From: an uncultured Flavobacteriaceae bacterium
Lineage (GTDB): Bacteria; Bacteroidota; Bacteroidia; Flavobacteriales; Flavobacteriaceae
Assembly (NCBI GenBank): GCA_963815225.1
Contig: CAWFGA010000001.1
Location: 258,952 to 322,951 of the forward strand
Reading direction: 5' to 3'
Length of the DNA stretch: 64,000 bases
Position 1 is the first letter of the stretch. Every line of letters begins with the position of its first letter. Below, in pieces: positions 1 through 64,000 of the stretch. Position numbers and translations under genes: made by a program. The notes beneath the pieces are model-generated. The model searched no databases. It saw only the letters and a program-made list of their open reading frames with translations, and had not been told where the DNA came from.

Positions 1-1
1 T

Positions 2-160
2 GCCATACAGATGGGGGCTACTATTTATTTAGGAAATCTCCTTGGAGGATGGTTGGACATGAAGTTTGAAAAAACATATTTGGAGGACACGTTTACGTTG
101 ATTGCCGTATTTTTGTCCATCTACTTGGTCATTAAAAAAGTAATGTCCTTGAATAAATAG
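2..160 (+). CDS. AtpZ/AtpI family ATP synthase protein (3' part, truncated by window edge)
   Basis: Manual translation AIQMGATIYLGNLLGGWLDMKFEKTYLEDTFTLIAVFLSIYLVIKKVMSLNK* shows the G..lG.wLD two-helix pattern; first gene of the atp cluster. Confidence 0.8.
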   Translation, partial: AIQMGATIYLGNLLGGWLDMKFEKTYLEDTFTLIAVFLSIYLVIKKVMSLNK

Positions 161-166
161 TGCCCC

Positions 167-559
167 TTGCTCAAAAAAATTATCATATATACAGTCGTGT
201 TCCTTGTAGTGGGCACGACTTCTTTTTTTCTACAGATTTATCTTTTGGGGGATGCAAATACCAACTTCTTTAGTACGCTCAAGAAAGCCTATATCTTCCA
301 TTTTTGTTTTTCATTGGTCTTGTTGATGTGCTTTCGGGTATTGGCCAACTACGATAAGTTATTTCAGCAGCTGGGTTTTATTTATATGGGTTTATTGGTT
401 ATTAAGATTGTTGTATTTGCAAGCTATTTTTACCCCCAACTTCTAGGTAAAGACGCACTGCCCCGTTTTTATAGGGCTTCACTGTTAATTCCTGTTATCG
501 TATTTTTGCTGCTTGAAGTGGTTTTCATTTCAAAAATTATGCAAGGCAAAAAAGCTTAA
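167..559 (+). CDS. Four-TM membrane protein upstream of atpB (AtpI-like / DUF6168-like)
   Basis: 130 aa, four hydrophobic segments, position between atpZ-like gene and atpB. Confidence 0.7.
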   Translation: MLKKIIIYTVVFLVVGTTSFFLQIYLLGDANTNFFSTLKKAYIFHFCFSLVLLMCFRVLANYDKLFQQLGFIYMGLLVIKIVVFASYFYPQLLGKDALPRFYRASLLIPVIVFLLLEVVFISKIMQGKKA

Positions 560-575
560 ATTTTAAAGCTCTAAA

Positions 576-609
576 TTTGCGCAGTTTAGGTTAATATTGA
601 CTACTTTTG
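576..609 (+). promoter_or_regulatory. Bacteroidetes housekeeping promoter for atpB
   Basis: TTTG at 576-579 and TACTTTTG at 602-609 match TTTG...TAnnTTTG; ATG at 648. Confidence 0.6.
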
Positions 610-647
610 CGCAAAATTTCAAGAGCTTAATTTTTGAAAAAGAAATA

Positions 648-1828
648 ATGAGGAAAGTTTCAAAAACGTTGAAAACGATAGCACTACTTTTTACACTATG
701 TTTTTCCATACATGGATTTGCATTTTCTGACACCGATCAAGATCCGGCCGTAGACACCAAGGAAGAGGTAGATGAGTACATACAGCATCACATTAAGGAT
801 GCCCATGACTTTCATTTATTTTCCTATACGGCAGCAAACGGGGAGCGCAAGCACGTTGGCTTTCCTTTGCCGGTTATTTTATGGTCCAGCAATGGTCTGG
901 TGACTTTTATGTCGTCTGAATTTCACCATGATGATGAAGGAGAGGTAGTCGTGGAACGTAACGGTTCAAGGTTTGTAAAGCTCCACACGAAAATCTATGA
1001 ATTGGAGGCCGGTGCAACGGAGGTTGAATTGGATGAAACCAACCATGCGACCAACGCGCACAAAGTTTTGGATTTTTCCATTACTAAAAGTGTCATGGGA
1101 ATATTGCTGGTAGGCCTCTTTATGTTGGTTGCCTTTTCAGCATTGGCCCGGCAATACAAGAATAAAAATGTTCCTACAGGGTTTGGGCGTGTTTTAGAGC
1201 CGTTGGTAATCTACGTACGTGACGAGATTGCAAGACCCAATATCGGAGAAAAGAAGTATAGAAAATTTACGGGCTATCTATTGACCGTGTTCTTTTTCAT
1301 TTGGATTTTGAATCTTTTAGGATTGACTCCTTTTGGATTCAACGTAACGGGTCAGCTAGCGGTAACCGCAGCCTTGGCGATCTTTACGCTAGTAATTATA
1401 TATACGGTAAGTGGAAATAAGGATTACTGGATGCATATGTTATGGATGCCGGAGCTCCATAGTGGATTCGACCCATTCTGGCCGTTATTGAGTTGGCAGG
1501 CGCTTTCTTAATTAAACCTTTTTCTCTATTAGTTCGTTTGTTCGCCAACATTTCTGCAGGGCATATTGTTGTCATGAGTCTTATCGCCATTATGTTTACC
1601 CTTAAAAATAGTTTAGGCGTAGTAGGTGCTACTGGCCTTTCGCTAGTATTGTCGTTTTTCATCACCCTGATCGAGGTTTTGGTGGCTTTTTTACAGGCTT
1701 ATATCTTTACCATGCTTTCCGCCTTATTTATTGGAATGGCAGTTGCGGAGCATGATCATGGACACGAACACGATTTGGAAGGGCATGATGTGGTGGATGC
1801 AGAGGACGTAAGGGAGAATTTTATTTAA
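648..1828 (+). CDS. atpB: F0F1 ATP synthase subunit a; reading frame broken near 1450-1462 (probable sequencing error)
   Basis: ORFs 597..1511 and 1493..1828 join; motifs NLLGLTP and KPFSLLVRLFANISAGH; shifting frame at 1450 gives MPGAP*WIRPILAVIELAG. Confidence 0.92.
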
Positions 1829-1843
1829 CGCGAGTTTTTTTAA

Positions 1844-2056
<213 letters not shown>

Positions 2057-2073
2057 GAACGTGAAGACCAAAG

Positions 2074-2110
2074 ACACTTTCCTGTAACGGTTGGTTGCAG
2101 GAAGTGTTTT
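2074..2110 (+). terminator. Stem-loop after atpE (mRNA stabiliser or partial terminator)
   Basis: ACACTTTCCTGTAAC / GTTGCAGGAAGTGT stem followed by a T-run. Confidence 0.6.
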
Positions 2111-2144
2111 TTAATTATTGATTTAGTGTTTTAAAACAAAAAAT

Positions 2145-2645
2145 ATGGAAACTTTAATAAACGATTTTTCACCTGGGTTGTTCGTAGTGCAAACCATTCT
2201 ATTATTGGGTTTGATTTTCCTATTGGTGAAATTCGCTTGGAAACCAATTTTAAATTCCTTGAATGAAAGGGAGAGTGGAATTCAAGAAGCCTTGGCCTCT
2301 GCAGAAAGAGCACGTGCAGACATGCAGAATTTACAGGCAGACAATGAAAAAATGTTGCAGGAAGCGCGTTCAGAGCGCGAAGCAATGTTGAAAGAGGCCC
2401 GTGAGATTAAGGATAAAATGATAGCAGACTCCAAAGAGCAGGCAAAAGTGGAAGGGGATAAAATGTTGAAGCAGGCACAGGCCGCTATTGAAAGTGAAAA
2501 ACAAGCAGCTGTTTCTGAAATTAAAAGTCAGGTCGCTGAGTTGTCAGTTGCCATTGCAGAAAAAGTATTACGAGAAGAATTGTCTGGTAAGGACAAGCAA
2601 ATGAAATTGGTAGACTCCATGTTGGGTGACATCAAATTGAACTAA
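2145..2645 (+). CDS. atpF: F0F1 ATP synthase subunit b
   Basis: N-terminal TM, FAWKPIL motif, long coiled coil, operon order. Confidence 0.97.
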   Translation: METLINDFSPGLFVVQTILLLGLIFLLVKFAWKPILNSLNERESGIQEALASAERARADMQNLQADNEKMLQEARSEREAMLKEAREIKDKMIADSKEQAKVEGDKMLKQAQAAIESEKQAAVSEIKSQVAELSVAIAEKVLREELSGKDKQMKLVDSMLGDIKLN

Positions 2646-2650
2646 GAAGA

Positions 2651-3190
2651 ATGAGCGAATCTAGAGCCGCATTACGTTACGCAAAGGCCATTTTGGATAT
2701 GGCCCAGGAAAAGAAAGCCTTGGATACCGTAGAAAAGGATATGCGCACTATTGTTGCCACCATTTCTGACAGTAAGGAGCTTAGGGATGTATTATCCAGT
2801 CCCGTAATTTCAGGATCTTCCAAAAAGAGCGCACTTTTAGAGATATTTAAAGGGAGCCAAGCCATAACGGAAGGGACCATAGGAATGTTGGTGGACAATA
2901 AACGCGTGGGAATGCTAAACGAAGTGGCCCTAAAATACCTTATTTTAAATGAGGACCTCAAAGGCAAGGGCGTAGCCTATGTAACAACTGCAGTGCCTTT
3001 AGATGCCAGTCTGGAGAAAAAAGTATTGAAGCAATTGGCTTCGATCACGGGTGATGAGGTTACTATTGAAAATATCGTTGATGAAGCGATTGTGGGAGGT
3101 TTTATATTACGCGTGGGGGATTTGCAGTATGATGCAAGTATCTCCAATAAATTGAGCAATTTAAAAAGAGAATTTACAAGTAGTCTTTAA
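2651..3190 (+). CDS. atpH: F1 ATP synthase subunit delta
   Basis: RYAKA start, GGFILRVGD..YDAS motif. Confidence 0.97.
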   Translation: MSESRAALRYAKAILDMAQEKKALDTVEKDMRTIVATISDSKELRDVLSSPVISGSSKKSALLEIFKGSQAITEGTIGMLVDNKRVGMLNEVALKYLILNEDLKGKGVAYVTTAVPLDASLEKKVLKQLASITGDEVTIENIVDEAIVGGFILRVGDLQYDASISNKLSNLKREFTSSL

Positions 3191-3195
3191 TAACT

Positions 3196-3233
3196 ATATG
3201 GGGCAATGGGCTTAAATGTTCAATGTCCAATAT
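3196..3233 (+). repeat. Imperfect heptamer-based inverted repeat between atpH and atpA
   Basis: ATATGGGGCAATGGGC-ttaaat-GTTCAATGTCCAATAT; 11/16 Watson-Crick plus 3 G-U pairs. Confidence 0.5.
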
Positions 3234-3250
3234 CTTATATCTAATTAAAA

Positions 3251-4828
3251 ATGGCAGGAGTAAAAGCCGCTGAAGTATCAGCAATTTTAAAGAAACAATT
3301 ATCAGGATTTGATGCCACAGCTACCTTGGATGAGGTAGGAACAGTTTTACAGGTTGGTGATGGTATTGCAAGGGTCTATGGGTTAGCCAATGCCCAATAT
3401 GGGGAGTTGGTTGAATTTGATGGCGGCCTAGAAGGTATCGTGTTAAATCTTGAGGAGGATAATGTTGGTGTTGTATTATTAGGGCCTTCCAAACAAGTTG
3501 GTGAGGGAGATACCGTAAAACGTACCCAACGAATCGCATCCATTAATGTTGGTGAAGGAATTGTTGGTCGTGTGGTGGATACCTTGGGAACACCTATTGA
3601 TGGCAAGGGTCCCATAAGTGGTAAAACCTATGAAATGCCGTTGGAGCGTAAAGCACCAGGGGTAATTTACAGGGAGCCTGTAACAGAGCCTATGCAATCC
3701 GGTATCAAAGCGATTGATGCCATGATTCCGGTAGGAAGGGGACAACGGGAGTTGGTTATTGGTGACCGTCAAACGGGAAAGACTACGGTTTGTATCGATA
3801 CCATTCTAAACCAAAAGGAATTTTATGATGCTGGCGAGCCGGTATACTGTATTTACGTGGCTATCGGTCAGAAAGCTTCTACAGTGGCGGGTATTGCGCA
3901 AGTGTTGGAAGATAAAGGCGCAATGGCCTATACGACCATCGTAGCTGCCAATGCATCCGATCCTGCACCTATGCAGGTATATGCACCATTTGCCGGGGCA
4001 TCCATCGGGGAATATTTCAGGGATACAGGTCGCCCCGCTTTGATTATTTATGATGATTTGTCCAAACAAGCGGTTGCCTATCGTGAGGTATCTTTATTAT
4101 TAAGAAGGCCACCAGGACGTGAGGCATATCCTGGGGATGTTTTTTACTTGCACTCCAGATTATTGGAGCGTGCCGCAAAGGTGATCAACAACGATGCCAT
4201 TGCCAAGGAAATGAATGATTTGCCAGAGGTACTGAAGCCTATGGTAAAAGGAGGAGGTTCGTTAACGGCTTTACCCATTATTGAAACACAGGCAGGAGAC
4301 GTATCGGCCTATATCCCAACCAATGTGATTTCGATTACCGACGGTCAGATATTCTTGGAGCAGGATTTATTCAACCAAGGGGTAAGACCAGCGATCAACG
4401 TGGGTATTTCCGTATCTCGTGTAGGAGGTAACGCCCAAATCAAATCCATGAAGAAAGTGGCAGGTACACTGAAGTTGGATCAAGCCCAGTTCCGTGAATT
4501 GGAAGCATTTGCCAAGTTTGGTTCGGATTTGGACGCAGCGACTTTAAATGTTATTGAAAAAGGACGTAGGAACGTTGAAATTTTAAAGCAGGCCCAAAAC
4601 GATCCGTTTACGGTGGAAGACCAAGTTGCGATTATCTATGCCGGTTCTAAAAACTTGTTAAGGGACGTTCCTGTAGAAAAGGTAAAGGAATTCGAACGGG
4701 ATTACCTAGAGTTCTTGAATGCCAAGCATAGGGATGTTTTGGATACGTTGAAAGCCGGAAAATTAACCGATGAGGCTACGGATACCTTAACTGCGGTTTG
4801 CAAAGATCTTTCGGCGAAATATAAATAA
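3251..4828 (+). CDS. atpA: F1 ATP synthase subunit alpha
   Basis: GDRQTGKT Walker [23 protein letters not shown]. Confidence 0.99.
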
Positions 4829-4858
4829 GTTAAAAGTGAAGAACGATGGGTTATGAGT
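4828..4858 (+). repeat. Left arm of 31-bp imperfect inverted repeat flanking the four-helix-bundle gene
   Basis: AGTTAAA AGTGAAG AACGATG GGTTATG AGT; 23/31 identical to the reverse complement of 5184-5214. Confidence 0.7.
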
Positions 4859-5191
4859 AAATTAAACGAAAGTCCGATTAGGATTAAAAGTTTTTAATTT
4901 GCTTGTAGTATCGTAAAGTATAGTGATTCTCTAAAAAAGGATAAAGATTTTGAGTTAGCATCTCAATTATTGCGGAGTGGGACAAGTATCGGAGCGAATA
5001 CTAGAGAAGCGCAGCGAGGGGTTAGCAAGAAAGAATTCAAAAATAAATTTGGAATTGCTCTAAAGGAGGCTGATAAAACCATGTATTGGTTAGAAATATT
5101 GGAAGCTACCGGGAGAAAAGTCCCAGAGAATATGAAAATTAAAGGTGAAGAGTTAAAAAGAATTTTGGTGACAATAATCAAGAACTCATAG
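4853..5191 (+). pseudogene. Four helix bundle protein (23S rRNA IVS protein / Avd-like family) with in-frame TAA at 4895-4897
   Basis: MSKLNESPIRIKSF*FACSIVKYSDSLKKDKDFELASQLLRSGTSIGANTREAQ...KEADKTMYWLEIL; QLLRSGTSIGAN..EA and KEA..T.YWL are family hallmarks. Confidence 0.85.
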
Positions 5192-5214
5192 CTCTGCATT
5201 CATAACTTATAACT
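5184..5214 (+). repeat. Right arm of 31-bp imperfect inverted repeat flanking the four-helix-bundle gene
   Basis: ACTCATA GCTCTGC ATTCATA ACTTATA ACT, 7-nt periodic, complementary to 4828-4858. Confidence 0.7.
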
Positions 5215-5221
5215 CAAGTAA

Positions 5222-6082
5222 ATGGCCAATTTAAAGGAAATACGTAATAGGATTACATCCGTCTCATCAACGATGCAGATTACCAGTGCCATGAAAATGG
5301 TATCTGCCGCAAAATTGAAAAAGGCTCAGGATGCCATCACGGCGATGAGACCGTACTCGGATAAACTTACAGAATTGTTGCAAAGTCTTAGCGCAAGTTT
5401 GGAAGGTGATTCTGGAAGCAAATATGCCGATAACAGGACAGTGAAAAAAGTATTGGTGGTAGCCATTACCTCTAACAGAGGACTTTGTGGTGCTTTCAAT
5501 ACCAATATTTTAAAACAGGCCGTTCATTTGGCCGAGAACGTCCATACTGGAAAGCAAGTCGATTTTATGGCCATCGGTAAGAAAGCGAACGATTTTTTGG
5601 GGAAACGGCATAAGGTTATCGCGAATCATAGCAAAGTTTATGAAGACCTTTCATTTGATGCTGTTGCTGAAATTGCCGAAGACCTAATGGAATTGTTTAC
5701 CAATGGTGCGTATGACCGTATCGAGATTGTGTACAATAGTTTTAAAAACGCGGCCACTCAGATTGTTATGACCGAGCAGTTTTTACCCATTGTTCCCATG
5801 GAGGGGCAGAATAATGTGAGTGCCGATTATACTTTTGAACCTTCCAAAGTGGAAATCGTGGAGCAATTAATTCCAAAATCCTTGAAAACACAGTTATATA
5901 AAGGAATACGAGATTCATTTGCTAGTGAACACGGTGCGCGAATGACCGCGATGCACAAAGCTACCGATAATGCAACTGAGCTACGGGATCAATTGAAATT
6001 GACCTATAACAAGGCAAGACAGGCTGCGATTACCAACGAGATTTTAGAAATCGTAGGGGGAGCAGAAGCCTTGAACAATTAA
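5222..6082 (+). CDS. atpG: F1 ATP synthase subunit gamma
   Basis: ITSAMKMVSAAK, RGLCGAFN, RQAAITNEILEIVGGA. Confidence 0.99.
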   Translation: MANLKEIRNRITSVSSTMQITSAMKMVSAAKLKKAQDAITAMRPYSDKLTELLQSLSASLEGDSGSKYADNRTVKKVLVVAITSNRGLCGAFNTNILKQAVHLAENVHTGKQVDFMAIGKKANDFLGKRHKVIANHSKVYEDLSFDAVAEIAEDLMELFTNGAYDRIEIVYNSFKNAATQIVMTEQFLPIVPMEGQNNVSADYTFEPSKVEIVEQLIPKSLKTQLYKGIRDSFASEHGARMTAMHKATDNATELRDQLKLTYNKARQAAITNEILEIVGGAEALNN

Positions 6083-6147
6083 TGCGTAATGCAATTTTAA
6101 TGGACAACTAAGTTCCAAGGTTTTTAATAGCGTAAAAGATTCATAAG

Positions 6148-6180
6148 AAAACCCCACATTAATGTGGGGTTTTGTTTTTT
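6148..6180 (+). terminator. Intrinsic terminator of the atp operon
   Basis: AAAACCCCACAT-TA-ATGTGGGGTTTT followed by a T-rich tail. Confidence 0.85.
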
Positions 6181-6225
6181 GAAAGATCGGTAGTTTCCAT
6201 TTTTTAACCGACTTTTGCCGCACAA

Positions 6226-7446
6226 ATGAAATCCAACAAGACCGCTTTACTTTTTATTTTCATCACTATTCTGGTCGATGTCATCGGTATTGGAATAATA
6301 CTTCCCATAATTCCTGATCTAATTATGGAACTGACGGGTGAAGGTACCCATATGGCCATTATATACGGGATGTGGCTCACTACGGCGTTTGCGGGGATGC
6401 AGTTTTTATTTTCTCCTGTGCTCGGGGAAATCTCTGATAAATACGGGCGACGCCCTATTTTGCTTTTGGCGCTTTTGGGGCTGAGCATAGATTATATGAT
6501 TCATGCATGGGCGCCCACCATTACCTGGTTATTTGTAGGAAGATTTTTAGCCGGTATTACAGGAGCCAGTTTTACGGTAGCCTCTGCCTATATTGCAGAT
6601 ATAAGTACTAGGGAAAATAAGGCCAAGAATTTTGGCTTGATAGGCGCTGCCTTCGGGATAGGATTTATTATAGGTCCCGGGATAGGAGGATTTTTCGGGG
6701 AAATCGACATACGCTTACCATTTTATATCGCCGCTGGTTTAACCTTCGCAAATTTCCTGTTTGGTTGGTTCTTTGTGCCAGAATCCCTGGCTCCGGAAAA
6801 ACGAAGAAAGATAATTCTATCCAAAATGGTTCCCGGAGTGTCCTTATTCGCGCTAAGAAATTATAAGGGATTACTGTTGTTGATTTCAGCTTTCTTTTTA
6901 GCCAATTTGGCTGGACAGGCCCTGCCCTCTACGTGGTCTTACTATGGGATTGAACGGTACGACTGGAATCCCAAACAAATTGGAATTTCCTTAATGGTGG
7001 TGGGTCTTTTGGTGGCCATCGTGCAGGGTTTCCTTGTAGGTGTTTTGGTAAATAAGTTTGGAAAACGGAAGGTGATTATTTTCGGTTTTTTATTATGGAC
7101 CGTAGGAATGTTCCTCTTTTCTTTCGCAAGCGAGCCCTGGATGCTGTACGCCTTTCTGATTCCTTATGCACTGGGGGGTATCGCCGGGCCTACGGTACAG
7201 GGAGTAATTTCCAACCAAGTTCCAGACAATGAACAAGGAATTTTACAGGGGTCCATTACCGGTCTTGTCAGTATTACAGCTATCTTGGGACAACTGATTT
7301 TCTCCCCTGTGTTTTACTACTTTGTTCGACCCGATGCTACCGTGTACTTTCCGGGGGCACCATATGCCTTGGCGGCGTTATTCTTGCTTGCCGCCTTCTG
7401 CTTTGCCTTCATTGCTATCCGAAGGATGAACGTGGAACCGGAATAA
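6226..7446 (+). CDS. TCR/Tet-family (DHA1) MFS efflux transporter
   Basis: About 12 TMs, motif A GEISDKYGRRPILL, GRFLAGITGA, GFIIGPGIGG. Confidence 0.9.
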   Translation: MKSNKTALLFIFITILVDVIGIGIILPIIPDLIMELTGEGTHMAIIYGMWLTTAFAGMQFLFSPVLGEISDKYGRRPILLLALLGLSIDYMIHAWAPTITWLFVGRFLAGITGASFTVASAYIADISTRENKAKNFGLIGAAFGIGFIIGPGIGGFFGEIDIRLPFYIAAGLTFANFLFGWFFVPESLAPEKRRKIILSKMVPGVSLFALRNYKGLLLLISAFFLANLAGQALPSTWSYYGIERYDWNPKQIGISLMVVGLLVAIVQGFLVGVLVNKFGKRKVIIFGFLLWTVGMFLFSFASEPWMLYAFLIPYALGGIAGPTVQGVISNQVPDNEQGILQGSITGLVSITAILGQLIFSPVFYYFVRPDATVYFPGAPYALAALFLLAAFCFAFIAIRRMNVEPE

Positions 7447-7462
7447 ATTTTCAAAATAAAAC

Positions 7463-7489
7463 GTAACATTTTAAAAGAACTGAATCTAA
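7463..7489 (+). promoter_or_regulatory. Putative ECF-sigma promoter
   Basis: GTAAC-N17-TCTAA upstream of the hydrolase/ECF/anti-sigma operon. Confidence 0.4.
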
Positions 7490-7517
7490 AAGGTAAATAA
7501 CATTAAAAAACCTTACG

Positions 7518-8360
7518 ATGAAAACGTTCAAAAATTTACTTTTTAGTCTACTGATGGCTTCGGCCTTATTTGCCAATGCTCAGGAATATCCTTTTCGGGC
7601 ACAAGTTTCTGGCGCAGGGGAACCGATCCTTTTTTTTCCGGGGTTCACGTGCCCTGGGGAAGTTTGGGAGGATACCGTTGCAGAACTTTCAAAGAATTAT
7701 GAGTGCCATGTATTTACCTTTGCCGGTTTTGGAGACGTACCCGCAATTGAAAAACCATGGTTGTCAAAAATTAAGGAAGGGGTACTCGAGTATATTATTG
7801 CGAATAAATTGAATGCGCCAACCCTCGTAGGGCACAGCTTAGGCGGCGCATTGGCCTTATGGATGGCAGCAGATGGAAATTCGTACAAAGAACTCATTAT
7901 TGTGGACGCCCTGCCTTCCACAGGAGCATTGATGATGCCTGATTTTAAAAGTGAATATATGGTTTACGATACCCCGTACAACAAGCAACTTTTGGAAATG
8001 GACGAGGCCGGTTTTAAATCCATGGCGTTACAGATGGCAAGGGGTATGACTGCAAACAAGGAAAAACAGCCTAAAATCATGGAATGGATGATAACTGCGG
8101 ATCGAGAAACGTACGTATATGGCTATACAGACCTGCTAAAGCTTGATTTACGGAAGGATATTTCAAAAATTGATGTTCCGGTTACCATCTTGGCCGCAAC
8201 CAATCCTTACGGTCTTGAAATGGCAAAATCTACGTACGAAACGCAGTATAAAAATTTAAAGAACTATACTATCAGGTTTGCTGAGGATGCGGCCCACTTC
8301 ATTATGTACGATAGGCCAAAATGGTTTCTTGAAAATCTACAAAGTACCTTGGAAGACTAA
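7518..8360 (+). CDS. Secreted alpha/beta fold hydrolase
   Basis: Signal peptide, GHSLGG nucleophile elbow, AHFIMYD catalytic His. Confidence 0.9.
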   Translation: MKTFKNLLFSLLMASALFANAQEYPFRAQVSGAGEPILFFPGFTCPGEVWEDTVAELSKNYECHVFTFAGFGDVPAIEKPWLSKIKEGVLEYIIANKLNAPTLVGHSLGGALALWMAADGNSYKELIIVDALPSTGALMMPDFKSEYMVYDTPYNKQLLEMDEAGFKSMALQMARGMTANKEKQPKIMEWMITADRETYVYGYTDLLKLDLRKDISKIDVPVTILAATNPYGLEMAKSTYETQYKNLKNYTIRFAEDAAHFIMYDRPKWFLENLQSTLED

Positions 8361-8854
8361 TGGAGTTAAAAGAACAACACTACAAGCTAATCTTTCTTAA
8401 TAATTATGCAAGGGTTTTGCGTATATGCACGGGGTATGTGGCCGGTGATGAGGCACGCGCCAAAGATTTGGCCCAAGAAACGTTCCTAAAAATTTGGCAG
8501 CATCTAGAAGGTTTTAGAAACGAAAGCGCTCTTGAGACTTGGATTTATAGGATTTGCGTGAATACCTGCCTAATGGCATTGAGAAAGGAAAAAAGACAAG
8601 TCTCTTTTGAACGGTTAGAACATGGCCTTGCGAATGAAAACGCAACCGAACCAGAAGAAAATGAATTAAAATTGGTTCGCATGTACGCGTGTATCAACAA
8701 ATTGAATAGCACAAACAAGGCTATTATCCTATTGGAATTGGAAGGTTTGCCGCAATTGGAAATCTCCGAAATAATCGGGATCAACCATGAAGCGGTTCGG
8801 ACCCGAATTCACAGAATTAAAAATCAATTAACAAAATGTGTACGCCATGAATAA
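8360..8854 (+). CDS. ECF RNA polymerase sigma factor
   Basis: AKDLAQETFLKIW, WIYRICVNTC, region 4 EISEIIG...RTRIHR. Confidence 0.93.
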   Translation: MELKEQHYKLIFLNNYARVLRICTGYVAGDEARAKDLAQETFLKIWQHLEGFRNESALETWIYRICVNTCLMALRKEKRQVSFERLEHGLANENATEPEENELKLVRMYACINKLNSTNKAIILLELEGLPQLEISEIIGINHEAVRTRIHRIKNQLTKCVRHE

Positions 8855-9419
8855 TTTTGAAGAACTAGAAAATGTCTGGAAAGGACAATCGGTTACAAGC
8901 CCTACCGAAAAGGAATTCGAACTGCTAAGAAAGGGTATAGTGGCTATTGAAAAAAAGCAAAACAGCACAAATATCATCTTAACGATTACGACAGTTATCT
9001 TGATTGCATTTGTGCTGTATGTCTCCGGGTATACGAATGCAACATTTTTAATTGGTATATCCTTAATGGTAGTTAGCCTGATTGTAAGAATAGCCATCGA
9101 AATTATGAGTAGATCACGTTTAAGAAAAATAGGAGTCCTGAAACACTTTCTTGATTTCAAGGAGGAAATTACGGCCTATTATAAAAACAGAAAAAAAGTA
9201 CATTACATCATTACCCCTATATGTCTTTTAGCATACACTTTGGGTTTTATTATTTTATTGCCGCTATTCGAGAAAAGCCTTTCCTATGGTTTTTACCTTT
9301 ATATTGTATGCTCCTACACTGTTTTTCTCGTCATATTCTCTCTATTCATTTTTAGCCAAATTAGAAAGGAATTGTTGAAATTAAAGGCATTGCAAGCGGA
9401 CGCCAAACTAAAACGATAA
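8847..9419 (+). CDS. Four-TM membrane protein, putative anti-sigma factor
   Basis: Overlaps the sigma stop; EL..VW N-terminus then four TMs. Confidence 0.7.
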   Translation: MNNFEELENVWKGQSVTSPTEKEFELLRKGIVAIEKKQNSTNIILTITTVILIAFVLYVSGYTNATFLIGISLMVVSLIVRIAIEIMSRSRLRKIGVLKHFLDFKEEITAYYKNRKKVHYIITPICLLAYTLGFIILLPLFEKSLSYGFYLYIVCSYTVFLVIFSLFIFSQIRKELLKLKALQADAKLKR

Positions 9420-9628
9420 GCTCCTTTTAAGGGTTCGGACAATTTTTTTATACACCGATACAAAGGTCGTTAAGACATATTGGTCTAGGCCAAGCATAAA
9501 GAAATGTACGCTAGCGAAGGGTGATGGCAATAAAACAAAAACAACCTGTAGCTTTTATCGGTGTACCCAAAAACTAACTTTGTAGACAGGGTTTTAATAG
9601 GTACTTTTAAGGCTTCAATATATGGTGT

Positions 9629-11089
9629 TTGAATCCGCTCAAAAAACTCTTTAAGCAAACTGCAATTTATGGCTTGGCTACGGTCTTGCCACGTATGATT
9701 TCGTTTCTATTGGTCCCCATCTATACCGATGTAATGCCACCTGGCACCTACGGTGAGGTAACCTTAATATTTTCTTGGTTCGCCATTTTCAACGTCTTTC
9801 TTGCCTATGGTATGGAGACGGCATTTTTCCGCTTTTATAAGGAGGCCGAAAACAGAAAAAGGGTCGTTAGCACGGCCCTTATCTCCATTATGGGGTCTAC
9901 ACTGTTGTTCTTGATTGTTGGACTTTTGTTTAAGGGCAAAATAGCCGAGGCACTTAATATTGAAATACAGTTTATAAATTATGTATACGCCATTCTGGCC
10001 TTGGATGCTTTGGTAATCATTCCTTTTGCATGGCTAAGGGCAAATGAAAAACCAATGCGATACGCTTTGGTGAAAATTTTAAACGTGGCCATGAATTTGG
10101 GGCTGAACCTCTTTTTCTTGATCTTGCTGCCTAAAATGGCAGGAGGCACTGAATCCGGCTTTTTTAACACCATTTACATACCAGATTATCAAATACTGTA
10201 CATCCTTATCTCCAACCTTATTGCAAGCGGGGTTACTTTACTATTAATGATCAGGGTTTACATACGAAGGCCCTACGTTTTTGAGGCAGATTTATGGAAA
10301 CGCATGTTACGGTATGCCATGCCGGTCATGGTGGCCGGGGTGGCGTTTACCATTAATGAGGTGTTTGACCGTTACCTATTATCAGAATTGTTGCCACCGG
10401 ATATTGCCAAGAGCGAGATGGGTAAATATTCTGCCTGTTATAAACTGGCTTTATTCATGACCCTTTTTGCAACGGCATTCCGTATGGGTATAGAGCCCTT
10501 CTTCTTTAGCCATTCAGACACCAAGAATCCCCAGAAGGCCTATGCCCAGATCACCAATTACTTTGTGGTATTGGGGAGTATCATTCTACTTTCTGTGGTT
10601 GTGTTCGCAGATGTCCTCAAGAAATTGATTGTCTTGGATGAATCGTATTGGGAAGCGATGCCAGTAGTACCTCTCATTGTATTGGCCAGTTTTTTCCTGG
10701 GCATCTATCATAATCTTTCGGTTTGGTATAAAGTTACGGACAAGACTATTTATGGTGCCTATATTTCCATGATCGGGGCGGTGTTGACGATTGTTATCAA
10801 TTTTATCTTCATCCCCTATTTTAGCTACATGGCTTCTGCAGTAGCTACAGTTACAGCTTACGGGACCATGATGTTCCTTTCCTTTTATTTTGGAAGAATG
10901 TATTACCCCGTTCCCTATAATTTTAGAAAAATTATCTTTTATTTAGGAGTCTCCATCTTGTTTTCTACCCTATCATTTTACATTTTTGATAGAAATCTTT
11001 TTGTAGGTATTCCGCTGTTATTAATATTCTTTGGCTTGGTGTACAAGTTGGAATCCCAGAATCTTAAAAAACTTTTTTTAACCAGATGA
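9629..11089 (+). CDS. Polysaccharide flippase (Wzx/MATE-like)
   Basis: Many TMs, [10 protein letters not shown]; TAACTTTG promoter element at 9575-9582. Confidence 0.85.
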
Positions 11090-11520
11090 ACATTAAAATA
11101 ATCAACAAATCGGAGCATGATTTGCCGCACTATGAAACGAGTGCTTCGGCGGGTATGGACTTAAGGGCCAATTTAACGGAACCCATTACATTGAAGCCTT
11201 TAGAGCGGGCCATCATTAAAACCGGACTTTTCATTGAACTTCCCGTTGGCATAGAGGCACAGGTTAGACCAAGAAGTGGGTTAGCGGCTAAAAAGGGTAT
11301 CACCGTTCTTAATGCGCCTGGCACGATTGATGCAGATTACAGGGGAGAAGTGGGCGTAATTCTGGTCAACCTATCCAATGAATCCTTTACCATAGAAAAC
11401 GGGGAACGAATTGCCCAGATGGTAATCGCAAAACATGAGCGTGCACAATGGGAGCCAGTTAGTATTTTATCGGAGACCATAAGGGGGGAAGGCGGCTTTG
11501 GTAGCACGGGAGTAAAATAA
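11086..11520 (+). CDS. dut: dUTP diphosphatase
   Basis: [32 protein letters not shown]. Confidence 0.98.
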
Positions 11521-11544
11521 AACATTCGGTATCTTCAGGATATT

Positions 11545-12486
11545 ATGAAAAAACTATTTTTTTGTGCACTTGCAATGTTGGGATGTTTATCGCCATTGGC
11601 AACGTATGCCCAAGAAGAAGAACAAATAGATGTTGAACAGAGTGCCGAAGTATTTTTGGAGGATTATTCGGATGCCTTTCAAGAGAATTTCTTTGAGGGT
11701 TTAAAGCAGAAGGGAATACAAAATTATGATAGGGCCATTACCTACTTCATGGAGTGCAAGCGGCTGGAGCCACAAAACAGGGTCGTTTCCTTTGAGTTGG
11801 CAAAAGCACACCTTCTGGAAAAGGAATTACTGTCTGCCGAAGAATTTGCACTAGAAGCATTAAATGGGAATCCTGAGAACTATTGGTATGCAGAAGCTTT
11901 GACGGATATCGTTGCGGCCAAAAAATCGAACCTAGATCAAGTTACCTCACAAATACCATGGAACAATGCCATATTGCGAGAAAACATGGCGAAAATCTAT
12001 TTTAACAAGGGGGAATATGAGCTGGCAAAAACCATCATATCAGAAGTAAAAGGGCCAAAAAAATATGCCAATCTGGAAAAGCGGATAATGGACTCCATTG
12101 CCAAAAACAATCTAAAAAAAGAGTCGGTTTCGTTTTCCGTATCGGCGGAAAATACTGGAGAGATCAACGCTATGGAACAGTATAAGGCAAGGATAAAAGG
12201 ACTTATGGGAAACGAGCTGTTCAGTAACTCGATCATACAGCTTTCTGAGGAGGCTATGGAAACATTTCCGGCACAACCTTATTTTTATTACGCCAACGGA
12301 TACGCGCTAAATAGAACCAATAAACATAGGGAAGCAATTGAGCTATTAGAGACTGGGCTTGATTACCTTATTAACGACGTACCCTTAGAGAATTTGATCT
12401 ATAAGGAATTGGCGGAGGCCTATACAGCTATAAATAATCCCGTAAAGGCGGATAGTTATAAACGAAAAATAAAACCTGGTTTTTAA
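11545..12486 (+). CDS. Exported tetratricopeptide repeat protein
   Basis: Signal peptide, TPR-like helices, synteny dut-TPR-DUF4292-envC. Confidence 0.8.
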   Translation: MKKLFFCALAMLGCLSPLATYAQEEEQIDVEQSAEVFLEDYSDAFQENFFEGLKQKGIQNYDRAITYFMECKRLEPQNRVVSFELAKAHLLEKELLSAEEFALEALNGNPENYWYAEALTDIVAAKKSNLDQVTSQIPWNNAILRENMAKIYFNKGEYELAKTIISEVKGPKKYANLEKRIMDSIAKNNLKKESVSFSVSAENTGEINAMEQYKARIKGLMGNELFSNSIIQLSEEAMETFPAQPYFYYANGYALNRTNKHREAIELLETGLDYLINDVPLENLIYKELAEAYTAINNPVKADSYKRKIKPGF

Positions 12487-13271
12487 TGAGGAAATTTTTG
12501 AGCAAGCGTAATGGAAGTCAGTTTTTATGGATTGCTTTGGTGGTCATCGTTACCTCATGTAAGGGCACCAAGGTGGTTACTGGCGGAGCGGTAGATGAAA
12601 GGCTCTCGGCGAAAGCCGTTATAAAGGCCCATTATCAAAATGAAACTAATTTTAGGACCTTGAACGGCAGAGTTCGCATTGGCTATATAAACGGTGACGA
12701 TGCTCAGAATGTGTCGGTAAGCATCCGTATGGAAAAGGATAAGGCAATTTGGATCAGTGCACCGCTTGGTATCGTTAAGGCCTATATTACGCCAGACCGG
12801 GTTTCGTTCTATAATAAGTTGGAAAATGAATATTTTGACGGGGATTTTAATTATTTAAGTAATTTGTTGGGTACGCAAATTGATTTTTCCATTTTGCAAA
12901 ATCTTTTAACCGGACAGGCAATCGTAGACCTGAGACAAGAAAAATATGTGATAGATATAGCTGAAGGTTCCTATAGGCTCGTTCCCAAACTGCAAGGAGT
13001 ATTGTACAAGACCTTGTTCAGGGTAGAGCCAAAGAATTTTAAGATGGGCGTGCAACAGCTTTCACAGCCTTTGGAGAAACGATTATTGGAAATATCCTAC
13101 GAAAACTACCAAAAGATAGACAGGGAGGTTTTTCCAAATGAAATTGGTATAAAGGTGATTTCAGAAAATAATCAGAATACTATAGAATTGGAATTCCGGA
13201 ATATCGAATTCAACGGTCCGGTAAATTTTCCATATAAAATACCGAAAGGTTTTAAAGAAATAGAATTATAG
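12486..13271 (+). CDS. DUF4292 family lipoprotein
   Basis: Lipobox VTSC, IRMEKDKAIWIS, C-terminal FPYKIPKGF. Confidence 0.8.
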   Translation: MRKFLSKRNGSQFLWIALVVIVTSCKGTKVVTGGAVDERLSAKAVIKAHYQNETNFRTLNGRVRIGYINGDDAQNVSVSIRMEKDKAIWISAPLGIVKAYITPDRVSFYNKLENEYFDGDFNYLSNLLGTQIDFSILQNLLTGQAIVDLRQEKYVIDIAEGSYRLVPKLQGVLYKTLFRVEPKNFKMGVQQLSQPLEKRLLEISYENYQKIDREVFPNEIGIKVISENNQNTIELEFRNIEFNGPVNFPYKIPKGFKEIEL

Positions 13272-13276
13272 GCACC

Positions 13277-14506
13277 ATGCACTATAACCCATTTTATAAG
13301 CTTTTATTACTGGTGCTTTTAGTGGCGCCGGTCATTTCATGTTTCGCCCAGACCAGCGAACAGAAGGCACTTGAGGAAAAACGGGAGCGCCTTCAATCTG
13401 AAATAAGGGATATAAACCGGTTGCTTTTTGCGGAAAAGAAAGAAAAAGGCAACGTTTTGGATCAAATGGAAGCATTGGACAAAAAAATAAACGTGCGTCA
13501 GCAGCTTATACGGGTGACCAACCAACAGTCCAATTTATTGAACCGGCAAATCAACACGAACATCAGAAATATTGGAAAACTACGGTCCGAACTGGAGGAG
13601 GTAAAAGAGGAATATGCCGTAATGATCCAAAAATCGTATCAGAACAAATCCAAACAGAACCGGCTTATGTTCCTAATGTCCTCAGAGAGCTTTTTTCAGG
13701 CCTTCAAAAGGCTTCAGTATATGAAGCAATATACAGATTACAGAAAGGAACAGGGAGCGCAGATATTGGCCAAAACCGAGGAGTTGTCTAGGCTTAATGC
13801 AGATTTGAACGAGGAACGAAAGGTCAAGGAAGTACTCTTGGCCCAAAACAAGAAGGCGAAAGACCAATTGTTTGCTGAGATTCAAACCCAAAAGGCACTT
13901 TTGGGTACCATACGCAAAAATGAAAGCAAGTATGCAAGTGCCATAGAGGCTAAAAAGCGGGAGGCCCGTAAAATTGATGAACAAATTGAAAAATTAATAC
14001 GAAGCGCCATTGCAGCCTCCAATAAAGCGTCTGGAAATACTACCAAAAGCACAAGTAAGTTCGTCCTTACCCCGGAAGCGACCATTGTGGCCAATAATTT
14101 TTCCGCCAATAAGGGGAAATTGATCTGGCCGGTAGAAAAGGGTATAAAAAGTCAGGGTTTTGGTGTTTATAGCGATCCCGTATATCCTGGTATCAAGCAT
14201 CAAAGTAATGGCGTTATTATTGCTACTGACCCTGGAGCCAAGGCACGCGCTATTTTTGAAGGTGAGGTCATTGCAATTCTTGCCGTGCCTGGGGGGAACA
14301 AGGGGGTCCAAATCAAACATGGTAATTTTATAAGTACCTATTACAATCTTTCTGATCTATCTGTTAAAAAGGGCGATAAGGTGGCAAGTAAATCAGAATT
14401 GGGAACGGTCTTCACCAATCAAGTGAATGGCCAAACACGCCTTAAATTTTATTTATACCAAGATACATCACGGTTGAACCCAGAGGAATGGGTGTACCGA
14501 CTTTAA
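13277..14506 (+). CDS. envC: Murein hydrolase activator EnvC family (coiled coil plus degenerate M23)
   Basis: Signal peptide, long coiled coil, KGKLIWPV...IKHG..STYYNL. Confidence 0.8.
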   Translation: MHYNPFYKLLLLVLLVAPVISCFAQTSEQKALEEKRERLQSEIRDINRLLFAEKKEKGNVLDQMEALDKKINVRQQLIRVTNQQSNLLNRQINTNIRNIGKLRSELEEVKEEYAVMIQKSYQNKSKQNRLMFLMSSESFFQAFKRLQYMKQYTDYRKEQGAQILAKTEELSRLNADLNEERKVKEVLLAQNKKAKDQLFAEIQTQKALLGTIRKNESKYASAIEAKKREARKIDEQIEKLIRSAIAASNKASGNTTKSTSKFVLTPEATIVANNFSANKGKLIWPVEKGIKSQGFGVYSDPVYPGIKHQSNGVIIATDPGAKARAIFEGEVIAILAVPGGNKGVQIKHGNFISTYYNLSDLSVKKGDKVASKSELGTVFTNQVNGQTRLKFYLYQDTSRLNPEEWVYRL

Positions 14507-14518
14507 AATAGATACAAT

Positions 14519-15363
14519 ATGGCAAGTATTTTTGAAATAACGGATATTAAGGGCACTTTTACGCTGCATAATGGGGTAGAAATGCCTTATTTGGGATTGG
14601 GCACGTATCAATCCGATAATGACCGGGAGGTCGTAGAGGCTATAAAAACAGCCGTTGACGTGGGCTATCGACATATAGATACGGCATCGGTCTACAAGAA
14701 TGAGGAAGGTGTAGGAGAAGGAATCAGGGAGAGTGCGGTTTCCCGTAAGGATATTTTCGTTACAAGCAAGGTCTGGAACTCCGATCAGGGCTATGATGCA
14801 ACGTTAAGGGCATTTGATGATAGCCTAGTACGGTTAGGAATGGAATATTTGGATTTGTATCTGATCCATTGGCCCGAACCTGGGAAATACAAAGAAACTT
14901 GGAAGGCTTTGGAACGTTTATACGCTGAGAAACGGGTTAGGGCCATAGGTGTGAGTAATTTTTTACGGCACCATTTGGAGGATGTACTTAAAGATGGGGA
15001 AGTAGTTCCTATGGTCAACCAAATGGAGTTCCACCCCCATTTGGTACAGCAAGATTTGATTGACTTTTGCAGAAAAAATACCATTCAGTATGAGTCTTGG
15101 TCGCCCTTTATGCAAGGGAAACTTTTTGAATTGGATCTATGTTCCGGATTGGAAAAAAAGTATGGAAAGTCTGCTGCACAGCTTATCTTACGTTGGAATT
15201 TACAAAAAGGAGTAGTGGCTATCCCCAAATCTGTGCATGCAAAACGAATTAAATCCAATGCAGCTATTTTGACTTTGAATTAGCTCCGGAAGACGTTTCC
15301 TTTTTGGATAGTTTGGAAAATGGCGAACGTACCGGACCGGACCCCGATAATTTTGATTTTTAA
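14519..15363 (+). CDS. Aldo/keto reductase; missing T in TTTT 15267-15270 (probable sequencing error)
   Basis: GYRHIDTA..Y.NE, DLYLIHWP, IPKS; shifted frame continues FDFEL...RTGPDPDNFDF* to 15363. Confidence 0.9.
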
Positions 15364-15878
15364 CCTCCTTTGGTAAAGAGAGCCTTTAATTCGGTAGCAT
15401 CGTCCGGTTTCATTTTCCCGGCAAGGACCAAACTTAATTGCTTTCTGCGCAGGGCGCCATCGTAGCGTAGTTTTTCCAACTCTGTTTCCGGTACAAGTTC
15501 GGGTACTTCCGTTGGTTTCCCCGTTTCATCAACAGCAACAAAGGTATAAATGGCCTCATTCGCCTTGGTTCGTTTACCATTGTAACGGTCTTCTATCCAT
15601 ACATCCAAATACACCTCCATAGATGTGGTATAGGCCCTTGAGACGACGGCTTCTACAGTAACAACGCTCCCCAATGGAATGGCTAGGTTAAATGCAACGT
15701 GGTTTACAGAGGCCGTTACCGTAATTCTCCTACTATGTCTACCGGCGGCTATACTCGCAGCACGATCCATACGCGCCAAAAGTTCGCCACCAAATAAGTT
15801 TTGAAGGGCATTGGTCTCACTAGGGAGTACCATATCGGTCATTGTAGTTCTGGATTGTGCAGGTGTTTTGCTTTCCAT
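15360..15878 (-). CDS. Acyl-CoA thioesterase (hot-dog fold)
   Basis: NLFGGELLARMD, YTFVAVDE; CAAAGATA promoter element at 15895-15902. Confidence 0.92.
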   Translation of the reverse strand: MESKTPAQSRTTMTDMVLPSETNALQNLFGGELLARMDRAASIAAGRHSRRITVTASVNHVAFNLAIPLGSVVTVEAVVSRAYTTSMEVYLDVWIEDRYNGKRTKANEAIYTFVAVDETGKPTEVPELVPETELEKLRYDGALRRKQLSLVLAGKMKPDDATELKALFTKGG

Positions 15879-15938
15879 CAATTGAAATTTTCCGCAAAGA
15901 TACGGGCATCATTGAATCCTTATAAAATGTGGGTAGCT

Positions 15939-16901
15939 TTATTTTTTGGAAAGTAACCAAGCATCCTGAGACTGTGTGCGCTTAATCTCGCGAAGGGCTA
16001 CCAAGGCATCCTCAGGATTTGTGTAACGGGCATAGGTAACAACATGTAGCCCATAACCATTGGTGCCAAAATAAGCTGCATCATACCCCTTTCCTTGAAG
16101 TTCTTCGATTTTTCTATTCGCGTTTGCCTTGATCCGGAAGGCTCCGGCTACAATATGGTGCATTTCACCGGTAGCGTTGGCAGGCAATACGTCTGTCTTT
16201 GCATTTACAGTGACGGTTGGCAATTCCAATGGTGCCATATCAAAAAAAGTAGCTTCCTGTATTTGTTTGGTTACATACTCCTGGGCGTCTTGGCGCGCAA
16301 CTTGTGAATTGGCACGCTGTTGATGATATACGCGGTAACCGGTTACGCCCGTTGAAAAGGCCAAAAGCAAAATGGCGGCATATTTCAAATAAGGCCTAAT
16401 ACCTTTACTTTCCCTACGCTCCGGACTTATAACAAACGGTATTTTTTCTTCGATTGCTACTACTTCTTCTTTTAAAACCTCCCGGGTAACGGGCATGGCA
16501 TTTAAATTAGAAAGCCCAAAGGACGAGGTCAGGTAATTGGGTTCGTAAGCGGGTTGAAATAACACTTTACCCTCCATGGTGGTTGTGAGCAGGCCAATAT
16601 TCCTTAAAGTTAAGGATCCATCTTTCCTTAGGGTAGAGTTCCACCATTTTACGCGTTCTTCAATGGCTAAGAGCGTGGCTTCAAAAGACATTTTTTCAGA
16701 TTCTGAAATATAAGACACCAATAGTCCATCGTTCGATACCAACTGACCGTTAAACGCTATTGATTTGCTCGGGGCAAAAAATGTATTTGTATCTTGGTTG
16801 ATGCGGGCGGCGGTTTTTTGGGCGAGAAATGCTCCAAAGCCAGGTACAACAATGCAGTTGTACCGATATAATAATTCGCCTATATAGTGTTCTAGTACCA
16901 T
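15939..16901 (-). CDS. HU-CCDC81-like / SPOR domain membrane protein
   Basis: ELLYRYNCIVVPGFGAF and NDGLL N-terminal motifs, one TM, C-terminal SPOR (HIVAGAFR...AWLL). Confidence 0.8.
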   Translation of the reverse strand: MVLEHYIGELLYRYNCIVVPGFGAFLAQKTAARINQDTNTFFAPSKSIAFNGQLVSNDGLLVSYISESEKMSFEATLLAIEERVKWWNSTLRKDGSLTLRNIGLLTTTMEGKVLFQPAYEPNYLTSSFGLSNLNAMPVTREVLKEEVVAIEEKIPFVISPERRESKGIRPYLKYAAILLLAFSTGVTGYRVYHQQRANSQVARQDAQEYVTKQIQEATFFDMAPLELPTVTVNAKTDVLPANATGEMHHIVAGAFRIKANANRKIEELQGKGYDAAYFGTNGYGLHVVTYARYTNPEDALVALREIKRTQSQDAWLLSKK

Positions 16902-16993
16902 ACCTGCGCAAATATGAAAAAAATAAAGGGGCTTAAAAACCTCTTTCGTAACTTTTTATTAACATACTTTTTCACCCAATTGTTAGGCTTTAG

Positions 16994-18112
16994 ATGACTG
17001 CACCACAACACACTGCTGATGAACTCGTTGCAATGCTACGCTTGCAACGCGTACCAAACATTGGAGATGTCCTGGCAAAGAAACTCATTTCACACTGTGG
17101 TAGTCCAACGGCCATTTTTGCCGACAAGAAGCAACACCTACTGAAAATAGACGGTATTGGAACGCACACAATACGGCATCTTTTTGATACGGAACATTTG
17201 GAAGCCGCTGCAGCGGAGTACAAGTATCTGGTTAAGAATGCAATTTCCTGCGCCTATTTTATGGACGAAAGGTATCCCGCTTATCTAAAGCATTGTCTTG
17301 ACGGGCCTCTATTGGTATTCCACAAGGGAAGTATTGACTTGCAACAGCGCAAAATCATTAGTGTGGTGGGTACCCGTAACATTACGAGTTATGGTGTGGC
17401 CTTTTGTGAGCAGTTTATTGCAGATATCGCTCCGTTAAACCCTATTATCGTGAGTGGTTTTGCCTATGGTGTCGATATCTGCGTACAGCGCGAGGCCATT
17501 AAACATGGGTTGCAGACCATTGGTTGTTTGGCGCATGGTCTAAATCAAATCTACCCCAAGTTGCATGCAAAATACCAACCGGATGTATTGAAGAACGGAG
17601 GCTTTTTCACGGAATTTTGGAGCACTAGCACTCCTGAGCGGGAGAATTTCCTAAAACGGAACCGCATCATTGCAGGGATGTCTGAAGCTACCGTAGTCGT
17701 AGAATCTGCCGAAAAAGGGGGAAGCTTGGTCACGGCAGATATCGCCAATAGCTATAACCGCGATGTTTTTGCAGTACCAGGAAGGATGAGCGATAAATTT
17801 AGTCTGGGATGTAATAACCTTATTAAACAGCAAAAAGCACACATGTTGACTTCAGCTGCAGATTTAATATATCTATTGGATTGGGATCTGCAGGAAAAAC
17901 AGAACAATAGTATACAAAAACAATTGTTTGTGGATTTAGATGAAATTGAGCAAGATATCTACAGTTATTTACAGAATAATGGAAAACAATTGTTGGATCG
18001 TATTGCCTTGGAATGCCATATTCCCATTTTTAAGGCCTCTTCTACCCTTTTGAACATGGAGATGAAAGGGGTAATACGGCCTTTACCAGGAAAATTGTTC
18101 GAGGCCATCTAG
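16994..18112 (+). CDS. dprA: DNA-processing protein DprA
   Basis: VVGTR, IVSGFAYGVD, FLKRNRIIAG, GSLVTA, FAVPG. Confidence 0.96.
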   Translation: MTAPQHTADELVAMLRLQRVPNIGDVLAKKLISHCGSPTAIFADKKQHLLKIDGIGTHTIRHLFDTEHLEAAAAEYKYLVKNAISCAYFMDERYPAYLKHCLDGPLLVFHKGSIDLQQRKIISVVGTRNITSYGVAFCEQFIADIAPLNPIIVSGFAYGVDICVQREAIKHGLQTIGCLAHGLNQIYPKLHAKYQPDVLKNGGFFTEFWSTSTPERENFLKRNRIIAGMSEATVVVESAEKGGSLVTADIANSYNRDVFAVPGRMSDKFSLGCNNLIKQQKAHMLTSAADLIYLLDWDLQEKQNNSIQKQLFVDLDEIEQDIYSYLQNNGKQLLDRIALECHIPIFKASSTLLNMEMKGVIRPLPGKLFEAI

Positions 18113-18320
18113 TATTTTAACCACAGACTATCCAGTCTCTGAAACACTTTTTTAGGGTTAATGCATTAATCAAAAGGGTATTTGAACGATTATTTCCTTT
18201 TTAAAATCTAGTGTTGGATTTTAGCTTTATGCAGCACGAAATGTAAATACTGACCACTTGGTTTGTAAGACCAAAATGATTTCTTTCAAGCGTATTGCTA
18301 AGATGTAGTGGGACAGGAAT

Positions 18321-18342
18321 AAAAAAACCCAATCCATTGGGG
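18321..18342 (-). terminator. Intrinsic terminator after trpS
   Basis: CCCAAT-CC-ATTGGG stem next to an A-run (T-run on minus strand). Confidence 0.55.
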
Positions 18343-18354
18343 GTAAGATAAGGC

Positions 18355-19323
18355 TTAATACCCTAATTTTTCCCGTACACGCGTTAGCACGCCATTCGCC
18401 ACTTTCCCTGCCTTTTCAGCCCCTATGGCCAATGCTTCATCTACTTCGCTCAAGTGGCTCATGTAATATTCAAATTTTTCGCGTGGCCGCTCAAACTTGT
18501 TTAAAATCAATTCGTACAGGGCTTGTTTTGCATGCCCATAGCCATAATTTCCGGCAAGGTAATTGGCGGTCATTTCCTCTATTTCCGGTTGCGAGGCCAA
18601 TATTTTGTACAGGGCGAAAACAGTATCGTTTGTTGGGTCCTTAGGGTCTTCCATCGAAGTACTGTCCGTTTGTATTCCCATAATCTGCTTACGCAGCTGT
18701 TTATCAGTCTGAAAAATACTGATCAAATTTCCTTTGCTTTTGCTCATTTTGGCCCCATCTGTTCCTGGAATGTACATGGTTTCCTCCTGTACCTTCCCAT
18801 CCGGTAGTACAAACGTTTCCCCTAATTGGGTATGAAAGCGTGAAGCTACATCGCGGGTTATTTCTATATGTTGCATTTGATCCTTACCAACAGGAACAAT
18901 ATGGGCATCGTACAATAATATATCTGCGGCCATTAACATTGGATAGGTAAAAAGACCGGCATTGACATCCTCCAGGCGATCGGCCTTATCCTTAAAAGAA
19001 TGGGCTAACGTTAGACGTTGATAAGGGAAAAAGCAGCTCAAATACCAGGAAAGTTCTGCTACTTGTGGTACATCACTCTGTCTGTAAAAGACCGTTTTCT
19101 CAATATCCAGGCCAAAGGCAAGCCAAGTCGCCGCTGTGGCATACGTATTTTGCCGTAATTGTTCCCCATTTTTTATTTGAGTGAGGGAATGCATGTCCGC
19201 AATGAACAAAAATGATTCATTTTTTGGATCCTGGGCCATGTCTATTGCCGGGATTATTGCACCTAGAATGTTCCCTAAATGCGGTGTGCCCGTACTTTGT
19301 ATGCCTGTTAGTATTCTTGCCAT
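18355..19323 (-). CDS. trpS: Tryptophan--tRNA ligase
   Basis: HLGN (HIGH), YPMLMAADILLY, VPVGKDQ, KMSKS. Confidence 0.98.
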   Translation of the reverse strand: MARILTGIQSTGTPHLGNILGAIIPAIDMAQDPKNESFLFIADMHSLTQIKNGEQLRQNTYATAATWLAFGLDIEKTVFYRQSDVPQVAELSWYLSCFFPYQRLTLAHSFKDKADRLEDVNAGLFTYPMLMAADILLYDAHIVPVGKDQMQHIEITRDVASRFHTQLGETFVLPDGKVQEETMYIPGTDGAKMSKSKGNLISIFQTDKQLRKQIMGIQTDSTSMEDPKDPTNDTVFALYKILASQPEIEEMTANYLAGNYGYGHAKQALYELILNKFERPREKFEYYMSHLSEVDEALAIGAEKAGKVANGVLTRVREKLGY

Positions 19324-19393
19324 TTACTTCGGTTTTAAGTGCGCAAAGGTAAAACAAATCAAAAAAGAGACGCTAAATAACTACTTTTGATTT

Positions 19394-20149
19394 ATGCTAA
19401 AAGTGGTCAAACAAACTGGTCAAGCCTTATATCGTATTTGGTTTTATGTTCTGGTGGCGCTCCCCATAATTCTCTTTTTCCCCTTTTTGGTCATTTTGGC
19501 CTCTAAGGAAACTTGGTATCCCCAATTTTTTTGGATGGCACGCAACCTTTGGGCAAAACCTATATTATATGGAATGTGCTGTAGGCCCCGTATTAGGTAT
19601 GAGCAGCAAATGAAAAAGGGGGAGAGTTATATGCTTGTGGCCAACCATACGAGTATGCTAGATATTATGCTGATGCTCGTGGTAAGTAGGAATCCGTTTG
19701 TTTTTGTGGGAAAGAAGGAATTGGTGAACATACCGCTGTTCGGGTTTTTCTATAAGCGGGTGTGCATTATGGTGGACAGGAAAGATACCCAAAGCCGTAC
19801 GGGGGTTTATAGACGAGCGCAAAAACGATTAAAACAAGGATTGAGCATCTGTATTTTTCCCGAGGGTGGTGTACCCGAAGAACATATCTTATTGGATAAT
19901 TTTAAGGATGGTGCCTTTAAAATGGCCATTGCCCATCAAATTCCGGTTGTGCCAATGACATTTTATGATAACAAGGCCAGGTTCCCATTTTCATTTTTTA
20001 GCGGAGGTCCTGGAAAATGTAGGACTAAGGTGCATTCATTTATAGCTACGGGGAAACTAGAGGAATCGCAAAAGTCCGAACTTCGCAATAGGGTGCGCAC
20101 TTTAATACTTCATGACTTACAGAACGATAATGTTGGCAGGGCGGTTTAA
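19394..20149 (+). CDS. Lysophospholipid acyltransferase (PlsC family)
   Basis: NHTSMLD and IFPEG motifs. Confidence 0.9.
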   Translation: MLKVVKQTGQALYRIWFYVLVALPIILFFPFLVILASKETWYPQFFWMARNLWAKPILYGMCCRPRIRYEQQMKKGESYMLVANHTSMLDIMLMLVVSRNPFVFVGKKELVNIPLFGFFYKRVCIMVDRKDTQSRTGVYRRAQKRLKQGLSICIFPEGGVPEEHILLDNFKDGAFKMAIAHQIPVVPMTFYDNKARFPFSFFSGGPGKCRTKVHSFIATGKLEESQKSELRNRVRTLILHDLQNDNVGRAV

Positions 20150-21651
20150 AATTTAAAATTAAGTCCGCTATAGACGCCTATGGAGTAGGGTCTAAAGGTT
20201 CCATTAATTTCGGAAAAGGTGTTTAACTGATATTTAAAAACAGGTTCTAGATTAAGCTGTATTTTGGGAGAAAATTTATAATTGATTCCAAGCCCCATAT
20301 TTGCGCTAAAATTAAGGTCATTGATATTATTGGCCTCGCCAATTTCTGTAGTAAGGGCTCCAGCGGTCAATGAAACAGCGTTATCGATTAAAAAGAGCGA
20401 GCTAATGCCCCAAATTAAATTCACTCCAAATTTGTTATCCACAAGGGCGTAATTCAATTCTAAGGGAAGTTCAAGATATCCTAGTTGCTGGGACATAAAA
20501 CCTTCCCGGGCAGCACTTCTAGCGGACACATCAGCTGAGGTATTTGCCGTATTGAATTTTTCCGAAGCTACTTTTTTACTGGAAATAATAAGTGAACTTG
20601 AGGTTGGGGCATAATCAATCGAGGACAATTGGCCTTGATTGGAAAATGCTGCACTGATCGAAGAGGAGAAGGCTACATCTTCCGTATCATAACCATAATC
20701 CACTTTATGCAAACCGGAACGGATGGTTAATTTTTTTGAAACAGCATAGGCAACGTTTAACCCATAACTAAAATTGACATTTCCTGATTTGGAATTAGGG
20801 ATGAAAATGGAGTTTACGGGCGAGCCTTGGCCAATAGCATTGAAATAAACAGGGGCTACACTAGGCCCAGCAGACCATCTAGAAGTATTTTCCTTTTGGT
20901 CGATGTCTTTTTCACTTTCCGCATCCGCTATGGCATCGAAGATTGATTTTTTGACCTGGTCATCAGTTTCGTTCCGTTTTTCCTCCGGTGTAATAGATGA
21001 CAACGAATTGAAATCATCCATTTCTTTCAACTTTGTACTATTCTTAGTAGGGTTTTCGGAGGATGTGGTCGTTGTTTTGGTAATATTTTGTTGTGCTATA
21101 AGGGGTTCCTTGTCGGTCGCTTGGTCCGTATCATTTTCCTTCGCAACGACGCCCCTCCCATAACCTGCTTTATTTTGGATGGTGTTTGAGGCGGCTACAC
21201 CATTTTGTGCCTTTTTAGTACCTATGTCAGTCTCCTTGCTAGAGCTACCTTTTAAATTGGAACCGATTCCTGCAACTGAATTTTCTTCACCCTTCGTAGG
21301 AGCGGCAGGAGGTGTTGTGTCCACTATTGTATTATCGGGAATGGAGGGAGGGTTGTTTCCAGAATTTTCCGATTCGGATGCTGGCTCAGTATTACCGATG
21401 TTTTCTATAGTTGAATCGGTATCAACAATAATTTCTTCACTGGTTTGCTGGTTTGCAAAAGGATTGAATAGCATAAATGCAACGGCCAAAGCAGCAGCTA
21501 TGCCTCCCAATTGCCACCAGATTGGAAAAATACGTTTCTTTCTCTTTTGATCCAATGAGGTTTCAATCGATTGCCACACCTTGGCATCGGGGGCCTCCTT
21601 GAAGTCCAAAAATCTCTCTTGGAATAATTCGTCTAATTTCTTTTTTTGCAT
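20146..21651 (-). CDS. Putative anti-sigma factor: N-terminal cytoplasmic helix, TM, low-complexity linker, C-terminal outer-membrane beta-barrel
   Basis: LDELF...P...VW..I N-terminus, one TM, S/T/N/E/K-rich linker, amphipathic strands ending SGLNFKF; directly after ECF sigma. Confidence 0.75.
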   Translation of the reverse strand: MQKKKLDELFQERFLDFKEAPDAKVWQSIETSLDQKRKKRIFPIWWQLGGIAAALAVAFMLFNPFANQQTSEEIIVDTDSTIENIGNTEPASESENSGNNPPSIPDNTIVDTTPPAAPTKGEENSVAGIGSNLKGSSSKETDIGTKKAQNGVAASNTIQNKAGYGRGVVAKENDTDQATDKEPLIAQQNITKTTTTSSENPTKNSTKLKEMDDFNSLSSITPEEKRNETDDQVKKSIFDAIADAESEKDIDQKENTSRWSAGPSVAPVYFNAIGQGSPVNSIFIPNSKSGNVNFSYGLNVAYAVSKKLTIRSGLHKVDYGYDTEDVAFSSSISAAFSNQGQLSSIDYAPTSSSLIISSKKVASEKFNTANTSADVSARSAAREGFMSQQLGYLELPLELNYALVDNKFGVNLIWGISSLFLIDNAVSLTAGALTTEIGEANNINDLNFSANMGLGINYKFSPKIQLNLEPVFKYQLNTFSEINGTFRPYSIGVYSGLNFKF

Positions 21652-21682
21652 CGCTAATTTTTTCAGTCTATAATCATTAGGA

Positions 21683-22249
21683 TTATAAAAAGTGTGTTGT
21701 TATAATCATGAGTATCCCAATAATGGACTGGGAGACTTTGGTCTCTAATTTTTCTTTCAGTAAAACACGCGCCCTCGCAAGGTTGGATTTTGAGGTACCG
21801 ATCGAAGTACCTAAGGTTTCGCTAATCTCTTTGTGGGTATAGCCATCCAACACATACAAATTGAATGTGGCCCGGTATTTAGTGGGTAGTTCTTGAATAT
21901 ATCCCAAAAGGGTCTGTAGGCTTATTTCGCTATACGCGCTTTCTACCGTAATTTCTTCTTCCGTAGGGTCACCAACAATGTTTAAGTATTCTTCCTTTCT
22001 AAATTTCTGTAATGCGGTGTTTATTGTAATACGCTTCATCCAACCTTCAAAAGACCCTTTGTTCTTGAACTGACCAATTTTTTCATAAATGGTCATAAAG
22101 CTGTCGTGCAAATTATCTTCCGCCGCGACCTTGGAGTTAGAATATTTTAAGCATATGCCATATAACGTGCCGGCATAGGACCTATACAAGAGTTCCTGTG
22201 CTCTCCGGTCACCTTTTTGGCATTTTTCTATGAGCTCCTCTACACTCAA
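21683..22249 (-). CDS. ECF RNA polymerase sigma factor
   Basis: AEDNLHDSF, GSFEGWMKRI, GYTHKEISETLG...SKSNLARAR. Confidence 0.95.
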   Translation of the reverse strand: MSVEELIEKCQKGDRRAQELLYRSYAGTLYGICLKYSNSKVAAEDNLHDSFMTIYEKIGQFKNKGSFEGWMKRITINTALQKFRKEEYLNIVGDPTEEEITVESAYSEISLQTLLGYIQELPTKYRATFNLYVLDGYTHKEISETLGTSIGTSKSNLARARVLLKEKLETKVSQSIIGILMIITTHFL

Positions 22250-22274
22250 ATAGGCTTGGATTGGTTAGTGCTTA

Positions 22275-22697
22275 TCATTCATTTACAGGTACCACAACTT
22301 CAATATATTCTGGCTCGCCATCACTATTCTCGCCAGAATAAAATTTAAAGGTGTATGGGTCTGTGTAAATTACGGAAAAATTAAAGGACGCCGTTTCTTC
22401 GATAACCGCTTGGGTACAAGCTTGATTATCTGAGCGTACGGAACCTACGGCAAAAACGTTGCGCACGGTCAAGGCTTCTTTTTGAACATCAAACCCTTCG
22501 TAAAAGGTACAACCATCCGGTTTCAGATAGGTTACAGAAATAATATAATTTTGATTGAAATCAAAGGACTCTGGCACATCAACCTCCGTAATCTCTAAAG
22601 CGGTAAAGTGAAAATTAACATCGTCATCGTCTAAAGAACATCCTCCAATAACCAATGCTACAGAGCATGTGAGCATCATAATAAATCTTCTCATCAT
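22275..22697 (-). CDS. Hypothetical lipoprotein, first gene of the ECF operon
   Basis: Lipobox IGGC followed by acidic SLDDDD; two further Cys. Confidence 0.8.
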   Translation of the reverse strand: MMRRFIMMLTCSVALVIGGCSLDDDDVNFHFTALEITEVDVPESFDFNQNYIISVTYLKPDGCTFYEGFDVQKEALTVRNVFAVGSVRSDNQACTQAVIEETASFNFSVIYTDPYTFKFYSGENSDGEPEYIEVVVPVNE

Positions 22698-22716
22698 TGT
22701 AATAGTTTTTATTACT

Positions 22717-22744
22717 AGATGAAAGGTTCAATTAAAGGTTGCGT
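22717..22744 (-). promoter_or_regulatory. Putative ECF promoter ACGCAACC-N15-CATCT
   Basis: 20 nt upstream of the lipoprotein start; AAC/TCT ECF-type elements; same motif at 23854-23881. Confidence 0.6.
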
Positions 22745-22780
22745 ACCAGAAATGGAAAAAAGGCGTATAAAACTGGGTGG

Positions 22781-23788
22781 CTATTTATTCAATGCGTTGA
22801 TTGCCTCCCGTATTTTCACATCCAATTCCTCAAAAAGTTCTGGGTTGTCCAACAACAATGCTTTTACGGCATCACGTCCTTGACCAAGCTTGGTGTCTCC
22901 ATAACTAAACCAGGAACCACTTTTCTTTATTATCTCATATTCTACACCAAGGTCGATGACTTCCCCAACTTTGGAGATTCCTTCGCCATACATAATATCA
23001 AACTCAGTGGTACGGAAGGGTGGGGCAACTTTGTTCTTTACCACCTTAACCCTAGTCTTGTTTCCTTGCACATTACCGTCTGTATCTTTTATTTGTGTAG
23101 ATCTTCTAATATCCAAACGAACCGATGCGTAGAATTTTAGTGCATTACCACCGGTGGTTGTTTCTGGATTACCGAACATCACCCCAATTTTTTCACGTAG
23201 TTGGTTGATGAATATAACGGTACAATGCGTTTTGCTAATAGATCCTGTTAGCTTACGCAGGGCTTGGGACATTAAACGTGCATGAAGACCCATTTTGGAA
23301 TCTCCCATTTCCCCTTCAATTTCACTTTTGGGGGTCAAGGCCGCTACAGAATCGATTACAACAATGTCAATGGCTCCAGAACGAATAAGGTTATCGGCAA
23401 TTTCCAACCCTTGCTCCCCGTTGTCGGGTTGGGAAATGATTAAATTATCGATATCTACTCCAAGTTTTTGTGCGTAGAACCGGTCGAAGGCATGTTCCGC
23501 ATCAATAAAGGCCGCTATGCCTCCATTTTTCTGTGCCTCTGCAATGGCATGCAATGTAAGCGTGGTTTTACCCGATGATTCTGGTCCGTAAATTTCTATG
23601 ACCCTACCCCGTGGATAACCGCCAACACCCAATGCAATATCCAATCCTAATGAGCCGGAAGGAATCACTTCAACATCGGCCACAACACTATCCCCCATCT
23701 TCATAACAGCACCCTTTCCGTAGGTTTTGTCCATCTTGTCAAGGGTCAACTTCAATGCTTTTAATTTTGCTTCTTTTTCGGAACTCAT
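22781..23788 (-). CDS. recA: Recombinase RecA
   Basis: [31 protein letters not shown]. Confidence 0.99.
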
Positions 23789-23853
23789 TTTCTGATTTTT
23801 AGGAACGCTAAATTACCATTTCTTTTTTGAATGGAATAATTATGAAAGGGATA

Positions 23854-23881
23854 ACGCAACCATTTTAAGGAATCACCATCT
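23854..23881 (+). promoter_or_regulatory. Second copy of putative ECF promoter ACGCAACC-N15-CATCT
   Basis: Identical elements and spacing to 22717-22744. Confidence 0.55.
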
Positions 23882-23893
23882 TCTAAAAAAAGA

Positions 23894-24008
23894 TTGTGGT
23901 TTTCTGATTATACTCCGTTGTTTTTAGTGGCAATGGATACTGGTGGCTATTTCCCTTTTATGTTCCGAAAGAATGCTATGAAGAAGAGAAAAATGGAATA
24001 GCCGATAA
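23894..24008 (+). other. Candidate small membrane-peptide gene (broken reading)
   Basis: Removing one G near 23935 gives MWFSDYTPLFLVAMILVAISLLCSERML*RREKWNSR*; lies between the ECF promoter and a hairpin. Confidence 0.35.
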
Positions 24009-24039
24009 AGAGTCTTGGGGAACCAAGACTCTTTCTTTA
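24007..24039 (+). terminator. Hairpin / intrinsic terminator
   Basis: AAAGAGTCTTGG-GGAA-CCAAGACTCTTT perfect 12-bp stem, then CTTT. Confidence 0.7.
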
Positions 24040-24140
24040 TGAAGAAATAGTAATACCAACCAGGATAATGGGACTGTCTTCCCGTAAATTCCTATTTTTG
24101 CACTGGTAAATACTTCTTTAACTTAAACGATTGGTATAGC

Positions 24141-25172
24141 ATGCAACTGTACAATACATTAAGTGCAAAGGAAAGAGCGGCCTTGATAGCCGAGGCGGGT
24201 CAAGAACGGTTGACTATTTCTTTCTATAAATATGCACACATTGGCAATCCTGGCCTTTTTAGAGATCACTTGTTTATTCATTGGAACGAATTGGATGTTC
24301 TTGGGCGAATTTACGTAGCCCATGAAGGTATAAACGCGCAATTATCGGTTCCTGCCGAAAATTTTGGAGCATTTAAAAAGCATCTGGACAGTATCTCCTT
24401 TTTACAGCATGTGCGTTTGAACATTGCAATTGAGCAGGATAATCTTTCCTTTTTAAAATTAAAGGTGAAGGTGAGGCATAAGATCGTAGCAGATGGCTTA
24501 AACGACGATGCTTTTGACGTTACCGACAAAGGGGTTCATGTAGATGCGGAAAGGTTCAACGAACTTATAGAAGATCCAGATACGGTCTTGGTAGACATGC
24601 GTAACCATTATGAAAGCGAGATCGGCCATTTTAAGAATGCCATAACTCCAGACGTGGATACGTTTCGGGATTCCTTGGATATTATTGAAAGTGATTTGGC
24701 AGACCACAAGGAGGATAAAAAATTGGTCATGTACTGCACAGGAGGAATACGATGCGAAAAAGCTAGTGCGTATTATAAGCATAAGGGGTTTAAACAGGTT
24801 TATCAATTGGAGGGCGGTATCATTGAGTATGCCAGGCAAGTGGAAAAAAAGAAATTGGAGAATAAGTTTAAGGGCAAGAATTTTGTCTTTGATCACCGTA
24901 GGGGTGAGCGAATAAGTGACGATGTCATAGCACAATGTCACCAATGTGGCGGGCCTTGCGATGAGCATGTTAATTGTGCCAATGAGGCTTGTCATTTGCT
25001 TTTTATACAGTGCGAGGCCTGTGCCAAGAAAATGAACAATTGCTGTTCAGATGCTTGCAAAAAAGTCCATGAATTGCCCTACGAGCAGCAAAAGGAATTG
25101 CGCCGGGGGAAAGTTGTAAGTAACAAAATATTTAAAAAAGGAAGGTCTGAGGTACTCAAGTTTAAGAATTGA
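24141..25172 (+). CDS. trhO: Rhodanese-domain tRNA uridine(34) hydroxylase
   Basis: GRIYVAHEGIN, DMRNHYE..IGHF, MYCTGGIRCEK, Cys-rich C-terminus; TATTTTTG at 24093. Confidence 0.9.
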   Translation: MQLYNTLSAKERAALIAEAGQERLTISFYKYAHIGNPGLFRDHLFIHWNELDVLGRIYVAHEGINAQLSVPAENFGAFKKHLDSISFLQHVRLNIAIEQDNLSFLKLKVKVRHKIVADGLNDDAFDVTDKGVHVDAERFNELIEDPDTVLVDMRNHYESEIGHFKNAITPDVDTFRDSLDIIESDLADHKEDKKLVMYCTGGIRCEKASAYYKHKGFKQVYQLEGGIIEYARQVEKKKLENKFKGKNFVFDHRRGERISDDVIAQCHQCGGPCDEHVNCANEACHLLFIQCEACAKKMNNCCSDACKKVHELPYEQQKELRRGKVVSNKIFKKGRSEVLKFKN

Positions 25173-25409
25173 GATACTCTAAAATAGCTTTAGTAAGCAC
25201 TATTTTCGGAGGAATGGTTTTAACCATTTTTAGTGTTGTAATGCTGGTAAAGTATATTTTAAATGAAGCTATTCAAATTCTTGTCGATTGCCGGGTCCTT
25301 ATAACTTCGCTTTTAAATCACATTAAAAAAATAGTATCTTTACCTATAAGTTTTTTATGAACCTTTTTTGGTGAATCTTTTAGGATTCGGCCGAATCAAT
25401 ATATAAAAT

Positions 25410-26591
25410 ATGGGTTGTAGTAGTTGTTCTACCGGTAAGGATGGACAACCAAAGGGATGCAAGAATAACGGTACTTGCGGTACAGATGGTTGCAATAAAT
25501 TAACAGTTTTTGATTGGCTTTCCAATATGTCGCTTCCCAATGGGGAACGTCCATTTGATTTTGTAGAAGTCCGATTCAAAAATAGTAGAAAAGAGTTTTT
25601 TCGAAACACGGAAAACCTTTCACTTTCCATTGGCGACATTGTTGCCACACAAGCACAAGCAGGTCATGACATAGGTATGGTTACATTGACCGGGGAATTG
25701 GTGCGTGTGCAGATGAAGCGGAAGAAAGTGGATTTTAAGGAACCGGATTTCCCTAAAGTCTATAGAAAGGCGAGTCAGAAAGACATTGATATTTGGCAGA
25801 AATGTAGGGATAGGGAAGAGGAAATTAAAAAGCGTGCGCGTGAAATCGCTATTATCCTAAAGCTGCAAATGAAGATTTCGGATGTGGAATTTCAAGGCGA
25901 TGGATCTAAGGCTACCTTCTATTATACGGCAGATGAGCGGGTAGATTTCCGTCAATTGATCAAGGACATGGCCAAGGCTTTTGGCATTCGTATAGAGATG
26001 CGCCAAATTGGCTATAGACAGGAAGCGCAGCGTTTGGGTGGTATTGGATCATGCGGAAGGGAATTATGCTGTTCCACATGGCTTACGGATTTTAGATCGG
26101 TAAGCACTTCGGCGGCACGCTACCAGCAGTTATCCTTGAACCCTCAGAAGTTGGCAGGTCAGTGCGGCAAACTCAAGTGTTGTCTAAATTATGAGTTGGA
26201 TGCGTACCTAGACGCTTTAAAAGATTTTCCATCCCAAGACACCAAGTTGTTAACGGAAAAGGGACTGGCATTTTGCCAAAAGACGGACATTTTTAAGGAA
26301 ATGCTCTGGTTTTCCTATAAAGACCATCCGGGCAACTGGCACGTGCTTTCCAAAGATCAGGTAAATGAAATTTTGGAAAAAAACAAGAAGAAAGAGAAAG
26401 TTCCAAGCTTGGAAATGTATGCCATGGAGGTAGAGGTCGTGGAGAAAGTGGTTTTTGAAAATGTCGTGGGGCAGGACAGCCTTACACGGTTTGATAAGCC
26501 TAAGGGAGGCAGGGGCAGAAGCAAGGGCAAAGGAAAAAATAGAAACAGGAACAAGAACAGAAATAGAAAAAGAAACCAAAAGAATGCGTAG
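25410..26591 (+). CDS. ricT: PSP1/RicT (YaaT) family Fe-S regulatory protein
   Basis: RVDFRQLI, GGIGSCGRELCCSTW, GQCGKLKCCLNYE. Confidence 0.9.
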   Translation: MGCSSCSTGKDGQPKGCKNNGTCGTDGCNKLTVFDWLSNMSLPNGERPFDFVEVRFKNSRKEFFRNTENLSLSIGDIVATQAQAGHDIGMVTLTGELVRVQMKRKKVDFKEPDFPKVYRKASQKDIDIWQKCRDREEEIKKRAREIAIILKLQMKISDVEFQGDGSKATFYYTADERVDFRQLIKDMAKAFGIRIEMRQIGYRQEAQRLGGIGSCGRELCCSTWLTDFRSVSTSAARYQQLSLNPQKLAGQCGKLKCCLNYELDAYLDALKDFPSQDTKLLTEKGLAFCQKTDIFKEMLWFSYKDHPGNWHVLSKDQVNEILEKNKKKEKVPSLEMYAMEVEVVEKVVFENVVGQDSLTRFDKPKGGRGRSKGKGKNRNRNKNRNRKRNQKNA

Positions 26592-27069
26592 TATACTAAG
26601 CACATTGATTGCGCTGCTCGTGTTGGTTTCGTGCGACTCCAATGTCGTAAAATCTGAATACCGCTCCTTGAATAAGGGTATTTGGAACAAGGACGAAACG
26701 CTGGAATTTTCGTTTTCCGAAATGGACACGGTACAGAAACACGATATTTTCATTATGGTGCGGAATGATAATTCGTTCACCTACAGCAATCTCTTTTTAA
26801 TAGCTTCACTAACAACGCCAGAGGGGGAAGTGACAAAGGACACCTTGGAATATGCCATGGCGCTGCCAGACGGTACCTGGTTGGGTAAGGGCAGCGGTAG
26901 TATCAAGGAAAATAAATTATGGTATAAGGAAAACATCGATTTTCCCTCCACTGGCGTATATACTGTAACCATTTCCCACGCTATGCGTAAAAATGGTACC
27001 GTATCCGGTATTGTAGGCTTGGAAGGGATAACGGATGTAGGTGTAGAAGTAACAAAAAGTAACCCGTAA
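26584..27069 (+). CDS. gldH: Gliding motility lipoprotein GldH
   Basis: Lipobox LVSC, YSNLFLI, DTLEY, WLGKG...KENKLWYKE, HAMR; ricT-gldH-PBP synteny. Confidence 0.9.
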   Translation: MRSILSTLIALLVLVSCDSNVVKSEYRSLNKGIWNKDETLEFSFSEMDTVQKHDIFIMVRNDNSFTYSNLFLIASLTTPEGEVTKDTLEYAMALPDGTWLGKGSGSIKENKLWYKENIDFPSTGVYTVTISHAMRKNGTVSGIVGLEGITDVGVEVTKSNP

Positions 27070-27072
27070 ATT

Positions 27073-29416
27073 ATGGCAAAAGCGGTAAAAAAGAAAAAAA
27101 CCAATAACTTTTCCAAATTCATTAAATGGTTTTGGATAGTATTCGTTTCGGGAATCGTTACGGTGGCATTGATATTTTTATCTGCCTCGTGGGGCCTGTT
27201 TGGCGAATTGCCCCCTTATGAATATTTGGAAAATCCACAGACCAATTTAGCTTCACAGATCATTTCATCCGATGGTAATCTGTTGGGCAAGTTCTATTTG
27301 GACGATAACCGAACCGATGTAAAATTTGAGGATTTGCCGGATAATTTGGTAAACGCGTTGATCGCTACGGAGGATGCTCGGTTCAGAGATCATTCCGGCA
27401 TCGATGCGCGGGGTACGCTTAGGGCTTTCGCTTTTCTTGGAAGTAAAGGTGGCGCAAGTACCATTTCGCAACAATTGGCCAGACAATTGTTCGTAGGGGT
27501 ACGTTCCAGAAGCAAGTTTGACGCCGTTAAACAAAAAATCAAGGAATGGGTTTTGGCAACCCGTTTGGAACGAAGTTATACCAAGGAAGAAATCATAAGC
27601 ATGTATTTCAATATTTATGACTTTGGCAATAATGCGGATGGTATACGTTCTGCCGCACGGATCTATTTTGGAAAGGAGCCTAAGGATTTAAAGACCGAAG
27701 AATCTGCGATGTTGGTTGGGATGTTCAAAAATTCATCCCTGTTTAACCCCTTGCGTAGAGAAGAAATGGTGAAAACCAGAAGGGATGTGGTTTTGGCACA
27801 AATGGCCAAGTACGATTACATTACGGAAGAAGAAAAGGATTCACTGCAAGCTTTGCGGATGGATATCAATTACAATCCTGAAAACCATAGGGAGGGGCTG
27901 GCGACTTATTTTAGAATGTACTTACAACGGTTCATGAGGGATTGGATCGATAAAAATCCGAAGCCCGCAATGGAAGGGGAGCGTGATCGGTATAATATTT
28001 ATTTGGATGGACTGAAGATATATACTACTATAGATTCAAAGATGCAGGCGAATGCAGAGGAGTCCGTTTATCAACATATGACGAAACTGCAGGCTGAATT
28101 CTTTCACCAGAATACGACAGAAAGAAATAAAACCACACCATTTTCCGATATTACCGCAGAAGAAACCGAAGGTATTCTAGAACGTGCCATGAAAAATTCG
28201 GACCGATGGCGATTGATGAAGGATGCGGGAAAGTCCGAGACAGAAATCAGGGAGTCTTTCCATAAGGAAACAGAAATGACGGTTTTTGACTGGAAGAGCG
28301 ATACTAGGGAAAAGGATACGATTTTGACGCCAATGGACTCCATCCGGTACTATAAAACATTTTTAAGGGCTGCCATGATGTCGATGGAGCCACAAACGGG
28401 ACATGTAAAGGCTTGGGTAGGTGGTATCAATTATAAACATTTTCAGTACGATAACGTAATACAAGGTTCAAGACAAGCAGGTTCTACTTTTAAACCTTTT
28501 GTATATGCAGCGGCTATAGATCAATTACGACTTTCTCCTTGTGATAAATGGCCAGACACCGAATATTGGATCGAAGCTGGCAAACATGGCAACATGGAGG
28601 CATGGGGTCCAAGAAATTCCGATTTTAAATTTTCTGGAAAGGATATGACGCTTAAAATACGCGTTGGCAAATTCAGTAAATACGATAACTGCAAGACTAA
28701 TCGATATGGTAGGGCCTAAGTCGGTCGTATCCATTGTGAAAAATTTAGGCTTTACCAATGAAATTCTTCCGGTTCCTGCGATAGCCTTGGGAACAGAAAC
28801 TGTTAGTGTATACGAAATGGTGGGTGCTTATGGCACCTTTGCCAACCAAGGGGTATATGTGAAACCTGTAATGGTTACGCGTATAGAGGATAAAAACGGG
28901 ACGGTGCTTTATGAGTATGTTCCGGAAACAAAAGATGTTTTAAGCAAAGAGGTTTCCTATGCTATGGTCGATTTGATGAAAGGCGTTACCGAGGGAGGTT
29001 CGGGAACTAGACTTCGGCATAGTTTCAATGTCGACAATACCGTCTATAAAGAGGTGATGACAGGATACCCTTATGAGCTTACGAACCCTATTGCGGGTAA
29101 AACCGGGACTACCCAAAACAACAGTGATGGTTGGTTTATGGGTATGGTACCAAATTTAGTAACGGGTGTTTGGGTCGGTGGAGAAGAGCGTTCTGTGCAT
29201 TTTAAGAACATTCTTTATGGTCAAGGTGCTACTATGGCCTTACCCATTTGGGGGCTGTATATGAAAAAGAATTATGCTGATGAGGAATTGGGTATTTCCA
29301 AAGAGGATTTTGAAAAACCGGAGGAAATGTCCATTGAATTGGATTGTTCCAAATTTGCACAGGAAACCGAAGAGGACAATGATATTGAGGATGATTTGGA
29401 AGATTTGGATTTTTAG
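27073..29416 (+). CDS. mrcA: Class A penicillin-binding protein 1A; extra A in AAAA 28654-28657 (probable sequencing error)
   Basis: TEDARF..HSGID, GASTISQQLA, STFK, SVN, KTGT across ORFs 27073..28719 and 28664..29416. Confidence 0.88.
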
Positions 29417-29440
29417 AGAAACGAAAGCCAAAAAAATTAT

Positions 29441-29472
29441 AAAGGCCATGGCGTTAAGCGATGGCCTTTTTT
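29441..29472 (+). terminator. Intrinsic terminator after PBP1A
   Basis: AAAGGCCAT...ATGGCCTTT plus T-run. Confidence 0.75.
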
Positions 29473-29523
29473 AGTAATTCCATTTAAAATTGGTATTTTA
29501 GTAGGACGATAATTGAGTAGAAA

Positions 29524-30225
29524 ATGATACGGAAAACGGTAGCGGATGTAACAGAGGCGGTAGAAGGGGTAAAGAACGGAATGACATTTATGTTGGGAGG
29601 TTTTGGGCTTTGTGGTATACCCGAAAATGCCATAGCCGAATTGGTGAAAAAGGGGGTGAAGGATATTACCTGTATTTCCAATAATGCGGGAGTGGATGAT
29701 TTTGGATTGGGGCTTTTGTTGCAAAAACGGCAAATCAAAAAAATGATTTCTTCCTACGTTGGCGAGAATGATGAATTTGAGCGGCAAATGCTTAGTGGCG
29801 AGTTGGATGTAGAGTTGACTCCGCAAGGGACCTTAGCTGAGAAATGTAGGGCGGCACAAGCGGGGATACCGGCCTTTTTTACCCCGGCAGGCTACGGTAC
29901 TGAAGTTGCCGAGGGCAAGGAGGTTCGTGAATTTAATGGTAAAATGTATATTATGGAGGAGGCTTATAAGGCAGATTTTGCCTTTGTAAAAGCCTGGAAG
30001 GGCGATGCTGCCGGAAACTTGATTTTTAAAGGTACCGCCAGAAACTTTAATCCATGTATGTGCGGGGCTGCGACCATAACCGTGGCAGAAGTGGAGGAGC
30101 TGGTGCCTGAGGGCCAATTAGACCCAAATCAAATCCATATTCCAGGGATTTTTGTACAGCGGATTTTTAAGGGGCAACAGTACGAGAAAAGAATTGAACA
30201 ACGAACGGTACGTCAAAAGAAATAA
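29524..30225 (+). CDS. scoA: 3-oxoacid CoA-transferase subunit A
   Basis: [29 protein letters not shown]. Confidence 0.93.
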
Positions 30226-30226
30226 A

Positions 30227-30883
30227 ATGTTGGATAAGAACGGAATCGCAAAACGAATTGCACAGGAAGTTGAGGACGGCTATTACGTAAATCTTGGTAT
30301 TGGTATTCCTACTTTGGTCGCTAATTTTGTGCGGGATGATATTAGTGTAGAGTTTCAAAGTGAAAATGGAATATTGGGAATGGGTCCTTTTCCAATTGAT
30401 GGGGAGGAGGATGCGGATTTAATTAATGCTGGAAAACAGACCATTACAGCCTTGCCGGGAGCCTCATTTTTTGATTCTGCTACAAGTTTTGGCATGATTA
30501 GGGGGCAACACGTAGACTTAACGATTTTGGGCGCAATGGAAGTTGCCGATAATGGGGATATCGCCAATTGGAAAATTCCCGGTAAAATGGTAAAAGGTAT
30601 GGGAGGCGCTATGGATTTGGTGGCTTCCGCAGAGAATATAATCGTGGCCATGATGCATACCAATAGAGCTGGAGAATCAAAACTTTTGAAAAAATGCACC
30701 TTACCGTTAACAGGTGTGGGGTGCGTAAAGAAGATAGTGACCAACTTGGCCGTATTGGAGGTGACAGAAGCCGGGTTTTTGTTGTTGGAGAGGGCCCCAG
30801 GGGTTTCAGTTGATGAAATCAAGGCAGCTACGGAGGGTACGTTGATAGTAAAAGGCGCTATCCCCGAGATGGATATCGATTAA
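30227..30883 (+). CDS. scoB: 3-oxoacid CoA-transferase subunit B
   Basis: [13 protein letters not shown] catalytic Glu, [10 protein letters not shown]. Confidence 0.93.
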
Positions 30884-30918
30884 TTGGAATAATTGCATCT
30901 TCATCAGTTTATATATTG

Positions 30919-30948
30919 TTCACAACATTTTAATAGGAATTCACAACA
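30919..30948 (+). promoter_or_regulatory. Direct repeat TTCACAACA-N12-TTCACAACA (LytTR-like operator geometry)
   Basis: Perfect 9-mer repeat with 21-bp period, 30 bp upstream of TATATTTA. Confidence 0.55.
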
Positions 30949-31027
30949 ATAGTTTTTGAAAAAGGGAAGGATAGACGTATATTTAGGAAATAGAAAATCC
31001 CAATTAACCTATTAAAAATTGACCTAC

Positions 31028-31135
31028 ATGGATTCCCAATTCACGCACATTGCATCAGAAAAAAAGATACAAGTCTACCGCAATGATTTTTTCAGCGGAT
31101 TTTTAAGACTTACCAGAAAGCTGTTTATGTTGTAA
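31028..31135 (+). CDS. Small hypothetical protein, 35 aa (not in ORF track)
   Basis: MDSQFTHIASEKKIQVYRNDFFSGFLRLTRKLFML*, with promoter-like element upstream and strong terminator downstream. Confidence 0.5.
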   Translation: MDSQFTHIASEKKIQVYRNDFFSGFLRLTRKLFML

Positions 31136-31153
31136 TCAACATTAGCCGAAAAG

Positions 31154-31189
31154 AAAAAAGAGCGACTTCCCCAAGTCGCTCTTTTTTTT
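31154..31189 (+). terminator. Intrinsic terminator with CCCC loop
   Basis: AAAAAAGAGCGACTT-CCCC-AAGTCGCTCTTTTTT. Confidence 0.85.
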
Positions 31190-31324
31190 ATCCAATTTGT
31201 CGCTATGAGATACAACGTTTTTGTATTCGCCGTTTTTTCGTGTCATACCCCATCTAATCCCTGACTGTAGTATGGAACTGCATTGAGGACAAAGTCGTAG
31301 TTCTATAAAGGTTTTTGCCCGATG

Positions 31325-31354
31325 TACGCCACAAGAATTGATAGTTTCACCACA
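31325..31354 (+). promoter_or_regulatory. Degenerate 21-bp-period direct repeat
   Basis: TACGCCACA-N12-TTCACCACA, 29 bp upstream of TATTTTTA. Confidence 0.35.
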
Positions 31355-31438
31355 TAAATTTTAATGTAAGAAAAAGGCTACATATTTTTAACAAGGAAAT
31401 AAAGTGTATCCCAAATCGCTTTATAAACTTAACCTATT

Positions 31439-31807
31439 ATGAAGGCGCTTTTAAACTGTATTTTGCTAGCGGTACTTGTTACTTCATGTTCTAAAATTGA
31501 AGAAAACAATGACCCCATTATCGGAATTTGGAAAAACACGGTAAAGACCCCTACCAATGGTAATAAGTTGGTACTTGATGGGGAGGAATGGATTTTTAAC
31601 GACGTTTATTTAGGAAGGTTTCACGGCTATAAGTCCGGTAAGGTGGTTTTCTTGACAGATTTTAGATGGTCGGTCAATAATGGTACCTACACGGTAAGCT
31701 ATCCAGGAACCGATTTTCCTGATGATTTTATCCATATAAAGGAAACCGAGGAAGGCGTAATACTTTTAAGGGGGGAAGGAAAAATTTTCGCCCAAAGACA
31801 AAACTGA
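31439..31807 (+). CDS. Hypothetical lipoprotein (lipocalin-like)
   Basis: Lipobox VTSC, IIGIW motif, beta-rich. Confidence 0.8.
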   Translation: MKALLNCILLAVLVTSCSKIEENNDPIIGIWKNTVKTPTNGNKLVLDGEEWIFNDVYLGRFHGYKSGKVVFLTDFRWSVNNGTYTVSYPGTDFPDDFIHIKETEEGVILLRGEGKIFAQRQN

Positions 31808-31966
31808 AACTTCCAAAATTCACGTTAAGATGCAAATACGCCCTTGCCTACTAGAATATATAGCTCAAAATGCCCCATCAATAAGTGCACTTTGTACAAA
31901 CGGACTACTCAAATTTATTAAAGTCTTTTGCTGACCCAAGTTCTTAATTGATAAATTTCCCCCGGT

Positions 31967-31994
31967 AGGAGCAAAGAAATTTGCTCCTTTTTTT
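31967..31994 (+). terminator. Intrinsic terminator with no adjacent ORF
   Basis: AGGAGCAAA-GAAA-TTTGCTCCT plus T6. Confidence 0.75.
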
Positions 31995-32333
31995 ATGGAG
32001 ATCTTTGGAATTTTAATAATGGGTAGACCTAAGCTACAAGAGCCTTTGATTAGATATATAAGCAATGAAAGGAGCTTGAGGTAAATCACGCTATTTTACC
32101 CATATTCCCGCATAGGCAAAATACAGTTGTTGGAAGTATTAGAATTCAGAGGCTTACGGCTACAATTTAATTTGGACGCTCCACATGAACCTTCGGCTAT
32201 GAAATTAATTTAGTTTAACTTGAGTCATACTTTAGTTTAAGCGTCTTTTTTAAAGAAACAAATCGACACTTTGGAGTGTACAACGGTAGTCTATCAACTT
32301 ACATCGTGAACAATTAAAACTATTTTTTGCCCA

Positions 32334-32855
32334 ATGAATTCTATTCGATATTACCCGTGCACGCCAGCGGATTTGGAGCAGTTGGTTATAATTTCCAAAA
32401 CAACTTTTTGTGACGCATTTGAAGACCAGAACAATCCAGACGATTTTGAGAATTATTTAAAGAAGGCATTCTCAAAAGAGCAGTTGAAATCAGAGCTATT
32501 GCATCCAGATACCGATTTCTACTTTGTTTATCTGAACACACAACTTGCCGCCTACTTTAAACTTAATCGTAATGAAGCACAATCAGATATAAAACAAATA
32601 GACAGTCTGGAACTGGAGCGTATTTATGTAACTGAGAACTTTCAGGGCCTAGGCTTGGGAAAACAGCTTTTAAAACAGGTAAAAAAGATTGCGGAAACCT
32701 ACGATAAACGTTTTATTTGGTTGGGTGTATGGGAACACAATACCCGGGCCATTGCTTTTTATGAACGCCATGGGTTTTACAAATTTGGGACGCATCCCTA
32801 TTTTATTGGTGCGGATGAGCAAACAGATTGGTTAATGCGGTATGATTTACCCTAA
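32334..32855 (+). CDS. GNAT N-acetyltransferase (PaiA-like)
   Basis: LELERIYV, FQGLGLG, WLGVWEHN..AIAFY. Confidence 0.92.
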   Translation: MNSIRYYPCTPADLEQLVIISKTTFCDAFEDQNNPDDFENYLKKAFSKEQLKSELLHPDTDFYFVYLNTQLAAYFKLNRNEAQSDIKQIDSLELERIYVTENFQGLGLGKQLLKQVKKIAETYDKRFIWLGVWEHNTRAIAFYERHGFYKFGTHPYFIGADEQTDWLMRYDLP

Positions 32856-32940
32856 ATGATTCAAGGGTTGCCCTACCTAAAAACTAACGCGTTCCAAGAA
32901 TTATTTTATTTACCTTGTAAGTTCTTTAATACCAACATTT

Positions 32941-34092
32941 ATGAAACTTTTATTTCAATTTTTTATCGCGTTTGTGCTTGTTGCCAATGCTGGCGCACAA
33001 AACCGCTATTTTCCTGAGTACCGAGCTGTTTGGGAGGAAAAGGAACCAAAGGAGTTTAAAATTGATGAAACACGTTTAAATGAAGCTGTGGCGTTCGCTG
33101 AAGCCAACGAATATTCTGGTTCAAGGGATTTGCGTATCGCTATACTAAAAGGATTTGAACGGGAACCGTTTCATAAAATCCTTGGACCCACAAAGAAGCG
33201 CGGCGGCCCTGCGGGGCTCATCCTAAAAAATGGATATATTATCGCCAAGTGGGGCGATACCCAACGGGCAGACATGACCTTTAGTGTTACCAAAAGTTTT
33301 TTGAGTACCATGGCTGGTTTGGCAGTAGATGACGGACTAATTGTAGATGTCAATGATAAGGTAGGGGATTATATTTGGGACGGCACCTTTGACGGGGCAC
33401 ATAACTCAAAAATTACTTGGGAGCAGTTGCTCCAACAGAACTCGGCTTGGTCTGGGGAGCTCTGGGGAGGCAAGGATTGGGCGGATAGACCACCAAGTGA
33501 AGGAGGAATCGATGATTGGAAAATGGCAGAACCAAATGAGCCGGGTACGGTAATGGAATATAATGATGTGCGGGTTAATGTACTGGCCTACTCCCTCACC
33601 CACGTTTTGCGTAAGCCTATGCCGTTGGTTTTAAAAGAGAAAATTATGGATAAAATCGGCGCTTCGACTACATGGCGCTGGTTTGGTTATAACCATGCTT
33701 GGACCGAAGTAGATGGGTTGCAAATGAAATCGGTTACCGGAGGTGGCCATTCTGGCGCTGGGCTTTTTATCAACGCAGAGGATATGGCCCGTTTTGGCCT
33801 CTTGTTTTTAAATGATGGCAAATGGAACGAAGAACAGATAATTTCAAAAGATTGGATTGATAAGGCAACAGTACCTTCAACACCAAACCCCAATTACGGG
33901 TATATGTGGTGGCTTAACCAAAAAGGAGATCGGCATTGGGATGGCTTATCCGAAAATATCTATTATGCCGCAGGCTTTGGGGGTAATTTTATTGTCATCG
34001 ACAAAGAAAATAATCTTGTGGTGGTAACCCGTTGGCTGGAACCAAATAAAATAGGGGAGTTAATGAACAAGGTAAATGCGGCTTTGGATTAA
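32941..34092 (+). CDS. Secreted serine hydrolase (beta-lactamase class C-like fold)
   Basis: Signal peptide, SVTK (SxxK), YND, YGYMWW. Confidence 0.88.
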   Translation: MKLLFQFFIAFVLVANAGAQNRYFPEYRAVWEEKEPKEFKIDETRLNEAVAFAEANEYSGSRDLRIAILKGFEREPFHKILGPTKKRGGPAGLILKNGYIIAKWGDTQRADMTFSVTKSFLSTMAGLAVDDGLIVDVNDKVGDYIWDGTFDGAHNSKITWEQLLQQNSAWSGELWGGKDWADRPPSEGGIDDWKMAEPNEPGTVMEYNDVRVNVLAYSLTHVLRKPMPLVLKEKIMDKIGASTTWRWFGYNHAWTEVDGLQMKSVTGGGHSGAGLFINAEDMARFGLLFLNDGKWNEEQIISKDWIDKATVPSTPNPNYGYMWWLNQKGDRHWDGLSENIYYAAGFGGNFIVIDKENNLVVVTRWLEPNKIGELMNKVNAALD

Positions 34093-34157
34093 CCCAAAGT
34101 ACTTGTGCTATGCAGTCGTTTTGCGAGGAATCTATTCAGTTTTTTATTCAAATACAT

Positions 34158-35315
34158 CTATAACTTACAGAGTATATCTATAGCTTGCTCAAGGGTCTCC
34201 TGTTTCTTCGCAAAACAGAACCTGAGCATTTTATCGTCCCTATGATGGGCGTTAAAGGTTGAAATTGGGATACTGGCGATTTTATGGTTTTTGATCAATT
34301 CTTTTCCAAGTTCGTTGTCTTCCTTTTGGGTAATATTGGAAAAGTCCAATAATTGAAAATAGGTTCCTTCGGATGGAGTAAACTTGAAACGCGATGCCTC
34401 AATCCCATTTAAAAAGAAATCCCTTTTTTGCTGATAAAAAGTGTTTAGGTCCAGGTAATGTGAGCTGTCCTGTAAATAAGTGGCTAGCGCCCGTTGTACA
34501 GGATGGTCTACACAAAAAACCGCAAACTGGTGTACTTTTCTAAATTCTTCCATTAATGCTTGGGGGGCTGCACAATAGCCCAATTTCCAACCGGTTACAT
34601 GAAAGGTTTTTCCAAAGGAGGCACATACAAATGTACGCTGCGCCAAATCTGGGAATCTAGAGGCACTTTCATGCGCTGCGCCATCAAAAACAATGTGTTC
34701 GTAGACTTCATCGCTTAGCAAGAGTATATTTGTTGGTCGTAAAATCTCCTCCAGTGTTTCCATATCCCCCCTTGAAAATATAGTTCCGCTTGGATTATGC
34801 GGCGTATTGATGATGACCATTTTTGTTTTAGAGGAAATCAATGATTTAAATTGATTCCAATCCACGCGGTAATTCGGTGCCGCTAGTTGAAAATAGACTG
34901 GAATACCTCCATTTAATATAATAGCAGGCTCGTAGCAGTCATACGCAGGTTTAATGACAATAACCTCATCGTTGGGTCGTACAAACGCTGTTATTGCCGT
35001 AAAAATAGCTTGGGTGGCTCCTACCGTAACGGTTATCTCCTTTTCCGGATGGTAATAGTGCTCATGAAGGTTTTGAACCTTTTTCGAAATTATTTCCCGC
35101 AAGCCAAAATAGCCCGGCATTGGGGCGTATTGGTTGTATCCAAGATGCATCGCATTCGTTACCAAAGCAATTAATTTTGGATCGGCCTCAAAGTTAGGAA
35201 AGCCCTGAGATAAGTCTATGGCTTCATGTTTCCTGGCCAGATTGCCAATGGTGGTAAAAATGGTAGTTTGTACATTGGGTAATTTGGAACTGTTGTTGAG
35301 AGGAGGTATAGCCAT
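34158..35315 (-). CDS. Methionine aminotransferase (YbdL-like, class I/II)
   Basis: DLSQGFP, NTPHNPSG, SDEVY, SFGKTFHVTGWK, RFCFAK. Confidence 0.92.
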   Translation of the reverse strand: MAIPPLNNSSKLPNVQTTIFTTIGNLARKHEAIDLSQGFPNFEADPKLIALVTNAMHLGYNQYAPMPGYFGLREIISKKVQNLHEHYYHPEKEITVTVGATQAIFTAITAFVRPNDEVIVIKPAYDCYEPAIILNGGIPVYFQLAAPNYRVDWNQFKSLISSKTKMVIINTPHNPSGTIFSRGDMETLEEILRPTNILLLSDEVYEHIVFDGAAHESASRFPDLAQRTFVCASFGKTFHVTGWKLGYCAAPQALMEEFRKVHQFAVFCVDHPVQRALATYLQDSSHYLDLNTFYQQKRDFFLNGIEASRFKFTPSEGTYFQLLDFSNITQKEDNELGKELIKNHKIASIPISTFNAHHRDDKMLRFCFAKKQETLEQAIDILCKL

Positions 35316-35347
35316 CTATAAATGTAAGAATTTTGCTCAAACGCATT

Positions 35348-35380
35348 AAAAAAGCCCGGCCAATCGGTCGGGCTTTCTTT
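35348..35380 (-). terminator. Intrinsic terminator after PfpI-family gene
   Basis: AAAGCCCGGCC...GGTCGGGCTTT with flanking A-run. Confidence 0.7.
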
Positions 35381-35394
35381 CGGACTAATTCAAA

Positions 35395-35940
35395 TTATGC
35401 ATGTTGCATTTCGTGTTTTCCTTCTTTTATCTCTTCGATTAACTTAGAGTTAAAAGCAGGTAGGTCATTTGGATTTCTGCTTGTCACAAATCCTTCGTCT
35501 ACAACTACCTCTTGGTCTACCCAATTGGCGCCTGCATTTATCAAATCATCCTTGATAGAATTAAATGATGTCATTTTTCTACCTTTTACCACGCCTGCAC
35601 TTATTAAAGTCCAAGGTGCATGGCAAATTGCGGCTACTGGTTTTTTCATTTTAAAGAAGTCTCTAACGAACATTAAAACGTCCTCGTTTCTTCTCAAATT
35701 ATCTGGGTTGATTACGCCGCCCGGTAATACCAAAGCATTATATTCATCCGCTTTCACATCTTTTAGATTTCTATCTACTTTATAGCTATTGGACCAATTT
35801 CCATTTGCCCACGCTTTTATTTCTCCACTTTCTGGACTTACGACATCTACTTTAAAGCCTTCTTTTTCCATGGCTTCTTTGGGAGATTTTAATTCACTTT
35901 CTTCAAATCCATTTGTAGCTAAAATTGCTATCCTCTTCAT
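35395..35940 (-). CDS. PfpI/DJ-1 family protease/deglycase
   Basis: GFEESE, LPGGVINPD, AAICHAPW, TSRNPNDL. Confidence 0.93.
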   Translation of the reverse strand: MKRIAILATNGFEESELKSPKEAMEKEGFKVDVVSPESGEIKAWANGNWSNSYKVDRNLKDVKADEYNALVLPGGVINPDNLRRNEDVLMFVRDFFKMKKPVAAICHAPWTLISAGVVKGRKMTSFNSIKDDLINAGANWVDQEVVVDEGFVTSRNPNDLPAFNSKLIEEIKEGKHEMQHA

Positions 35941-36069
35941 ATATTGTGTTTTTAAGGTTATTAATTTATTTCATATTTAATATAAGGGATATTAGGGACA
36001 ATCTCCGTTAAGACCCTATTAAATAAGGGGTTTCAAACGTTAAGTTGTGTTAATTGACGGTCCTGTATG

Positions 36070-36540
36070 TTAGTATTGGGTCTGCAGATGATGAAGTACT
36101 TTGGAGAGACAGTCCTCTAAATTTTTTTTAATCTCGGTCTCCCAGAATCTAAATATGGTGTAACCTTTTTTTTCAAGAGCTAAATTTACTTCTTGGTCCC
36201 GTTGCATATTCCGTTCGATCTTGGCTATCCAAAATTCTCTATTGGTCTTAATTTTGGGTTTTCGCTCCTCCCAATTTTTTCCATGCCAGTATTCCCCATC
36301 AATAAAGATTACTGTCTTATATTTTGGTAGTGCTATATCTGGTTTTCCAATTAGCTTTCTGTAATCGATGCGGTATCGATATCCAGCAGCGTACAATGCT
36401 TTTCTAAAAGCCAATTCAGGCTTCGTATTTTTGCCCCTTATTTTACTCATTATTTTGGAGCGTTCCGGTGTCGTGTAGAAACCGGATTCCTCATTAAATC
36501 GGGGTACGACGATTCGCTCTTTGTTGTATTCTTTGGGCAT
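36070..36540 (-). CDS. vsr: Very short patch repair endonuclease
   Basis: RSKIMSKIRGKNTKPE, GKPDI, FIDGEYWHG, FW..KIERN..RD. Confidence 0.9.
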   Translation of the reverse strand: MPKEYNKERIVVPRFNEESGFYTTPERSKIMSKIRGKNTKPELAFRKALYAAGYRYRIDYRKLIGKPDIALPKYKTVIFIDGEYWHGKNWEERKPKIKTNREFWIAKIERNMQRDQEVNLALEKKGYTIFRFWETEIKKNLEDCLSKVLHHLQTQY

Positions 36541-36550
36541 ATTTAAAAAT

Positions 36551-36580
36551 AAAAAATCCCAGACCAAAAGGTGTGGGATT
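36551..36580 (-). terminator. Probable terminator after sdhB
   Basis: AATCCCA...TGGGATT stem next to an A-run. Confidence 0.55.
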
Positions 36581-36649
36581 CGTACTATTTGTTGACGGTA
36601 TACCGTTTAGGATGAGTTTCTTTTGGCCTAGTCTCCTAATTTGAAAGTC

Positions 36650-37396
36650 TTAGCCTTTTATGCTGGCACTCATATACTCCCGGTTCATGCGGGCAATGTT
36701 CTCCAATGAAATGCCTTTAGGACATTCTACCTCACAGGCTCCTGTATTTGTACAATTTCCAAAGCCTTCCAGGTCCATTTGGCGCACCATATTTTGTACG
36801 CGTTCCGTTGCTTCAACCTGTCCTTGGGGTAAAAGCGCATATTGCGAAACCTTAGCGGAAGTGAATAACATGGCACTGGCATTTTTACAGGCTGCTACAC
36901 AGGCACCACATCCAATACAGGCTGCTGCATAGAATGCGTCATCCGCATTTTCCTTTTCTATGGGGATGGAATTCGCATCTTGTGTATTTCCCGAGGTGTT
37001 GATAGAAATATACCCTCCGGCTTGTTGAATTCTGTCGAATGCGGAACGATCAACTATCAAGTCTTTTATGACGGGAAATGCCTTCGCCCTAAAGGGCTCT
37101 ATAACGATGGTGTCACCATCATTAAACTTACGCATGTGCAATTGGCACGTCGTTACCATACGATCAGGCCCATGGGGTTCCCCATTGATTTGTAGCGAAC
37201 AAGATCCACAAATACCTTCGCGGCAATCATGATCAAATTCTACGGGTTCCTCACCTTTGGTAATCAAATCCTCATTGAGTACATCCATCATTTCAAGGAA
37301 AGACATATCGCCATCGATACCATCAATGGTATAGTTCACCATCTTACCTTTTGTAGCGGCATCTTTTTGACGCCATATCTTTAAATTCAGCTTCAT
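36650..37396 (-). CDS. sdhB: Succinate dehydrogenase iron-sulfur subunit
   Basis: [32 protein letters not shown]. Confidence 0.96.
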
Positions 37397-37401
37397 AGCT
37401 C

Positions 37402-39405
37402 TTATTTATAACTTCTAGTTTTTAGTTCGATGTTTTCGTACTTCAATTCTTCCTTGTGCAATACTGCATCTTTAGGCTCTCCTTTATACTCCCAAGCGGA
37501 AACGAACTTAAAGTTCTCGTCATCACGTAAAGCTTCTCCCTCTGGAGTTTGATATTCTTCGCGGAAATGTCCTCCACAAGATTCATTTCTGGTCAAGGCA
37601 TCTTTTGCAAATAATTCGCCCAACTCCAAGAAATCTGCCACCCTTCCAGCTTTTTCCAATTCCTGATTCTTGCTATCTGCAGTTCCTGGTACACGAACAT
37701 TTTCCCAAAAATCGTTGCGCAAGGCAGAAATTTCATCAATGGCCTCCTGCAACTCAACTGCATTACGGCTCATCCCACATTTGTTCCACATGATTTTGCC
37801 TAACTTTTTATGGTAGTAATCAACGGAATGTGTGCCCTTACCGTTCATCAATTTTTCCATACGCTGCCTAACTTCTTTTTCGGCAGCATCAAATTCAGGG
37901 GAATCTGTAGGTATTTTTCCGGTTCTAATATCATTTGAAAGATAATCTCCAATAGTATATGGTAATACGAAGTAACCATCGGCAAGTCCCTGCATCAATG
38001 CGGAAGCACCTAACCTATTTGCCCCGTGATCACTAAAGTTGGCTTCACCGGCGGCATAACATCCTTCTACGGTAGTCTGCAAGTTGTAATCTACCCATAA
38101 TCCACCCATGGTGTAGTGTACCGCTGGATAGATCATCATTGGTGTTTTGTACGGATTCTCATCTACGATTTTCTCGTACATCTGAAAGAGGTTACCGTAT
38201 TTTGCCTCTACGACTTCTTCACCGTAAGCCCTTATTTCTTTATCGGTAGCGTCCTTATGACCACTGGTCAGTGCTTTTTCCCGACCGTACCTCATAATGG
38301 CAGCGTCAAAATCCAAATACACGGCTTCCCCTGTTTTGTTAACACCAAAGCCAGCATCGCAACGCTCTTTAGCTGCTCTCGAAGCCACATCCCGTGGCAC
38401 CAAGTTTCCAAAAGCTGGATAGCGTCTTTCCAAATAATAATCGCGATCTTCTTCCTTGATTTGCGTAGGCTTTAATTTTCCCTCACGAATTGCTTTCGCA
38501 TCTTCCGCTTTTCTTGGAACCCATATGCGCCCATCATTTCGAAGGGATTCTGACATCAAGGTCAATTTGGATTGATGGTCTCCAGATACAGGAATGCAGG
38601 TTGGATGAATTTGCGTAAAACATGGGTTGGCAAAAAATGCACCACGCCTATGTGCTCTCCAAGCTGCCATAACATTGCTTCCCATCGCATTGGTAGAAAG
38701 AAAAAAGACATTTCCATAACCACCTGTTGCCAATACTACAGCATGTGCAGAGTGCCTTTCAATTTCTCCCGTCACCAAATTACGTGCAATTATACCGCGA
38801 GCTTTTCCATCTACTTTCACCAAATCCATCATTTCATGACGGTTGTATGGTTTAATCTTACCCCTATTGATTTGTCGGTTCATGGCAGAATACGCACCCA
38901 ACAATAATTGCTGGCCAGTTTGGCCTTTGGCATAAAACGTTCTGGAGACCAAAACACCACCAAAAGAACGGTTGTCCAATAGGCCACCATATTCCCGTGC
39001 AAAAGGAACTCCTTGTGCCACACATTGGTCAATTATTTGTCCGGATACTTCTGCCAAGCGGTATACATTACCTTCCCTGGAACGGTAATCCCCTCCTTTT
39101 ACGGTATCGTAGAATAGGCGGTAGTTACTATCACCATCCCCTTGATAATTTTTTGATGCGTTGATACCTCCTTGCGCAGCAATGGAATGTGCACGTCTTG
39201 GAGAATCTTGGTAGCAAAACGTTTTTACGTTATAACCAAGCTCGGCGAGCGTAGCCGCTGCCGAACCTCCCGCCAGTCCCGTACCTACGACAATGACATC
39301 GATATTACGTTTGTTGGCCGGGTTTACCAGGTCAATCTCATTTTTATGTTTAGTCCATTTTTCGGCCAACGGCCCTTTAGGAACTTTTGAATCCAAAATG
39401 CCCAT
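37402..39405 (-). CDS. sdhA: Succinate dehydrogenase flavoprotein subunit
   Basis: [29 protein letters not shown]. Confidence 0.96.
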
Positions 39406-39407
39406 AC

Positions 39408-40076
39408 TTAATGTGTTATTGGGTTAAGGTGATGGTATATGGCAATCAATGCAAAACCGGCGGGTATGGCAATGGCATAGACCTTCGTAAATGTTTTTAT
39501 AGCGGGAGTATATTTGTTGTTGACACCCATCGTTTGAAACGAGGAAGCAAAACCGTGCAATAGATGCAGGGCCAATAGACCGAAAGCAATCACATATAGG
39601 ACGGTCCTCCAAATTGGCTCAAACTTCTCCACGGTTTCAGCGTAATATCTTGTTGGATCTTCAGGATTGTTCTCGATATATTTATAGGCCATTTCATGTA
39701 CCCAAAAATCATAAAAATGAAGTCCTAGAAACGCCAGAACTACAAGACCGGTAATAATCATATTTCTCGAAATCCAAGATGAGTTGGAATTGCCGTTAAA
39801 TTTGGCATAACTAATTGCCCTTGCCCTGTTATTTTGCAATTCCAAAATAATACCCATAACAAAATGCACAATGACCCCGGCAATTAAAATGGGTTGAAGT
39901 ACATATTGTACCAAGGGGTTGTATCCCATAAAGTGGGACCAGGAATTAAAGGTGTCCGGTGCAATTACCGAAGTAATGTTGATGGTAAAGTGCTGGCCCA
40001 GGAAAAGGACCAAAAAAAGTCCCGAAAGTGCCATCACTACTTTTCGGGCTATTGAAGATTTTATCAATCCACTCAT
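39408..40076 (-). CDS. sdhC: Succinate dehydrogenase cytochrome b subunit
   Basis: Five TMs with heme-ligand His residues, MALSGLFL; operon position. Confidence 0.92.
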
Positions 40077-40251
40077 TATGTTGATTTTTTTAGCGATGTA
40101 AAGTTACGGCACAAGCGAGTTATTAACAAGTTTTCAAGAACTTTACTATACTAATTTAGACCGATTTTAAAACCTAAATAGGTGCTGTTGAAGAAATGGC
40201 TCTTATTTTCAGTGGATAAAATAAATCCCTTAAACAAAAAGTGTTGGTCGA

Positions 40252-40683
40252 TTAATCTTGGACAGGTGCAAAGGGGACCTTCAGTTTGGTCAAAGCCCAT
40301 GCTATCGCATCCTCCAAATCATCGAATTCGATAATGGAGTTTTTAAAGAACATCCGCTCTACCAGTAGGCTTGTAAAGCTACTTTCAGTATGGCCCACGA
40401 CGGCATAATGCGTTAATTGGTGCCTGTTTTTATAAAACTTAACCCAGTCTTTTGGTACTACGGAATAATTATTGACCCTATTGGATATGTAAACAAGTTT
40501 TGCATTATCCCCAAAAAATTCTTTCGCTGCAAAAACTGCCTTTTGTGCAAATTTCCAATGAAAAACAACCCCCTCCTTAATCTCGGAAATGATTAAACCA
40601 TCAAAATAGTAGAACACACCAAATTCAAATTCCCGAATCTGACGTATATTTTTAAAAAAGTCCAAATCTTTTACCCGCTTCAT
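40252..40683 (-). CDS. Hypothetical protein (STAS/SEC14, SpoIIAA-like)
   Basis: YISNRVNNYSV.P.DW and F..LEDAIAW, typical of this flavobacterial family. Confidence 0.7.
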   Translation of the reverse strand: MKRVKDLDFFKNIRQIREFEFGVFYYFDGLIISEIKEGVVFHWKFAQKAVFAAKEFFGDNAKLVYISNRVNNYSVVPKDWVKFYKNRHQLTHYAVVGHTESSFTSLLVERMFFKNSIIEFDDLEDAIAWALTKLKVPFAPVQD

Positions 40684-40852
40684 TTTCAAGCATACTTTAC
40701 TATATAAATATATTGAAAATTAGCGGATTATAGTAAGGATTTCATGAGAAGAAGACGATATATACGTGCACTATGCCAAAATTAGGGCTAAAACGGATTT
40801 GCAAATTTAAAGTTGGCAAGCGTTGGTTGTATCTTGGCCAAGTACTTAAAAG

Positions 40853-41242
40853 TCATTGTTCCATATCCTTGAGTTGAATGGATAATGCCCTAGTGGATAG
40901 CTGCACTTCAACGAAACTCAAAACTAATGAAACCATAAGGGCCGCTAGACTGATTCCAAAAATTAATTTGGCACCGATCTCATACTCCAAAAAGATGAGT
41001 GCCATGGTAATCACTGCCAATAGAAAGCTAAAGATTGCCGTTGCCTGCATGTTCTTTATAATCGTGAGTCGCTTCCTTAATTTCTTTACTTGCTGTTCAA
41101 TAGAGGAGGAGCCCGTTTCCTGATATTTTTGATATAACTGGCGAATAAGTGCGGCAATGGCCAAATACCGGGCGTTGTAAGCCAACATGGTCAATGATAT
41201 GGCCGGGAAAAGTAAGGCGGGTATTCCTAAGGTGAGTTCCAT
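40853..41242 (-). CDS. DUF2721 family membrane protein
   Basis: PALLFPAISL.MLAY..R, EVQLSTRAL, three TMs. Confidence 0.8.
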   Translation of the reverse strand: MELTLGIPALLFPAISLTMLAYNARYLAIAALIRQLYQKYQETGSSSIEQQVKKLRKRLTIIKNMQATAIFSFLLAVITMALIFLEYEIGAKLIFGISLAALMVSLVLSFVEVQLSTRALSIQLKDMEQ

Positions 41243-41460
41243 TGTTTTTAAATTAATCTATTATGATTCTAAAACAGGTCTAACCTACCTGTTTTTTACA
41301 GAGTTTTGCTAGTGTACACACCCATACCACTTCTAATCCCCTGGTCCCGTTTGGCTTCATCAGGGAAATTGGATCCGTACCGATCAAGGTCTTTTATTGA
41401 TTTAGAATTCTGGACTATGCTTAATCTTGGTAAAAATTGCCAATTTCCAGGTGTGATGGG

Positions 41461-44307
41461 CTATTCAATTTCAAAGGATACCTTTTCCGCGGCCCCGTTT
41501 CCTTTCAATTCTACGGTATAACTTCCTTTAGGCAAATACGTTTTTCCGTTATCCGCTTCCTTTAATTCTGTCTTGTGCTTTTTAAGGTAGTTGAGCTTAC
41601 CAATTTTTGAGAATGCCATATCGTAAGAAAGAATATTCAACCCTTTATCTGCGGTTATTTGGGTCTCACTTACTACAATATCGTCGGCAGAAGTTATTTT
41701 GGCATCAAAAACATCGTCTGCACCGGCATAGAATGAAATATCCAAACCGGGCGTGTTCGGTTTGGACCAGGAGCTCCAAGAATTACCCCATCTCGCCGAA
41801 TGTTCCGTATGCTCCAATGGGTACACATAAAGGTCTTTGTTTAAAACGGTTTTGGTCATCTCTTGCAAATGGGCAATATCCGCCTTATAAATACTTCTGC
41901 CGTGGGTACCTACCAAAAGATGCTTTGCTTTGGGTTGAATGGCAAGATCGTGAACCGCTACATAGGGCATACTATTTTGCATGGATTCCCAAGAGGCTCC
42001 CCTATCTAACGAAGTGTAGAGCCCATTGTCAGTACCTACAAAAAGCAGGTTTTCGTTTTCAGGATCTTCTACGATAACATTTACGGGTGCACTTGGGATC
42101 GTACCCGAAATATCTTGCCATGTTTCGCCTTTATCCTCACTTACATAAACATACGCTTTAAAATCATCCCAGCGGTAGCCGTTTAGGGTAGCGTAGATCC
42201 TGTCCTTCTTATGTTTGGATGCAGCCACCCTGCTCACCCATAGATTTTGGGGCAAGGACTTTGAAAGTACCGTCCAACTGCCACCTCCATTTTCGGTACG
42301 TTGTATGAGGCCGTCATCACTTCCTGTATATAGTAATCCGAATTTAAACGGGGATTCTGATATCGTTGTAAGCGTACCATAGGCTACATTTCCTTTTTTG
42401 CCACCTTGAGTCAAATCTCCAGAAATCGTTTCCCAATCATCCCCTTGATTTAAAGACCTGTGCAGTTTATTACCGCCCATGTAGAGGATATCCTGATTGT
42501 GCGGAGATAGTAGAATGGGCGTTTGCCAATTAAAACGATATGGCGTTTCGCCCAGTTCATGTTTGGGTTGAATTTATTTTCGCTTATCGTTCTCAAGGTC
42601 CAATCTAAAATAGTTACCGAATTGAAATCCGGTATAAACAATATTTGGGTTGCGACTATCGACTTGCACTTGCATACCATCACCACCCAGAATCGATTTC
42701 CATGGGTACTGCCCTTCTTGGTGCCATTCCGTATTTTCTTCTGCATTGTGCGGACCCATCCAGACTCCATTATCCTGTAGCCCTCCGTAAACGTAATACG
42801 GTTCTTGGTTATCAACTGCAATAGCATAAAATTGGCCTACGGTTGGGCTATTGTTCTTGATCCAATGTTCGCCATCATCATAACTCATATTTACGCCCCC
42901 GTCGTTACCATTGATCAGGTGGCCGGACATATTTGGGTTTATCCAAAGGGCGTGGTGATCAGAATGGACGTTGTCTCCGTTTATGGAACTAAAGGTCTTA
43001 CCACCATCCTTGGATTTGATGATAGGGACGCCCGCTAAATAGATGTTATCCACATTACTGGGATCAACATTGATCTGCGCAAAATAATAGCCGTAACTAT
43101 AGAAAAGATCATCGATGTACTTTTCATTTTGTTTGGTCCAGGTTGACCCTCCGTCAATACTCTTGTATACCTCCGCACCAATAACGGGCGTATCAAATAA
43201 AAGGGAATTGGCGTCCTCTAGGTAGAGGGCCAAGTCTGCAGGTTTTACAGCATCGCTTCGTACCATTTGCTTTACATTGTCTGCCCTATATTTTTCCTGG
43301 AAGTTATTCGTTTTTAGAAATTCGTTTAAATCCTTATCGCTCAAATCCAAAAACTGGGGCTTTGAGAGTTTTTTAAAATCTTCTTTTGTGAGGCCTTTAT
43401 CCGTGTCCTTTTTTTCAATGGATTTTTCACGTCTATTCTGATTGTCGTGTACTGCATAGACCGTGTTTGCATCAAAAACGGAGAGACCTATACGTCCTAC
43501 ACCTTCACCCACCGGAAATCCACTGGAGGGGAGTGATACCTTATTCCAAGTAGTTCCCCTATCGGTACTTTTATAGATACCAGAACCTTCCCCGCTACCT
43601 AAAAAATCCCAAGCCTTTCTGTCCTTTTGCCATGCCGCGGCATATTGCACTTCAAAATTATTGGGCGCCATGGCCACATCTATAATTCCTGTTTCACGAT
43701 TTATGAATAAGGTTTTTTGCCATGTCTTTCCCCCATCGGTGGTTTTGTAGATTCCCCTTTCTTCGTTTGGGGAATATAGATGTCCCGCAACGCCAACGGT
43801 AACTTCATTAGCATTGGTAGGGTTTACTATAATTCTACCGATATGGTGTGAATCCGTTAAACCCATATTTTGCCATGTTTTTCCCTTGTCGGTAGATTTT
43901 AGGATTCCAATACCAGCATACGAGCTGCGGGAAGCATTATTCTCACCCGTACCTACCCATAGGGTGCCACTTGGCCAATGAACGGCAATATCACCTAGGT
44001 TTTGGGTTTGGGTTTCATCCATTACCGGTGTAAAGGAGGTTCCATTATTGTTGGTATACCATAATCCACCCGAAGCATAGGCGACATAAAATTCTGTTGG
44101 ATCCGTATCGTTTACGGCCAAATCTACCACCCTGCCGCTCATAATGGACGGACCAATATTCTTTAAAGGCAAATTCTTGAGGAGCGAACTTGCTTCCATC
44201 GCTTTTTTAGCGGCTAAAGATTGATCTACCAATTGCGCGCTTGTAGGGGCTACCTGCGCATTGGTAATCATAATACTGGCCAAAAAAAGAAGGTAAAAAT
44301 GTTTCAT
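41461..44307 (-). CDS. Secreted VPS10/BNR-repeat beta-propeller protein; in-frame TAA at 42574-42576
   Basis: ORFs 42574..44307 and 41461..42480 are in the same frame; many S.D.G.TW Asp-boxes; NIGP..MSGRV; VGTHGR. Confidence 0.85.
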
Positions 44308-44391
44308 GGTAATGAAATTGAATTAGTTGATGGAAAGTTAAGGATAAGTTCAGGCTTCGGCAAGCATAACATTTCGAGTGGCAGGGTAGGC

Positions 44392-46128
44392 TTAAGGTCT
44401 CAATCCTTGAATCTGTTTTTTCGTTTTTGCAGCTATCTCTTCTGCGGTGTTGGAAATTTGTTTTTTCGTTTTTACATCATTAGGGTCTACAATATCCATT
44501 AAGCTAAAAATCGCTTTTTTGTACCAATCACCCCAAGCTTCAATAATTTCCGTTTCTTGGATTAGGGTACTGCCGTTTGCAATGGCTTTCTTGCTCAATT
44601 CTGTTTCTGCCATTAGGCGTGCAAAAGCTTGTTGCTTGAGAAGGGACTTATTTTTATTTGCGAAGTCGGCATCCGCATTTACCAACTGCAAACCACTTAC
44701 CAAGGCTGCGGTACCAACATTTTTTAAGGTTTCTTTTGATACCTTATCGATACGGTCATTATCCGTATGGTAAAACTGATCTGTGAAGTGCCAAAGTAAC
44801 AGACCTGGGATATCCGCATCAAGAAAAGGGGTATGATCACTACCCCCCTCAAAAGGGTTGGTGTCCACCGGCCAATTTGCAAACTTACCTTGTTCCTTAA
44901 AATTTGAGAGTATAAAATCATTAAGGTAGTGTGGTTTCATATCCTCTAGGGACAATACCTCACCACCCCACTCCGTATGTTTATCATTTCCACGGGTCCA
45001 TATGGCGCTGGGATCAGGCATTTTTTCGATTAAGAAAACACCGCCGGTAAGCGCCGTATTTTCACCCACCATATCCATGCTTATGCCCCATTTAATTCCT
45101 TTTGCACGAGGTGGGTCTTCAGTAATAAACCTGCGCGTAGAAACAATTTCGTCGCCCCACAAAAAAGTCATGGAGCGCTCCAAATCAATGATGCCCGTGG
45201 TTAGCAGCTTGGCGGCAACACGAGCCATTTCCAATTGGGTGCCCACACCGCTAGCATTGTCATTGGCTCCAGGCTCTTGGATATGGGCGCTAAAGACCAG
45301 TCGTTCTTTGGGCTTCCCAGCACCTCTAATAGTGGCTACTATCGTCAATTCTTCCGATTCATACCGTTTGGTTGCAATATTTACCAACACTTGGGTTTTT
45401 CCATTTCGCATGCGCCTAGTTAATTCTTTTCGGGCTTCAAATGATAGCGCAATGCCCCAAAAATTGCTGAAATTACTTACGGGAAGACTTCTGAATTGGA
45501 TGGAAGTCGTATTTTTTTCAGGCTGTAAATACGCCGGATTGTCATAGGAGATAATGCCCAGTGCCCCTTTTTCTAGAGCAATTTTGTAAATACTGCGTAC
45601 ATTGTTCTCCGCATAAACAATTTTGCCGGTTACTCCTTTGGATTTAAATTCTTCTACAGATTTTATCCATACCACCTCCGCTTGTACGCCTTCACTTGGG
45701 GTGGAAGCCGAATTCAAATAGGTCATGTTTCTATTCGATTCTGAAACCAATAAGGGTTTGGTATCGCCAACGATTTGTAAGGCAGCCGAAACCGGCTCCC
45801 ATGTATTATGGGACATGGGTCGCCTTTCAATGCGGTAGGTGAGACGGTCCGCTATAGATGCTTCGGATTCCAAGACATAACCCGATGCTTTAAGGCTATC
45901 CGCTAGTAGGAAAACGGTATTGTTAAAACCAGTATTACCCACCACACGCCAATAATCCGCCACATAATCCGTAGTGGAAAACGCAAGTTCTCCTGTAAAA
46001 AAGGGCCGTACAGTTTCAAAATAATCAATCTCTGTTTCTCGCGATTGCTGGGAGCAACCGGTCAAAAAGGATAAGCAGACCAGCAGAGGTATAATGCCCC
46101 GCTTAAATACTTGCTTATCATAGCACAT
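44392..46128 (-). CDS. M28 family metallopeptidase lipoprotein (start uncertain)
   Basis: Lipobox LTGC, SAH...PGANDNASG, MDMVG, GSDH, YHT..D. Confidence 0.88.
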   Translation of the reverse strand: MCYDKQVFKRGIIPLLVCLSFLTGCSQQSRETEIDYFETVRPFFTGELAFSTTDYVADYWRVVGNTGFNNTVFLLADSLKASGYVLESEASIADRLTYRIERRPMSHNTWEPVSAALQIVGDTKPLLVSESNRNMTYLNSASTPSEGVQAEVVWIKSVEEFKSKGVTGKIVYAENNVRSIYKIALEKGALGIISYDNPAYLQPEKNTTSIQFRSLPVSNFSNFWGIALSFEARKELTRRMRNGKTQVLVNIATKRYESEELTIVATIRGAGKPKERLVFSAHIQEPGANDNASGVGTQLEMARVAAKLLTTGIIDLERSMTFLWGDEIVSTRRFITEDPPRAKGIKWGISMDMVGENTALTGGVFLIEKMPDPSAIWTRGNDKHTEWGGEVLSLEDMKPHYLNDFILSNFKEQGKFANWPVDTNPFEGGSDHTPFLDADIPGLLLWHFTDQFYHTDNDRIDKVSKETLKNVGTAALVSGLQLVNADADFANKNKSLLKQQAFARLMAETELSKKAIANGSTLIQETEIIEAWGDWYKKAIFSLMDIVDPNDVKTKKQISNTAEEIAAKTKKQIQGLRP

Positions 46129-46136
46129 TTTAAGGC

Positions 46137-47588
46137 TTATTCTTCCCATTTCCAGTCATTCCCAATAATGAGTTTTTCCTTCAAATCGTTTTTGATCATA
46201 AATTCTTTTGTAGTCTCACTATCCATTTTTGCAGCCGGTAGTTTTTCTGCGTTTGCCAAGGCATAGAGCATCATGGTGCCAAAACGGCTGGTGTTGGTCA
46301 TGTGGTCTTTGTTTACCAAATTGAAATCATCGCAGTCTGAATGGTAGCAACCGTAAATGGAACGATCAAGGTTACTGTTCACGGATAAAACGGGAACACC
46401 TTCCAACATAAACGGTTGGTGATCACTGTGTAGACCAGATTTATTAGTAAACGTATTTTTATAAATCGTGTCCTGCTTTTGAATAGCGGCGCCCAGGTCC
46501 TTAAAGAATTGCTCGTCATCCAATTTCCCACCAGCGTTCATCCCGATCGGATTACCCGCCATGTCCAAATTCATCATGTATTTAATATTGTCAATGGTAT
46601 TATTGGCTATTGCCTGTTGCACCATGTATTTAGATCCTAGAAGGCCTTGTTCCTCACCCATGAACATAACGAACTTTACGGTTCGTTTGGGTTGAAGGTC
46701 GTTGGCTTTGAAGGCACGGGCAATATCGAGCACGGCGAAGGAACCGATACCGTTATCGATAGCGCCTGTAGCCAAATCCCAGGAATCCAAATGACCCCCA
46801 AGCACGATTTCTTCCTGTGGGAGTTCTGTTCCTGGCAGCGTAGCTACCACATTTCTTGCTTTAATGACATCGCTGTTATTGGTCATTTCAATTTCTGCAG
46901 TCGCTTTTTCTTTGTTTAAAGTTTCTTTTAGGGCCATACCATCCTCCTTGCCTATACAGACCGCAGGAATGGGGATCAATTCCCCGGTAACCGAAGCGGT
47001 TCCCGTTAACAACACGCCATTATCCACTTGGTTAAAGATAATGATACCGATAGCCCCATATTTTATGGCGAGCGCCGTTTTTTCACTACGGTGTAGGTTG
47101 GATAAGCCCTCCGGACTTCCTGGTAGGATTCCAATATATACCAAAGCAATTTTTCCTTTTGCAGCATCGGGATTTGTAGCATAATCTGCTTCCAGGCCAT
47201 TGCCCATGTCCACAATTTCTCCGGTAACATTCGTCTCGATGGGGGAATGTCCTAAGGTGACGACTTTTACGGGGTCATCGTTGATCTCTAGGGATACATC
47301 GCCCCTAGACCATGCCTCTACCTCAAAGGTCTGGTAGACCACATCCTCATAACCATATTCCTTGAATTTATTATAAGTATATTCTTCTGCTTGCGCTCCG
47401 TTTTCTGAACCTGTAAGCCTATGGCCAATGGTTTCGGTAGCTTCCTTTAAGGTACTATAGCCCTTGGCATTTTGTTTGATTTCAGTATCGATACGGGCAA
47501 ATAATGCTGCCTGCGTTTCCTCTTTTTTGGATTCTGTACAGGCCTGTAGGCATAGGGATGCTATCAATAGATAGGCTACTTTATTCAT
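46137..47588 (-). CDS. M28 family peptidase (carboxypeptidase Q-like, PA domain) lipoprotein
   Basis: Lipobox LQAC, GGHLDSWD...GAIDNG, GEEQGLLGS, SDH, YH. Confidence 0.9.
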   Translation of the reverse strand: MNKVAYLLIASLCLQACTESKKEETQAALFARIDTEIKQNAKGYSTLKEATETIGHRLTGSENGAQAEEYTYNKFKEYGYEDVVYQTFEVEAWSRGDVSLEINDDPVKVVTLGHSPIETNVTGEIVDMGNGLEADYATNPDAAKGKIALVYIGILPGSPEGLSNLHRSEKTALAIKYGAIGIIIFNQVDNGVLLTGTASVTGELIPIPAVCIGKEDGMALKETLNKEKATAEIEMTNNSDVIKARNVVATLPGTELPQEEIVLGGHLDSWDLATGAIDNGIGSFAVLDIARAFKANDLQPKRTVKFVMFMGEEQGLLGSKYMVQQAIANNTIDNIKYMMNLDMAGNPIGMNAGGKLDDEQFFKDLGAAIQKQDTIYKNTFTNKSGLHSDHQPFMLEGVPVLSVNSNLDRSIYGCYHSDCDDFNLVNKDHMTNTSRFGTMMLYALANAEKLPAAKMDSETTKEFMIKNDLKEKLIIGNDWKWEE

Positions 47589-47734
47589 GAATTTTGAGTT
47601 TTTGGTTGAAGGGTACAAGGTAATTAAATCAATGTAAAAATCATTTCTAATCGTGATACTAATCTTATAATTATATCTGGTATTTTCTGCTCGTACTGCA
47701 CATAATCCTTAATTTTAGGGCAAAATCATAATCT

Positions 47735-49027
47735 ATGAAATACGAACAGATACCCAATTCCTTATTTATAAAGAACCGCAAAAAATTTATGGAGCGTATG
47801 CGACCCAAAAGCATTGCGGTTTTTAACTCCAATGATATTTACCCTATAGGAGCGGATAGCGTATTGCCCTTTGAGCAGCATCGGGATATTTTCTACCTAT
47901 CGGGAGCGGACCAAGAGGAAACGATTTTGTTATTATTTCCGGATGCAATGGACAAAAAAAATCGTGAAATTCTATTCGTAAGGGAGACCAATGACCATAT
48001 CGCCATTTGGGAAGGGGCAAAGTTGACCAAGGAAAAAGCGACCGAGGTTTCGGGTATCCAAACCATTTATTGGTTAAAGGAATTCGATAAGGTATTCTTT
48101 GATTTGATGACGGAGGCCGATACGATTTATTTTAATACGAACGAGCATTACCGCCAAGCGGTAGAGACACAGACCCGCGAGGATCGTTTCATTTTGAAAT
48201 ATAAAAATCAATATCCGGGCCATCAAGTGGCAAAAAGTAATCCTATTCTGCAGGAAATACGGGGTATCAAAGAACCCGAGGAACTGGAGCTTATGCAAAC
48301 GGCCTGTAACATAACCGAAAAGGGTTTTAGAAGTGTATTGGATTTTGTAAAACCCGGGGTTAAGGAATATGAAATTGAAGCAGTATTACTATATGAATTT
48401 GTGCGCAACCGTTCCAAGGGATTTGCCTATCCCCCTATAATCGCTTCGGGAAATAACGCCAATGTACTGCATTACTTGGAAAATAACAGGGCCTGTAAGG
48501 ATGGCGATCTTATATTAATGGACACGGCGGCAGAATATGCGAATTATTCCAGTGACCTTACCCGCACCATTCCGGTTAACGGGACCTTTACAAAACGACA
48601 AAAGCAAGTCTACAACGCGGTATTGCGTGTTAAGGATGAAGCCACCAAGCTATTGGTACCCGGTACGCTTTGGGCCGAATACCATAAAGAATGCGGTAAA
48701 CTGATGACTTCGGAACTCTTGGGCTTGGGCTTGTTGGATAAGACCGATGTACAGAACGAAAATCCCGATTGGCCTGCCTACAAAAAATATTTCATGCACG
48801 GTACCAGCCATCATATTGGCTTGAACACACATGATTATGGCGCCCTGAAAACGCCCATGAAGGCAAATATGGTGTTTACGGTAGAACCCGGAATTTATAT
48901 CCCTGCCGAAAATATGGGCGTTCGGTTAGAGGACGATGTAGTTGTTCAAGAAACGGGCGAACCGTTTAACCTTATGGCCAATATTCCTATTCAAGCCGAT
49001 GAAATTGAGGAATTGATGAACGCTTAG
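47735..49027 (+). CDS. Xaa-Pro aminopeptidase (M24B)
   Basis: LHY, SDLTRT, HGTSHHIGL.THD, TVEPGIY, GVRLEDD. Confidence 0.93.
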   Translation: MKYEQIPNSLFIKNRKKFMERMRPKSIAVFNSNDIYPIGADSVLPFEQHRDIFYLSGADQEETILLLFPDAMDKKNREILFVRETNDHIAIWEGAKLTKEKATEVSGIQTIYWLKEFDKVFFDLMTEADTIYFNTNEHYRQAVETQTREDRFILKYKNQYPGHQVAKSNPILQEIRGIKEPEELELMQTACNITEKGFRSVLDFVKPGVKEYEIEAVLLYEFVRNRSKGFAYPPIIASGNNANVLHYLENNRACKDGDLILMDTAAEYANYSSDLTRTIPVNGTFTKRQKQVYNAVLRVKDEATKLLVPGTLWAEYHKECGKLMTSELLGLGLLDKTDVQNENPDWPAYKKYFMHGTSHHIGLNTHDYGALKTPMKANMVFTVEPGIYIPAENMGVRLEDDVVVQETGEPFNLMANIPIQADEIEELMNA

Positions 49028-49046
49028 TACTCGTTGTTTGAATATT

Positions 49047-49081
49047 AAAAAAAAACGGCTCTCTAGTTTAGGAGCCGTTTC
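49047..49081. terminator. Bidirectional terminator between aminopeptidase P and fasciclin genes
   Basis: AAACGGCTC...GAGCCGTTT with A-run. Confidence 0.75.
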
Positions 49082-49116
49082 TTCATTTTGGGGGGATTTG
49101 GGGGAACTTTTACAAA

Positions 49117-49718
49117 TTACATTGCTGGTAAAACAACGGTATCAATTACGTGTATAACACCGTTAGATTGGTTTACATCTGCAATTGTTACGGTTGAAAT
49201 GGCACCATTTGCATCTTTCAATTGTACTTCTTTCCTTTTAACATAGCGGTTAGTTTAGCACCGTTAACAGTGTTAAATTCGGCTTTTCCATTTCCTTTTT
49301 TGATCATCCCCATTAAATCGGTGGCACTAAATTTTCCTGCCACTACATGATAAGTTAAGATGGCTTGTAACTTTTCTTTATTTTCCGGCTTCACCAAAGT
49401 TTCAACAGTTCCTTTTGGTAGTTTTTCAAATGCCATATCGGTAGGAGCGAAAACTGTAAATGGGCCTTCACCTTGCAATGTTTCCACTAAATCTGCAGCT
49501 TTGACCGCCGCAACCAGTGTGGTATGGTCTTTAGAATTAACAGCATTTTCAATGATGTTTTTATTAGGGTACATTTCTGCCCCACCAACCATTTTGGTCT
49601 GCATCATCATTTTATCCTTTTTCATCTTCTTCACGGAACCATCTTGGGCGAGAGCAGTTGCGCCCAGTCCAAGGGTTAATGCTAAGGTTACTACGGTAAT
49701 CGATTTTGAAATTTTCAT
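49117..49718 (-). CDS. Fasciclin (FAS1) domain secreted protein; frameshift near 49230
   Basis: Signal peptide [27 protein letters not shown]; shifted frame gives VQLKDANG...[16 protein letters not shown]. Confidence 0.88.
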
Positions 49719-49903
49719 CTTAATTTTTGTTTTTATGTATACCCTATCTACGCTCCTTTTTTTGAAAGGTTTGGTTTTGAATACTATTTTTTGGAGCTTG
49801 AGGTACATTTCGGTTGGCGTACTATTTTTTGGAATACGGTGAATTAAAGCAAAACCTAATTTTAATATTTGGATTCCAAAAACCTTCAAAATGGTATGGC
49901 AGA

Positions 49904-51183
49904 TTATTTTTGGTCCGAAATTCGAATAAAAACATTGGTAAGCAGGAAAACTAAAAAAGCTGGTAATACCCAACCCAAACTATATCCTTGGAGAGGAATC
50001 CAGGAGAAGGTTTCGCCTGTGGAGCAAAAGATGTATACTATCCAAGAAAGTCGGGGATGCTAAAAATAATTGTAGTGATGGTAACGGCCTTAAAAACTAG
50101 TGGGGAAGCTATTTTCTCAGGAACAACGTTTAGTAGTATTAAGATGATGGTAATGGGGTAAATAAACATTAAAGCCGGTACGGCCACTGCAATGATGTAC
50201 CCTACATTGAACTGTCCAATGAGGACACCGGTGACACAGCAAACGATAGCGGTAAGAACATAGGCCAATTGCGATTCCTTAAAAAGGGATTTCATAAAAT
50301 CCGAGGTGCCGGTTACTACACCTACGGCAGTGGTAAAACAGGCGAGTGCCACCAGAACACTCAAAAGTAGATTGCCCACATTACCTAAGCTGCGTTTGGC
50401 CAAACCTGAAAGCAGGTCGGTCCTCGTAGTGTCCGCATCAAAAACGGAATGTACCAACGCACCGGAAAGAATTAGGCCCATATAAATAAAGAACAAGGCC
50501 AAGCCGGCAATCCAGCCCGCTTTACGAACAAGCGATTTTTTTTCTTGATATGGAGCTTCCTTGTATTTTAAATTCACGGAAATAACAAGTACGCCCCCAA
50601 CAACCACGGCGGCAATGGCATCAAAGGTTTGGTAGCCTTCTAAAATACCATCGGTGAACGGACTTTTAAATACCGTTGTGCCAAAATCGAACGGGAATGA
50701 AAAGAGGGTAATACCTATTATGAGAATCAAAATAAAAAGGATTCCCGGGGTCAAGAGTTTCCCTAGGATATCCAAAATTTTGGAACGGTTTATCGTGAAT
50801 AAAAACACCAAGGCAAAATAAACACTGCTCGTCCACCAAGGAGAAATATCCCATAAGGGTGCGATCGCAATTTCATGGGTAACGGATGCCGTTCTGGGTC
50901 CGGGTAGGGCCACTGCGATGGCATAAATCAGAATTGCATAAATAAGGCCAAAAGTGGGAGATACTTTTTTTCCAAAATCCAACAATGTACCTTGTAATTT
51001 GGCATATGCTAAAATTCCTAAAAGTGGTATGAAGACTGCAGAAAGGCAGAAACCTATGGTGACGACTAGCCATTGATTGCCAGAATTAAAACCCAACAAA
51101 GGAGGCAAAATTAGATTTCCGGCCCCAAAAAAAAGCGAGAAGAGCGCAAAGGCCGTTACCAAGATTTCCTTGTTCTTGAACAT
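49904..51183 (-). CDS. brnQ: Branched-chain amino acid carrier (LIV-II); frame broken near 50010-50050
   Basis: [33 protein letters not shown]; another frame gives [15 protein letters not shown]...*. Confidence 0.88.
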
Positions 51184-51263
51184 GGGCACAAATTAAATGA
51201 AAGATTATGAAATAATAGGGTTTCCGCTGTTTTTGATTTTACAAGACACCAAAAAAAAGTAGG

Positions 51264-51293
51264 TTGACAACAAATTATGCTGCGCTCACAACA
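51264..51293 (+). promoter_or_regulatory. Direct repeat TTGACAACA-N12-CTCACAACA
   Basis: Same core and 21-bp period as 30919-30948; TAGTTTAA 29 bp downstream. Confidence 0.55.
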
Positions 51294-51397
51294 ATTAGTG
51301 GTACAGTCCTTTAATATACAGTAGTTTAACAGAAGGAAATTTAGCCTATTTAAATTTTCAACAATAAAAAACCTAAATAAAAATTAACCGCATTCAA

Positions 51398-51416
51398 ATC
51401 GATTCCCCAAATCGAT
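51398..51416 (+). other. 5'-UTR hairpin with C-rich loop
   Basis: ATCGATT-CCCCA-AATCGAT. Confidence 0.5.
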
Positions 51417-51441
51417 CCATCTTGCAACAAAAACCTACAGC

Positions 51442-51660
51442 ATGAAAAAATTGTTCTGCAACATCTTCGGACATCGCTACTCCATCTCAAAGAAGGTAAC
51501 GTCACACATTAAGGAATACAAGTGCATTCATTGCCAAAAGCAAGTAACTACAGATGTAAGTGGAAATCTTTCCATCTTAACACCAGAGTTACAGGATATC
51601 AATAGAACCTTAGAACATATCTACCAAAGAAGGCATATTGCTGCGCAACAAGTAGCATAA
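51442..51660 (+). CDS. Small zinc-ribbon-like protein (DUF1660-like)
   Basis: C..FGH.Y ... Y.C..C motif, 72 aa. Confidence 0.75.
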   Translation: MKKLFCNIFGHRYSISKKVTSHIKEYKCIHCQKQVTTDVSGNLSILTPELQDINRTLEHIYQRRHIAAQQVA

Positions 51661-51667
51661 GGTTTTA

Positions 51668-52718
51668 TTATTCTTTGGCAAACGAATTCCAACCCTGTGC
51701 GGTCAATGGAATCTTTGTATTATTCCTGGAAATTAAGAAAGCACCTTCATCTTTACCCGTCGTATGCCCCACAACGGTTAGGTTAGGATTGCCCTTTATT
51801 TTCGGGAATTCTTTTTGGTCTATGGTAAACAGAAGTTCATAATCCTCACCCCCGCTTAAGGCCACCAAGGTACTATCCATATTAAACTCCTCACAAGCTG
51901 CGATTACGGTTGGGTCTAGCGGAATTTTATCCTCATACAGGTCTATACCCAAGCCACTACTTTTACTCAAGTGCAATATTTCAGATGATAGTCCGTCACT
52001 AATATCAATCATGGAAGTGGGATGCACGTCCAATTTTTCAAGCAGTTCTACGATATCCTTCCTAGCTTCCGGTTTCAATTGCCTTTCCACAATATAGGCG
52101 TAGGGTTCCAAGTCTGGTTGATTGTTTGGATTCACTTTAAAAACTTCCTTTTCGCGTTCCAATACCTGTAGGCCCATATAGGCACCGCCTAAATCTCCGG
52201 AAACGACCAAGAGGTCCTTGGGTTTGGCACCTGAACGATAGGCTAGATGTTCTTCCTTAACCTCTCCAATTGCGGTTACGCTTATAAGCAGGCCGGTTTT
52301 GGAAGAGGTAGTGTCGCCCCCTATCAAATCAACATTATATGTTTTACAGGCCGTGGCTATACCAGCATATAATTCCTCCAAGGCCTCTAAGGGAAATCTA
52401 TTGGAAACTGCTATGGAAACAGTGATCTGTGTCGCCTTGGCGTTCATGGCATATATATCGGATAGATTTACCATCACAGCTTTATAGCCCAAGTGCTTTA
52501 GGGGCATATAGCTAAGGTCGAAATGTATTCCCTCAATCAAAAGGTCTGTGCTAATTACTGTCTTTTTGTCTTTTCACATCCAATACGGCAGCATCATCAC
52601 CAATTCCTTTTAAGGTCGATTTTTGTTTGATTTTGAAACCCTTGGTCAGGTGCTCAATTAAGCCAAATTCGCCCAATGCTTCTAAGGATGTCCTTTCTTG
52701 ATTCTTATTTTCTAACAT
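51668..52718 (-). CDS. thiL: Thiamine-monophosphate kinase; extra base in the run at 52571-52574 (probable sequencing error)
   Basis: Upstream frame LGEFGLIE...GIGDDAAV; downstream NLSDIYAM, GGDT, IDISDGL, GGEDYELLFT. Confidence 0.93.
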
Positions 52719-52792
52719 GATGCAAAAATAAACAGGATTATTTTATATCGTATCTTTAAATCAGGGTATAATTTTTGATACATCTTTGTGCT

Positions 52793-54031
52793 ATGAAACC
52801 AACCTATTTATCAGTACTTATTCTAACCATACTTTTCTCCTGTTCAACCAGCGATGACGAGGTTAATATGGAACCAGAGGAACAAAATAATGGGCCCATT
52901 GTTGAGACGGGTTTTTTTCCTTGTGAAAATGGCCTGGCCGGCAGCTATCCATGCAACGGGTATGACCTTTTGGCGCATATACCAATCAGTACGCTGGCGG
53001 CCCAGGCAGCAAATGATATTTGGGGCTGGACGGATACAAGTACGGGAAAAGAATATGCCCTTATGGGCCTTGATAATGGAACTGCATTTATCGATATTTC
53101 TGATGACCTAACCCCTGTATACCTAGGAAAGCTACCCACGGCAACAACGGCCAGTCCTTGGCGCGATGTAAAAGTGTATGGGGACTATGCTTATATCGTA
53201 TCGGAAGCGAATAATCATGGGGTACAGGTGTTTGATCTCAAAAAATTAAGGGATGTAGCAAACCCTCCACAAACCTTTTCTGCGGATAATAGCTATACCG
53301 GGCTGGGGAATGCACATAATATCGTAGTCAACGAACAATCAGGGTTTGCTTATCCCGTTGGTACGAATCGGGATGATGCATTCAACGGCGGGGTACATTT
53401 CCTGGACTTACAAAATCCCTTAAATCCGTCACCGGCAGGTGGGTGGGGTGTGAATGGGTATACCCACGATGCTCAAGTAGTAACCTATAGCGGTCCGGAT
53501 ACAGATTACTTAGGAGCAGAATTGTTTATTGGCGCAAATGAAGACCAGGTTGTTGTCGTTGATATTACCAATAAGGAAATCCCCCTTACCGTTTCCACAG
53601 TTCCCTATCCTAACATTGGGTATACCCACCAAGGCTGGTTTACAGAAGACCAACGGTATTTTATTTTAGGGGATGAGCTTGATGAAATCAACCAAGGTTT
53701 TAGATCTAGAACCCTTATTTTTGATATGACCGATTTGGAGAATCCCATTTTGCACCATACTTATTCCGGCCCTACGAATGCCATTGACCATAACGGCTAC
53801 GTTTTAGGGAATGAATTTTTCTTGGCGAATTATACGGCAGGGGTCCGTGTTTTGGATATTTCTGGAATTGCGGACAGAGCAGTAACGGAAAAAGCGTTTT
53901 TTGACACCTATCCTTTAAACGATGATACCCAATTTTCTGGAGTTTGGAGTGTCTACCCATATTTTGAGAGTGGTAAAATTATTATCAGTGACATCAACAA
54001 CGGCTTTTTTATCATTAAAAAATCGAACTAA
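52793..54031 (+). CDS. Choice-of-anchor B family lipoprotein
   Basis: Lipobox LFSC, NDIWGWTD, WRDVK, YTHDAQ, YTHQGW, DHNGYV, WSVYPYF. Confidence 0.87.
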   Translation: MKPTYLSVLILTILFSCSTSDDEVNMEPEEQNNGPIVETGFFPCENGLAGSYPCNGYDLLAHIPISTLAAQAANDIWGWTDTSTGKEYALMGLDNGTAFIDISDDLTPVYLGKLPTATTASPWRDVKVYGDYAYIVSEANNHGVQVFDLKKLRDVANPPQTFSADNSYTGLGNAHNIVVNEQSGFAYPVGTNRDDAFNGGVHFLDLQNPLNPSPAGGWGVNGYTHDAQVVTYSGPDTDYLGAELFIGANEDQVVVVDITNKEIPLTVSTVPYPNIGYTHQGWFTEDQRYFILGDELDEINQGFRSRTLIFDMTDLENPILHHTYSGPTNAIDHNGYVLGNEFFLANYTAGVRVLDISGIADRAVTEKAFFDTYPLNDDTQFSGVWSVYPYFESGKIIISDINNGFFIIKKSN

Positions 54032-54033
54032 TT

Positions 54034-55377
54034 ATGCGTAACCTCATTATATACGGCTTCCTTATGTTCTTTTTCTCCTGCGCAAAGGAAGAAGCGGAAG
54101 TTGCTTATGATTCCCTGCGAACAGATTTTGAGGGATCTTTGGAGTGGGTAAAAAGTTTTGGGGGGAGCGGTGCTGAAAGCGCTAATGCAATTATAAGGAC
54201 TAGCGATGGCGGGTTTGCGGTACTTGGGTATACCAGTAGTATTGATGGTGATATCACTACAAAAACCGAGGAAGAAAATGATTACTGGCTCTTAAAATTT
54301 GATACGGAAGGCAATCTTCAGTGGAACCGCACCTATGGCGGTAGTAAGGATGATGTTGGGCAAAGTCTGGCTCAAACAACAGATGGCGGTTATGTGCTAA
54401 CGGGCTATTCGATGAGCGATGATGGTGATGCATCCAAAAACCAGGGTTTTCATGATAATTGGATTCTAAAATTGGATGAAAAGGGCGATTTGGAATGGGA
54501 AAGTAGTTATGGTTTTTCAGGACATGATCATTCCTATGATATTTTACAGACAGCGGATGGCGGTTTTTTCTTTACAGGGTTTCTTGATATTACTTCTGCC
54601 CGTGCGGATGGAAATACAGAGAAAGGGAATGGGCTTACCAGCCATGGTGTGGGTGAGTTTTGGGGTACAAAGATTGATGAAGAGGGAAGCGTACAGTGGC
54701 GTGGGTATTTTGGAGGCACCAATAATGACAGGGCCCACGCCGTAGTGCAGGCAGCGGATGGCGGTTTTGTCATGACGGGGTTTTCGGAAAGTGATGATTT
54801 TGACATCAGCAATACCAATGGCAGCTATGATTTTTGGATGGTTAAGGTAGACACCTTTGGTAATTTGGCATGGGAACATTCTTTTGGAGGCTCTGGAATA
54901 GAAGTTTCCTATGATATTGCGAAAACCGAGGATGGCGGCTATGTTGTAGTGGGTAATACCTTTAGCAATGATGGGGATATTGCCCAAAATAAAGGGGCAT
55001 CTGATATTTGGATGGTAAAGGTTGACAGTGAAGGCAATTTGTTGTGGGAGCGCACTTTTGGCGGCAGCGAGTTTGACCTTGCACAGGCAGTGGTTCAAAG
55101 TAAGGATGGGGGGTACCTAATTACCGGAAACTCCAAAAGCAGTGATGTGGATGCCTTCGAAAATAATGGAGAAAATGACATTTGGGTCCTAAAAACGAAT
55201 GGTAATGGGGATGTAGTTTGGCAAAAGTCCTTTGGTGGATCAGGCCTTGATTTTGGCCTTGATTTACTTGAAGACGAAAACGGACATATTTTGGTAGTGG
55301 GCGAGTCTGCCAGTACTGATTTTGATTCCTTGCTTTCAAAGGGAAAAATAGACTTGATACTTCTTAAAATTAAATAG
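54034..55377 (+). CDS. Hypothetical beta-propeller lipoprotein
   Basis: Lipobox FFSC; repeated W...FGGS..D and D.W.LK.D..G units. Confidence 0.8.
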   Translation: MRNLIIYGFLMFFFSCAKEEAEVAYDSLRTDFEGSLEWVKSFGGSGAESANAIIRTSDGGFAVLGYTSSIDGDITTKTEEENDYWLLKFDTEGNLQWNRTYGGSKDDVGQSLAQTTDGGYVLTGYSMSDDGDASKNQGFHDNWILKLDEKGDLEWESSYGFSGHDHSYDILQTADGGFFFTGFLDITSARADGNTEKGNGLTSHGVGEFWGTKIDEEGSVQWRGYFGGTNNDRAHAVVQAADGGFVMTGFSESDDFDISNTNGSYDFWMVKVDTFGNLAWEHSFGGSGIEVSYDIAKTEDGGYVVVGNTFSNDGDIAQNKGASDIWMVKVDSEGNLLWERTFGGSEFDLAQAVVQSKDGGYLITGNSKSSDVDAFENNGENDIWVLKTNGNGDVVWQKSFGGSGLDFGLDLLEDENGHILVVGESASTDFDSLLSKGKIDLILLKIK

Positions 55378-55464
55378 CGACAACCGTCTTTTTCTATAGG
55401 AATCCCCTATGTGGATATACGTTATAATAATGTTAGGTTCTATGGTAAAAACCTACTTATGACG

Positions 55465-55499
55465 TATATTTGTAAACTATTTAGATTTAATCTAGTTAA
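55465..55499 (+). promoter_or_regulatory. suf promoter with overlapping palindromic operator
   Basis: TATATTTG at 55465-55472; TAGATT-T-AATCTA at 55482-55494. Confidence 0.55.
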
Positions 55500-55501
55500 T
55501 T

Positions 55502-55831
55502 ATGATTCAAGTATCAGAAACAGCCAAACAGAAAGTCATCAACCTTATGACAGAGGAAGGTTTTGATGCGGCTAAGGATTATGTTCGTGTTGGGGTTAAA
55601 AGTGGTGGATGCAGTGGGTTGTCCTACGAATTAAATTTTGATTCAAAAATAGACGAAGCGGACAAGGTCTTCGAGGACAACAATGTACGTATCATCGTTG
55701 ACAAAAAGAGCTTTTTATATTTAGTAGGTACCGTATTGGAATACTCTGGCGGACTAAACGGTAAGGGTTTTGTCTTTAATAACCCAAATGCGCAACGAAC
55801 TTGCGGATGTGGGGAGAGCTTTTCATTATAA
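55502..55831 (+). CDS. sufA: HesB/IscA/SufA family Fe-S carrier
   Basis: GGCSGLSY, NPNA..TCGCGESF. Confidence 0.9.
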   Translation: MIQVSETAKQKVINLMTEEGFDAAKDYVRVGVKSGGCSGLSYELNFDSKIDEADKVFEDNNVRIIVDKKSFLYLVGTVLEYSGGLNGKGFVFNNPNAQRTCGCGESFSL

Positions 55832-55877
55832 ATCGATAATTGTTGATTGAGTAAATTCAATTGACCAATTGAACTAT

Positions 55878-57324
55878 ATGGCATATACAGAAGAAGAATT
55901 AAAAAAAGAATTGGAAACCAAGGAGTATGAATATGGTTTCTACACGGATATAGAATCGGATACCTTTCCAAATGGCTTGAACGAGGAAATCGTAATTGCC
56001 ATATCCAAGAAAAAGGAGGAGCCTGAGTGGATGACACTTTGGCGTTTGGAAGCCTTTAAATATTGGAAAGAGATGAAAGAACCGGAATGGGCCAATGTCC
56101 ACTACAAGAAACCGGATTTTCAAGCGATTTCGTATTATTCCGCTCCAAAAAAGGCAGATCCCAATAAAACGTTGGATGATGTAGATCCCCAGTTATTGGA
56201 GATGTATAAAAAACTTGGAATTTCCGTAGACGAGCAAAAAAAGCTTCAGAATGTAGCGGTAGATATCGTTTTGGACTCAGTTTCGGTAGCCACTACGTTT
56301 AAAAAGACATTGGCGGAAAAGGGGATAATCTTTTGTTCCATTTCCGAAGCGATAAAAGAGCATCCAGAATTGGTGAGGAAGTATTTGGGTTCAGTCGTGC
56401 CTAAAAGGGATAATTTTTATGCGGCATTAAATTCAGCGGTTTTCTCTGATGGTAGCTTCTGTTATATTCCAAAAGGCGTACGGTGCCCAATGGAGTTGTC
56501 CACTTATTTTAGGATCAATCAAGCGGGAACAGGGACAATTTGAACGCACCTTGGTAATTGCCGAAAAAGGCAGTTATGTAAGTTACTTGGAAGGGTGTAC
56601 CGCTCCATCAAGAGATGAAAACCAACTGCATGCGGCCGTTGTGGAATTGATTGCTTTGGATGATGCGGAAATAAAATATTCAACGGTGCAGAATTGGTTC
56701 CCTGGAGGTAAGGATGGCAAAGGCGGTGTTTATAATTTTGTGACCAAAAGGGCCCTTTGCGAGAAAAATGCCAAAGTATCATGGACGCAGGTAGAAACAG
56801 GTTCTGCCGTTACTTGGAAGTATCCTTCCTGTATCTTAAAAGGAGATAACTCCATCGGGGAATTTTATTCCATTGCCGTTACCAATAATTACCAACAGGC
56901 AGACACGGGTACAAAAATGATTCATCTTGGGAAGAATACTAGGAGTACTATTATTTCTAAAGGTATTTCGGCCGGAAAGTCCCAGAATAGCTATAGGGGT
57001 TTGGTGCAAATCAATAGCCGTGCGGACAATGCCAGAAATTTTTCGCAGTGCGATTCCCTCTTAATGGGTAATGAGTGCGGTGCGCACACTTTCCCTTACA
57101 TTGAAGCCAACAATAAGACGGCCCAGGTAGAACATGAAGCTACGACGAGTAAAATTGGGGAAGACCAGATATTTTATTGCAATCAGCGAGGTATCGATAC
57201 GGAAAAGGCAATCGCATTGATCGTCAATGGTTTTAGCAAGGAAGTCTTGAATAAGCTGCCCATGGAGTTTGCGGTAGAGGCCCAAAAATTACTGGAAATA
57301 AGTTTGGAAGGGTCAGTAGGATAG
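55878..57324 (+). CDS. sufB: Fe-S cluster assembly protein SufB; extra G at 56532-56534 (probable sequencing error)
   Basis: [19 protein letters not shown] / [23 protein letters not shown]. Confidence 0.95.
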
Positions 57325-57355
57325 AAGTCAAAATATAAATAGATCAAGAACAACA

Positions 57356-58225
57356 ATGAAGAAAATAGTAGCTGTACTTGTTTTACTGATTTCTTTTTCC
57401 TGTAAGGAAGCGAAGAACGAGAACAAGGAAGAAATGGCGGTCGAGGAAATAGCAACCCCAGAAATAAAACTATACGCGTTCAATGGTGGAACCGTAATGG
57501 CGAACAACCTAAATTTATTTGCCCAAGGAGACACCTACAAAGGAGAAAGTAAGGAATTAAGCGATGCTTTTTTTGTTATTGAACATCCAAAGGGAACTTT
57601 ATTATGGGATACTGGGCTACCGGAAATGCTGGTTGGGAATGAACCCTATACAACTCCTGATGGTGGATTTACGATATCACGGAAAGACAGTACCCTAAAT
57701 CAGTTGAAATCGATTGGCTTTGATTCTTCCGATGTGGAAATGATTGCTTTTTCTCATATCCATTTCGATCATACGGGTGGGGCAAACCATTTTGCCAATG
57801 CAACTTGGTTGGTACAACAAACGGAGGTTGATTTTATCAACAGCGAAGCCATCCAAGGAAATGGTTTTTACGCGCCAGATTCTTTTTCCAAATTGGAAAA
57901 CAAGCATATTTTAAAAGGGGATTATGATGTTTTTGGTGATGGAACGGTGGTTATAAAATATTATCCAGGTCATACGGCAGGACACCAGGCCCTATTTTTG
58001 GACCTGCCCAAAGAGGGCCCTACGATGTTATCTGGCGATATATATCATTTTGAGGCCAATAGGGAAAATGGGATTGTTCCGCAATTTAATTACGACATTC
58101 CAGAAAGCGAGGCAAGCATCAAGGCCTTTGAGGCTTTTGTAAAGGAGAAACAAGCCAAAGTATATATTCAACATGACAAAGGGAATTTTGAGGCTATGCC
58201 CAAAGCCCCTAACTATTTAAACTAA
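57356..58225 (+). CDS. N-acyl homoserine lactonase family lipoprotein (MomL-like, metallo-beta-lactamase fold)
   Basis: Lipobox SFSC, SHIHFDH (HxHxDH), DVFGDG, PGHTAGH, SGD.YH, IQH. Confidence 0.88.
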   Translation: MKKIVAVLVLLISFSCKEAKNENKEEMAVEEIATPEIKLYAFNGGTVMANNLNLFAQGDTYKGESKELSDAFFVIEHPKGTLLWDTGLPEMLVGNEPYTTPDGGFTISRKDSTLNQLKSIGFDSSDVEMIAFSHIHFDHTGGANHFANATWLVQQTEVDFINSEAIQGNGFYAPDSFSKLENKHILKGDYDVFGDGTVVIKYYPGHTAGHQALFLDLPKEGPTMLSGDIYHFEANRENGIVPQFNYDIPESEASIKAFEAFVKEKQAKVYIQHDKGNFEAMPKAPNYLN

Positions 58226-58230
58226 AAACA

Positions 58231-58983
58231 ATGCTTAAAATTAAAAACTTACACGCCAGTGTCGAGGATAAGGAAATATTAAAAGGAATCAACCTTGAGG
58301 TGAACGCAGGAGAGGTACATGCCATTATGGGTCCTAATGGGTCAGGTAAAAGTACACTTGCCGCTGTAATAGCCGGTAAAGAGGAGTTTGAAGTCACCAA
58401 GGGTTCCGTAGAGCTCGATAACGAGAACTTGGAAGAGGTTTCTCCCGAAGAAAGAGCCCATAAGGGTGTATTTTTATCTTTTCAATATCCCGTTGAAATA
58501 CCGGGTGTCTCGGTTACCAACTTTATGAAAACTGCAATCAATGAATCGCGTAAGGCAAGAGGTTTAGAGGATATGCCGGCCAAGGACATGCTGAAATTGA
58601 TCCGTGAAAAATCAGAATTGTTGGAAATTGACAGAAAGTTCCTTTCTAGGTCGTTGAACGAAGGGTTTTCTGGTGGGGAGAAGAAACGAAACGAGATTTT
58701 TCAAATGGCCATGTTAGAACCAAAGTTGGCTATTTTGGATGAGACAGATTCCGGTTTGGACATTGATGCACTGCGCATTGTGGCGAGTGGTGTCAATAAA
58801 CTAAAGAGTAAGGATAATGCAGTGATTCTAATTACGCACTATCAGCGCCTTTTGGAATATATAGTTCCAGATTTTGTACATGTTTTACACAACGGTAAAA
58901 TTGTAAAATCCGGTGGAAAAGAATTGGCACTGGAACTAGAAGAAAAAGGATACGATTGGTTGAAGCAGGAAGCTGCGGTTTAA
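58231..58983 (+). CDS. sufC: Fe-S cluster assembly ATPase SufC
   Basis: GPNGSGKST, FQYPVEIPG, FSGGEKKR, DETDSGLD. Confidence 0.97.
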   Translation: MLKIKNLHASVEDKEILKGINLEVNAGEVHAIMGPNGSGKSTLAAVIAGKEEFEVTKGSVELDNENLEEVSPEERAHKGVFLSFQYPVEIPGVSVTNFMKTAINESRKARGLEDMPAKDMLKLIREKSELLEIDRKFLSRSLNEGFSGGEKKRNEIFQMAMLEPKLAILDETDSGLDIDALRIVASGVNKLKSKDNAVILITHYQRLLEYIVPDFVHVLHNGKIVKSGGKELALELEEKGYDWLKQEAAV

Positions 58984-59058
58984 AAAGGGCTTTGGTACAA
59001 AGTTAAGCGTATGAGATGTACGTTCATTTTTCACCAATTTCTCTAATACTTAAAAAAA

Positions 59059-60375
59059 ATGGATTTAAAAGATAAATTAATTTCTTCCTTTATGGCCTTC
59101 GAAAACAACGTGGATGTAGAACATCCCGTACATGACGTTCGTATGGCTGCCATAAAGAATTTTGAGGAAAAGGGATTCCCCTCTAAAAAAGAGGAAGCAT
59201 GGAAATACACATCGTTAAATAGCTTACAGAAAATCGATTTCAGTATTTTTCCAAAGCAAGAGAACGCACTGGAATATAAAGATGTAAAGCGTTATTTCAT
59301 TCATGAAATCGATTCCTATAAAATTGTTTTTATCGATGGTATTTATAGTTCTTATCTCTCAGAGACCACCCATGATGGCGTGGATATCTGTTTAATGAGT
59401 TCTGCGTTGACCAAACCCATGTACAAGCAGATTATTGATGTTTATTTCAATAAGGTTGCCTCTAGGGAAGAATCCTTGACCACATTAAATACTGCATTTA
59501 GCAGGGAGGGTGCCTATATCTATATTCCAAAGAACAAAATGCCCAAAAAGCCAATCGAAATCATTCATTTTTCAACAGGCAACGAGGCTTCTTTACTATT
59601 ACAGCCTAGGAATTTGGTCGTAGTAGAGGAAAATGCAGAAGTGCAGATTATAGAACGTCATCAAAGTTTGACCACCAATGAGGTATTGACCAATGCCGTA
59701 ACGGAGATTTTTGCGGCCAAGAATGCCATTGTTGATTTTTACAAAATACAGAATGACGCCCCTACTGCCTCGTTAATTGACAATACCTATATTGATCAAC
59801 GGGATAAAAGCGTTGTAAAGGTGCATACCTTTTCTTTTGGTGGTAAGCTTACCCGTAACAATATGAACTTTTATCAAAATGGGGAATATATAGATTCTAC
59901 CATGAAAGGGGTCACTATTCTGGGTGAAAAACAGCATGTAGACCACCATACCTTGGTACATCATATACAACCCAATTGCGAGAGTCATCAAGATTATAAA
60001 GGAATCTATGGGGATAGTGCTACGGGTGTTTTCAATGGTAAGATCATCGTGGATAAAATTGCCCAAAAAACGAACGCTTTCCAGCAAAACAATAATATTT
60101 TGGTGAGCGATAAGGCCAGTATAAACACCAAACCGCAATTAGAGATTTTTGCGGACGATGTAAAATGCTCCCATGGTTGTACCATTGGGCAATTGGATGA
60201 GGATGCCTTATTTTATTTACAATCTAGGGGAATCCCTAAGAAAGAAGCCAGGGCCTTACTCATGTACGCTTTTGCCAATAATGTTTTGTCTTCCGTTCGT
60301 ATACCAGAGTTGAAGACCAGGATCAATAAACTGATTGCAAAGAAACTAGGGGTAAACCTTGGGTTTGATTTGTAG
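59059..60375 (+). CDS. sufD: Fe-S cluster assembly protein SufD
   Basis: EAWKYT, KPQLEIFADDVKCSHG, FYLQSRGI. Confidence 0.96.
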   Translation: MDLKDKLISSFMAFENNVDVEHPVHDVRMAAIKNFEEKGFPSKKEEAWKYTSLNSLQKIDFSIFPKQENALEYKDVKRYFIHEIDSYKIVFIDGIYSSYLSETTHDGVDICLMSSALTKPMYKQIIDVYFNKVASREESLTTLNTAFSREGAYIYIPKNKMPKKPIEIIHFSTGNEASLLLQPRNLVVVEENAEVQIIERHQSLTTNEVLTNAVTEIFAAKNAIVDFYKIQNDAPTASLIDNTYIDQRDKSVVKVHTFSFGGKLTRNNMNFYQNGEYIDSTMKGVTILGEKQHVDHHTLVHHIQPNCESHQDYKGIYGDSATGVFNGKIIVDKIAQKTNAFQQNNNILVSDKASINTKPQLEIFADDVKCSHGCTIGQLDEDALFYLQSRGIPKKEARALLMYAFANNVLSSVRIPELKTRINKLIAKKLGVNLGFDL

Positions 60376-60381
60376 TATTCC

Positions 60382-61044
60382 ATGATTTATAAAAAACGAA
60401 ATAAAAGAGCCTTTTTTACTTGGGCTCTTTTTTTGTTTCTATACCAGCCCGGAATTTCACAGGAAACACATATTGGAATTAAGGGTGGATTGAATTATTC
60501 TTCTGTTGTAGGTGATCTGACCGATGGACTTAAGTTTCGACTCTCGGTCCATGGAGGTTTGTTTTTGGAAATAGATTTTTCTGAAAAATTCAAATTGCAA
60601 CCAGAGCTACTCTACTCTTCGCAAGGATTTCAGTTCAGTACAGATTTGGCGGCTATTCAAAATGGCGGTTCTACAGGAGCGGAAAATGATTTTAGGACCA
60701 ACGTTCAATTTAATTTTATTACCATTCCCATAGTGGGAAAATTTGCACTTAATGACCGCTTGGATATAGAATTTGGCCCACAGTTTGGATTTTTGTTAAA
60801 TCAAGTGACTAAGACTAAGGATTTAGATCAAAACACCAATAGTGAAGTGGATAGAAAGTCAGTTGTTTCCGGGAACTTTCAATTAGATTACGGTGCTGCT
60901 GTAGGCCTTGGAATTGAATTGAATGACAATGTATCAGTGTCGCCAAGATTCTATATTGGGCTTAGGAATAGACTTAATGGTTTACCAGGTGCACAGAATT
61001 ATAATGCCTCCCTACAACTATCCATAAACTATCTATTCAGGTAA
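60382..61044 (+). CDS. Outer membrane beta-barrel (PorT/porin family) protein
   Basis: GIKGGLN.S, LQPELLYSSQG, GPQFGFL, C-terminal INYLF. Confidence 0.85.
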   Translation: MIYKKRNKRAFFTWALFLFLYQPGISQETHIGIKGGLNYSSVVGDLTDGLKFRLSVHGGLFLEIDFSEKFKLQPELLYSSQGFQFSTDLAAIQNGGSTGAENDFRTNVQFNFITIPIVGKFALNDRLDIEFGPQFGFLLNQVTKTKDLDQNTNSEVDRKSVVSGNFQLDYGAAVGLGIELNDNVSVSPRFYIGLRNRLNGLPGAQNYNASLQLSINYLFR

Positions 61045-61201
61045 TTCAGGGAACTTTAAGGGTAAAGTTCGCTTATCGAAACCTAGAATTAAATCTGAAT
61101 ACTTTTGGGAAATAATTATATAATTTTTAACAAAGCGGCATATTTTCCTACACGATTACCATCTATTTTAGCTAGGTTAATATTCAAATTAACCCTCAAT
61201 T

Positions 61202-61822
61202 ATGAAAAAAATAATACTAAGTGTTGTCATAGGGTTTTCAACCTTTTTTTCTTTGGCACAAGACCTTAATTGGAGTATAGAGGCCAATTACCCATTAAAC
61301 GTAACAAGCGGTTCTGGTTTTGGGGAAAAAGACGGAATCTTAGATTTAGGAATCAAATACAGATTTTTAGATTTTGGTCTTATACAACTGGGAGCGGGTG
61401 TGAGTACCTCCTATTATCTTAATAATTCTGATTTCATCTACGGGAGTCAAGAGAATCCTTCAGTTGAAGTCGATTACAAATCCAATAGTTTTTTGATACA
61501 ACCTAAAATTTTTGCAGAACTTTCCCTGCCTGGTATTTCTAAATTAAAACCACAGATTGGGCTGGGCTATTCCTTAGTTATAGACGACGCCTATTTAAGG
61601 GATGGTGATAACGTTGTTTTTGATGAGACCGAGTCTGATTTTGGTTTGAATTTAAATATTGGACTTTCTTACGATTTTTCCAAAAGACTTTTTATCCAAA
61701 TTCAATATGACTATTTCAATTTCATAAGGAAAGGCGAAACAAATTTTGACGATGTAACTGTTCCCTTTGATTTTAAGGAAGATGTTGGCTTGTTGAAAGC
61801 TGGACTTGGTTTAAGATTTTAA
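61202..61822 (+). CDS. Outer membrane beta-barrel protein
   Basis: Signal peptide, amphipathic strands, C-terminal GLGLRF. Confidence 0.82.
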   Translation: MKKIILSVVIGFSTFFSLAQDLNWSIEANYPLNVTSGSGFGEKDGILDLGIKYRFLDFGLIQLGAGVSTSYYLNNSDFIYGSQENPSVEVDYKSNSFLIQPKIFAELSLPGISKLKPQIGLGYSLVIDDAYLRDGDNVVFDETESDFGLNLNIGLSYDFSKRLFIQIQYDYFNFIRKGETNFDDVTVPFDFKEDVGLLKAGLGLRF

Positions 61823-61862
61823 TCCCATTTAGTTAATAGAATTACAAAAGAATAGTTGTATG

Positions 61863-61893
61863 CCCGATATGTTTTCTATATCGGGTATCTTTG
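61863..61893 (+). promoter_or_regulatory. Hairpin plus internal promoter element for sufS
   Basis: CCCGATAT...ATATCGGG then TATCTTTG at 61886-61893. Confidence 0.5.
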
Positions 61894-61911
61894 TATACAA
61901 GAAGATTGGCT

Positions 61912-63126
61912 ATGTTAGACATAAAGAAAATAAGGGAGGATTTCCCTATCCTTAAGCGTGAGGTCAACGGTAAACCGTTGGTTTATTTGGACAATGCCGC
62001 TACCTCGCAAACCCCACAGCAGGTCATCGATGTTATCGTGGATTACTACCAAAATTACAATGCAAATATCCACCGTGGTGTCCATGCACTTTCACAGGAG
62101 GCGACGGATAAGTATGAGCAAGCGCGTGAAAAAATACGAAGCCACTTTAATGCGGCCCATACCCATGAAATTATTTTTACTTCAGGCACCACGCACAGTA
62201 TCAATATTGTGGCGAATGGTTTTTCATCACTCATTAAAAAAGGGGATGAGGTCTTGGTTTCGGCCATGGAGCATCACTCCAATATAGTGCCATGGCAAAT
62301 GTTGTGCGAAAGAACGGGTGCTGTCTTAAAAGTAATCCCTATGAACCAAGAGGGAGAATTGCTTATGGATGTGTACGATGAGTTGGTATCAGAAAGGACT
62401 AAACTGGTATTTTGCAACCACATTTCCAATGCCCTTGGAACGATAAACCCCATAGAGGAGATTATCAAAAAGGCACATGGTGTAGGTGCAGCCGTATTGA
62501 TAGATGGCGCGCAGGCCGCACCGCATTTGGTGGCAGATGTGCAGGCACTCGATGTTGATTTCTATACATGTTCAGCACATAAGATTTGCGGTCCTACGGG
62601 TGTGGGTATGCTCTATGGAAAAGAGGAATGGCTTACTAAGTTACCACCCTATCAAGGGGGCGGGGAAATGATAGCCGAGGTCACTTTTAAAAAAACGACC
62701 TATGCAGGCCTTCCCCATAAGTTTGAAGCGGGTACTCCTAATATTTCTGGTGGTATTGCTTTTGGCGCTGGGTTGGATTATATGAACAAAATAGGTTTTG
62801 AAGCTATTGCGGCTTACGAAAAAGAACTTTTGGACTATGCCACCCAAGAGTTGTTGAAGATAGAGGGATTGCGGATCTATGGTACAGCGAGAAAAAAGAC
62901 ATCGGTCGTTTCGTTCAATATAGACGGCATACATCCCTATGATATCGGAAGTATTTTAGATAAACTAGGTATTGCTGTCCGCACCGGGCACCATTGTGCC
63001 CAGCCTATTATGGATTTTTACAAGATACCGGGAACGGTGCGTGCAAGTTTTACCTTTTACAATACAAGGGAAGAGGTTGATGTTTTGGTAGCCGGCATAA
63101 TGAAAGCCAAATCGATGCTGCTCTAA
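61912..63126 (+). CDS. sufS: Cysteine desulfurase SufS
   Basis: YLDNAAT, EHHSNIVPW, SAHK (PLP), RTGHHCAQP. Confidence 0.96.
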   Translation: MLDIKKIREDFPILKREVNGKPLVYLDNAATSQTPQQVIDVIVDYYQNYNANIHRGVHALSQEATDKYEQAREKIRSHFNAAHTHEIIFTSGTTHSINIVANGFSSLIKKGDEVLVSAMEHHSNIVPWQMLCERTGAVLKVIPMNQEGELLMDVYDELVSERTKLVFCNHISNALGTINPIEEIIKKAHGVGAAVLIDGAQAAPHLVADVQALDVDFYTCSAHKICGPTGVGMLYGKEEWLTKLPPYQGGGEMIAEVTFKKTTYAGLPHKFEAGTPNISGGIAFGAGLDYMNKIGFEAIAAYEKELLDYATQELLKIEGLRIYGTARKKTSVVSFNIDGIHPYDIGSILDKLGIAVRTGHHCAQPIMDFYKIPGTVRASFTFYNTREEVDVLVAGIMKAKSMLL

Positions 63127-63199
63127 TAGAGACGTATTTGGATGGGCCAAAGTATTGAAATCCATCTATTCTTATTGTATTTTTGTAGAAAATAAAGTC

Positions 63200-63625
63200 A
63201 TGGAAATTAAAGAGATACAGGAGGAAATTATCGACGAGTTTTCAATGTTCGATGACTGGATGCAGCGCTATGAATATATGATCGAGCTGGGTAAGTCGCT
63301 TCCGTTGATTGAAGAGCAATATAAAACTGAAGATAATATTATAAAGGGATGCCAAAGCAAGGTATGGGTCCATGCAGAATTAGACAATAATAAACTGGTC
63401 TTTACGGCAGATAGCGACGCCATCATCACCAAAGGGATTATTGCTATATTGATACGCGCTTTCAGCAACCAAAGACCGCAGGATATTTTGGAGGCGAATA
63501 CCGCTTTTATCGACCAAATAGGCTTAAAGGAGCATTTATCGCCTACACGGGCAAACGGCCTGGTTAGCATGATCAAGCAATTGAAGTTATACGCCGTTGC
63601 TTATCAAACACAAATAGAAGAATAG
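63200..63625 (+). CDS. sufE: Cysteine desulfuration protein SufE
   Basis: GCQSKVW, DSDA.ITKG, LSPTRANGL. Confidence 0.95.
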   Translation: MEIKEIQEEIIDEFSMFDDWMQRYEYMIELGKSLPLIEEQYKTEDNIIKGCQSKVWVHAELDNNKLVFTADSDAIITKGIIAILIRAFSNQRPQDILEANTAFIDQIGLKEHLSPTRANGLVSMIKQLKLYAVAYQTQIEE

Positions 63626-63630
63626 AAGTT

Positions 63631-63963
63631 ATGAGCGAAGAACATATAGCTGAAGATAGTGCAGCATTGGGAGAAAAAATAGTGAGGGTCTTAAAAACGA
63701 TTTATGATCCAGAAATACCCGTGGATATTTATGAACTGGGGTTAATTTATGACGTTTTGGTCAATGAGGATAGTGAGGTAAAGATATTGATGACTTTGAC
63801 TTCCCCAAATTGTCCCGTAGCGGAAACCTTACCGGTAGAAGTAGAGGAAAAAGTCAAATCCATTAATGAAATTAAGGACGCCGAGGTTGAAATCACCTTT
63901 GATCCACCGTGGACCCAAGACTTAATGAGCGAAGAGGCAAAATTGGAATTGGGGCTTTTATAA
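63631..63963 (+). CDS. DUF59/SufT Fe-S assembly protein
   Basis: DPEIPVDIYELGLIY, MTLTSPNCP, FDPPW. Confidence 0.92.
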   Translation: MSEEHIAEDSAALGEKIVRVLKTIYDPEIPVDIYELGLIYDVLVNEDSEVKILMTLTSPNCPVAETLPVEVEEKVKSINEIKDAEVEITFDPPWTQDLMSEEAKLELGLL

Positions 63964-64000
63964 TAGTGAGATACTAAATCGTTTTTCGTATGACGCAACA

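Follow-up and report, generated by a model that had tools for sequence, protein, structure and literature searches.

The spacer between two genes that we take, from their translated sequences, to be atpA and atpG appears to hold a decayed copy of a site-faithful cassette, exchanged as a unit with gene-less spacers, probably through recombination in the flanking genes, and encoding a protein that probably recognizes its own heptamers. We give this reading as a whole a probability of about one half. It is built on direct observation of the cassette's anatomy, its fidelity to one site, its stop-to-start exchange, its transfer between hosts, purifying selection on its gene, frequent decay and deletion remnants. 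The copy in the window, as we call the 64,000-nt stretch of Flavobacteriaceae DNA analysed here and in whose coordinates positions are given, is probably a defunct member of a poorly studied group of mobile cassettes akin to the gene-carrying inserts of rRNA.

Anatomy of the atpA-atpG cassette

The features of the region are as follows.

3251 to 4828, + strand: atpA, the upstream host gene (ORF list)
4825 to 5219, + strand: exchanged unit, 395 nt (joint of 4824 to 5220 in the X2 and X5 contigs; same breakpoints in G311/G313)
4826 to 4828, + strand: TAA stop of atpA, brought by the exchanged unit and overlapping the first heptamer
4827 to 4861, + strand: left arm, five RAGTKNN-type heptamer positions, one of them degenerate; holds the ORF's start codon
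4853 to 5191, + strand: pseudogene of 112 codons, four-helix-bundle (S23p) family PF05635/TIGR02436 (profile matches)
4895 to 4897, + strand: in-frame TAA, codon 15; Gln or Glu in most relatives; common to the X1 contig
5180 to 5215, + strand: right arm, complementary heptamers; encodes the ORF's last residues and stop and ends 6-7 nt 5′ of the atpG start
5222 to 6082, + strand: atpG, the downstream host gene (ORF list)
6148 to 6173, + strand: terminator-like hairpin 3′ of atpG (pattern scan; 2 found, 1.3 expected by chance)

The cassette takes up all of the 393-nt spacer, and the exchanged unit comprises, in order, the last base of the final atpA sense codon, the stop, the left arm, the ORF, the right arm and the atpG leader. 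G+C content is 33.6% over 4826-5221 as against 45.1% in atpA. An earlier note on this DNA had described a 31-bp inverted repeat, its arms built of degenerate 7-mers, around a four-helix-bundle ORF that fills the spacer and has its start and stop within the arms, and each part of that description was reproduced. Of the 31 positions of the arms (4828-4858 and 5184-5214), 23 match, and two of the mismatches could pair as G-U; 23 is the best 31-nt flank match, a score that neither 1000 shuffles (maximum 20) nor the genome's 2820 ORF-called genes (maximum 21) attained. When phased on the clade motif described below, the left arm resolves into AAGTTAA, AAGTGAA, one degenerate unit, GGGTTAT and GAGTAAA, and the right arm, reverse-complemented, into GAGTTAT, AAGTTAT, GAATGCA, GAGCTAT and GAGTTCT. 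The ATG and TAG of the ORF both lie inside these arms, and the ORF scores 65.5 bits against PF05635 (cut-off 33.8) and 80.3 against TIGR02436 (cut-off 24). It is the only gene of the cassette, which carries no transposase, and no Rfam match was found across 4800-5300. A pattern scan found no terminator-like hairpin within the cassette, which is therefore predicted to lie within the operon transcript.

Two further observations concern the same operon. The atpH-atpA spacer (3191-3250) holds a gene-less hairpin with 7-nt periodicity of another type, and atpB (597-1828) is read in two overlapping frames, 597-1511 and 1493-1828, indicating a frameshift or a sequencing error near 1500.

The window copy is decaying

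The earlier note had left the TAA at 4895 as either decay or a read error. A read error can be set aside, since a contig from a second strain (run X1), which covers 4400-5296 and differs from the window at 16 positions, none of them at 4895-4897, has the same TAA; the stop is thus real decay. A comparison with 75 relatives that have no stop shows additional changes in the window copy at four conserved residues (61, 75, 98 and 102), none of them present in X1; residue 75 is invariant in a cross-site alignment of 32 proteins. Judged by its sequence, the window copy is a pseudogene in which decay is still going on, and its main contribution is to document decay, and polymorphism between strains that are nearly identical.

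One clade keeps one site and moves between hosts

In the best 80 of 304 relatives in the species collection, which came from Maribacter, Flagellimonas, Aequorivita, Dokdonia, Kordia and other Flavobacteriaceae, the gene lay upstream of atpG in all 80 and downstream of atpA in all 79 that could be evaluated. The atpA-atpG proteins form one clade (21 rows, support 95 in a quick tree), within which arms of GAATT type on both sides mark a single protein subclade (support 100/99). Occupancy of the site varies. A draw of 300 family genomes gave 21 filled loci among the 29 best matches inspected, and 24 genomes of the genus divide into 3 filled, 2 with remnants and 19 whose spacer, 60-93 nt long, has no gene and is in most cases a hairpin built from another heptamer type. 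Two loci (L030 and L040) keep the arms and the ORF ends with the middle of the ORF deleted, and a third (L041) was also counted as a deletion remnant; the spacer is 28 nt, 21 nt or absent in some relatives (L041, L060 and L064). Empty alleles exist both within the genus and among near-identical strains.

The distribution does not follow the hosts. On a gyrB tree of 51 genomes, a sample enriched for filled sites, the state changes between filled and empty 11 times, 10 of which are forced by strong branches, and the element tree rejects four well-supported host clades (AU p 0.016, 0.0002, 2e-45 and 9e-5). An ordinary ancestral gene, inherited vertically, lost many times and flanked by chance repeats, would account for the clustering of the proteins by site. 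We consider it scarcely credible: the rejection of host clades already contradicts it, the repeats go far beyond chance, and filled alleles are nested among genomes that share one homologous empty hairpin. The transposase-less mobile unit proposed in the earlier note agrees instead with these trees, with the empty alleles and with the paired flanks of the paralogs.

Intact genes have a median dN/dS of 0.14 (52 usable pairs from 15 genes), a ratio indicating that intact copies are under purifying selection. Broken copies are frequent, making up 9 of 24 copies found by DNA similarity; a stop is present in 5 of the 80 best protein matches, a set that favours intact genes. Since the operon is essential and broken copies persist in it, the host does not need the protein at this site, and an addiction role is unlikely for the same reason. 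The atpA-atpG junction offers a clean test system: a single clade and a single motif are involved, close relatives differ in whether the allele is intact, broken, deleted or empty, and the breakpoints are defined.

The exchanged unit is the whole spacer

Contigs from a DNA run (X2) and an RNA library (X5), with 1-2 differences from the window in about 285 atpA bases, leave it after 4824, carry 86 other letters and rejoin it at 5220. Contigs of this type align about 26 nt into the spacer of G316, an alignment suggestive of the common AGTACT-type hairpin for the 86-letter empty allele; a pattern scan of the metagenome for this allele found nothing. A second sister pair has the same structure. 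On either side of the spacer G311 (filled) and G313 (empty) are 96-100% identical, and they do not differ at any of the last 18 informative flank sites before it or of the first 16 after it; they diverge within the last atpA codon and rejoin at the atpG start, with no duplication at the junctions. In both pairs a stop-to-start unit thus stands opposite a gene-less spacer with identical breakpoints, and either direction of exchange is possible. The shared breakpoints imply that the exchanged unit is the entire spacer, which takes the place of the resident one. Since the empty allele is another spacer, usually a different heptamer hairpin, and not a bare junction, the event is a replacement and not a simple insertion.

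Sharp borders of this kind can also come from old polymorphism whose flanks were homogenised by later recombination. No co-conversion of flanks was seen between G311 and G313, and the transfer is old (dS 0.43 to G302). Farther upstream in G311, 3.2-4.8 kb from the atpA end (locus L189), a G302-like stretch of 1.6 kb lies around the point where the atp operon begins; its likeness is 0.84-0.94 to G302 and just 0.56-0.85 to the sister G313. It is either a second transferred patch or a divergent allele, and a second G302-like tract in G311 fits ordinary patchy DNA transfer. The cassettes differ from insertion sequences and MITEs in that there is no transposase, the arms differ by junction, a single clade stays at a single site, and the junctions of the replaced allele show no duplication.

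Related cassettes occupy about 30 junctions

Genome G000 has four genes of the family, each flanked by co-directional genes, with purine-rich repeats 5′ and pyrimidine-rich repeats 3′. In a survey of the genus, 37 of 41 genomes had a family match, with up to 17 per genome. A wider set was assembled from 29 new loci, 40 regions chosen among 150 listed rows and the atpA-atpG loci. A profile search of these 133 loci gave 107 matches, which came down to 101, 84 of them intact, on removal of two window duplicates and of partial and locus-end matches. These 101 Flavobacteriaceae loci represent about 30 junctions (31 groups by downstream gene, a few singles being perhaps misplaced), and in 98 of them co-directional ORFs stand on both sides, placing the cassettes between protein-coding ORFs.

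Inverted heptamer arms recur across the set, as the earlier note had expected of paralogs. The mean arm-to-arm score is 29.7, compared with 16.7 for arms taken from different sites and 16.0 for 282 control genes, and 73 of the 101 loci exceed the control 95th percentile. Matches at a distance of 7 nt reach 0.47 in both flanks (0.30-0.32 in controls), with a second peak at 14. The heptamer type is specific to each junction and the proteins, in a quick tree, group by junction, three junctions having been entered by two or three clades. The overall correlation between protein and motif across sites is weak (rho 0.05). Cross-site protein pairs more than 60% identical share more arm words (mean 0.23 against 0.02-0.05; 18 pairs, 4 events). 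Three of the four recent cross-site moves went to a neighbouring junction within the same gene cluster.

At the methionine synthase junction (L066-L083, L097, L101, L104 and L106) translation of the right arm gives the product of the downstream gene an N-terminal extension (PTTNNQQPTT, for instance), and the repeats have thereby become part of a host protein.

Gene-less hairpins at the same and other junctions

G000 also has gene-less heptamer hairpins before genes that we presume, from their translations, to be atpC, a thiolase gene and leuD, and the last two of these junctions are filled in relatives. Across the 574 co-directional spacers of G000 such hairpins show no bulk excess (9, with 6.3 in shuffles), although the best matches are clear. 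The atpD-atpC spacer (L135:2209-2281; G000:C7:144708-144780) is likewise gene-less and forms a hairpin whose heptamer, GAGTT/AACTC, is that of the cassette; in relatives, many different heptamer types are found at this junction, and L028, L031 and several atpD-atpC spacers have a different palindromic element (GTCATTCC / GTCATCCTGA type) at the same junctions. Concerted evolution of the heptamers at atpA-atpG and atpD-atpC within a genome was not seen in 28 genomes, 2 of them unparsed.

These hairpins raise the question of whether the spacer serves the host. A hairpin after atpA or atpD could stabilise the upstream message and give the 3:1 subunit ratio, and the host might need some hairpin at both places; the four-helix-bundle gene would then be a passenger, or at times a host regulator. 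Some hairpin is indeed present in nearly all of the atpA-atpG and atpD-atpC spacers inspected, its type differing freely between the two junctions of one genome, and a table row in PMC5787105 lists one family member as transcribed in Flavobacterium psychrophilum. We nevertheless judge this account distinctly improbable: the same cassettes stand at about 30 unrelated junctions, some relatives manage with the short or absent atpA-atpG spacers noted above, and a pure passenger would not hold dN/dS near 0.14 while moving between genera.

The arms as RNA

The earlier note proposed that the unit loops its ORF out of a highly expressed mRNA. In the fullest form of this idea the cassette is an mRNA intervening sequence, in which the paired arms of the transcript would be cut by RNase III, so that the ORF is removed and the atp mRNA is split between atpA and atpG. 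The precedent is the insert in helix 45 of the Coxiella burnetii 23S rRNA, which has an S23p ORF, GACAGAT heptamers and a 28-bp stem cut by RNase III at the first repeat (PMC4990558). The genome encodes RNase III, the cassette is without a terminator, and the arms are able to pair, with a predicted duplex of -23.5 kcal/mol in the window and -37.3 in L036. Of the long stem, the predicted fold of the window copy forms only a part, and the inner left arm prefers a local hairpin (z -2.0). The expected number of arm-to-arm pairs is 15.8 in this copy; of five intact relatives, four have 25.7-38.5 and one has 3.8.

Several patterns speak against pairing in the mRNA as the way in which the unit works. 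G-U pairs are no commoner than A-C mismatches (143 against 150 in the 101 loci, 68 against 60 in the clade set), a comparison diluted by many other mismatches, and sense duplexes are not stronger than antisense ones (53 of 101; 29 of 77). In-register covariation is absent among the 77 distinct arm pairs of the clade, and among members of the GAGTT type the true partner of an arm is no better a match for it than a partner taken from another member (p 0.86). Moreover, in 43 of 79 relatives the left arm is followed at once by another complementary stretch, with which it closes a hairpin 5′ of the ORF (clustered on the tree, 5 changes). The arms of the clade have about four units each, with an AGT core that is 93-99% constant in both arms and variable positions 6-7; in 60 of 79 relatives the right arm stops 6-7 nt short of the atpG start, and its first unit contains the end of the ORF. 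Arms of this kind are more readily explained by a motif maintained in both orientations than by a stem adapted to pairing in mRNA, and their complementarity would then arise mainly because one motif stands in both orientations, not because matching positions co-evolve. Because the repeats can pair in any register, the arm data are still compatible with pairing. Taken together, the moving transposase-less unit of the earlier note is upheld and its looping out of the ORF is not. An mRNA intervening sequence is compatible alongside a site-faithful exchanged cassette, and we regard it as possible though rather unlikely; in the exchanged-cassette account RNase III could cut the stem without being required to. 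The X5 RNA-library contigs carry the empty allele.

Protein family and fold

The family is large and its function unexplained, with pentamer structures solved, and the cassette links it to intergenic heptamer repeats of the kind described in PMC4679880. In a table of PMC5524665 a family gene appears with guanylate kinase on one side and nadD on the other, and the passages found do not comment on it. A single-sequence structure model was poor (pLDDT 53). The predicted structure of an intact relative (pLDDT 93.6) is all-helical, with no nuclease domain in the model, and matches the Bacteroides S23-family structure 2RLD (TM 0.87) and, in Foldseek, Xanthomonas 2GSC; both structures have five chains.

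The earlier note also pointed to a fold shared with the DGR accessory protein Avd. The likeness is present and weak (Foldseek rank 37, E 1.1, TM 0.61, 16% identity), and the partner reverse transcriptase failed to appear: none is adjacent to the cassette, and a genus-wide comparison of PF00078 matches showed no coupling to the family. A non-autonomous retroelement, which would use an Avd-like pentamer to bring in a reverse transcriptase encoded elsewhere and place copies of the looped RNA at new junctions, would draw on this likeness, on the RNA stem-loop that Avd contacts with all five subunits, bases being flipped out between them (bioRxiv 10.1101/2023.10.23.563531), and on the three of four cross-site moves to a neighbouring junction. 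We think it very unlikely, given that six genus genomes (95-100% completeness, 5-10 family matches) have no PF00078 match, that two with a PF00078 match have no family gene, and that the one reverse transcriptase of G000 is far away, beside an unrelated gene. That enzyme, of 557 aa (L201:1099-2772, G000:C1), lies beside an ATPase/TOPRIM-like gene and is perhaps, we presume, part of a defence system.

A possible mechanism

We return to the site-faithful cassette exchanged with gene-less spacers. Recombination in the conserved housekeeping genes on either side would swap the spacer, and the cassette would be tolerated as harmless by supplying the upstream stop, a hairpin and the downstream leader. 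The pentameric protein may bind the repeated AGT core, present in about four units per arm, and may in some way favour the spread or retention of the cassette. The flipped-out-base contacts of Avd offer a model, by analogy only, of how a 5+2 repeat might be read; motif and protein are linked, so their co-inheritance is no proof of recognition. Copies that lose function would have their ORF deleted, leaving gene-less heptamer hairpins that could again be replaced.

More tentatively still, PF05635 genes may be the core of undescribed self-homing spacer cassettes, in which the pentamer reads its own heptamers and drives precise stop-to-start replacement without transposase, nuclease or reverse transcriptase, the scattered intergenic heptamer hairpins being remnants and landing sites and the ORF-bearing rRNA inserts a special case. 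We hold this to be unlikely on present evidence; if the protein does drive exchange, it would be a new way for DNA to move.

Relation to known systems

Homing endonuclease genes go through a cycle of invasion, decay and loss. The cassettes resemble them in site fidelity, horizontal spread, purifying selection with frequent broken copies, and remnants. They differ in having no nuclease domain, in standing outside introns and inteins, and in replacing a resident spacer.

The curators of TIGR02436 are said to hold that the rRNA location of the family is not conserved. The Coxiella 23S insert resembles the cassette in its length of about 400-450 nt, its terminal stem of about 30 bp and its tandem heptamers directly 5′ of the ORF start, and resembles the cassette family in its sense-strand PF05635 ORF, patchy presence, horizontal acquisition and ORF decay, as described in PMC4990558. 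The corresponding traits here are heptamer arms of about 30 bp, a PF05635 ORF on the transcribed strand (broken in the window copy), and sporadic presence with transfer. Unlike that insert, the cassette lies between protein-coding genes and not in a 16S or 23S rRNA gene, and it supplies a stop codon and a leader; the family spans about 30 junctions with junction-specific heptamers, and is known here from DNA, as against RNase III excision in Coxiella. The cassette is thus like an ORF-bearing intervening sequence in build and spread, and not a member of that class by location. Our literature search, which covered mostly openly available main texts, found no earlier description of such cassettes in mRNA operons, while the anatomy itself is already published for the Coxiella insert (PMC4990558). 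The protein shares with Avd (4DWL) a related four-helix-bundle fold and the pentameric state (PMC10053308, bioRxiv 10.1101/2023.10.23.563531), and differs in its low identity and in having no linked reverse transcriptase.

TAACTGA intergenic heptamer repeats occur in Beggiatoaceae, Cyanobacteria and Bacteroidetes (MacGregor 2015, PMC4679880). Like the right arm, they form short heptamer arrays a few bases 5′ of a start codon and are sporadic and apparently transferred, and the right-arm unit TAACTCA is one base away from TAACTGA. In that paper they are treated as direct repeats, not as the arm of a cassette, with S1, Csp or CsrA as proposed binders and no link to the present protein family, and a term search of its main text found no mention of intervening sequences or 23S. 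The origin and the binder of these repeats are open questions there, and the cassette bears on both. One-armed intergenic heptamer arrays of 6-10 copies were also observed in G000, at C3:196653-196726, C4:356567-356631, C6:18372-18415, C7:42314-42363 and C16:300459-300507.
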